From positions 1-51,209 of the forward strand of contig DF237564.1 of NCBI GenBank assembly GCA_000708835.1: a stretch of 51,209 bases of DNA, written 5' to 3'. Positions within the stretch are counted from its first letter, which is position 1; every line of letters starts with the position of its first letter. The notes beneath the pieces were generated by a model. That model was not told where the DNA came from, ran no database searches, and saw only the letters and a program-made list of their open reading frames with translations. This document shows, one piece after another, positions 1 to 51,209 of this stretch. A program made the translations under genes and the position numbers. Origin of the DNA: Klebsormidium nitens. Lineage: Eukaryota; Plantae; Klebsormidiophyceae.

Positions 1-258
1 CTGGTTTGCGGACTCGCCGCCCGTTTTGCCCCAGTCCCCTAGGGGTGGCGTACCTGCATTCCTCTATGGCACAAGCTTCCTAAATAACGTCAAAGTGCCG
101 GATGTTCAACCTTTAGCGCGCAGAAACCGTCCGATCTGGCAGTACAATTTTCCACCAATTCCCGGCCGCGCATTTTATGCCCACGATCAGTTGGTGCCTC
201 CGGGAAACGCTAGAACATGTTGTACATGTAACATTGGGCAGCCGGGGCCCGGAAGTCG

Positions 259-307
259 TTTCCAGAAATGCTCCTAGAGTCCAGGTGCTTCCAGAGGATG
301 CTAGAAA
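259..307. promoter_or_regulatory. Candidate heat-shock elements upstream of NBR1
   Basis: tTTCc-aGAAa (259-268) and gap-type cTTCc-aGAGg-(5 bp)-aGAAa (288-307), about 400 bp upstream of the ATG. Pattern match only. Confidence 0.3.
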
Positions 308-692
308 GTGGGTGCGTGACCGTCCATGAATCATGATGATGGACGGTTTCATCATGTCACTGCTGATGAGAAAGCTGGCCACGTGGATTCTATCGGACGG
401 CATCCGTAGATCCTTAGCCATGCCTACAACATCCACACCGTTTATCGTAATCACTCTTGACTCATCAACGGTGCACAGCTACCGGGTGATGGCGGAATAG
501 CGAACCAGGTTCCCAAGCCGGAAGCTAGGTAGGTATAGAGAGCACTCCTTTCCTTTTCGGAAGCTCACTTCAACCAAGAAGTTTTGTTCGCACAGCTCCA
601 TCCCGGCTCACAGGAACGGGATCAGCGCTTCTCTTCGTCCAAAGCGGCTCACCAGGAACGCTTCGTGTTCTTTGTTCATTGCAATAACCAAA

Positions 693-3600
693 ATGGCGTC
701 TGTTGTGAAGGTGAGGTTCGGTCCCCCTTGAAATTATGAATTGTAGGATGTTCGAGACTTTTCTACAGGAGACTCATATGTTTCACATGCTAAGCCTAGA
801 CGGAGTGCTGTCTTGTTGTAGTTGTTCAATGGCTTGGTGCACTAGCACGTAGTTCAATGGCTTGGTACACATAACACGGACGCTCCCTTGCGCCTTTCAT
901 CTAGTTCTTACCTGTGATAGAAGAATTGAACTCATGTACAGTAGTGCACGCGTATCTTTGCTCTTCTGATGGTCAATATGAGTGAAAGAGACAGTCGAAG
1001 CCTGACATAAAAGTCAAGTGGTTAGGAACATGTGGAACAGGGAAAGGGGTTCAAGCAACATCTGAGCTCACTTGTAACATGGGGTTTGTTCAACAATGTT
1101 TTCATTTCCTTTCTCCCAGGTGTCGTTCAAGGGCATCATGAAACGTTTGACTTACGGGACGGAGGAGGCTAACTTTGATAGATTGGTGAAGACTTTGAAG
1201 GAGTCATTCTCAATCGCTGAGGGGGCGAAGCTGAGGATCTTGTACACTGACTCGGATGGGGACAAGGTGGGGTCAGCAGCTGTGCTCTATAATCTTTATA
1301 TGCATGTTAGCAGTCTCCTATCGTTGATTTTTGGCTTACATCGGGGGACAGAGCCTTGTGCTTGGGGGGCACATGTATTGTGAAAAAGCATGGGTTAGAG
1401 CTTTTTGATCTCCCTTGGTTCAGACACTCGTTCAGACATTCAAAGCTTTGATGTAAGAGTTGTTAGCAGTCCGAAATTGTGAGAGCTGGTCCCATCTTTG
1501 TCTTTTCTATGTCTTCTAAATGGTTCTTTGCTTTAGTATAGGTTCTATGTCTTCTAAATTGTTCTTTGCTTCAGTATAGGTTGCAGAGTGACGATCTGCA
1601 TGATGAGTAGTAATCCTGTAATCTTCTTTTGAATCAAGTTTCAATTAGGTGTTACCAATTCTTCGTGGTCTTGTTAGTCCAACCTCGTCAGTATTTGCCA
1701 CCCTTGTGTTGTGCCTCCTTCTTTATTCTTTCCTGTCTTGGAGGTATAGGGATAGGGCAATTCTGCCTTCTGGTATACAGTTTCTTGTCAAATTCATCCT
1801 AGTGATCTTTATTCCAGTTGCAATGCTCACTGTGGTTTTATTATGGTGTTCTTCATTCCAGGTCCTCCTCTCCGACAATGAGGATCTCAAAGACGCCCTC
1901 AAGAACCAGAAGCTCAACCCGCTGTACCTTGAGGTGACCATCATCAAAGAGGCGAAGTCTGAGGCGAAGTCTGAGGCTAAGACTGCTGCAGGGGGTCCGG
2001 CACTGGACCCCCTTGCCGCGCTGTTCGGCAACATGAACAACTGGACCAACGGCGAGGGGAAGGAGCGCTTCAACAAGTTTGCGTCCAGCTTCAAGCAGGG
2101 CCAGGACGTCTTTGAGAGCATTCTGAAGGACATCAACCCTTCGACTGCGGCTGGCAGTTCTGACCTGATGGAGAAGATCCTCGCTGGAGTCTCGGCTGCA
2201 GCGGCTGCAGCCACTGACGCTGCGAGCGCTGCGTCTTCTAGCAAGTCGCAGGAGGAGGGCCCCAAGGAGGCCGCCAAGCCTGAGAAGGCTGAGAAGAAGG
2301 CTGAGAAGAAGGCTGACAAGGAGCCTGAAAAGATGGCTGAGAAGGAGCCTGAGAAGGAGACTGAGAAGGAGCCTGAGAAGGAGACTGAGAAGAAGACTGA
2401 GAAGGAGGACTCTGAAGAGAAGGCGAATGAGTCTGTCCACCCCGGAGTGCAGTGCGACGTCTGCAGCATGATTCCGATCAAGGGGACACGCTACAAATCA
2501 CTGGATCAGCACGACTACGACCTGTGCCAGGCCTGCATGGACGCCTACCCTAACAAGACTGAGCAGTTCACCAGGATTGAGCACCCGCTGTACCGCCCTC
2601 GTGGCTTCGGCCCTGGGTTCAGGGGGGGGAGGGGGGTGAGTAATCAGTGTTTCTGTTCAGAGTCTTATGATAGACAGGATATTCTTGTTGCATAGGGTTC
2701 GATTTTCAAAGTCTTTCTTTGTTTAGGTTTTGAAGAACTTTTTGGTTTTGAAGAAGTTTTTGTTGAACCTTCTGATGTCATGAGATTGGTTGCTTCCCCT
2801 TTCATTGAATAAAAGGAGACATAAGTGCACCAGGACTTACACTTTTGCTATAAGTGGTACTCAAGCAAAACGGAGTTTTGTTCAAGCAGTTTGTGTGTGC
2901 AATGTCAGGGTCACTTTAGTACCTTAAGCATCTCTTGTCAAAATTTCAATGCCATGTCAGGATTACTTGCTTCTTTCTTAGAACACAATCTTGCTCTGAA
3001 GAGCAAGAGTTGCCAAGTTGCCTGCACCTACTTGCACATGATCACACAGGGAAGCTGACTTTTGTCTCTTTCTTTCATTCTGCCTGAGCTTGCTTTCTGG
3101 TAAAGTGACATTCACAATGGGGCATTCAGACTGTCAAGTATCATTGACATTGAGGCAGTTACTTACCTGAGTGGAAAGATTCTCTAATCCAAGTACTATG
3201 TCCTTTCTGACCAGCAGTCCACCTACTTCATGTATTTTATCTAATCAAACTTACATCTCTCTCCAAACACAGGGCCCTCGCTGCATGCCTCCCGGCCTCC
3301 AGTTCGGCGGCCGCCCCTTCATGTGTGGCAACGCCAACCCCAGCAATCGCTGGGGAGGCGGCCGTCACTGGGGTCCCCCCAGCACTGCAGAGGCAAAGCC
3401 TGACGCGCGCTTCGTCAAGGACGTGACCATCTACGACGGCACCGAGATGGTGCCGGGAACGCCGTTCACCAAGATCTGGCGCTTCCGCAACGTCGGCACC
3501 ACCGCCTGGCCGCAGGGGACCCGCATCATCAAGGTCGGGGGCGACAGCCTGGCGGAGCAGGAGACGTTTGAGCTGCAGGTAAGAATTGAAATTTGCTGCA

Positions 3601-6202
3601 ATCGTGTGTGAGGATTGTCCTGTCAGCAGGGGTGATGGCTGGGAGTTTTCGTCCTTGTTGCTCCTGTTTCTCTCTGCTTTGTGCTGTCTGCCGGAAACCC
3701 ATCAGAAGAAACAGTGTGACTGGCTTCTTTTTAAGTAACAGCTATTAGTTTCGAGTACTAGCAAATGGTGCATATGGCTTCCATTGTTATCTAGAGAGCG
3801 TTTTGACAGGTTTCTCAAGCCCTCTTTTGGTCAAAAGTCCTGTGGCTTTCACTTGGAAGATCTGGGCAGTTCTGGGCAGTTTCACTGAGAGCAAGTTCTG
3901 AAGCAAAAATTTCCTTGTCCGCTACAGATCAGCGAGAACGGCCTTGCACCTGGAGAGGAGGTCGACGTGGCGGCCAACCTGAAGGCCCCTGAGAAGCCCG
4001 GGCGCTATGTGACTCACTTCCGCCTGGCGACTCCCCAGGGCGTCAGATTCGGCCACCGCATGTGGGCCCTCATCCATGTAAGCAACGATATCTGTTTGTA
4101 TGGCAGTTCAGCACCTGAGTTATTCAGGCCCTTATTTGGTGATCTCACTTGTGATTTGATGATTTGAAATTGGATGATTCGCATTTTTGGAGTACAGATC
4201 GATCTGTGCGCAGATCCTCGTTAAGAGGGACGGCGCATGGTACTTGCACTGCCTTGCTGAGACTTAAGATGGTTTAGGCAATACCATTTGTCTCAATTGT
4301 TTTGTGTATCAAAAATGTACTTCGCACGTCTTGGAAAAGAAAGAAAGGACATATCAGCGCTTACTTATCTTCCCTGATTCCTCGTTCCAGGTTCTGGACA
4401 AGGACGAGGAGTCCCCTCTGGTGGCCGACTCCAAGGCTGAGGACGTCACGCCCTCTGCTCCCGCCGTTCCGGCCCCCGAGAAGGAGCCTGTCAAGGAGAC
4501 TTCCGATGACGTCAAGGTGATCCCCGTAGAGGGCGCTGACGTCACGCCTGAGGAGACTGCAGTGGTCGTCACCCCGGAGAGCCCCACCTCGGAGCCCACC
4601 AACCTGGGGGACGACGGCTTCATGAAGGTCGAGCAGTCCGACACCAAGAGGTGAGGGAGCGAGCGTGCCTTCTACATCTGGTTGTGAATCTGGTTTGGTA
4701 GGTTGCATGTATCTGGTTGTTAATCTGGTATGTTAGGTTGCATGTATAAAACTTACTTTCGGTAGTAATATGCAAGACTGTGGAAAAGCTTGACCAGGTA
4801 TTCGTCTTGGTCAAGCTATGGGTTGCAGGAAGCGTCTGACTCGATGTTTTGAGAGTTGGTGCGTGAAGATGGCCTCGACGTGTCGGTCCAATTGTGGGAA
4901 CATTCCAACCGCGGAGGTTTTCAAACACACAATCACCTGAAGTTTTTTGAGTAGCCTGGCTGTAGGTGACTCCCTCATTGGCTCGTTCGAGGGCGTTAGT
5001 TTGGTCACGAGGCTCTTGACAATCACTCCATGATAACGCCGCTTCGTTCACTTTTCAAGCTCGTGACGCTCACGACTATCCTCTGCTCCTCGTTTCGCCG
5101 CAGCCCTGAAGACTCGTCTCCGGAGGAGACCGTCATCCAGGCCCCCGCGCCCACTCCTCCCGCGGTAGACGCCCCCAAGACCGCCGACACCGCCTCCCCC
5201 GAGAAGGCCCTGTCGGCCGCCGAGGACGCCTCTGCGGAGCAGGTGGTGCCCGAGAGCGTGGTCGCGAACAAGGCCCCCGAGGGCGAGCTGTACAAGGAGC
5301 AGCTAGCCAAGCTCGCGGAGCTGGGCTTCGGCGACGGCGCGCAGAACGTGGCGCTGCTGGAGAAGTACGGCGGGGACCTGCCTAAGACCATCAACGATCT
5401 GGTGACGGTCAACGAGTGGGATCCGATGCTGCAGGAGCTCGAGGAGATGGTGAGCGCGGCTTCTGATTCTTCTTTTCTGTTAGTCTTAGGTTTCCTTGGT
5501 GTTAGTTTTAGGTTTCCTTGGTGTTCGAGAGTTTTTGTGAGTGTTAGGACTCCCACTGTTCGACAGAGTTAAGATTCAGAGATTGTGCAAGTGATCGGCC
5601 ACCAGAGATGTGGGAAATCCAGGACATGTAGGGATGTGCACGGCACTGTTTTAGGCAGGTAGCAATTTGTGGTGCTCAATATTGAATGTGGGTTGCATAA
5701 TATACTTTTCAGCGAAGATTGAGCGTTCGGCAAGTTTGACAGTACGGCTGATTGTTCTGCTCGCGCAAGATCCTCCATTGGCCGTGCAAGATCCTCCATT
5801 GGCTGGCATCCTAAGCGAGCAGAGAATCCTGCTGCAGGGTTTTTTCTCTGACAAAGGCATTGCATCTTTGCTGCAGGGTTTCTACGACAAGGAGCTGAAC
5901 CGCAGCCTCATCTACAAGAATAACGGACGTCTTCAGCGTGTCGTCAAGGTAAGGAGTTTTCTCTATGGATGGGTGTGGGCTTGTGACCGAATGCTCTACA
6001 AAGCAGGCCGCAAAGCAGGTGCAAAGTGCTTTTTTTTTGTGCAAGCTGGAGAAGACATTGTCTGATGTCCATACGAAACCTCATCGTGGGTGCTAACAGC
6101 TTGTCTTATTCGAAGCTGACTTGCAGCACAGGAACTGATGAGTCTTTTCCTCTGTGTCGACAGGATCTGGTGCAGATCTACAAGGCCGGGCCTAGTGCTT
6201 AA
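693..6202 (+). CDS. NBR1: Selective autophagy cargo receptor NBR1 (PB1-ZZ-FW/NBR1-UBA-UBA), about 703 aa, 9 coding exons
   Basis: Exons 693-710, 1120-1266, 1862-2635, 3273-3578, 3928-4077, 4391-4650, 5104-5449, 5877-5948, 6164-6202. All are GT-AG with consistent phases (2112 nt). PB1 with basic K (MASVVK) and OPCA motif YTDSDGDKVLLSDNEDL; ZZ finger CDVC...YDLCQAC; FW domain FVKDVTIYDGTEMVPGTPFTKIWRFRN; two UBA domains around EWDPMLQELEEMGF. Confidence 0.95.
1505..1580 (+). repeat. 38-bp intronic tandem duplication (NBR1 intron 2)
   Basis: ttctatgtcttctaaat(g/t)gttctttgctt(t/c)agtatagg x2. Confidence 0.9.
4676..4745 (+). repeat. 35-bp intronic tandem duplication (NBR1 intron 6)
   Basis: atctggttgt(g/t)aatctggt(t/a)tg(g/t)taggttgcatgt x2. 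Confidence 0.9.
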
Positions 6203-6349
6203 TTAGGCAGGGCTCAAAGGTGGTGTGCAAGTGGATGTAGTGTGGGCTTCGTAACCATGGAGACGTGGCGTGGAATAAGCAGTTGTGGCTTCAGAAGACT
6301 AGACAGCGGTAGTGACCAGACGTCAGATTCTGGAAAATCGTTGGACCTT

Positions 6350-6570
6350 GCATCAGACCTCGGAGCGGGTTCATCGACCTGTGTCATGACCTGTGGGATT
6401 GTCGGCATCAGATCAGACCTCAGAGCAGGTTGATAACCTGTGAAGATCGGACCTTGGATTAGACCTCGGATCAGACCTCAGAATTGGTCGTTCCTGTACG
6501 AATCATCAGACCTCGGAAGACCTTAGAACAGGTCGTTCCTGTACGAATCATCAGATCTCGGATCAGACTC
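6350..6570 (+). repeat. Degenerate minisatellite (GATCAGACCTC-type units) downstream of the NBR1 stop
   Basis: Several (A/G)TCAGACCTC(G/A)GA units. The 32-bp direct repeat ggtcgttcctgtacgaatcatcaga(c/t)ctcgga occurs at 6486-6517 and 6531-6562. Confidence 0.75.
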
Positions 6571-7819
6571 TGGAGATGCTGGTCCCTGCCTTGATTGAAA
6601 TTGTTTACAAATGTAACACTGGGCATTTCAATGGTCTTCCAGTCCACAATTTCGAATGTTGTGAGGTCATGGTCCACTCGACACTAGATTGATCGATCTT
6701 GAATTCCTTTCTGGCGTGCTTATGTGAAATAATCAAACACATACGGAGTATTGAAATTATAGTCAGTCGCCGGCAGATGCAAAGGCTATGCAAGCCGCTG
6801 GCCAGTGCATACCGGATCTGAACGAGTATTTGAAATTGGTGATTCGATATCATGACATAAGCCTTGAGCTGCTTATGTCATGATGATACCCGCACTGTTG
6901 AGTGCAAGTGCATGCTGAATGCATGCATGCAGTTATCATTAACCGATCGATTCAGTGCTTGTGATCGGATCCATTTCACACGTCTGTGCATGTGCGATCT
7001 AAGCTAAGTTTGTCTTGCGTCCCGAATAATGAAAATCGACAACGGCTGTCACAGATATGTGCATATATATGTTTTGAATGCCGCCGGCGCTGCATGGTGC
7101 ACAACAAGTGTAGATCAGCTAGTATATACCGGTATTTTCTTTGTGACTTTCACATGCCCAACTTAGTAGGCGGCTAGAGATCGGCTATATACTAGGATCG
7201 GACTTGTGACACACTCATGCCGGTATAGTGCATGCATAATCTGTGCCAGCAAGCCTTGATGCGGATATTGCAATTAATGGTACACTTGACAGGGATATGC
7301 GCGCGATGATGCACCGACTGAAGCACACATGTACATCTTATACGCGATGCGCTGAGGTATCATAATTGCACACATACTGCATGATACAGGCTGCATGTAG
7401 TGTGGAGGCCACCAGGAAGCTGACGGGGCGCAATGTGGCGGTAGAATTCGGAAACAGGTGAGGGGCATGCCTCATTGTGGACCTCAGTGTTTCCCTTGGA
7501 GAGTGCAACTCAACTAGGCAGCCTAGCGTGTCCGGTTGTATATTCAACTGCAATTGGGTCAATTGTGGCACTCGACCATCCGTCACGGTACCAGCCCATG
7601 GCGGCCAGGTATTCTACGTGTTGAATTACGCTGCATGGATGATGCACTGTGGTTACGCATCTCTGAGTGGCATCCAGTCAAACCATCTGTCATTCCTGCG
7701 CTCGTGTCTAATTTATACTACTCGTGATGCACTTTCATGGTGTAGAAGGGCAATGCTTTCATTAACAGAAATACGATGGCCCCTCCTTGCAGAAGTGACA
7801 GGAAAAATGGTCATCATGG

Positions 7820-10319
7820 TCACCGGATGCGAAACATGGCTTTTCTGACCTTCAACACATGTCTGCACGTTAAGGAGAGCCGTGGGCCCAACCTAGGCAC
7901 AGTTTGAGGTAAGCTTTCGCCACCCAAAGACGGAAGAAAGCTTCTTTGCTCCACATCCAGGAATCCTGGAATTTCTAGCGCAGGCAGATTCACTACCTGC
8001 GGTGACAAGAATAGCAGGTTCATTGAAGCAGGCAGATTTTCCGTCGTAATATGAATCGCGCTTGGGGCATAAAGCCACTTCCCCTCACACAACGTTAAGC
8101 AGCGTAAAATCTGTCAACCATGAATGCAAACTGAACGAGACAACCGGCCTATAACATTCACGCCACAAAATCTTGACTAGACAGTCCAGATTCAAGTATC
8201 GAAACTCACCGTTCAAGACGAACACTTCCACGCTCTTTGCAGCGGATCAGAGCAAGGCGGAGCTTTGAACAAGAAAGAGAAAACAGCGGAGTAGTGCTCC
8301 GTCTTAATTGCGGGCTCACCGTTTCATCGATCTCGTGTTCCATACTCTCGTCGATGCCGTGCAAATGATCTGTAAGCCAAGAAACGCTTGCGAATCAACC
8401 TTACAAATAACAGTCCTCTAGGTCAGAGAATCAATCAGGAGAGCGTCCAGTTACGTTAAGTTGCAACAAACCACAGTAATAAGCTTTTTCAAGGACGTCG
8501 AGAATGAAGGCAAGCAAAGATTTTGAGCCTCACCAGGTCAACATCGCAACAACGCATGCTTACACCCGGACGAGTCCCTCCGCTTGTGCTGCCAAGCAAT
8601 CGCTATCAGCCGGTAAGAGTCTGCACGTTTCGGTGGGCCCAAACTTACCAGTATATGCCTCGTCTTTAAAGATGAGCAGGCTCCTTGGCATCAGCACAAC
8701 CGAGCAGTGAGATGGCTTGCGGGCCCCCGTAAACCCAAGCTGGTCCTCGAACTTCGAAAACACGCTTTTCCCGCTGTCAGCAGTGCCGTTCTGCATGACG
8801 TTAGCTGTCTGTCCTGTTTCCTGACATGACGCTTGAGCTGCGGCTGAACTGTCTGAATGACCACTCAAGCCGCTGGCTTCACTCGCGAGTGCATTGGCCG
8901 CTGTGTGTTCTTGACTAGAGCTGTGAGATGGTGAATCAACCGCACTGCTGAGATTCGTTCCTGGTTCTGTAGTTGCTTGAGAGTCATCCGGATGATGAGG
9001 GGAGGAGCTTTTGCGGGGCGTAAAGCGCATGACGGCTGGCGAGCCTAGGGACAGAATTGCAACGACGGGGTAGTACATAGGGCCGTCCTGGTGTGGCTGC
9101 ACGAAAGAGCACACTTCCGTTCAGCTCGATTTGGATGTGCAAGTGTTCAGTCTACTATAGAAGAGGACACCGCTTACTCTGACACACTACAGTAAGTACA
9201 AGCGTAAAGTGTCACCTGCGATCAAATCGGTTCGCTCCCCACCATGATCAATTGTACAAGGACCAGTGACAGCGGAGAGCGTGCTTTCTGGACGGTTTTG
9301 GATACTTGAATACTTGAAACACATGCTCTGAGAACTTGAAGACAGGAAAGAGATTTGCGTGCTCACCATGATGCCCTGCCCTGGAAGGTACTCGTTGATA
9401 AGGACGTGGTTCAGGGGGGAGGGGAACATGTCGGTCTTGGCAGCGATGCCAGTCAACACACCTTCTAGCCATTTGGGAACTGCACGTGGCAGTTTATAAG
9501 GATATGGAATGATCTTCTAGTTTCTGATATGCTTAGTAGTCATCTGGCAGATCCATTGCTGACCTATGTGGTCTGTTGAGCTTACCAGTCACTCTTTCTG
9601 GAACATGGTGACGCATTGACATCAGAGTTCACCAACTGTGTCCCTGAGATCGACCCCTTGTTGCACAAAAAGCCTAGTCAGCTTTTTCAACCTGAAGAAC
9701 CTGGTGAACAGAGTGATTTGTCTATGAGGCTAAGACGGGGACAGCAAGTGACTAAAACATAATACCAGGCTCTGTCCAGTATCTAACCCACCTGGTTCTG
9801 GAATCATGCCCTTCTCATGCACCATGCCACCTGTTGCCATGGACATAAGAGAGTGAGAGTAGGTGCCAGCCAGACAGAAGGAAAGAGCTTGCAGGCTGGT
9901 TGAACAAATGGAGTCATCAAAATCACGACAGAGGACTTGCTTGAGCAGTCTTATCACGCCAGCCAAAGTTCCACAGGTTCTGGACAAAGAGGATTTCTTC
10001 CCTTACCCCAGTACTGCAACCTTCTGCCTTTCAGCTCTCTCCACTTCGTTCGTGGTGCAGCGTGGATCTGCGCAGCTCAAAAGGAGAGGGAATCCATTAG
10101 CTCTCGCAAACCTTTGAGCCCCACTCGGCAGATATTTCGTTTCCCTTCCGCTACCAGAGCAACGAGATCTTCAAACAACTAAGAACACCCAACCTGTTTT
10201 TGCCATTTGACTCAAGCAATACAGCCCACCTGATCAATCAACTTCCGTTCTTGTTCAGCAGTGACAAAGTCAGGTATGTAGTAGACTGATGGAAGTTCCC
10301 CCACTTTAAAATTCTCCAT
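7820..10319 (-). CDS. ALKBH6: AlkB-family 2OG-Fe(II) dioxygenase, ALKBH6-like, about 325 aa, 7 exons
   Basis: Exons (minus) 10319-10230, 10067-10007, 9830-9792, 9479-9367, 9096-8649, 8369-8320, 7996-7820; phases consistent (978 nt). Motifs [39 protein letters not shown] (HxD), DHLHGI (distal His), RLSLTCR (2OG-binding Arg residues). The start codon could lie further upstream. Confidence 0.92.
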
Positions 10320-11218
10320 GTCGTACTGGTGTGCGCAAGATGACGCATATGTATCTCAGAGAAATAAAAGTCCTGTTTTTTCACAAAAGCTTCCCCAGAG
10401 AAAAGAGGTGGTTGTGCGTGGTGGTGCCCACTGATGAAAGGGTGGTGAGCTAGGGGAGGCAATGCTGTAAGCTGGTGAAATCAAGTCAAGTAAACATCTC
10501 CTGAACACTCCACTATGTTATTTTGAATGCCTAAAAGCTCTTTCCACTCACTACCTACATTAAGCTACAATCTACTAGTACAAGCTGAAGAGGGTCCAGC
10601 CGCCAGCGTCAATCGCTTCAAAATCAGCAATGCCAATGGTGCTCTGTCTAGCTCTGTCTCTGTTGCTTTCATCTCAATTTCAGCTGTCCTCGAACAGCGG
10701 CGAATTACAAGGCCTAGAACCAGCGACTAGAATTCACACTGTACCAATGATCCAGGTTACAGCCGGGATTAAGACTTGGGCTTGCGTGTGACTTGGGCGC
10801 TCGATCGCATTTGAGATTTCAAATTCAGGTTCAGCTGCGGTTCCTGTCCAAACCTGTTCAAACTGTTGAAACAGGGAGAAGACACAGTTGACAAAGCAGC
10901 AAACTTCAAAGCATGGCGGGCCGCCCTTGGCATCAAGGCGTTCAGAAGTGGCCCGGACTTCAAGTTCAGAAGACTATTGATTGACGGCTGTAGCTCATGC
11001 AGAAGGTTACTCTTACAGAGTACAAGCAATGCGGTGCTATCGCTGTGCCGGTCGCTTGCTTGTACAAGGGGGGCCGAGCAGCTGGGTCAGTTAGTGAGTA
11101 AGTGTCTGAGAAAGTAAGGTGCGGATAGCCAGAGGTAGTGTACACATGACACGTCGCAAAAGCTAATGTTTTGAGCAACGACACCACTAGCGACGTAGAC
11201 CACAAGGTGTATTGAAAG

Positions 11219-14200
11219 ATGGCGCGCTACCAGTTCTCCGACCACGCGGAGCTCCGGGCAGTTTCGCACATTGACATGGATTGCTTTTACGTGAGTGTTT
11301 GGCTTTTCAAACAACTGCGGGTCTTGGTGCTTGTGCTCAGTGACCTGCCAGTGGGAGAACTTGGGTCGCACTCAAGGTCGATCTTTCCATGCTGGATGTG
11401 GCTGGATGACTTTCAATTGCTCGTCGGAGTCTGTTCCCACAATTCTATGGCCGTGCCACTGTTTTTCAAAGTGGTCGTATCATAATGCATAACCCAAGTG
11501 CTCTGGACATGTAGCGGCTTTTTGAATAAGTACTGCGGCTATTGTTGCGATCCGCGGTGCTGTGCCTTCCTTACAGGTGCAAGTGGAGCAGCGAAGGAAC
11601 CCCGAGCTCAAGGGCAAGCCAACGGCGGTGGTGCAATACAACCCCTGGAAAGGGGGAGGGCTGATCGCTGTTGGATACGAAGCGCGTGCAAGAGGAGTGA
11701 AAAAGTAACTTCTCCACAATCCTTTTGGTCATTTTGTCAGTTCCGATTGTCAGCTCCTTTGGTTCAATATTTGGGTGCTGAAGTTGTTAGGATTTCACGA
11801 ACTTTGAATTCCTGGTGTGTTGACAACACTATCATTCCCCAGGTTCAAGTCCCCCCAGGTCCGTTCACCCAGCAACTCCCCCTGTTTATCCTTCCCAGCA
11901 GAGAGGATTTAACCACCTGAACTTGATACTCAGCCCTTCGTTCCAACCTTGTACTGAGAAGAGTCAGACACAGAAGCTCTGACGTTTTTGAAGAACCTCT
12001 TTGCAGGCAAATGCGCGGGGATGATGCCCGCGAACACTGCCCTGACATCAACCTTGTGACGGTGCCAACAGCTCATGGGAAAGCAGACCTGACCATCTAT
12101 CGTGAAGCCGGAGCAGAGGTAAAGGATCCTCAACCTGCATTTCAAGTCCGGCTCGTTGGTTCTATGAACCTGCATGATGAAACCGATGTTTCTCGGCTTC
12201 TGGCGAACTGTCCCATCAGCTGTCCCCCCATGACAGGTTGGCTGGGGGTTGGACAGCGCACGATGAGGAAGTCGTGCTAGCAATTCTCTTTGACAGCCTC
12301 TTTTGAACAGCATCTCAGTATTCAAGTACGATTGAGGAAGCCAACTTTGCTTACCAAAACCTTGCGGGCGTCTTCTTGAAGGACCTTGAATCGAGCGTTT
12401 GTTTGGCAAAACCGCAAGAAGGGAACAACTGTTCAATGTCGTTGACCAACGGCCTCTCGTGGTGGCAGGTGGTGAGTATCCTGTCAAGGAAGGGGCGCTG
12501 CGAGCGCGCTTCTATTGACGAGGTGTATCTGGACCTGACCGAGGCCGCAAAGGAGAGGATGGCGCACGTGCCAACAAATAGGGACGACCTTCATGCGGAA
12601 GCTCAGAAGAGCCACGTCCTGGGAGTAACGGTGAGTGTGCACGCAACATCTCAACCTGCGCTCTGAAGAAAGGCCGTTCCTCGACCAGGATTATTTGTTG
12701 AGGAGGCTGCAGAACAGGGAGGAGATTGAAGCGATGGGGTCATTCTCTGTGATGCACGACTGGAGGACTAAATCAGAGTCCTTTCGAAACTCGAAAAGCT
12801 CAACCTCTTAAATCGCGGGAAAGTGCAAAGCGGACTGTGGGTGCCATCTGTTGACCTGCAACGACAGCTGGCTCGTTTCTCTTTCTGCAATACTTTCACT
12901 ATTGTCGAAATCAGATTTGACTGAAGCGACTAACTTGAGAAGAGGACGTCAACTGTCAAGCAGTTGCTTCGACAGGCGTCCTCCCAACTTAGAGCACAAC
13001 AGATTCAAGACCCCTCTTCGCGGCCCGGCATCCGCAATGCCTCCTCGTGGCTCGAAGGCCTTCCTCCTTAACATCTGCTTCGAAGTGGAGCACGAACCAA
13101 AACCCCTCTCTGCAGCCCAACGTCTCCGACGCGTCCTCATGGCTCGTTTCTCGTACCGAGTACTCCGAGCAGCTGTTGGCCGCGGCCGCGCTGATTGTTG
13201 CGGAACTCCGAGAGGCCGTCCGCATGGAGGCGCGGTTCAGCTGCAGTGCGGGCGTCGCGCACAACAAGATGCTGGCCAAGCTGGCGAGCAACATGCACAA
13301 GCCGGCGCAGCAGACGCTGGTCCCGCTCGCGGCGGTGCCGGGGCTGTTCGAGGAGCTGCCGCTCAAGAAACTGTGAGGCGTGAGGCAGTCGTTGCGCTGG
13401 ACGAGTTTCCGGTTTGGCCATCGGTTTGGGAAGCAATCAAAGTGGTCGTTTGATCATCAGGAAGTGGGGCGTGATCGTTGATCGCGACGTTCTCAGAACG
13501 TAGCACTTACGATCGGAAAGTTGCTGGATGTCTCGTAACGAAAACGCGTTGCAAGTTGCCCTGTGACCGAGCAGTGCACCTGACGGGCTCATCCAACTTC
13601 TAAGGCCTGCATGACTGGTTGCAACCGCCCGCTGACTTTGCCTCCGTCTGATCACTTCCATACCCTCTCACTCATGAGAGCCGTTCAAATATGCTGAGGA
13701 TATTCGCCTCGTTTGCACCAGCTTCGGATTCTTCCGTTTCCCTGCGATGCTGACTGCGTCCTGTCGTCATGCAGACGTCAGCTGGGCGGGAAGCTGGGGG
13801 CGTCGTTGGAGAACCAGCTGGGGCTCAACACGGCGGGCGATCTGATGCGGGTGCCTCTGGAGAGGCTACAAGACATGCATGGTAAAAACGTCGGGTGAGG
13901 ACTATCAAAACACTTTTGAGCTCTAACTTTTGTGATTGCCTAAAATACTTCTTAGTGTGGGGAGCTGGCGCCGTTTCTATTCTGTTCAACCGATTGTTTT
14001 TGGTCCCTGGTCCACACGACATCTTTTGGTTACTTTCCTCCGGAGACAGATGTCGTCCGTCGCCGCAGAATCCTTTTTGATACCGAAACAAGGTAATGTT
14101 GCTCCTTCGACTGACGGTCTTGGCAGGTGGAACCCTCTCCCACGACGGACACTTCCGTCAACAGCCTTCCGAAGAGGTCTTGCTTTCTGTCCGGAAAGGC

Positions 14201-16756
14201 CAAATCCAAATGTCGCGCCGCCGCCAGCAGGATCCAAATGTTTGGGAACATTCTATCAGCGTGTGGGGTTCACGTCTTGTCCTCGTTCTGACGTGTCTCT
14301 CTATAAACTAAAATCCGAAGCCCTCTCCATCTGCCCCCAAGCATGTGGCTGGTCCGCATTCCTATTAAAATACTTGACCCTTGCTTAATACGCTCTCCCC
14401 GGCAGATCCTAGTTCCTTTCTCCCCTCCCCTCAGCATGTGGCCCCTCTGCGCGTTTCCTCTCTCCTTCTCTCCTCAGAAACTGATCTCTCCCCCCGGGAG
14501 AAACCTAGCCTTCTCGTCCCATGCAAACCATAACCATGCTGCTCCTGCACCCCCCAGCATGTGGCTGTTCCGCATCTCCCGGGGCCTTGACGACGACCCG
14601 GTGAATGACCGCGTTCTGCCCAAGAGCCACGGCTGCTCCAAGACGTTCCCCGGGCGCAACGCCCTGGCCGACTTGCCCGCGGTGCGCCACTGGGTGCGCC
14701 AGCTGGCGCTCGAGCTAGATCAACGGCTGGAGACGGATGCGGAGCAGAACGGACGGTTCGCGCGGCTCCTCGTGGCCAGCGTCAGCTATCACACGGTGAG
14801 GGGCGTTGAATGACAGTTGGTGGGTTGTGGTAATTGCGATGACGTATGCTGACCTCGGGGTGCTTGAGGGGGCTCTGTTGGAGTGCCGGGCACGTGAAGA
14901 GATATTGAGGAAGGAGAGCCTCTTTTCGTACTTCTGTGTCGGAGTTGGTTTACCGCACAAGCGCGTACGGGTTCGTGCATCATGTGGGCGTGCCATTATT
15001 TGTTTTATCTTCTTATCATCATCAGGGCTCAATACCGTGGCCTCAGTGTTCCCCTTCCAGCCTACCATCTTTTCCTTCTTATTTTCCAATCAATGAAGCT
15101 TCTGTCTCAAAAATTTCCTCCGAAGAACCTTGAATCTGCGAGCGGTAAACTCCGCTCACGAATATCAGCCCCCTTCGACTGCAGGAACCCACCCTCGCGT
15201 CGCCCCACGGTGTGTCCAAGTCGTGCCCTATTGCATACGGGGTCGACCGGATCACAGCGGACGCCTTTGGACTTGTCCGGCGAGTGCTGTCCGACTGTCA
15301 GGCGTTTTATGTGACGTCAATGGGCCTTTCCGCGACCAACTTGCAAGCGACCCCCGAGAAGACTGCTTCGATTACGACGTTTTTGAGAAAAGTTCCTGGG
15401 AAACAGAGTGCGGCATCAGACGGGGGCGCGCCGACTGGGTCAGAAACGACGGACAGGGGGGAAGGAGAGACGGCGCTTGATGAGGAAGGCAACGGGGGTT
15501 TGAGGGGGCAAGTCGCTGCAGATGAGAAAGAGGGTACGGCGCAAATAGAGGGCGAAAGGGGCGGTGGGTCGGGGGAATATGCTGAAACGAGCACCGGAGG
15601 CGAAGCGAGACGGAAAACGGAAGTTGGTGCACGCAAGGTGAAGCGGCAGAGGAGTCCACTGCGGGACTGGCTGGCCGCGGCAAGCGGCCCAAGGCCTGCG
15701 TCGAAGGTCATTAGCACTGGCGGAAGCGAAGGAAAGGGAAAAGGGCTGGAACGAGAGGTCTTGGCGGGGACTGCAACGCAGTCAGATGCGCTAAAAGCTG
15801 AAGGGCGAGCAGCCTCGGAGCCTGCAGAATGTGGAAGAACGGGGGCGGACGATCCAGCGCTGCAGAGCGAGGAGTTGAGGGGGGATGAGATTGACGGGCA
15901 GCACGCATTGGAAGGGGTTTCGTGTGTAGAAAGGGGTCCAGACAGCACAGTTGGGGAGGAGTGCGAGGATGTGCAGCTTACGCTGGAAGAGTGGATAGGT
16001 GACCGTGGTGGTACTGATTCTAGATCGGCAGCGGCTGATCCGGAACATGCCTCGTGTGAGGGCCGGGGGAGGACCAGCGAGAACGAGAAAGGGGCCGCCA
16101 GTTCAGCGGAAGTGGCGGGGGTAACGGCGGAACCGACGGGGTTGTCTGACCTTGCAAAGAGCGGACACGCTGACAGGTTGGATTTGGGAGGAGAGCTGGG
16201 TGAGGGTAATGTTGCTATCGAAGATAGGAACAATGGGGAAGAGAAGGCCGACAGTGGTTTCGAATGGAAGGGGGCGCTCGCAGAAACAGCGACGGCACGG
16301 CAAGTGCGGAACCGAGTGGAAGCTCCGAAGAGCTTAGAGGCGCTGTGGCAAAAGGCTGCGGTTCCAAAGACGGATGTACAAAGTGAGAGAACGGTAGAGG
16401 ACCAAGCGGGGGCAAGCAGAGAAGGGCGGAGGAGTACGCAGTCCAAGACGAGAAAGCGATCGTTGGACGGACACGTGGCAGACGCCAAGGAGAAGTTGCA
16501 GAAGCTCTGGTCCAAAGCACCCAGTGCTAAAGATGAGACTGGGCCGGCAGAGGTTGGTAGTGGCATCACTTACGAGTTCGACTGGCAAGAAGTTGACCAA
16601 AGCACCTTGGACGAGTTGCCATTAGCAATTCAGGCCGAGATCAGAGCAGCGCAAAGGTTGCAGATGCAGCGGCAGCAACCTAAAGCTGCAAAAAAGCTAG
16701 AGAAGGCACAGCACGCGCAGAGCATTAAGCCGTTCTTCCAGAGGAAGTCCCGCTAG
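11219..16756 (+). CDS. POLH: Y-family translesion DNA polymerase eta, about 886 aa, 8 exons
   Basis: Exons 11219-11290, 11577-11704, 12007-12118, 12469-12630, 13116-13372, 13775-13894, 14558-14795, 15185-16756; phases consistent (2661 nt). Catalytic HIDMDCFY and ASIDEVYLD, plus SAGVAHNKMLAKLAS and PKSHGCSKTF. C-terminal UBM-like VDQSTLDELPLAIQAEI and PIP-like QSIKPFF. Confidence 0.95.
14334..14576 (+). repeat. Triplicated acceptor plus exon start upstream of POLH exon 7
   Basis: cccccaagcatgtggctggtccgcat (14334-14359) and cccctcagcatgtggc (14427-14442) versus true cccccagcatgtggctgttccgcat (from 14551). Confidence 0.8.
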
Positions 16757-17954
16757 TTGGGGGCCATTGCAGCATACGAAAGTAATGGTACATTGCAGCT
16801 TGAGCTTTTATATGACAGCTTTGTAACTTTTCGTGACGGCCCGGTGATCAACAGATTGTGTACGTGTGCTTAATCAGAAATACATGGCTGCATCGTCGTG
16901 TTTGGATTGAAAAGAATTTGCATGTCGCCTGCATTGAATCGCACGCGGCCGCCAATATATGCATGCTTGTTGGGCTGCCGGGCCCTCATTCAAGTGTGTA
17001 TGAGGCCCACATATGGCTGTAGATTAAAAATAATGCATGACGTATATGTGCGCATGACGCAGCTATATGCATGTACTAAATGGTTTGTCATGACATGCCA
17101 GCATGAGGCCATGCCATGCAGGCTCGTTATAAGATTAAATTAGATTGAATTAAAGGTATATGGAACGCGTATCAGTGCGCGCCTGAGGGCAGCAATCGTG
17201 GTGGGCCAGCATGGCCTTGACAATCACGCGCGAACGGTACGCTGAAAACGTGATGCAGAGCGTAAATCTGCTGCAAATCTTCCAATATGAATTCGCTTTA
17301 CAAATTGGACGCGTTCCAATTTTACAAGTTTGCGCCCTTATCAAGAGCTTCAGCATTATTTTCGACATATCATCTTCGAGGGCCTATGGACTCTTCTCAG
17401 CAATGATGCTTTACCCAGCCTCCACAGCCGGCTTTCATCTAACGAGCCACAGCCACAGCACACGACATCCTAGGCTACTGCCCCACCGACCTGCGAAACG
17501 TGCCCCCCTGTAGTATCTCTAACCTGCCTTGCAGAGCAGCCTCGTTGATTGAGAACGTACTTCGGTGGCAGCCGCCTCGCCCACTCAAGTATGACAGGTG
17601 ACGGGCCCGCAGCCAAGCTGACCCTCAAGCTTTTCTCCTGCGTGTTTCGTTTTGCACATTCTATGCACAAAGGTTGCTCCCTTTCTGGTCCGCGCCATGC
17701 TGGGCTGCGGCGACTTGACCCAAAGGGCATACCCTGACTGCCTCGCCCTGACATCCTGCAAGGGCTCCACAAGTTCGCTCTAAAGGTCGTGCGTCCTTTG
17801 ACCCTGATCAGCACCGCTCTCGACCAAGCTCCCAAAACCGAAGCTTCCATCCCTCACTTTCCCCCCCGCCTGCGCGTTACCCCTTGCTGAACGTCCATTC
17901 CAATCAAACGTCCTTCCACATTTTAGTCTCCTTCGCTGGTCATCTTAACCCGAT

Positions 17955-20900
17955 CTACATGGTCTGGCGCGCCTGCTTTCCCCGCGACTTCTTGAGCTGC
18001 CCCTCCTTGAGCAGCGCCTTCAGCTTCGCCTCCGCCTCGTGCACCGTCTCGCCCTTCCCCTGGAACGCCACCCACGCGCCCCGCGCCGCATTTTCCCGCG
18101 CCTCTAGTTCCGTCAGGTCCGCCTCCATCTGCTGCTTCAGCTCGTCCAGCTTCTCGTTGAACGCGCGGAACTCGGGGGACGCCTGTAGCGCCTCCTCTGC
18201 AGGAAAGTGCGATATCAAATCAAACGGGCGATGATGTTACTAAGACGTAAGAATCATGAAGTTCGACGGCTTGGCGGCTGCTCATCACCTCCTCTGCGGG
18301 AGGGTAGGCTTTCAGGAATAGGAGCGGCCGATGCTGACGTCACTATGACACGTGGTTATGAATTGAACGGGCTTGTCTCACAGGCGGCTGCTGCAGCGAA
18401 CCCTCTTCGCAAAAAGGGCGGATCTGACTTCTGGAGCAGCAGCACCGTCCTGCTGACGTTAGAAGAAGCAAAAACCTTATTGCTGGCCGCTCGCACAGAT
18501 TGCTATTGCGTCCAAATTTGTATGACGGGGTGAACCCACTGAGGCGATCGCACGCCTTTTCAGATTGGGCTGCTATTGCACCAAACAAAATTTCCTTAGG
18601 TCATCAGCACTGCCTTTCGAGACAATCGTCGATCCTGATTCAATTGCCCAGGAATGCCCGTCATGCAAGGAATAGGACTTCAAACTTTCCAAGATTGAAT
18701 TGTTGAACTCTGAGGACTTCGGACACAAAAGGCACACAATCCGCAAGGCGAATGATTGTGGCCCTCAAATCCTGCAGCTGCCAGTTTTCGCGTCCCGCAG
18801 ATCCCACCAGCATCTGAACCCGAACCAACAGACCTGAGCAACTTCTGACGACCCAAAATCTTGAGTGTCCTTCACAACGACGCCCCAAAACCGTCAGACT
18901 TACGCAGCGCAAAAACCGACATCTGTGAGCTTGATCTCTCGCACATTTTCTCCGGCACCTCGAGCCCAACCAATCTGAGCAGCTTCCTGCGAAACCCGTA
19001 ATATACCGAGCCATTCTCCACCTTATCGACACCCCCAGCCATTCTCCACCCTATCAACACCCCGATCCCCCAGAATTAGCATAAACCAGAGTTAACGGAA
19101 CCCAACCCACGCACCTGTGAGCTCCTCGTCCCGCGCGTCCAGCCCCAGCTTACGAGCCATGGTCAGCTTCTTGCGGCGCGCGTCGAGCGCGGCGGCCTTG
19201 AGCATGCCCACCGCGCGCTGCCGCTTGTCGAACCCCTTCTGGATGATCTCGCGCTTCATGATGCACTGCGGGCCGAACGTCGACTCCCACGCCATCGACG
19301 GGTGCAGCTTGTCGAGGGAGATGTTGTCGGGGGCGGGGACCAGAGCTGCGAAGAGGGTTGTGAGGGATCAGGTCCAAAATGGTTTGGTTTAGACTGTATG
19401 GAACGAAAGTGACCGCGAGTTTTGAGATTGGATTTGGAGAAGGTGGAGAAAGTTCGTTATAAATAAGGGTGCAGCTTCTTGAGGGACGTGCTGGTGTAAG
19501 CGGGCACCAGGGCCGTCAAGAGGTTTTTGAGATTCCGGAAAGGTTTGGATTCAGCAAATAAAAGGATCGAAGGGGATGAAGATGACGGAGAATCCTGGGT
19601 TGAGTATAACATTGGAAACATCTTTTAGTACGACGTCCGTGGATTCTGCGATCCGGGTACACTTGTCCGGACGGGCACGAAGGTGCATGGCACTTGGACC
19701 TTCTGATTGACAAGTTTCAGAGTCCGATACTCTGACGGTCTGACTGCAGCTCAGAAGGAAAATGAATCCGAAGCGAAGTCTCACACATTGGAGGATTCGA
19801 TTTAGGTGGGTTGACTTTCCAAGATTCCGAAGTTGTGAAACCTTACATATCCGTTGTCATTCATAATCATTTGAGGGCTGACCCACTGGGAACGGAACCG
19901 AAATACTCCGTAAACAACCGGGGCACGACGATCTGACCCAAGGGGGGGACCGAATGTTGTACGACCTGATGCCCTGATGCTACGTGTCTTCGATAATGCG
20001 AATATGCAATGCCGGCTCGAGTCGTTGAACAGCACAATCTGGCAGAAGAATTAAGCACTCAGGTTCCAAGCGCCTCACGAGAAAGATCAATGAGAGCTCG
20101 ACTTTCCGACTATCTCACCAAGAAGATCCTGCACGAGCTCTGCCGCGGTCTGGCACGCACCCTCGAGCGCTCACTTCTCCTGGTAAACCACTAAAACAGA
20201 CGTCACTTTCTGAATAATGTCAAAGCAATATTCCGGGCGGCTCACCGAGTGGCTGCTACACGAGCTGTGCCGCAGTATGGCACGCAGCTTCGAGCGCCCA
20301 CTTCTCCAGGTAAGCCATTACAAGAGACGTCACTTTCTGAATGAAGTCATAGCGAGGTTCCGAGCGGCTCACCGAGTAGGTCCTGCACGAGCTGTGCGGC
20401 GGTCTGGCGCGCGGCCTCGAGTGCCCACTTCTCCTGGTAGGTGTTTTAAAAAGACTTTACTTTCTAAACGACGTCAAAGCAAGGGTTCACATAATCTCAC
20501 CAAGTAGATCCTGCACGAGCTGTGCCGCCGTTTGGCGCGCGGCCTCGAGCGCCCACTTCTCCTGATAGACCACCTTGCGCTGCTCCTCTTGCGCCGCCTC
20601 GCGCTTCCGGCACGTTATCTCCACGTCCGCCATCCGCGAGCAATACTGCGTGCGCTTTGCCTCGAACGCCCTGGAAGACGAAATAGAACGAGTTTGCAAA
20701 GCGGGGTGGAAGGGTGCCGCACGTGCTTGCCACTTCCCTCTTTGCTCCTTCAAGCACGTGCTTGTTGCTGTTTTTGCCGTTGCTTTCTCGACGCACTGCA
20801 AAGGAATGAGTGTTGTGCGAAAGCATTGGAGAAGTTCGTGCAACGCAAGTGCCCTGATTGGCGTCCAGTCCTTTACGAATGCCGTGTCCAACCAAATCCA

Positions 20901-23003
20901 ATGTCGCAAGGTGCGCAAAAACCAGTCTACTATGAAGGCACGTCTTAGGACCAAGTCAGCCCTGTTAAAGGACATAAGCTGGGGTCTAAAAAGCTTCAGC
21001 GCTCATGCTTGGGTGGCTTCTTCAAGTGCGTCATGTACGGGACGTCGTTGGCGAAAAAACAGAGCAGGTCTTAGAACAGGGGAGGATCACCCCTGCGGTT
21101 TCGCTGACCTCATCCATGCATCCCGCCTGCTTTCCAGCACGCGCAGCTTCCGCTCCACCGCCGCGATCTCCGCCCTCTTCTTTGCCAGCACCGCATTCTC
21201 TTCCTCCTCCGGTAGCGCCTCCGCTGGAAAGAACCCGAGCGACTCGTCCAGTCCCCCCGCCCCCGGCTGGATCTCCGCCAGCCGCTCCCGGCCCGCCACT
21301 TGGCGATCATCCGGCGCATCTTCGAAGTGCCCCTCGTCGGCCATTGCTTCGGCTCCCCCGAAACCGCCCACGCCGTCGAACCCCGCTAGGTCCCCCAGCT
21401 CGGGCCTGTGGCTTTCGTTCAAATCGAAGCGAGGCTCAGGTTTTGGATTCGCAGAATCATTGGCCCCTTGCAAACCTCCGAAGTCAGGGTGACGAGCACC
21501 CCCTGCTAATTGTGGGCCTTCCGGTGTCGGCCCCGGTTCTTGGTCCGCAGCAAGACCGCCGTCTGTGCGGGGTTCGTCAGTTGGATTCCCCCCAGGTTGC
21601 GCCATTCCGCCCGCATCGTGTTCCGCAGCACCTGCGCCATCCATCTCCATTGGCACTGCCGCTCCTGAATTCGCCCCCGCATTCTCCTCCGCCGAAGTAT
21701 GCCCCACGTCCGGAGTTTCGAGACCATTTGCAGTTTCCGTTTTCGTGGGACCCCCATCCTGTTGCCCCGCTTCTGGCTCAGGGTGTGCCCCCCTCTCTCC
21801 GTGCAAACCCCCCTCGTTCCCCCCCTCCACGCTTCCGAGCCCGTTCATCTGCTTGTCATGCTCCATCAGGTGCTCCACCAGACTGTCGGCCACCTCCTTT
21901 GATGCCCCCTCGTCCTCCTCAGCCTCAGAATGCACTGACAATTCGGAGAGCGTCGGGGCGGTGTCAAAGGCCCGAGCCAGGAGCTCCCCCGGAGAGACCC
22001 GCTTGGTCTGCCTGGGGTTTTTGACGCCCTTCTTTCCGCTGGGGGGGTCCTTGCGCTTGGTCCCCCCTGGGGAGAGGCCGGTGTCGCGCTTGCTCGGGTT
22101 GATCGCTGCCCATTTGCTCTGGAAAAAGGTGGGGGGAGTGAGTCAAGGAGACAGTTTGACAGGGGTCTTGACGGTAGAGCAGAGATCAAGAGTGCACGGC
22201 CCTAGGCATAGTAGAGTGTTATGATTGTGTTAACAAAGTGAAGAGGTTATAACCAAAGTTGATGACTGGAGTGGTTGTGATAACTTCTGCACCCAAAAAG
22301 GTGGGTTTGTGCTTTCTGACAAATGAAATCCTTCCCTGAATCTTGGCAGGCTAGAGCAAGGCAAACATAGGAAGGGGATGAAACATATCAGTGACTGCAC
22401 CATCGATTGACCATGCTATCCATAAGGTGAAGCGTATTACCACTTCTTCTGTCTGGTATCAGTATACTTCTCTAGCTCTCTGCATTCAAGAAGGTTTCAG
22501 ACAACCCAAACACTGTCCTTGAAAAGTGCATTGCGGCGGACTGATCTTCTCGTTCCAGCTCGCAACGATCTAGAAGATACACCCCTTACAAATACACCAG
22601 AAGCAAGGTAATGCACGAAGCTTCGGCTTTCTGTTGCTAACAGCATAGCTCAAGCAGCAAATGCACCCTGAATCGTCAAGAATTCTAACCAATTGCATAC
22701 AGAAGGTAAGTTTCATCACCCCGTAAAGCCAATTGCCCGTGAATCAGAAATGGCAGCAGCCCAAAAGCAGCATTGCTATTTTAGCATTCGCAATTGTATT
22801 GTCATCGCTGAAGAGCTCACCTGGAGACTCCCAATGGGCCTCCACAATAGAGTGGCAAACTCTGGATCCTGCTTGAGGACTGTCCACCGATTCCCGTGCT
22901 TTTTGAGCGCCCTCTGTAATGCGTCTATCTCCGCTTCGGTCCATTGCACAGGCTTTGCCTTGACCTTGGGGGCATTGGCACCTCCACCATCAGCGGGCTC
23001 CAT
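17955..23003 (-). CDS. Divergent telobox/TRB-type single-Myb protein with acidic disordered linker and coiled-coil/helical C-terminal region, about 611 aa, 5 exons
   Basis: Exons (minus) 23003-22821, 22118-21109, 20670-20501, 19345-19115, 18196-17955; GT-AG with consistent phases (1836 nt). N-terminal WTEAEIDALQRALKKHGNRWTVLKQDPEFATLLWRPIGSLQ|SKW has the three Myb Trp residues and the DPEF motif typical of TRB/SMH Myb domains. No GH1 domain seen. Confidence 0.8.
19009..19064. repeat. 28-bp intronic tandem duplication (Myb-paralog intron 4)
   Basis: agccattctccacc(t/c)tatc(g/a)acacccc x2. Confidence 0.85.
20113..20570 (-). repeat. Four-copy tandem array (127-128 bp period) of exon-3 3' end plus donor plus intron start of the Myb-paralog gene
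   Basis: Cores at 20495-20570 (true exon end), 20367-20442, 20240-20315, 20113-20188, each like (t/g)ctcacc(a/g)agtagatcctgcacgagctgtgccgc...cgagcgcccacttctcctg on the plus strand. A possible partial fifth copy lies at about 20061-20086. Confidence 0.92.
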
Positions 23004-23468
23004 TCTTACTCAATCTACAATGATCTCTAAAGCACAATGCACTTCCTCTTTTCCAGATTGGCACCATCCGCCAGCTCTTGGATTTGAAGGTTTTCCTGAA
23101 CTCAAAGATTTGCTGCTGCCCCACCTTGAAGTTGAAGCAGCTCAGCTGTCAAACGACCTGGCCTGACAAACAGGCTGCACTCGACAAATAGCCGACCATG
23201 TGAACTTCTCTCAAAAGTCTGATGATTCTATCGGAGCCGTTCAGATTACTTATCGGACGCCACTTGTCGACTGATGGGGCCGGTGGTTTTGGAGCAGAGG
23301 CCGGTCGAAATCCACTAGGGAGTAAGGCACAGAGAAAGCCCGGTTCTCTAGATTTATAGAGCCCGGTAGCCCACTTGATGAGGGGGATGGCAAATTTCCA
23401 CTTGAATGTTGCGAAGCTAAATCATAAATCGTTGCAGTTCCCTAAAATTCTTAGTATTAAACAGGCAC

Positions 23469-23761
23469 GTCATCCTGCGCTTGGTCTAGCGGCTAAGGCG
23501 TAGGGATTTCCCCTTCACTGGGTGATGAAATGATGAAGTCAATGCCTGCGAGGGACCTGGGTTCGATCCCTCGCAAACGCACTACGGGTCATGCCGCGTG
23601 CGGGGTAAAAAGGGAGTATAATTCCTCGTAAGTCGAGGTCGTCGCCGCCTCCCAGGGGCCGCCGTGCGGTTTGGCACCCGCGCTCCGGCGACCATCGCCA
23701 GGTATAGGAGTCCCACGTCTCCAGCTGATGAGCGTGGTGTCCTCAGATTGTTCATCCTTTT
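23469..23761 (+). mobile_element. tRNA-derived SINE-like retroposon (293 bp, T-tailed) with 18-bp target-site duplication
   Basis: Flanked by a perfect direct repeat TTAGTATTAAACAGGCAC (23451-23468 and 23762-23779). Pol III A box TGGTCTAGCGG (23482-23492) and B box GGTTCGATCCC (23559-23569). Acceptor-like strands GCGCTTG/CAAACGC-A and D-stem GTCT/AGGC. The first run of 4 or more T is at the 3' end (23758-23763). Confidence 0.8.
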
Positions 23762-24203
23762 TTAGTATTAAACAGGCACAAAAAGAAACTTGGTGGCAGG
23801 AAAACTTCGAAAAGCAGTGCCCACAGCAGGAACAAAGTCTGAGCAGGAGCGCAGCAAGTTGGTCTTCTGGAGGTCCCACAGTGAAAGGAATTGTGCGACC
23901 CTCTTCAGATTCTTGCTCTGTTTAGAAGCCTTGCAAAGTTGTATATTCAAGGGCGGAAGGTGTGGAGGGCGGCACATCAGTTGCCGATGCATTCTTGACA
24001 AGACAGCGCAGTGTCAATGAAGCTGGGGCTAGAAGATTTGTTTACGCAAGTGGCGCTACCTGCTATTGCTGATTTCAGGTCTCATTAAAGATAATGCAAT
24101 CCAAAGTCTATTATGTATTCTGAGCAACTTGTCGTCCTTCCATGGTAGAAGCCCTCACTTGATTGGTTCTTGGATTAAACTATACAAATTTGGGCTCAAT
24201 CCA

Positions 24204-27200
24204 ATGGGAGCTCCTAAGCAGAAATGGACAGAGGAAGAGGAGGTCGCGCTCCGAAAGGGTGTGGAGAGGTATGGGCCTGGCAAGTGGAGGGCGATCCAGA
24301 AAGACCCCAAGTATGGGCCATTTCTGACGCAGCGCTCCAATGTGGACTTGAAGGTGAGAATTCAAATAGTACTGCATGCCAACCTCACAGTCTGCGAGGA
24401 TGTTCATCTCTCGCCCTTGTTAGGGTTAGGTTTTCCAAGGGCAATGTCTAGGGTTACAAGCTAGCCCAGCTTTTTCGTGCTCTCAGCTCTTGGGAGGTGC
24501 TGCAGAACTGTTTGGTCCGAAGGTGTTCCAATCACTGAAGATTCTTTTATCCAAATTTCCTATGTGAGCTTGGTCTCATTTACCACCTAGAGAACAGGAT
24601 GTCATAGCGTCTGTACCAACCCCTTTGCATGGCGTCGGGCCAATCTCTGCAAGAATGCTGTTTCCAAAGGCAGTTTCATGAAAAATGCGGCACATCCTGG
24701 GTTCCAACTGTGATTCGCTTGCTCTGAGATGAAGTAGAATGAATTTGACAATCATAGAGATTGGGCTTCAGCAGTGTTTGCTGGATGTGCTTTCAGGGAC
24801 TGCTAGATGTGGTGTTGGATGTGAAATTAGGGTTTGTTTGCAGTGGCTTCTATCCTTGCTGTTGGCTAATAAACCATGCATGGTCCTTTCAGTGTGGACT
24901 TAACCAAGAAGTAGGTATTCTTATTAAGTGTCTGAACGTCTTTGTAAGAATCTGTTCATTTACGATGCAAATTCTGGTCAATGCCACGTTTGCAGCTAAC
25001 GACCGTTTAGCCACAGGTATGCTTCTGTTCATAGATGTCTGGCAAGAGTGCAAGCACTCGCAGTTTGTCTGGCTTGAAAGAAGAGTCACAATAGCATCTG
25101 TATAGGCATGTTCATTCAACAACCAACTCTGGGCCAATTCCTGCAGGACAAGTGGCGCATCATGAGTCGGGCAGAAGGAGAGCCCCCTCGGTCTCGGAAG
25201 ATGAATCAGGGGACAAGCTCACGCCCGGCCAAGCGTGCCGCCAGCACAGGCAGCGAGGATGATGAGGAGGCGGCAAGGAAGAAAAAGCGGAGGGATATCT
25301 TCCTCAAGTATGCACTCGTTTCCTTTCTGCTACTTCTACGCTTTGTGCTGTGCCAACTGGCTGCTCAGTTGCCCCACTTGTTCAGAGTGTATGCCGTGGA
25401 AAATATAGTTTATGGACGTTTGTGTATACAAGCATCAACAGACGGGAAGAATCAACATATGTTTTCCCAAGCTGACATAATGCATGTTTGTAGAGGACCA
25501 GACGCAAGGGCACTGGAGCAAGGGAAGCTTGGCAAGCACTGCGGAGTGCTCACATGCTGTTTTCGCTTTCCCATCGGCACCTCAATTGTTGCAGTGACGT
25601 CAAGAGATTTGTGGTCAAATAGGATTTTGGTTGGTAGAGCGATGCCTTCAAGTTCAGCGAAGCAAGCTCTTCCGTCCAAGGAGCGCCGTGTTTCCTCCCA
25701 AGGAGTGACACCTTTCGGTTCTAATTTACGTGCCCCGTTGATGCAGGTATGGTGAGATGATCACAGAAGCTGTGGCTGCGCTGAAGGAGAAGAGCGGCTC
25801 CTCATTGACGAGCATAGCAAAGTACATCGAGGTGAGACAAGCAGCAAGGAAATCAAGTAATTGGCACTTGTAACCAGTGCAAAGTGCAGACTTCTTGATC
25901 GAGAGAAATCTGGCCTTGTGGGTGCTGTCAGAATTCTCATTCATTTTTGCCTTTTCTCAAAGGTTTCGTTCTGTGATTCTTTCCAAAGCTTGGCCCCGGT
26001 GGTTGTTGACATCGAGCATGCTACAACATTGCGTTACTCTGTCTCATGCTGACTTGCTTTTGCAGGACAATCATGCTGTGCCGTTCAACTTCCGGCGACT
26101 CATTGGGGGGAGGCTGAAGACGATGGTGGAGGAAGGGATGCTTATTAAGGTGAAGAGACAGTTTCAAGTTTACACTTCTTGCAACTTCGACTTGCCTTGT
26201 ATACCCGTCTCTCTTATTGACAGCTTGCCGTCTGCATAGCTAGGTTGTAAAGAGAGTCTGGAGGTACTTTCACGAACTGAAAGTATCCTGTATGGCTTGT
26301 AATTAAGACAACCGCATACAGAGCATGTGAGTAGAGGATGTTGAAGAGAAAATTTGAGAAAAGCAACGACCAAACCGTGGCGATAATACCGTTTCTTTTC
26401 GGTCCAAGAGAAGTCAGACACGCTTTGGAGATTCAAGCAGGATTAGCTGCATCAATGCAATCTGTGCTGACCCTCAAGCGGTCAGGCTGCATAAAACAAG
26501 GTCATCCTTAACCCCAATGGTTCGCTGGCTCCCAGGGTCGGGGCCAGGCGTACCGCCTGAACGACGGGACCGCGACCGAGAGCTTCGAGAAGCCGGTCAA
26601 GGCGAAGACGCCCCGGACGAAAACGGACAGCGAACGGAGCCGCAGCAAGCTAGAGTTAGGGCCGGACGGGAACCGCCGCCAGAAGACGGCAGAAGAAGCG
26701 GCCAAGGCGGCGGCGCTCGCCATAGCCGAGGCGGAAGCAGCAGCAGAGGCGGCAGAGCAGGTGGGGAATGTTGGGCTGGGTATCGCTAATTGTCCCGAAA
26801 ATGACGTGTTGGTGGCTGTTTATCGTGTGCAGCACTGCGAATTTTGGTTCTGGTGGTTAAAATCCTTTTGCTGGCCTTCGGCCTTGAGTTCGTTGTATGC
26901 TTACGGTGTGGCCACTCGACGGTAGTAAGCTTGCAGAAGGTTGTTCCTAGAAGGACCTTTCACAAGATCGGGGTTGCCGAAGGTGTCAGGATGTCGTGAG
27001 GTGTTCATTGTCGGTCTTTTCGACTCAAGCATATAGAGGGTGTTAGATAGTTACTGCTTGACAGAGAGTGCGCCTTTGATACGGCGGAACCATGACATTT
27101 GCACATGTAAAATCCTCCAACTTCGGGAGTCGTTAACACGAATTCAGTTGACCGACTCCTGGCGGTCAATCGAAGAGAAGAACAAGGTTCGAATAACAAG

Positions 27201-28733
27201 GAGACTCTCTCATCCTGTTGCAAAGTCGGCGCTTCCGGCTGCATCCTCATTTTCTGCCTTTCTTGCTGTCCGCTAGTCATGTTGTAAAATTGTTTCCCGC
27301 ATTTCCAGAGTCCCTTGTCCACGTTGTACGTTCTACCCATGCAGGCAATGCGTGAGGCGGAGCTAGCGGAGCAAGAGGCCGCCGAGGCGGAGGCCGCCGC
27401 CGAAGCCGCCGCCGCCGCCGTGCGCCCCCCCAAGAAGCGGAGCCAAAAGGGTGTCGCGGCTTTGCAAGAAGCCGCAGAAGCCGAGGGCGAGCACGGGGGG
27501 ATCCCCGAGGGCTTGACGGCGCAGCTGTTAGGGGTGGACGCCGGTCCCCCTGGTGGTCTGAGGCCAACCGAGCAGCCGGCCGTGCATGCCGGAGGCTTTG
27601 ACGGGGGATGGGGCGCTGCTTTCTTAGCAGGGGATCCGGAGAGGGGGGTTCAGCAGGGGGAGGGGGTACCGCTGCCGGAGGGTCTGCCGCGGCCGGAGGG
27701 TTTGGTGCGGCAAGAAGGTCTAGCGGGACCGGAGGGATTGGCACGGCCTGAGGGCTTTGTGCGGCCAGAAGGGTTAACGCGGCCCGAGGGTTTGTCGCAT
27801 CCGGAAGGTTTGGTTCGACCGGAGGGTTTGGTTCGACCGGAGGGTTTAGTTGCGCAGGGAGACAGCTTTGGGGCCTTGATGGGACTGTCTTCGGGCCAAG
27901 CGCTTGAGCTACCGAGAGATTTGCGGGAGCCGGAAGGGGCGGGGTTGTTGCCACTACAAAGACCAGAGGGTCATCCTGAGGGTTTGACCAACCAGAGGAC
28001 AGGATCAGGGAGCGTGGGGCAGCAAAGAGTGATGCCACCTCCTATATCACGGGGTTCGGAGCCTGCGGAAAGTGTGGCGGAGTTTGGACGTCCGAATGGA
28101 GCTGGGCAGTCCCAGGGGCTGATGGGGTTGCTCCAGGATCCAAGTCCGTCACGAGATCCAGGGGTCTCTCAGGGTTTTGCAATTTCGCACGATTTGCAGC
28201 CCGCTGAGGGTCTCATGCCGCCCCAAGTTTGTGAACCGCCCCCGCCCCAAGGCTTGCAGAATCCACAGGGTTTGAGTGTTCCCCAGGGGCTGCAGCGGCC
28301 AGAAGGGCTAGTACGGCCTGAGCCGCTTCCAACTTTGGACCGGCCTCAGGGCGGGCATGCGCCACAAGCGGGCGTTTCGCAAGGGGTGGAGCAAGTACCG
28401 GGCATAAAAATGCAACAAGGGAGCGCGCCACCGACGGGGCCGGATCCGGCTGCGAGCGCGCCAAGAGCGAGGGATCTGGCGGCGCCACTGGCAACCGGGA
28501 CGCAGAATCCGGACGGCCTCCCGGAACCAAACATGCGGGTACAGGTGGGGGTGCCGAGTGAGCTCCCTCCAGCAACCAATGGTCCAAGCGACGTCGTGGA
28601 AAAGCGTTCGGGTCCTGCTGTAGATGGGGTTCCCGTACCAACAGAAGCCATTGACCCAGTGGTGCCTATGGAGGTTGATGTTCCCGCAGACGCTGAAGAG
28701 GTGAGCGGGGAGACAGGTCTTGCAAAGAGTTGA
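24204..28733 (+). CDS. TRB: Telomere repeat-binding factor (TRB/SMH: telobox Myb - GH1 linker-histone domain - coiled coil) with long C-terminal extension, about 697 aa, 6 exons
   Basis: Exons 24204-24353, 25147-25307, 25747-25831, 26066-26149, 26536-26760, 27345-28733; phases consistent (2094 nt). [28 protein letters not shown]...RSNVDLK|DKWR; GH1 [28 protein letters not shown]...[13 protein letters not shown]; coiled coil [42 protein letters not shown]. Confidence 0.93.
24420..24835. promoter_or_regulatory. Telo-box-like motifs in TRB intron 1
   Basis: TTAGGGTTAGG (from 24420), TAGGGTTA (24449-24456), TAGGGTTT (24828-24835; reverse complement of telo-box AAACCCTA). Confidence 0.3.
27675..27854 (+). 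repeat. Coding 18-bp tandem repeat, 10 copies of hexapeptide (P/Q)EG(L/F)xx in the TRB C-terminal extension
   Basis: [61 protein letters not shown] second cluster ([24 protein letters not shown]) lies at about 28245-28316. Confidence 0.9.
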
Positions 28734-29722
28734 CATGGCGCTGGAGATTAGGTGGACCTGTAGACTGGAAGAGTGACCCAGTGACCATTTATGCAACGAG
28801 CAAACCACTTCCTTTGTTCAAAAACAAGTTACGCTTTTGCCTGAAAGCTGGTCGATCAAACGCGTCCTATAAAGGAATTGTTCTGGTGGTCGGATCCTCA
28901 CATATGCATGACCATCCACCGAAACTTTCGGTCACATTCTGTCGCTCGAGTATATAGGGGAGTTCCCATTGAAATGAAACATCAATTCGCTCAGGGTGGC
29001 GGCAGAGTACAATTAGTTATCGGCAGCACGCAATCATGCAAGACATTGAATGAATGATGTTTACACATGTAAAGTGACAGCCGGGTATCATATCAGATCC
29101 TGCATGTCTGGCCGCGCGCACGAACAGATGGATTGCACTGTCATTGTCTTGAAAGGGGGCCGGATGCACTGTCATGTTATCCGCCAGCGCATAATAATAG
29201 TTGCTAGCGGATGCCAGGATCCCAAACCGAGGGCAATGATGAAGTATTCAATTTCAGCGAACTGTGCGGTTACGAGGTGGCAGCTTGCACAGCTTCCTTC
29301 AGAACATCCCGCTGAAACATTGTCCGGTCATTTGCAAAAACCAAGCGGACAAGTGAGAACCAGTTGAATGGACATTGGCCAGGGAGACCTCGGTGACTCA
29401 ATTCACTATGCACTTGAACGCCTAGCCCGAGCTAGTTTACGATCATTTCCAACGAGAATCTCCCATATCGGCCGAGGCAACTCTTCGACTGCTCGAGTCC
29501 GAATTGCAACTCTTCAGCAGGTATATCCTTCCACGCCTCATAAGGGCGGCCGCAGACAATATCGAACGCACCCGCTGTTTCTAGCCCGTGTTAAGGACAA
29601 GATTTCCCCTATCGTGAAGCACCGTAACTCCGTAGGGCTTCAAGGTGCCGGCCAAACATTTACACACACCGGCGACGGCAGCGTCGCTGTCTTTTTGCGA
29701 AGGTCCATTTCCAGCGAGCTGA

Positions 29723-32700
29723 TCACCTCAAAGCCTGTACAATCTTCTTCCTAGGGCCCTGCAGATCAAGGTTAAAAGCCAGAATCAAAACCCTGCCTCA
29801 ACTCAGCAAGCCAAGGCAATTAGCAGCCCCCTTTGAAATCGCTGAAAAAAGATTCAGCGGGGCCCCGTGAAATCTCAAAGAAAGAGGCTTTTTCCGGACG
29901 GGTTTTGAGCAAAGGGACTGCTAATCAAGGGGCTGCTAATTAGCCCCTAATTAGCCCCTGTTCTTCTTTAGTACTCTAAAAAGGAACGGTGAAAATTTCA
30001 CGTGTCGTATAATCATCCCAACGTTCTCGGAATCCGAAGCAAGCAGCCGGGTCAAAAGTTCAAAAAGCAACACAAGACAAAGTATGATCGAGAATCTGCA
30101 AGGCATCGACTCTCCACTTCGTACATTTCGAGGCACAGCGCCGAACACTTTGAGGTGCGTTCCCAGACACGACCGAATCAAGTCATCGCGAGCAAAATTC
30201 CCAACCGCGCAAGCAGTATATAGGAGCGAACGAAATGGCGACAGAGAAATATGGCCTATCATCTTGAACGCTCACCATGGGGATCCCCAGCTCCTTCAGG
30301 TCACTCTCCTCCATGTGCTTGAGCGCTGTCATATCGACCTACGAACAGAAGAAATCACCCCGTCAAGGAAGGCGATGGCTGGACCCGTTGATGAGAGTCT
30401 GCGTCGGGCGAAAGCATTTGATGAATAAACTCCGACATGCTGACGTAGTGCTTGCCGTTAATGGATTTGAAAGAGAGAATAAACGGGTAGTCTCTTTCCA
30501 GCAGGCGTCATCGACTGCCAGGCCTTTTCGGTCTACTCGGACCCTTAAGAAACCAGAGTCGTCATTCCAAATGCCAACTGACAGTCACCTCCTCTGACAC
30601 GGCAAGACGCCCCCGAAAACAATCTGGCTCCAAACAGATGGGGCTGGGGGGAGCAGCAAGACTCACAAACGATGCCTTGAAAACAAACTATTTTCATCAA
30701 GAGACGCTTCTATCAGACGAAGTTATATTCGTCCGGCTCATTTCAAACATCGGATCCGATGCGAGCTCCTCTGTGTGCTCCGTCACCCTGACCTGCTCGT
30801 GCTTTGTTGACGACCAGACTGATATGTGATCGACATTCAGCTGCCACAAGGAGTCAGACAACCGACTCTGAGAGTCTTCAAATAAAACTCGAGTGCAAGG
30901 AAGGTGTGAGCGCCCATACAAACAAGCACATAGGATAAGGGTATCGTTCTCACCTCTTCTCGTACAAAGATATCCATGTACTTCTCTAAGCCAAGGGAAA
31001 TCAGGAGGCCCCTCACGGTCTTCGGAGCCTGGACCAGCAGAGTTCGATGTGAGATGCTTGAAGACACCAAGAAACATCAACAAGTAACCTGGATAGGGCA
31101 TCCAGGGAGACCATTATGAAGGACCCGAAATGCTCATGCCGGTATTATGCAACACTGAGCGCGTCGAGGCAGACTGATCTGCGCTCTCCCAGGAAGAGCC
31201 CTCCTTTGTGAAAAACAAAGCAAAACAAGCTCATGACGGATGCGTCAGGTTGTAAAGGTCCTCAGTCCACAACCTTCAATGTTCAATGAACCATTTCAAT
31301 TAACCATTTCAATTGTGCTAGGACTGGCCTCCAGCAAATTTGAGAAGGATCTAAGACACGCACGTCTTCCGCACCCTCATATGTGTCAAGAAGGAGGAAG
31401 TTTCTCAGGACAGAACATGGCGTCAAAACTCTTGTGCCAATCAGAGACTTCAAGCTCCTGAGGGCAGTCCTCGAGAACCAGGAGAAAAGGGAAACCACGC
31501 ACTCCTGCCGGTCCGGCGGCTTGCGCAACCGGCGCCACCGCCATCGGGGCCGGCTCCGGGTTCGTCTTCTTGACGACCGATGCAAGCCTCCGCACGCCCC
31601 CCGGCGCGGGCGCTTGGCTCACAGCCCCGCTCGGCAGAACGACTTCCGACCGCAGCTTTCCCTGTGCCTGGGGCGCAGCTACCGGGCGCATTTGGCTCTG
31701 CGCTGGAGCCGCGGGCTGCGCCCGGGGGACGGTCACCGGGCGGGTGGCTGGCGCCGCAACCGGCTTGCTGCGCACGTCCGTTACGGTGGACTGGGCGGCA
31801 GGGGCAGCGGCGCGGCGGGGGGCGAAGGAAGGGACGGAAGACGCAATTGCTGTCGGTAAGGGAGTTACTGAGTTCAGCCGGTTGCGCAGATCTGGCCCGC
31901 CGGCTTTGCTAGTTGCGACCCTGCTTTGTGGGGCGGTGTAGAGGGCACTTCTAACGGGCGCGTCTGAGGTAGTTCTAACCTGGCGTGAACCTGAGGAGGG
32001 CCGAACGACCGTTTTCGCGGGCCTGAGAAAAGTGCCCGAGTCTTGGTTTGAGAGGCGTTGACGAAGGTCGGAGGTTTCGGTGGGCATGGAGGGGGGCCCG
32101 GACAGGCGGTGGCGCAAGTCCCCGCCATCGAGGCGCGCCCGCTTCCGCACAACAGAGCTCGTGCTGCGCCGCCGGTCGTCGATGCTGATGTCCGCTTCAT
32201 CCTGACGGGCCCTGAAGAAGGAAAAGAAGGAAGGTTAACTTGCGTTCTTCCCGAAAATGCGTGCCTGCTCATTACTGATGGGACCGGTGTCAGGGATGGA
32301 GGTTCATTCAAATCTTGCAAACCTGCAGTACTATGGGCCTATACGAGCCTTTTGCGTGGATCAAAAATAGGGTACATAACTGACTCATGAAGCCGCACCC
32401 AGCAGTTGGCCTCACAAGCTGACTAAACAGACAGAAGGAGCTGAAATCCGAAGGAAATATACCCTGAAGTTATCAGCAACGACTTCTGAAAGCAGCTGCA
32501 AGTGTGCAAAGAACTTCCGTGGCTTTGCAAAACAATAGATTGGTTCGAGAGGAGCGGTCGATGAATGATGCTTCACTGCCATCAGTATGCTCCACAGAAT
32601 GTCCTCACTTCTGCAGGCAAGCTGATACGCGCATCAAAGAGGTGGACAACGTTCCGAATGAGCTCAACTGTTAAGCCAAGGCTAAATTGTAAATAGCTTG

Positions 32701-33123
32701 ATATGCAGGCAAATCGAACACGTAGTATGTTGTATGTGGGCAAGTATCTCCAGCAGCACCAGTAAAAGAATGCAACCCACCTTTTCACTCTCGCACCGTT
32801 CTTTGACCCCAGCCTGTCCTGGATACTCGATGCTTGCCGTGGTCCATCTGCGACCATCCTTGGAAAGATGTCCTTAGGAACCTGCAGGAACACAGCGCTA
32901 AGAATATCACTCCACTAAAACAAGTTGCTGGACATCCAAAACTAAAACAACAACTCCGTGTCACCGTGTAGGAAAAGCATGCTCATTTTAACCACTATTG
33001 ATAAACCACTTCTCACAAGTTTTTCGTGCTTCTTGAGGAAATACAAGAGGAATGCGTGAATAGCGTGCTAGATACCTTCCCAGACCCGTCAAGAGTGACG
33101 GTGAACTGCGGACCCGACGACAT
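29723..33123 (-). CDS. Plant-type sterile alpha motif (SAM) domain protein with disordered N-terminal region, about 343 aa, 6 exons
   Basis: Exons (minus) 33123-33076, 32881-32781, 32211-31503, 31028-30954, 30338-30276, 29758-29723; phases consistent (1032 nt). C-terminal SAM TVRGLLISLGLEKYMDIFVREEVDMTALKHMEESDLKELGIPMGPRKKIVQAL. N-terminal QFTVTLDGSGKV resembles the VTITLGRSGQV start of land-plant SAM proteins. Confidence 0.88.
29818..29958. repeat. Short inverted-repeat (MITE-like) structure in the last intron of the SAM gene
   Basis: Perfect 13-bp inverted repeat AATTAGCAGCCCC (29818-29830) / GGGGCTGCTAATT (29929-29941). Internal hairpin CGCTGAA/TTCAGCG and repeated TAATTAGCCCC. Confidence 0.45.
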
Positions 33124-33855
33124 GGCTGTGATTTCACCTAGCGGTCCAGGCGCAAACCACCCTGCACAATTGCCGCACCTCGAGCTGTGTTTGGGCAGGC
33201 TTCTCACTTCTGGAGCTCCTAACAACCCTGAGACTTTCTGCTGTCGAAGTAGACTCGAATTGGCCAACTTTTGACAACGAAAGGCGCTCCACTTTCGCGC
33301 CAAGCTCTTCCTGTGTACAGATGATGTTGAATGTTCATGCGAGTTCTACAACGTACAGCTCGGTATGGTCTGAGTACCTGCTGTAGCAGTTAGAACCCTA
33401 ACTGTTTTGCTGCCCGGGACTTCTTCCCGGGTAGGCCAGGTGGATGTAGGACGGAACGTACTGGAATGGCGCAAGCATTCGTGACCGGTTCATCAGCCCC
33501 CGGGCCCCGGAGAAAAGAATGCAACCATGAAACTAGAGCGAGTGGTGGTCATTTTGGTGGAGAAGATGCCTGGTGCTTGCATGCCAGGGCGCTCTCCTCG
33601 TGCTCACTCAGCCTACTGATACAACCGTAACAAGGTACTTTATGTAAGGTAGTGAGATTCTCAGATACGGAAACCAGGTTAGAAACCTTTCAGGTGCAGG
33701 GTCTGGGGTCCAAGCCTGGTTTTAATTTGCCCTTCAGTTGGTCATTTGCGTCGCTCGAGAGGGCCCCGTTCAATTTCAGACGTCATTCAGTGGAGCTCCT
33801 CTCCATCTGGGAGGGTTTTCCTGAAATATTTGCGGTGGCGTAGTGCGGAGGAGCC

Positions 33856-36800
33856 ATGTTTACGGGAGATTTCACCCAGAAGAAGAAGGTGGATCTGGGG
33901 GGCAGGAGGAAAGAACTTGACAGGGGCAGGCTGCTGGAGCAAGCAAAGGCGGACAGGGAGCGGAGAGCAAGGGAGAAGCTCGAGAGGGTCAGCGCCACGA
34001 AGATACAGGTACTTACGCTCAATTCAAGCACATGCACGTGAAATATACTCTACTCCAGCCGTGTTTCTCCACCAATGCTGACAGGCGGATCATCGTGCGA
34101 TCGGTCTGTGGCGGGACTACTGGTGCACACTGGTTGTAGAGGGTCTCTGGCCAATTCTGTGGCATTCAAAGGATACATGCAAGTCCCGTGGAACATAAGC
34201 TGTTGTTTGAACAGTTTTGGGGGACATCATTCTCTATGCCTGCTTTGGAAAAAATCCACATCTAACGCTGTCACGTGCATCTCATGGGGTGCATCGAGAG
34301 GCAGGTCAGTGATCCCTCTGAATGCGCTCTTTGATGTAGGACTTCTGGAGAAACACTTTTCAGTGACATGAAATTGCCAGCTGGAGTAATTTTGGTCTGC
34401 ATAAGTTAGTATGACAGTGACTGATGTCCTTACTAGTGTAACCGGCATAAACTTCTGTCTTACTTCTGTCTTAACTTTTATGTTAGCGCTTCTATCCTTT
34501 TAGTTATGACGTCCAACCAGTCAGTTAATCCCCACAGATGTGCGAGAAAGAAGATGTGAGGCTGCGACGTCTGAGCTTTGTTCAAACGTCACATCGAGCG
34601 ATTGAATGATCAATTGATCAATCAATTTCAATCTTGTTGATTGAATGCCTCATCCTAGATTACTCAATGCAATTCGGTTTTGTGATCCGCTCTGCAGGCA
34701 TTTGCCAGAGGCCGGAGGTCGGTGAGTGCTAGCCGCGATCAGTCGCGCAACTCATGGCAGGGGCAATTTGGCGCGCTGGGAGAGCTGGCCACCAGGTGGG
34801 AAGTTTGTTTTTTTGCTTTTCTCTGTTGGCAGTCTGGAAGTTGTTAAGGAGGTTGAGTCCCTAAAAGCCGCAAATGGCCTTGGCACGCTGCAGTAAACAA
34901 GCTCTCCATTTCACGCTAAGAACAGTCCACTCACAAGGAATAAAAGATCTGGATTGTTTTCTTGTTTCAAGCCTCTGCCAACCGGACGCTGTCCTTGCTT
35001 TATCCACATCATCAGGTGCATATCTTTCAAGATCCACTGATACGTACTGGTGTCCCGCCCTGAAGCACGCTCGTCTCTTTTCTACCTTCTATCTCTCCTT
35101 CTGCAGGGAGGCCCTCCTTTACGACTCCCCTTTTCTGCCCCAGCTCCTCTTTTTCTTCCGGCTGAACAATCCAACAGACATCGTGAGGTTGGCCGCAGCA
35201 TGCCGCCTCCTGCTGCAAAACTACTCTGCGAAAGGTGCGATTTGTGCAGGCCCGCCGAGACCACTTCTTCTTTCGTTCTTCTGACAGGGGAAGGTTCCTG
35301 TATGCGTCGATCTTGTCCTGCTTCACACAGTCTGAGATTTCGGTTCCATCGAAATCTGCTCATTGAGGGGGGGAGCTTCTTCTTTGTCATGGTCTGATTC
35401 TGATACAAAGAACAGAGGCGCCAGAGATCTCGCAAACATGAAGGGGTTGAGATCTTTGTGCTGTGAAGAACCTTCCAGCTACAGCTTCCTCCTCGCGAGC
35501 TGCTGGTTATTCTTGTATCAATGAGCCGAGTGCTTCTAAGTAAACAGAGTGTAATATCAAAAAGAAAGTTAGCAAGAAGAAGTGCTCCGGCAGAAACGGT
35601 GGCGTCTGTGACGCAACACAGTTTCTCATGCGAGGATGATTCTCCGTTATCTGACTCCACTTCCCTATCTGCAGAGCCAACTGCGCTTTTCTTTGCTAAT
35701 GGCGAAGCTCAGAAGCAATTGATTATGGCTCAGAGGGCGGCCAAGCTGGCGGTGACCTGCCTTCAAGCCGTCCATCATAACAGGTGGGCCCGGTTTTGAG
35801 GCATGTGAATGACAACAGTAGATTTAATTTTCAGAGATCCGCTCCAGAAAGAAAGACAGCCCACCCGGAACGGTTGCTTTCGGCATCAGTGCAGTAAAAG
35901 ACACTGGATCTTTCTTTGGTGAAGCGGTGGTTCCACAGATTCGTGTATCAATAATGTGGAACAAGGAGTTAAGAACGCAATATAGTAATTGGGACTTTCG
36001 ACTGGGACCAGCATAGAAGGATCTTGCCCGGACATGAAACTTCATGAGAAGAAATTTACCCGTTGGATGCCCCGAAGAGGGAAGCTACTTTAGACAAGGA
36101 CATTTTTTGGAGTCACAGGTCTATAAAGAGGAAGGCGGCGGTGGAATCAGACTTCACAACGAAACAGGAAGCCTTCTTCTCCGAACGGACAGACAACTTC
36201 TTAACTCAACTAGACAGGGAACATTTTCGTACGCCCTGCAGGCAGGCCCTTCTGTCCGAGCTGTCCAGCCCCTGGCAGGCATCCCCCGGCAGCCTGGGCA
36301 ACATTCTCCTCCAGACTGTGCTCACCCTTTCGGGGGACTTCCCCTGGGCGCGCCAGGTCCTCGAAACGCTGGCGCGAGCGGATCTGTTTGTATACATCCG
36401 GGACATCTTAGTTCTGGTGGTGAGCGGATCTGCGGGTTTCTAAGATTGTGCCTGAAAAGCGTCTTTTAGTTTCAGCAGATATCACGTGCTTTTGTCAGAA
36501 ACTTGTAAGAGGAAGAGAAATGAGGAACTTTGCGCTGCAATGGAGAAGAAACGCTTCGACCAGTGGACGATCTGAATGGTCGATTATCGTGATTATTGAG
36601 GAGAATGTCCGCGGGCTGCTTGATCCGAATCATCGTTAGAAAACGCATTGAGACGCAGCCTCAAACGCACGCGCACCTTCGAAGACAGCCAAGTTAGTCT
36701 CTGGAGCGGATGACGGTCCGATTTACGTTGGCAAGGGAGTCCAAGCTCACACCCTCAGTGTCAGGGGAAGGGTTGAGTAAGACGTGGTAAGGCGGAACTA

Positions 36801-39800
36801 TCGGCTTGAAATTGAGAATTCCTCCTCTCGCGTCGTTCCAGGGGGGCAGTTCGAAGGCCGTGAGCTCCATCGAGCGGGCGGCGCTCCTGCTGACGTCACG
36901 CTACTTCGAGGACCGGGTCGGCGACCTGGAAGGCTCCCTGCCCGCGCGCCTGCGCTTTGCCGCGCAGCTCGTCTCCATCCCCTTCTTCTGGCAGCGCTTC
37001 TCCACCTTCAAGCAGGTCAGACCGCGTCTTCTCGACCTCGGCTGTTGTGCATTATTCATCATATTTTCAGATCTTACTTCCTCCGTATCTTCTTCTTCGA
37101 CGGGTCTGTCAGATTATGAAAAGGGCACTATCTCAAAGCGAAAAACCAGCTGTGAGCTTCTATGCAGGCATTATTCGGAGGCTAGGCTGAAGCCTATGAA
37201 GAGTGCTTTGGTTTATGTCAGAAGAGAGCAAGGCGTCGGTATCCAGACACCGTAAATAGACATTCACTGTAGTTTCATGACCTTTCTTCTTGATCCGACT
37301 TGTCCAATATCGTCCGCAGGCCGCTGCAAGCCGGGGTCTTTGGCAGCGGTCGGTTCACAGCCTTGGGGGCATACTGCCCGCGCTCGGAGGAGCTCTACCG
37401 GGCAGTCCTGGGCCCGCCCTGCCTTCGGAAGCATGCCTCCTGGGGAACCTGCTCGAAGGAGCCCCGGGGGGGCTCACCGCTCCGCAAACTTCGACGGAAG
37501 TGGTGAGTCGCAACACGTAAATGCTGCGGGTTTTAAGAGGACAAGGATGGCCGTGGTTAGGCATCCATGCAAAGCATGAGTGGCACTCAAGAAGTGCAGA
37601 AGAACTGCAACTTCGGATATTGTTAGGGAGAGAAGTTGTGTTACTTCCTCGCTGACGACCTCGATCAAGCTAAAGCAGAGTTCCAATTGACCCCTCAGCT
37701 TTTCAGAGCAGTGCTCTCTGAGGCGTTGCCTCAACTCATGCGCTGCGGCATCTCTCACGTGGTGGCGCAGAGAGTTTCGTAGCACATTTTCACGCAGCCA
37801 CAAGCATATGTCCCCGCGGTTCCTGATATAAGTTGTTGCTTTATTGCTTTCAATCTTATTAACCAAGAAGTACATGTTTCAAATGTGTTGAACTCTTATC
37901 TGCACAGGCGTCCGAGTTCATTCGTGTGGGGCAGACCCTTATGGAGGGAGTCCCGTCAACTTCGTACAGTCACAAAGCCGCAGACGTTGACGGTGAGACC
38001 TCCGCTTCTCTACCGAGAGGTCCGCAGGAAGAGCTTCGAAGGAGTTCTATCTTGGTCTTGAAGCTTTTGATTCATGCAACCGTGTGCTCCTTGAAACGCT
38101 GTCCTTTGCGCTCTCCCCTTCCCTTACGCTGTCAGTCTCCTCCATGTGACGTGCTCATAGGTGGCAAGTAATACAATCGGGGGCGCTAAAAATCAAAGTA
38201 TCGAATCTGCATGTGCATGAGGGTCGCGAACTGGGTGCATGACATTTCAGGGTAAGGGGTCTCAGGGTTGCGAACATTTAAACGAAGGTTCGAGAATTTC
38301 GAACCTATGGGGTTTCCGGATTGCCAACACCTGTACGGAACGTTCTGGAATTTGGAACTCAGCAAGTTGTCATGGTCGCTTTTGGTTGTGCAGGAATGGA
38401 CGTGGAGTCCTCGGTCGAGTCTGCTCCGGGTCCATCCCTGGACCCGGCCCTCGTCAAGCAGCTAGCGAATTTGGGGGACGTCGCCGTGCTGAAACCGCTG
38501 GTGAGCCTGTCATTCCGTCTTTACCACCAGTCGTTCCGCTCGAAGTTCGTTTGTGCTGCTGTCTCCTCACCATGACGTTACCTGCCCGATGCTAAGGGCG
38601 ATTAATACAGGTATTCTCTTCTTTTAATAAAGTAATCCTTCCTTTGTGTCCCCTGGTCCCAAGCATGCGCCAAGCCGCAGTTGCGAAGCTTGCAGATGCA
38701 TTCTCGTCTCCTCCACCAGCGCTCCTGATGCGTGTTCAACATTCTTTGTAACGGTGCCCTTCCGTTGGGGTTATGGCTTCCGACCTACCTCCATTTCCCT
38801 TGTCTCCTTCACAGGTCGCGGCACTCCTTTCCGTTCCAACAGATCCCGCTCAACCCCTCCAGCCGCCAACCCCCTCGGAAGCTTCGCTCGTGGGCTCTCT
38901 CGCCTGGTTCCTCCATTCGGTTCACACGCTCTTTCCGCCCCTCCGCGCGCGCCTCTTCACAAGCCTCGCCTTCTCGGCCCAGTTCACACAGCGCATGTGG
39001 CTGTACCTGAAACGCTGCCACCTGGCGCGACAGTGGCCGTCGATGGCGGTCGTCGGGTGGGAGAAGCAGCTGCTGCCGGAGTGGCTCGGATGGATGCTGC
39101 CGCTCGCCGTCTTCTGCCCCGTGTACAGGTGAGAGGGGAAGGGCGGGTTAGCACGTTGGCAAGGCTTGACCAGAACATTAGCTGGTGCTTCCAATGGGCG
39201 GTGATGCTGCGGTCAGGCCGTTTCGTGAAGTCGAAAAGCCTACCGAGGGTTTCGCTTCACTTGCTTGGTCTCCTTCACCACTCAGAATCTGAATAGATTC
39301 CCAATATTATCTTCCACGTTTGGAAAATACAGTGGATTGCCTAAGCGTCAAATACTTCCGAGTTCACATGGGCCGACAAGGTACTCTGTTCTTTTGCCTG
39401 CAGCTATCTCCTGATGACAATCGACGACGACGAGTTCTACGAGAAGCAGCGGCCGTTGCCTCTGGCGGATTTGACCATCCTGTTGTCGATCCTGAAAGAG
39501 GTGAGGCCCGACGTTTGACGTCGCAGCTTTCGTTAAGCAGAGTCTTCCTTTTAGTCAGGACATAGGTCTGAATTGTAACCAGAAAAATTTCCCCAGTTCT
39601 CTGCTTTGCCTTCTTCGCTAAGTAGGAGAAGGATTTTGTGTTGAGAGACTCTTGAAATTCGGAAGCAATCCGGCCATTTGCACTCCTTTCGCCTCATAGG
39701 TGCTGGGGACTCTCCAGTTTGTTACTCAAGAAAGGTATATGTTGAGCATAACACCAAAGCCCAACCCATTCTGTTAAACCGCTGTCGAGCACCCTGCTGG

Positions 39801-42800
39801 CTTCATTTTGACCTTAAAAGTAGGTCGGAGGTACCTCACTATCTATGTGGCAGGCCTGGCTAATTGCTTTTTCTAGTTTCTAGACTTCCCACATCCTCCA
39901 TGTTTGGCAGCCTGCTCACAAAGCGCTGTAACAACTTCCATTTTCCCTCCGCTTTTTCAGGCGGTGTGGCAGCTCCTCTGGACGTACAACTCTAAGCTCG
40001 GCTCCGGCAGCCCCCTGGCCACCCCCTCCGATGCGGGGCTCTTCTCGGCTGCCGCCACCCCCCCTGCCAGCACTCCCAGCGCTACTGCGTCCTCCCATGC
40101 GGACCTCTCGCCGCAGGCCTTTTTGAAGCACGTGGGCACCGTTGCGGCCACGCTACTGGCACAGGTAATGGGGGCTTGTTTTTAGAAATCCCTGTGACGA
40201 TTGGGGTTGGGCGTAGCTAACAGAAGAAAAATGTCAGAAGGTATGATCGAGCCACGTTCAAGTACGTCGCTGAAGGCTGATTGTTGACTGGTCGCTCCTT
40301 GCGGGCTGGCATGATCTGTTCACTTTCGATGATCAGGATTGCATATGTTGCAAATTTTCGGAGTATGTTTGAGATTCCTGGTCTTGAAAAGGAACGTTTT
40401 CCAAGCTGTGGACAGAAGTTTCGGACTTTAAAACTGGATTTTGGGGCGAGAGTTTGTACCTCCAGCTTGATCCCTTCTCTACAGCGCTCTGGTTAACGGC
40501 GTTTCCTAATGTCGACGCTTTCTTTTTGCAGCTAAACGACCGCAACGCCCGGAGGGAGTTTACTCAGCCGGAGAGCTTCCACGCCAAGGGCATCGTGGAC
40601 GAACGCTTCTACATACAGGTATTGCACACGTGGCGAGGGGCGGAGCCATGACACGTGGCAGTGCTCGTATCTGTCAGCAATGTGCACACAGCTTGACCCA
40701 GTGACAGGGCCGTTGTCGAAGGGCCAATGGAATGACAGATGCAATCATTGAGGCGGTCTAAAATCGACGTGCTTGTCATGGAAAGCTCATGAGCAACCAG
40801 ACCGTCGAGTCTATGTCCACTCACTGCACGCGGTTGAACGTTTAGCGGCTTAATGGCTTCGGTTTTGCATGGCGCGCTTGGATCTTAGGACATGCTCATC
40901 CTCTGGGTTTGGTTGCTGAGTCGATCTTCTCGTGACTTCTGCGAGACCTTTGCCCATTCTTCCGTGCAGGCACGGGACGATCCCGATAGTCAAGCAAGGG
41001 AGCTGCTGCGGAAGGCGCCCTTCCTCGTACCCTTCCCCGCACGCGTCAGGGTATATCAAGTGAGCACTTGAGTTCCCTTGACAGCCCTGCTGGATTTCAT
41101 TTTGACTACGCTTCACAGAGGAGGGGTCGTACTTTGAAGGTACTGAGGATGCAGTTTGGTACTCTTGCTATTTAGTACGCTTCTGCAGTGCCTTTGTCCG
41201 CGCTCTGATCTTTTTCACGACGAACGACGTTGCAAGGCAGTCGTCCAACTACTGACCCTAGTCGTTCCTTCTCTGGAATCCAAAAACTAACGAAAAGGAG
41301 CCCTTTGAGTCAGTACCCCTTTGCCAAGTTACACCTTGCCTTTTCAACCCCTTATCGTAGCGCTTCTTTGCTTGCTTCCGGCCTAAAAGACGCGTCCGAG
41401 GTGGATACTCTATTCTGTTGGCAGCCTTTTGGCCACCTGTCTTCCGGTCTCACAAGGTTTTTCACTGAGCCTCATCGACGCCAGTTCCCTTCCTCCTCGT
41501 CTTACAAGGCTGCAAGCACAAGGTACATACTTTCCCACAACCCCGGAGTTTCCCAGTTGCATTACTCTTCAACTACCTCTTCCCGTCCCTTTCCATACAG
41601 TCTCTGCTCGATGTGGCACGCTCCAAGGTCGCCAACTGGCAGACCCCCTGGACCGCCGCGGAGATCCCGATCCGGCGGAACCATATCGTGGAGGACGGAT
41701 TCGACCACCTGAGCGGACGCCCGGGAGAGTCGATGCGGGGGCGCATGCGGATCCACTTTATCAACGAGTTCGGGGAGCACGAAGCGGGAGTCGACGGAGG
41801 GGGCCTGTTCAAGGACTGTATGGAGGGGATCATCAAGGTCGCCTTTGACGTGCAGTATGGGCTGTTCAAGGTGAGACGGGGAGCAAGGTTTTGGGCTCTT
41901 TCTGGGTGTGAGGTTCCGTCTTTGCAAAGCATGGTCTGTGTTAAAGGGGAGTTGGAGAGGAATGCCTGGCGTGGGGTTGATCATCTGGAAAGCATAGGTT
42001 ATATGTTCAGAGTTGCTGGCTTTTCTTCCGACCGTGATGGTGTCAAAAGTCTGTCATCGTTCTGTCACGCAACCAGGTCTGAAGCAATGCTGACGTCTTT
42101 TTCACAAATTCGTGCTGAGCTCTGCTGTGAATGTCGCAGAAAGCGTTTTTATCCATGGCTGCGAGACTCGATGCTTGAGTGTCGCCCATCGAGCTTCTTT
42201 CGTTCCTTTTCCTCCGAGAGAGCGTCAATTTGAAAGCCAGAAGTCAATGCTGACGTTGATGCGATGGCAACTGCAGGAGACTGCAGACCACCACTTGTAT
42301 CCAAACCCGGCTTCCCACCTCGTCATGACCAATGGGGATCACCTGCGGTACTACGAGTTCCTCGGGAAGATCCTCGGCAAGGTGAGCGGATGTTCTCCAC
42401 GCGTGCTCCTTACGCCTTTCGATTTTCTTTGTTGAAGGGTGACTCTCTTCGAGAATCTTTTTTCTTGCTTAATTTGATGCATCGCTTCTTTTTGGAGTAC
42501 ATTCGTTGTGCCACCAGACGTCCTCTCCTTGCTGCGATTCCTTCTGCTTACCTGTAGCTGCTTGGAAGAACTACGGTCGCATTCAAGTGAAGTAAATGTA
42601 GTGATTGTGTTTCATGTCAAAATAAATAGGCGTTTTTCCATAAAAACATCAGCGCAACCAGTCCGTTCTTGCTTTGACGGGTTCTGTTGATCTCCAGGCG
42701 ATGTTCGAAGGCATTCTGGCCGACATCCCGTTCGCCACCTTCTTCCTCAGCAAGCTGCAGTCCAAGTGAGTCCCGCTCTTACTCTTTCATCCTGCGTTCC

Positions 42801-45800
42801 ATAGAGTTCTAGTGGTTTGCATAGTTTGACCGGTGCTCAATCGTTTGTTTCTGGCTCACGTTCACGTAAGCCGAAAACTAAAAGAGTTTCGGCGACTATT
42901 GCTACTTTCCGAATGTTGTGGCGGAGAATTGGGAAACCTGAGATTGTGAGTCAGATAATGTGTGTGGTTGCGAAGCGAGATCATCTCAGCGCTCACGTTT
43001 TCACCCAACTTCGATCGCTGCGCAGGAACAACCTGCTGAACGACCTGCCGTCCTTAGACCCAGAGCTGTACAAAAGCCTCATCTTTCTCAAGGTAAGTGG
43101 CCGACCTTCCCAAGTTCACGCTTTTATTACGCTGCTCTGCTTTGGACTATTGCGGAAAAAACGCTACCTCTTTCTCTTCTTGTGCCACAAAAAAGGTTCT
43201 AGTATTTTTGTGCGCATCCTTTCTGTTTGACCCACTTTTTGAAGCAGGTTGGCTTCCTGGAAGCCCCAAATTATCGCTCCTTTGCTGTCGTCAAGCCTGA
43301 TGTCACCTAGAGACAATACGGCCCATCAACAGAAATAAGCAGATTTGCAGCGACTGACGCGGCATTCGCGTCGCTAATTCATGGCGATATTGAGCAAATG
43401 CAATTCACGGCGATATTGAGCGAATGCACTTCCGAAGTTTTTAGTCCCACCTCCCTGTGTGCTGAACACATCAACTAAGACGGCTCCGTTCTGAACGTTG
43501 CAGCACCACGAAGTTGACATGGTAGTTCTGAGCCTCCCTTTCACCTCTCCACCTGGATAAACGTGGATTTCCAAGAGTCAGCTTACTTATTTCGCAGCAC
43601 TACGAAAGTGACGTCGTGGACCTGGGCCTCTGCTTCCACCTCTGTCTTGCCAAGACACAGTTTTCCGAAGTCTGCTTTTAAGGCTCCATTCGTGGTCTGT
43701 CAGTGCGCATATCTCAGAAGTCTGCTTTCAATCCCCGCAGCACTACGAAGGTGACGTCGTAGACCTGGGCCTCTTCTTTTCGGTGGAGAACAACGAGCTG
43801 GGCGAAATGGCCGAGACGGAGCTCATTCCCGGGGGGAAGGACATCCCCGTTTCCAACGAGAACAAGATCAAGTACATCTACCTCGTCGCGAACCAACGGC
43901 TGAACCTGCAGGTAGGTCAGCCTCTGGTCGAAATTCGGCAGCGGACGGGAACGTTGCTGAAGCGCTGAGCATTTGGCCGGTCACTCAAATGTGGCGCAGC
44001 TCGTCTTTGTTCACATGTCGTGAATCTGAACCTTTATTTCTGACATCCCAATCCGGAAAGTGCGCCCATAAGCATTGTAATTGCGCTCAGCAGTTCCGCG
44101 GCAGTGGGCGCTGGGGCGGGTCTGTTGACTCCATGATAGGTTCGGGTTTCGAACACGTTGAGTTTTTTCCCAACATAAGTTAAAAATCATAGTGTCTATC
44201 CCGGCTCCTTTCGCCCATTTCACTCTTTTTCCTGATGAGATTCAGCTCCACGTCTCGTTTGCTGTTGGTAACTCATTTCGAATTCCTACATTTTCCAACC
44301 CGCATGCCACTCCGCCTGCAGATCCGGCGGCAGAGCGCGGCGTTCCAGGAGGGCTTCGCCCAGGTGATTGACCCGGAGTGGATCCAGTTCTTCAACGAAC
44401 AGGAGCTACGGATCCTCATCTCCGGCTCCAAGGAGTCCGCCGACATGGACGACTTGCGCGAGAATGCGGTGTACGGCGGGGGGTATGACGACAAGCACCC
44501 GGTCATCCAGGCCTTCTGGGACGTGGTCAAGTCGCTGGACTCGCGACAACAGAGGCTGTTCCTGAAGTGAGTGCCGTTGAGTTGTTGAGTTGTTTGAGCT
44601 GACTTTGCTGCTGGTTTGAGTTGTTTGTGCTGCTCATAAGCAAACTGCTGAATGTGACGGTGCTTACTAGATAGATATTGAGTTCTGGCAGCTCTTTTGG
44701 CGAGCGTGTAGCAAGCTCGCCAGTTGCATCAATTGGGTTAGGAAAAACGAAAGGGGGGCAATAGCCGCAGGACGCCCGAAAACAGAGGTTGTTCCGTAAG
44801 TGAGTGCCGCTAACATCTTTTCAAGTCCTCAGTATCTCTTCAGTCTGTTGAGGATTTTCGAAAACGGGTTGGGTTGGCAATCGCCCAGCAACAGAGGCTG
44901 TTTGTAGTTTCAATGATCCTGGGTTGCGGATTGCTTGCGGTTCTTCTGCGGGTCTGCTTAAAAGGTTTGCGAAAGTTGGAGGAGGCGTCAACTTGCTGGC
45001 TGCCATGTGGAGGGCTACTCTCAGGTACTTCGTTGCTTTCATCAGCGTTTTTGCCGTGATTGTCTACGAGATCTGCGTAATCGCTGGCAGCAAAGACTGT
45101 GGCAAAATTGTAAAGGCATCACGTCCTGTTCGCGGGTAGGGAGGTTCCTATTACTTGAAGCATTGCAAGGTGGGCTACCCAAGGCTAGGGCGAGCGTCTG
45201 AGCATTCTTGATGCTGAATACATTCGGTGGTGGTTTTGAGGGTCTGAATAAGCTTTACATTTCCAGCCGGTCCGGCCATTTGACAGAACACGAAAAGGGC
45301 TTGGAATGTCAGCAAGTCGCTAGCTGCCGTGCTTTATGTCTGGCGAATGCTCGGCTTGGTGCTCAGCTTTTTGGGACGTGTCGGATGTCCTCGGGCAGTA
45401 CAGAAGGCCAGGCCATCGGTCTACGACAGACAAGAGACAATTGCAAAGCGCGTTTTGCAAACGAGTCACACGAAGTTGAGAAAGCGCTTTGTTTCGGGAC
45501 AGTGAAGGATTTGAGCGGAGCAGGAAAGGTAGCGTGTGGGTAAAAAAGTTTTATCGGCCGCTCACCTTCAGGGGCACGACCAATCCGGCGTCGGTGCTTT
45601 GATCCGGCCTGATCCTCGCTCGTTTCATTTCCAGGTTTGTGACGGGCTGCTCACGGGGGCCCCTCATGGGCTTTAAGTACCTGCAGCCCCAATTCGCCAT
45701 CCACAGGTTGGTTGCCTTCAATCCTACAAAGCCACAATTCTGGACTTTTGCAACCCTTCAGCAGGACTTTAATGAGATTCTTATAGCCGGAGCTCTGGGG

Positions 45801-46860
45801 TTGTTAAGGACATCCTGAGGCTTTCAAAGCCCGAAATTGGATGCAGCTTTCGAAAAGAACCCTCTTGACAGTTTTTGGCTCTCTCCTTTCGCTGAAAGCG
45901 AATTTGAACCAGTATTGAGGGAGCGAGACGGCAATTACGCACAAGCTGCACCTTCTTTTGCTTTCGCCTTTCTTTGTTCACCGAGAGTGCACTGTTGTCG
46001 AAGTCCTTACTCCTGCATGCAGCGCCTGACGAGTCAGTTCGAGTTGTGCATGTGTGGCCTCACTTCTATCGGCGATGTTGCGGCTGTCTCTCGTTACCTG
46101 TTCTGCTTCGAAGTGGCCCTTCGAGGCCCCACCTGATTATTTCTCCAACAATCACGCGCCAGCACCCAGGTCATCACGTAGACCACACAACTCGGTACCG
46201 GACTGTGCGTCAAGCGACGAACGATGTTGCAGTATGTTCATTACGTGCTCGTTCCAAAGTAGTTAAGTATTGGACTTTTCGAAACCTGCATTAGCTTTAA
46301 GAATTCTGAAGCTTCAACATTCTGAAACCAGAAGCTGTAAGAGAAGAGTGTTGTGGGTTGATTTCCCTCTGACATCATCAGCCTTAGCTAAGACGGACAT
46401 TGTCTCACCGCTTTGCAGGGCCGCCCCGTCCGACCAGCCGGATGCCTCTGTCCGCGCCGACATCGTGAACCGGCTCCCCACGTCTGCCACGTGTATGAAT
46501 CTGCTGAAGCTCCCTCCATACCGGAAGTGAGTGCGACAAACCTTCATTTTCATTTTTTCCCCCTAGAAAGTTCCTCTTGCCGCCTAGTGTATCCTTCTCC
46601 TGCGAGTTGAAATATGGGCTTCTCCGGAATGGGAGCCACACTTATATTTAGGAAGGCTATCCGCATAGCATGCAAGGTAGAGGTGGATTTGTGCGGGTTG
46701 CTGTGTTCAACGCCGTCTTGGCATGCATTGCATCTCGTTGATGTGGTCATGGTCTTGAGCTTATTCCAATCACATTTGTTTTTTGTCATACAGCAAAGAC
46801 ATGATGAAACAAAAGCTGCTATATGCCATTACCGCCGGGGCTGGCTTTGATTTGAGCTGA
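33856..46860 (+). CDS. UPL6: HECT E3 ubiquitin ligase UPL6 (UBE3C-like; IQ motif plus HECT), about 1059 aa, 23 exons
   Basis: Exons 33856-34008, 34698-34795, 35107-35234, 35675-35783, 36242-36419, 36842-37015, 37320-37502, 37908-37992, 38394-38500, 38815-39128, 39404-39500, 39961-40164, 40532-40618, 40970-41059, 41601-41870, 42277-42381, 42698-42765, 43026-43092, 43741-43911, 44322-44566, 45635-45706, 46419-46526, 46794-46860 (3180 nt, in frame). Start [20 protein letters not shown]; IQ motif ATKIQAFARG; [29 protein letters not shown], catalytic [13 protein letters not shown]; end AGFDLS. Confidence 0.95.
43383..43432. repeat. 26-bp-period intronic tandem duplication (UPL6 intron 18)
   Basis: ggcgatattgagc(a/g)aatgca(a/c)tt x2. 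Confidence 0.85.
43593..43778 (+). repeat. Duplicated acceptor plus exon start in UPL6 intron 18
   Basis: cgcagcactacgaaagtgacgtcgtggacctgggcctctgctt (43593-43635) versus true cgcagcactacgaaggtgacgtcgtagacctgggcctcttctt (43736-43778): 40/43 identical. Confidence 0.92.
44548..44903 (+). repeat. Duplicated exon end plus donor in UPL6 intron 20
   Basis: True aacagaggctgttcctgaagtgagtgccg (44548-44576) versus aacagaggttgttccgtaagtgagtgccg (44781-44809): 26/29 identical. A third partial copy caacagaggctgtt lies at 44889-44902. Confidence 0.88.
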
Positions 46861-47368
46861 ACAACATCAGAAGAATTGACACACATAGACGAGCTGACGG
46901 GAGCTTGAATGCGGGTATGTTCTTCGCGTCTCAAGCTATACGGACCTTGCCTATAAGAGGATGTTCCATGTATACAGCTACTCTGTTCAAAAGTTGTATT
47001 ATAGCATTCAAACGGCTTTGCGCAATCCCTTGTGGTTGGAGATCACCCTCAAGTTGAGTTGCATTGCACTGGATGCGTCGTGGAAATCTTTCTGCGGTTC
47101 GATCTACTTGGGCCAAAGGTATGCATGATGCCATATTCATGAGCGAACCAACGGTCGACAAAGCGACTGGTCACTGTCACCTCAGCATGAGGATCGAAGA
47201 TGTAGAAAGCGGCCATGCGAATGAGTGCAGCATTTACCATGATTGTGCACGTATATACCCCTCGTCGAGCCAGTGGCGGAAAAGCATCAAAGCCTTCTCC
47301 TTTTATTAGTGTCTCCGACCCGCCAAAAAGGTGTAAAATACACTCAAACACCTGAAGTCATCAGAGCC

Positions 47369-48260
47369 GTGACTCTGACAGTGGTTACGGGCTGTGGTTA
47401 GGAAAGTGACAGTGACGCTGACATGGTGACATTGACATTGACATTGACAGTGACAGTGACCGGGGCTCTCAGGTGACATTAGGGTTATGTTGCAAACCTG
47501 TAACGGTTTGTGGCAATCGACTAGCGTTATGTTAGGGTTACGTCATTTCCAAGTGACATTAGGGTTACTCACTGACAGTGACAACCGGGCAGAGTACTTT
47601 TGGTTTAGGGTATGTAGCCACTTCCTCTGACCCTGTCCCCATCTGTACCGGAGGCCGTACCGCAAACTGTACGGTAAATCTGACAACTCTGACGGAGTTC
47701 TGATCGAAGGACCTGATCTGACACTTTAATCCACGCGTACACCTTCAGAGCCAATGATCCCGCGTGCGAAGTATTTTCCACACTTTTTGAAGTCTGAGAC
47801 ACTAATAAAAGGAGAATGCTTTCAACTTTGTCGTACTTGCGCCAGTGGCGCAAGAGGCACAAAGTTGCTGAATAAATTTTGGTAGAATCGGACGCGGTAC
47901 TCGACGGTTCGGACGTGGTCGGACACTCAAACCTGGTCGGGTAGCCTCGAAGCACACTAAAAACCTAACACCAATGGCTCTGCCGTTAGTGGGAACCCTA
48001 ATCGTAGAGCAGTCACAGGGAAGGAATGTAACCCTAACAAACCGTCACAGGGAAGGGGCGTAACCCTAACACACAGTCAGTGCTTTGTGACTTGACCCTA
48101 AGGCTAGTACGAGTGCCCGGTTGACTTCGTGGTACTAGGTCCGGTCCTCGTACAAATTCCTGACGGTGGGTACCGTTCCGGTCGATCGACGGTCTCGATC
48201 GTCCGTCTCCAACTCTACCAAAATTTATTCGGGAACTTTGTCCGTTTTGCGTCAGTGGCC
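47369..48260. mobile_element. Foldback/MITE-like non-autonomous element relic with inverted arms and telo-box-like motifs
   Basis: Left arm: GTGACA/TGACAT hexamer run and TTAGGGTTA x3 (47479, 47532, 47559). Right arm: GTCACAGGGAAGG-NNN-GTAACCCTAAC x2 and AACCCTAA (47994-48070). Inverted pairs caaccgggca..gtac (47582-47597) with gtac..tgcccggttg (48107-48123), and 47845-47886 with about 48215-48258. No coding capacity recognised. Confidence 0.5.
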
Positions 48261-49360
48261 ACGTTCAGTTCATGGTTCCCGCGGTTCACGGTTCCCGATC
48301 GCCGTCGGCCTTGGCAGAATCCAAATTAATTCATCCAAATGGGTACTACCAGTCTACCAATACCGTATCATCATTCATGTACAGTATGTCCAGACTCCAG
48401 AGTCCAGACCACCGAGTCCGGAGCCAGTGCAATTAATTGGGGCTTGTCCAGGCCCAAGCTGGACCCTGGCGTCCAGGGTCCTTGGCAATGGTCACATCAT
48501 ACATGTTTCAATCAGGGATGCCTGCAGCCTGTACATTGTATACTGTTCAGTCTTAGACAGAGTACCGTACGGTATGATCAATCATCACAGCACTGCAGCT
48601 CATGTGTGAGTCGTGATGTATGACACGCATTGGGCTGCCCTCGCATGTTGCGTGTTGAAGGCAACTTTCCTGCTGTGAACGATTGAGCCCTGAAGGAGGC
48701 AAGGCCGCTACAATCTGGGCGATGATCTAGCTTCAGCCTACTTTGAGGAAGACAAAGAAAAAACTGAGCGTGGCTCCATGAAGCATTCGGACTTTCGGAA
48801 TATGACCAGGCAAGCTACACGGTTAATGCAGCTGGCTAGATTGTATTCTCCCTAGGCTGGCGGAATTCGTTGAGCTTGCATTGAAACCTTTGAAACGATT
48901 TGATAAGGCGCGCCAACGTCTCCATGCTGTTTCTACCGGTCCTTCTACTCTCATGCCTAGTGTTATACCTGAGACTTCTGGTCGCTTTGGCTCGACGGCT
49001 GATTGCCTGTAGCTTCATGAGCAGCTCATCAGGGATTGAGTAGTATTGACATTTAAAGGGTAACAGGTCACCTCTACGCTGCATCATACCTGCAATAATC
49101 ATCGTCGTACTAGTACCGGCCAGCTGACCTAGAAGAAATCTTTCAATCCCTTCAGGCAGATGACCAAGTGCAATATGTGGCATGCATGACTTCCTAGTTG
49201 CAGGTTGCAACAACCAGTTGGATATTTAACATACTGATTTCCTTCGCGCAAGCAACGCCTCGCTCAATGTGACTCTAGAGACTGGAATAAACTGGAAGAA
49301 AGTGAGCTTAGCAACGGACTTGCAACAGCGTGCGCGGCACGCATTGATTGAGCTGCCAAG

Positions 49361-51209
49361 ATGGAGGCAGGGGCATTGGACGAACAGAGTCCAGTACAAG
49401 CACTGGAAGAGGCGACAAGAGAAGAGCTGAAGGCTCTCTGCCGCATAGCTTGGCCGGTTGCCGTGGCCAACTGCCTGATGAATCTGCGGCTGCTGATATC
49501 GCTTGCCTTCCTGGGGCGCCTCGGTCACATAGAGCTTGCCGTTGAGTTGTACTTTCACATTGAATTTCTCATGTTGACCACTTGCAAGCGTGTGACTCAA
49601 ATCAGTCGCATGATTCTAATTTGTCACCACACTAAAGCGCGCCAGTATGGGATCATGTGCATTCTGGGTAATTTCAGCCTGAAACCCTAGTATCAAAGTT
49701 CCCGTCTGGCGGTATGGCTCTCGAATTTTGAAAGGTCCTCGATTCCAATGTAGGATCCAATCAGGCTTCGAGGGGTTGCTGACAAGCTCTTGAGGCACTG
49801 GGTAAGACTCGGAGAGGCAGGAAAGGCGCCCAACATCAATCTCAGAAGGTACCAAAAAACAATTCACGATCACTGAGGTGTACAATCTGGCCAGGCAGGT
49901 ATCTCAGCTGCATACATGTTGCTCGCTTGCAGGGGGTGGTCTCGCATTGACAACAGTGAATGTTACCGCGCAAGCTGTGATGTTTGGTCTGGCTCTGGCC
50001 CTGGAGCCACTTCTAGGAGGAGCGTACGGAGCAAAAGATTTCAAAGCCATGGTAAGTTTAGTACGAAAGCACCTACAACAAACTTCTCTTGCCTAGTGAA
50101 GGCCTTTCAATTGGACTGGTAAGTGTGCGCCATTCTGAGCTCAAAAGCAGATTTGACAATAGCTCACCAAAGAAAGTCCACCAGATACGATCCCGGTCCC
50201 TGCAAGAGCGTTGTCTCTAGTGGATTCAATCACATAACCCCATATGTGGAGACTCGATCGCATCCACGAAGTTCGAATTCCTCAGCGGGTGCCTACCTTA
50301 CCAAAGTCACGCTTCTGGATTTGGTGGTAGCTGCCAAACTAATGTGAATGAAACCAGGGATCCGGAGCGTATTCCAGCTGCTTCTTTGTTATTGTCCAGT
50401 GAGTGAAACCAAACCTTGTTTGTTCTGATCAGGGGTCGCCCAACGAAAGTATACTTGAAACGCGCTGCACGGTTTCAGCTTCTGCACGGTCTACTTATCT
50501 GAAACCTTGTACTAGATCAATTTCGTCTTTGCAGGGCGCGTGGCTGCAACGGAGTCTCCTCATCCTCTGGCTGACTGGTGTGCCCATTTCTATTCTTTGG
50601 CTGAATGCCGAGCCAATCCTGATTGCGTGCGCCCAAGACCCGGCGATAGCCCACGTCACTGGAGCGTTCCTACGGTATCTGTTGCCACAGGTGTTCCTCC
50701 TTGGTGCAATCATGCCGCTCCGCCTCTTCCTGCGGTCCCAGGTGAGACTCGGCCCATCAGGCGCCCCGAGTCACGAGGTAGAGATTCCGGACACGGGCAG
50801 AGAGCCAACGCAATATCTCAAAGTCACACAAAGTACGCTATCCATAGAGGATTTGCAAGAATCCAGCATGACTGGATGCCAGACACGTCCGCTTGTCTTC
50901 GGCGCACGATCAGTTCTTCAATGTCGAGCACCAACTGCTGATCATCCACTGCTTCTATAACCCTTCCGCTTTTGGAACCGTGGACGACATCAGGCTTGCT
51001 CGCACATTCACTTATAGAGGCACGTTATCGTTGAACCGACAGGCTGCGCTCGGTTGTAACGATTACGACTGGTTAAGCCTAACCTCGTTCTCGACAGGAT
51101 TTCGTTGACTCCTGCGGGTTAGCGAAACGGCGGTGGTTACGTCGTAACGACGCACTGCGTGTCTGTCTGTAAGACGGCGTGATATCCCGGATGGATCGGC
51201 TTCAGTGAG
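49361..51209 (+). CDS. MATE (DTX-family) efflux transporter, 5' part; gene runs off the window
   Basis: Exons about 49361-49541, 49933-50051, 50535-50741. ELKALCRIAWP...LAFLGRLGHIELA|GGGLALTTVNVTAQAVMFGLALALEPLLGGAYGAKDFKAM|GAWLQRSLLIL...PLRLFLRSQ matches MATE TM1-TM5. The first donor is non-canonical (see findings). Confidence 0.85.

Follow-up and report, generated by a model that had tools for sequence, protein, structure and literature searches.

The 51,209-base window of Klebsormidium nitens DNA analyzed here (contig DF237564.1) contains two genes that diverge head to head, the TRB gene on the plus strand and a second Myb gene, referred to here as the partner, on the minus strand. The partner is a real, lineage-restricted Myb gene of the TRF/TRB class and plausibly an old partial duplicate of TRB. 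To the complete reading, that the locus comprises two real divergent genes, that the partner came from an old partial TRB duplication, and that its telobox reading has probably been lost, we give an even chance. In plants, TRB proteins connect telomeres and telo-box promoters with the recruitment of Polycomb (PRC2), and active research is tracing their early history (PMC10167121, PMC12616469). New here are the head-to-head pair conserved in Klebsormidium-like algae, the universal TRB intron, and the restricted distribution of the partner; K. nitens TRB has a conserved, expressed neighbor with the hallmark TRB intron and a degenerate recognition helix.

The plus-strand gene is the canonical, previously published, single TRB of K. 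nitens (Myb, GH1, coiled coil). Its product is identical to GAQ90223.1 and has the N-terminal telobox Myb, the GH1 domain, and the Ala/Glu-rich coiled coil of TRB/SMH proteins. Exon 1 (24204 to 24353) runs from MGAPKQKW to RSNVDLK, encodes Myb helices 1 and 2 and the start of helix 3, and matches the Pfam Myb model PF00249 at 1.6e-8. The phase-0 intron 1 (24354 to 25146) falls between DLK and DKW with a canonical joint in transcript contigs, and exon 2 (25147 to 25307) supplies the end of the telobox helix (DKWRIM) and a basic/acidic linker; joints 24353/25147 and 25307/25747 are present in 4 runs. The GH1 (linker histone H1/H5) domain begins in exon 3 (25747 to 25831, from transcript joints; PF00538 Linker_histone at 1.8e-9), continues in exon 4 (26066 to 26149; joint 25831/26066), and ends in exon 5 (26536 to 26760), which also encodes a basic linker and the start of the coiled coil. 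The boundaries of exon 5 were set by reading frame, splice sites, and a loose contig end beyond 26150 that maps once, to 26537 to 26566; its 3' junction is predicted. Exon 6 (27345 to 28733) is likewise predicted, from an open reading frame at 27315 to 28733 with an AG acceptor at 27343 to 27344, and would contain the rest of the coiled coil, a long C-terminal extension that is rich in Pro, Glu, and Gly and has (R)PEGL-type repeats, and the stop codon, the exon 5/6 junction being supported by frame and canonical splice sites.

The partner on the minus strand is KFL_006150040 (P0001), a 611-aa protein annotated as "hypothetical protein," and our five-exon model is in frame over 1836 bases and the same as annotated P0001. 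Its layout is an N-terminal Myb, then an acidic disordered region, then a helical C terminus. Exon 1 (22821 to 23003) contains the ATG, the basic N-terminal arm, Myb helices 1 and 2, and the start of helix 3; it is identical to P0001 residues 1 to 61 and ends with SLQ in phase 0. Intron 1 (22119 to 22820, GT..AG on the minus strand, phase 0) separates SLQ from SKW, and its joint, 22118/22821, is present in 4 runs. Exon 2 (21109 to 22118; joints 22118/22821 and 20670/21109) extends from the end of helix 3 (SKWAAI) to the start of a long helix and includes a basic NLS-like stretch, a conserved ELLARAFD..LSELSVHSEAEE motif, and the long acidic disordered region. Exon 3 (20501 to 20670; P0001 residues 398 to 455), covered by contigs over 20501 to 20669, is a coiled-coil segment, exon 4 (19115 to 19345; residues 455 to 531) is the most conserved part of the protein, and exon 5 (17955 to 18196; residues 532 to 611) is helical and includes the stop codon; exons 4 and 5 match P0001 at 100% in tblastn, and the exon 3/4 and 4/5 junctions are supported by the annotated protein and by conservation. 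The C terminus, for which no family match was found, is predicted to be all helix (pLDDT above 90 for residues 386 to 456) and probably dimerizes. Repeat search found four tandem 127-base copies (20114 to 20622, minus strand) that extend from the 3' end of exon 3 across its donor site into the first part of intron 3. Copies 1 and 2 encode 22 identical residues, and the 7 base differences between them, counted by eye after a one-base shift, are all synonymous.

The ATGs of the partner (23003, minus strand) and TRB (24204, plus strand) are separated by exactly 1200 bases, and spliced transcripts exist for both genes, which bears out the head-to-head pair proposed in the first-pass annotation together with its gene ends (partner stop codon at 17955 to 17957, last TRB open reading frame to 28733). 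Both genes, and the intron that splits each Myb, are supported by transcript contigs from four runs, which belong to four studies; the run label RNA is a guess, but the contigs derive from RNA because their joints are spliced. It could be argued that the minus-strand model is non-functional (misannotated, pseudogenic, or a product of promoter-associated antisense transcription), since partner exon 2 is long, acidic, of low complexity, and without a Pfam domain. However, canonical splicing in contigs from four studies rules out that the minus strand is not transcribed, the intact five-exon frame equals the annotated 611-aa protein, all exons are conserved as coding in the related contig L002, and synonymous changes exceed the neutral prediction; splicing, exon conservation, and selection refute this explanation for practical purposes, and its probability is negligible.

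The shared spacer (23004 to 24203) contains both 5' UTRs and a presumed bidirectional promoter. Partner contigs extend into it to 23116 to 23175 (in run X5 to 23496), and the first bases of TRB contigs lie at 23733 to 23827. Like TRB, the partner would be expressed from this short promoter region. Of the co-regulated pair proposed earlier, the divergent arrangement and the expression of both genes stand, whereas co-regulation itself is presumed, the transcript contigs carrying neither strand nor level information. The spacer also holds a SINE-like insertion of 290 bases with a tRNA-like head (23469 to 23758, plus strand), flanked by a 21-base target-site duplication (23448 to 23468 and 23759 to 23779, 20/21 bases identical). 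It has very high depth, many unrelated loose contig ends start at 23467 to 23469 and 23754 to 23762, and ARAGORN and Rfam searches gave no match to it. The insertion is missing from L001 and L002, two further Klebsormidium-like contigs, and blastn found no similarity between the K. nitens spacer and theirs.

The two Myb domains share their N-terminal placement, an APK.K arm immediately ahead of the first Trp, and a DP(E/K)(F/Y) loop. They align with two 1-residue gaps (31% identity, 11/35), and the phase-0 introns that split them share one alignment column, both as stated in the first-pass annotation. Membership of the partner in a TRF/TRB-like class is upheld by its DPxF loop, its L..KW helix 3, and an hhalign probability of 96.7% (score 49.5) against the TRB Myb profile; probabilities of 96.7 to 98.1% against three TRF-like Myb profiles place it in the three-helix Myb/SANT fold, and the AF2 model of the domain has helices at 14 to 27, 31 to 34, and 48 to 58 (pLDDT 70.6). 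Partner exon 1 matches PF00249 at 2.8e-5 (24.6 bits against a cut-off of 24.4), the full-length protein falls under the cut-off (20.3 bits), and this generic model covers only helices 1 and 2; the land-plant TRB Myb HMM aligns the entire domain (23.2 bits, HMM positions 7 to 57). The SANT_DAMP1_like match (E 0.13) provides no sequence-level family assignment.

The recognition helix and the downstream domain differ from TRB in the way first described. Residues 55 to 65 of the partner read RPIGSLQSKWA in place of RSNVDLKDKWR in TRB, and no PF00538 match for GH1 was found on the partner exons or on full-length P0001. The motif (V/I)DLKDKWRN is kept in all TRBs examined; the partner has GSLQSKWAAI instead of this VDLKDKWRN-like telobox helix, and its orthologues have GSLQSKWAMI and KSLASKWLSL. 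The changes from V, K, D, and R in TRB to G, Q, S, and A, which vary between orthologues, affect positions that we take to be telobox reading from residue identities in TRF1/TRF2-DNA structures.

The head-to-head pair is kept in L001 and L002. Partner orthologues P0002 to P0005 are 33 to 70% identical, and further fragments were found in P0006 (exon 4) and P0008 (exon 5). Partner exon 2 is 70% identical in L001 and about 33 to 35% in L002, and exon 3 is 94 and 62% identical, respectively; exons 1 to 5 in L002 are 63, about 33, 62, 77, and 69% identical, every one conserved as coding. The TRB exon 1 protein is 100% identical in both contigs. Its codon changes relative to L002 are 24 synonymous and 0 nonsynonymous, against 20 synonymous and 23 nonsynonymous differences in partner exon 1, which is therefore constrained but evolving faster than TRB. 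Outside Klebsormidium-like sequences, no partner orthologue was found among 1.84 billion cluster representatives, and none was found beside 80 moss or vascular-plant TRB loci.

The intron survey covered TRB loci, and in 62/62 genomic ones, from Klebsormidium to vascular plants, GT directly follows DLK, whereas 20 cDNA-like TRB contigs run on uninterrupted into DKWRN. A phase-0 intron in helix 3 after the L-K codon is thus a TRB-family feature, which the partner shares, and since no genomic TRB locus examined lacks it, it is useful as a gene-structure marker for TRB-derived Mybs. One non-TRB TRF-like Myb relative was examined (L083); it is intronless and hence uninformative on intron position.

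By profile score, TRB is not the closest Myb of the partner. Protist and fungal TRF-like Mybs score higher (65.5 at 98.1% and 58.0 at 97.5%, versus 49.5 at 96.7% for TRB), with 37 to 40% identity, and the non-Klebsormidium Myb matches listed for the partner at E <= 1e-3 come from Myb-repeat proteins of protists or fungi, with no TRB among them. These repeats (P0015, P0017, and P0018 of the "SLKSKW" type; P0009 and P0013; P0012; P0021) share with the partner a short HG-x-W loop, the DPxF loop, and an SL(K/Q)SKW helix 3; the helix 1-2 loop of the partner is one residue shorter than, and unlike, the GPGKW loop of TRB, as in the "SLKSKW"-type Mybs. In a maximum-likelihood tree of 61 columns, built without TRFL, TRF, or TBP sequences, the partner falls outside the TRB clade and groups weakly (67/86) with these short-loop Mybs. 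The partner may accordingly be an independent TRF-like Myb that was never a TRB, brought beside TRB by rearrangement and kept there by the shared promoter, the shared intron either predating the two genes or arising by coincidence at an AG|G-type proto-splice site. We treat this explanation as a real possibility but lean against it. The position and phase of the intron are exactly the TRB hallmark, the Myb is N-terminal and, like that of TRB, follows an APK.K arm, the two genes have stayed paired in three taxa, and the architecture of the partner has no orthologue in other lineages among the representatives searched. Beyond the Myb, the protist and fungal proteins have nothing in common with the partner; they carry Ank, TPR, PHD, or HUN domains, usually have several non-N-terminal Myb repeats, and come from scattered sources (a diatom, a fungus, anonymous contigs). 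The tree grouping is weak, the AU test neither rejects nor demonstrates a TRB-plus-partner clade (p 0.229), and the higher scores of protist repeats may be due simply to a convergent loss of the additional residue in the loop.

The inverted duplication suggested in the first-pass annotation fits the intron position and the adjacency and is opposed by the tree and by the higher non-TRB profile scores; given the AU result and the placement outside the TRB clade, we infer it from adjacency and gene structure. In this scenario, an old duplication, partial and inverted, would have taken in the 5' module of TRB, from exon 1 through the phase-0 intron into the first part of exon 2, and the copy would then have joined unrelated downstream sequence. 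It is unlikely that the partner branched off close to where the TRB family arose, as was further suggested, because a 2025 study traced TRB to Chlorokybophyceae and found it across streptophyte algae (PMC12616469), whereas the partner is found only in Klebsormidium-like sequences.

The partner would be a nuclear protein of Klebsormidium-like algae; under the duplication reading, it retained the scaffold of three helices with the basic arm at the N terminus and lost the telobox-reading positions of helix 3. Judging from residue identities, telomere-repeat reading is probably gone, and the domain may more likely bind chromatin or proteins in the manner of SANT domains, or bind DNA with low specificity. 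Sequence-specific binding, to a variant telomere or telo-box or to a new motif, with or against TRB at shared targets, would be consistent with the positive net charge and basic N-terminal arm, the conservation of the three Trp-type core positions and of the Lys that precedes the last Trp, purifying selection on the domain, and the predicted three-helix fold. We consider it unlikely, however: the helix 3 surface varies among orthologues (Q/A, A/L, A/M/S), which is unusual for a base-reading helix, whereas the TRB helix is invariant, and a PDB search at E <= 10 gave no TRF1 or TRF2 match for the partner, whereas TRB exon 1 by itself matches the TRF2 Myb at 4.6e-6. The structural neighbors of the Myb model are SANT and TRF domains mixed and are not informative. 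The SANT co-regulators RERE, MTA3, DMAP1, and CoREST are top or near-top among them and resemble the partner in having no conserved base-reading helix 3, but these matches are weak (Foldseek E 0.24 or worse) and the partner domain, unlike theirs, is net basic with a basic N-terminal arm.

Compared with TRB/SMH proteins (AtTRB1-5, GAQ90223.1), the partner has a similar single N-terminal TRF-like Myb, with the DPxF loop and a basic arm preceding the first Trp, as well as the phase-0 intron between L(K/Q) and (D/S)KW and a helical C terminus, and its gene physically adjoins TRB. It differs in the absent GH1 domain and VDLKDKWRN telobox, the shorter helix 1-2 loop, the low Myb identity to its neighbor, about 300 residues of acidic disorder, and its restriction to Klebsormidium-like algae; between its C-terminal helices and the TRB coiled coil no homology was detected, on the basis of the absent family match. 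A more elaborate proposal, in which the pair forms a conserved Klebsormidiophyceae module with one bidirectional promoter and the TRB-derived partner, its telomere reading lost, acts as a TRB cofactor or antagonist that might dimerize via its helical C terminus and, at telo-box chromatin, compete for the partners of TRB or bridge them, is speculative and, in our judgment, quite improbable. If true, it would add a new lineage-specific regulator of the PRC2/telomere-recruiting TRB system. A TRB-derived partner would be a natural example of a Myb that once read telomeres and became a module that does not, with its gene still linked to the parental one; otherwise the two genes form an ordinary bidirectional pair. 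The partner is confined to one algal class and has no assigned function, which for now limits its wider importance.

TRB intron 1 contains three telo-box-like TAGGGTT motifs on the plus strand (starting at 24421, 24449, and 24828; span 24421 to 24834), and the whole window has 12 such motifs versus 3.3 expected, a count reached in 0/100 shuffles.

In the streptophyte alga Klebsormidium nitens, the present scaffold of 51,209 bases carries a TRB gene and a second Myb gene, here termed the partner, which diverge from start codons 1200 bases apart (24204 on the plus strand and 23003 on the minus strand, respectively). Both carry a phase-0 first intron at the same alignment column within the third Myb helix, between DLK and DKW in TRB and between SLQ and SKW in the partner. 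The first-pass annotation had described this layout from the sequence alone, and its coordinates and residue strings all proved correct. Contigs of four public runs from four studies were mapped onto 20500-26400; the RNA label of these runs was a guess, and it is the canonical spliced joints on both strands that indicate an origin from RNA. Both genes are represented in all four runs, with joints spanning 24354-25146, 25308-25746, and 25832-26065 in TRB (plus strand) and 22119-22820 (GT..AG) and 20671-21108 in the partner (minus strand); the divergent pair, the common intron, and transcription of the minus-strand model are thereby established.

The five-exon partner model (23003-22821, 22118-21109, 20670-20501, 19345-19115, and 18196-17955, minus strand) is in frame over 1836 bases and identical to the 611-residue protein P0001, which was retrieved when the exon 2 open frame served as query in a word search and is named "hypothetical protein KFL_006150040 [Klebsormidium nitens]" in NCBI and "Myb-like domain-containing protein" in UniRef. 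A pseudogene or artefact is ruled out by the canonical splicing in the contigs, the exon conservation, and the pattern of codon changes. The TRB gene is not new: it is the sole K. nitens TRB in published TRB phylogenies (PMC10167121, PMC12616469), and the N-terminal residues of GAQ90223.1 in the supplementary alignment of PMC12616469 exactly match those encoded by the plus-strand gene. A literature search on the partner locus tag found no paper, and the literature searched mentions neither the partner, nor the intron common to both genes, nor the conserved gene pair. For TRB, a six-exon model yields 697 residues, the exon 5/6 junction being a prediction only; the loose contig end past 26150 has a single mapping site, 26537. 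The last exon (27345-28733) adds about 460 Pro/Glu/Gly-rich residues with many (R)PEGL-type pentapeptide repeats, which accounts for the length of the protein compared with 263 to 350 residues in complete land-plant TRB transcripts from metagenome loci. Because of its low complexity, a word search with this exon returned zero matches.

The intron position is a universal hallmark of TRB genes. A scan of metagenome contigs with TRB exon 1 recovered 80 TRB loci (64 to 84% identical), apparently from mosses and vascular plants; when these were pooled with two Klebsormidium-like loci, GT directly followed the DLK codon in all 62 genomic loci, and the 20 cDNA-like contigs ran on into DKWRN without interruption. 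Since the partner has only four introns in 1833 coding bases, independent gain at the exact TRB site and phase is unlikely a priori, at a rough estimate of about 1% or a few percent that allows for proto-splice-site preference. The partner intron occupies the same position in two Klebsormidium-like contigs, L001 (Logan assembly) and L002 (JGI metagenome), whose partner exon 2 is 70% and about 35% identical to that of K. nitens, respectively. In both contigs, a TRB gene (Myb plus Linker_histone) is encoded on the other strand, at a distance of about 0.9 kb from the partner start codon, so the head-to-head layout is kept in related algae. The flanks of the 80 moss and vascular-plant TRB loci contained no partner-like sequence.

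In both genes the Myb domain is N-terminal and an APK.K arm immediately precedes its first tryptophan. Direct comparison gives 11 identities in 35 positions (31%) with two one-residue gaps inside the domain, just as first described. Pfam Myb_DNA-binding matches exon 1 of TRB at 1.6e-8 and that of the partner at 2.8e-5; Linker_histone matches TRB exon 3 at 1.8e-9 and has no match in the full-length partner, in keeping with the reported lack of GH1. The generic Pfam Myb model covers only helices 1 and 2 of the partner, whereas a hidden Markov model of land-plant TRB Mybs spans its full domain (23.2 bits), and hhalign aligns the partner and TRB profiles at 96.7% probability (score 49.5); by these profile comparisons the partner belongs to the TRF/TRB-like Myb class. 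However, hhalign scores are higher for a protist TPR-Myb class with a ...SLKSKW helix 3 (98.1%, 65.5) and for a second repeat class (97.5%, 58.0), both of which share with the partner a helix 1-2 loop shorter by one residue. In PDB searches, exon 1 of TRB by itself recovers the Myb of TRF2 at 4.6e-6 and that of TRF1 at about 1e-3, whereas the entire partner Myb yields only weak matches to c-Myb repeats (0.017), with TRF proteins absent at E ≤ 10. Foldseek of the Myb model returns a mixture of SANT and TRF domains, every match at E ≥ 0.24, and is not discriminating.

An IQ-TREE tree was built from 53 Myb domains (61 columns), comprising no TRFL, TRF, or TBP sequences because residues 95 to 152 of P0016, a telobox Myb used as word-search query for TRB and TRFL proteins, gave 2 matches only. 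In alignments, tree, and searches, K. nitens TRB was represented by exon 1 only and the partner by P0001, which equals the spliced model. Partner orthologues and TRBs form separate, well-supported clades; the partner groups outside TRB with the short-loop class, albeit weakly (67/86), and a clade uniting TRB and the partner is not rejected by the AU test (P = 0.229). The Myb closest to the partner in this tree, that of the P0021/P0028 cluster, served as an intron control; its gene (locus L083) is intronless and lies in a compact genome, and so has no bearing on the common intron position. Given the higher non-TRB scores, the weak placement, and the AU result, the sequence is compatible with descent from TRB without pointing to it.

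The inverted duplication first proposed is supported in part, by the site and phase of the intron, the N-terminal Myb, and the APK.K arm, whereas the tree and the hhalign comparisons do not mark TRB in particular as the parent. We give an even chance to an old inverted duplication restricted to the 5' module of TRB. That an unrelated TRF-like Myb gene later became the neighbour of TRB would suit the tree and profile scores, the coincident intron then being either older than both genes or a chance match; we consider it somewhat less likely. A recent inverted duplication is ruled out by the 31% identity and by a pairing older than the split from L002. With regard to age, a full HMMER search of 1.84 billion cluster representatives with P0001 as query returned no more than 20 matches at E ≤ 1e-3; those extending outside the Myb are Klebsormidium-like contig fragments only (P0003, P0006 to P0008, P0010, and P0011), and the remainder match the Myb alone within unrelated architectures (Ank, TPR, PHD, HUN) from scattered sources, among them a diatom and a fungus. 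On the present data, the partner is confined to Klebsormidium-like algae. TRB has been traced back to Chlorokybophyceae and is reported throughout the streptophyte algae (PMC12616469). The suggestion that the partner arose near the origin of TRB is therefore unlikely, and a lineage-specific derivative fits better. Overall, the initial observation is confirmed and its interpretation partly supported.

The two genes differ in constraint. Across K. nitens, L001, and L002, the residues encoded by TRB exon 1 are 100% identical. K. nitens and L002 differ in this exon by 24 synonymous and 0 nonsynonymous codon changes, whereas the 61 codons of partner exon 1 show 20 and 23, respectively; partner exon 1 is under constraint, yet evolving much faster than TRB exon 1. 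The partner exons, in order, encode the Myb (63% identity to L002), an acidic disordered region (about 33%), a coiled coil (62%), and a helical C terminus (77% in exon 4, 69% in exon 5), which makes the helical C terminus the best-conserved region. AF2 models this region entirely as helices, of which one is long (residues 386 to 456) and has pLDDT above 90. No fold or family match to the C terminus was found in Pfam, ESM Atlas (generic coiled-coil clusters only, scores ≤ 0.83), or Foldseek against the PDB (nothing at E ≤ 0.001). At the helix 3 positions that we take, from TRF-DNA structures, to contact DNA in TRF1, TRF2, and TRB (V, K, D, and R), the partner has G, Q, S, and A, and its orthologues vary (Q/A, A/L, A/M/S). 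Because these positions are replaced and variable, we infer that the partner Myb would no longer read telomere repeats; more likely, it would act as a SANT-like interaction module or a low-specificity DNA binder in a dimeric nuclear protein. The basic residues that follow the Myb resemble a nuclear localisation signal.

Two further features of the partner protein were noted. MAFFT placed exon 5 orthologues on exon 3, and P0001 residues 398 to 455 (20501-20670) and 532 to 590 (17955-18196) have the common pattern AF..K...M.DV...QEK..E..R...AQL; these helical exons may represent an internal duplication. Within a disordered exon that is otherwise about 35% identical, K. nitens, L001, and L002 share an almost unchanged short motif, ELLARAFD.APTLSELSVHSEAEE, at residues ~100 to 130 (~21730-21820), a candidate site of interaction or phosphorylation.

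A SINE-like insertion of 290 bases (23469-23758) lies between the two transcription units; its 5' head is tRNA-like, and a target-site duplication of 21 bases flanks it (within 23448-23779). Its very high depth and many unrelated flanks in transcript contigs mark it as a multi-copy, transcribed repeat, and neither L001 nor L002 has it in the orthologous spacer. No tRNA or RNA family was detected in the spacer or the element by ARAGORN or Rfam; blastn found no similarity between the K. nitens spacer and those of L001 and L002, and MAFFT aligned short blocks in the TRB 5' UTR only. Partner contigs extend to 23116-23175 (23496 in one run) and TRB contigs begin at 23733-23827. Since the untranscribed gap prior to the insertion was at most about 270 to 350 bases, a bidirectional promoter fits; co-regulation of the two genes is putative, as the contigs record the presence of transcripts but not their strand or level.

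Four tandem copies of a 127-base unit (20114-20622) run across the final 22 codons of partner exon 3, its donor site, and the beginning of intron 3. With 7 base differences, all synonymous, copy 2 (~20374-20440) codes for the same 22 residues, which suggests a possible alternative tail of exon 3; copies 3 and 4 contain stop codons. Transcript contigs end precisely at the exon 3 end (20501), and decayed copies are found at the same place in L002 (~11900-12060). Within about 400 bases of TRB intron 1 are three telo-box-like TAGGGTT motifs (24421, 24449, and 24828), a motif seen 12 times in the window versus 3.3 expected, and L002 has two motifs of this type immediately upstream of the TRB start codon (8450-8490); TRB may bind its own gene at these putative telo-boxes. 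At 47480-47566 and 47994-48068, preceded by GTGACA-type short repeats (47400-47470), are two clusters of three TTAGGGTTA-like motifs each, in inverted orientation about 430 bases apart, which look like transposon subterminal repeats or a telo-box-rich promoter.
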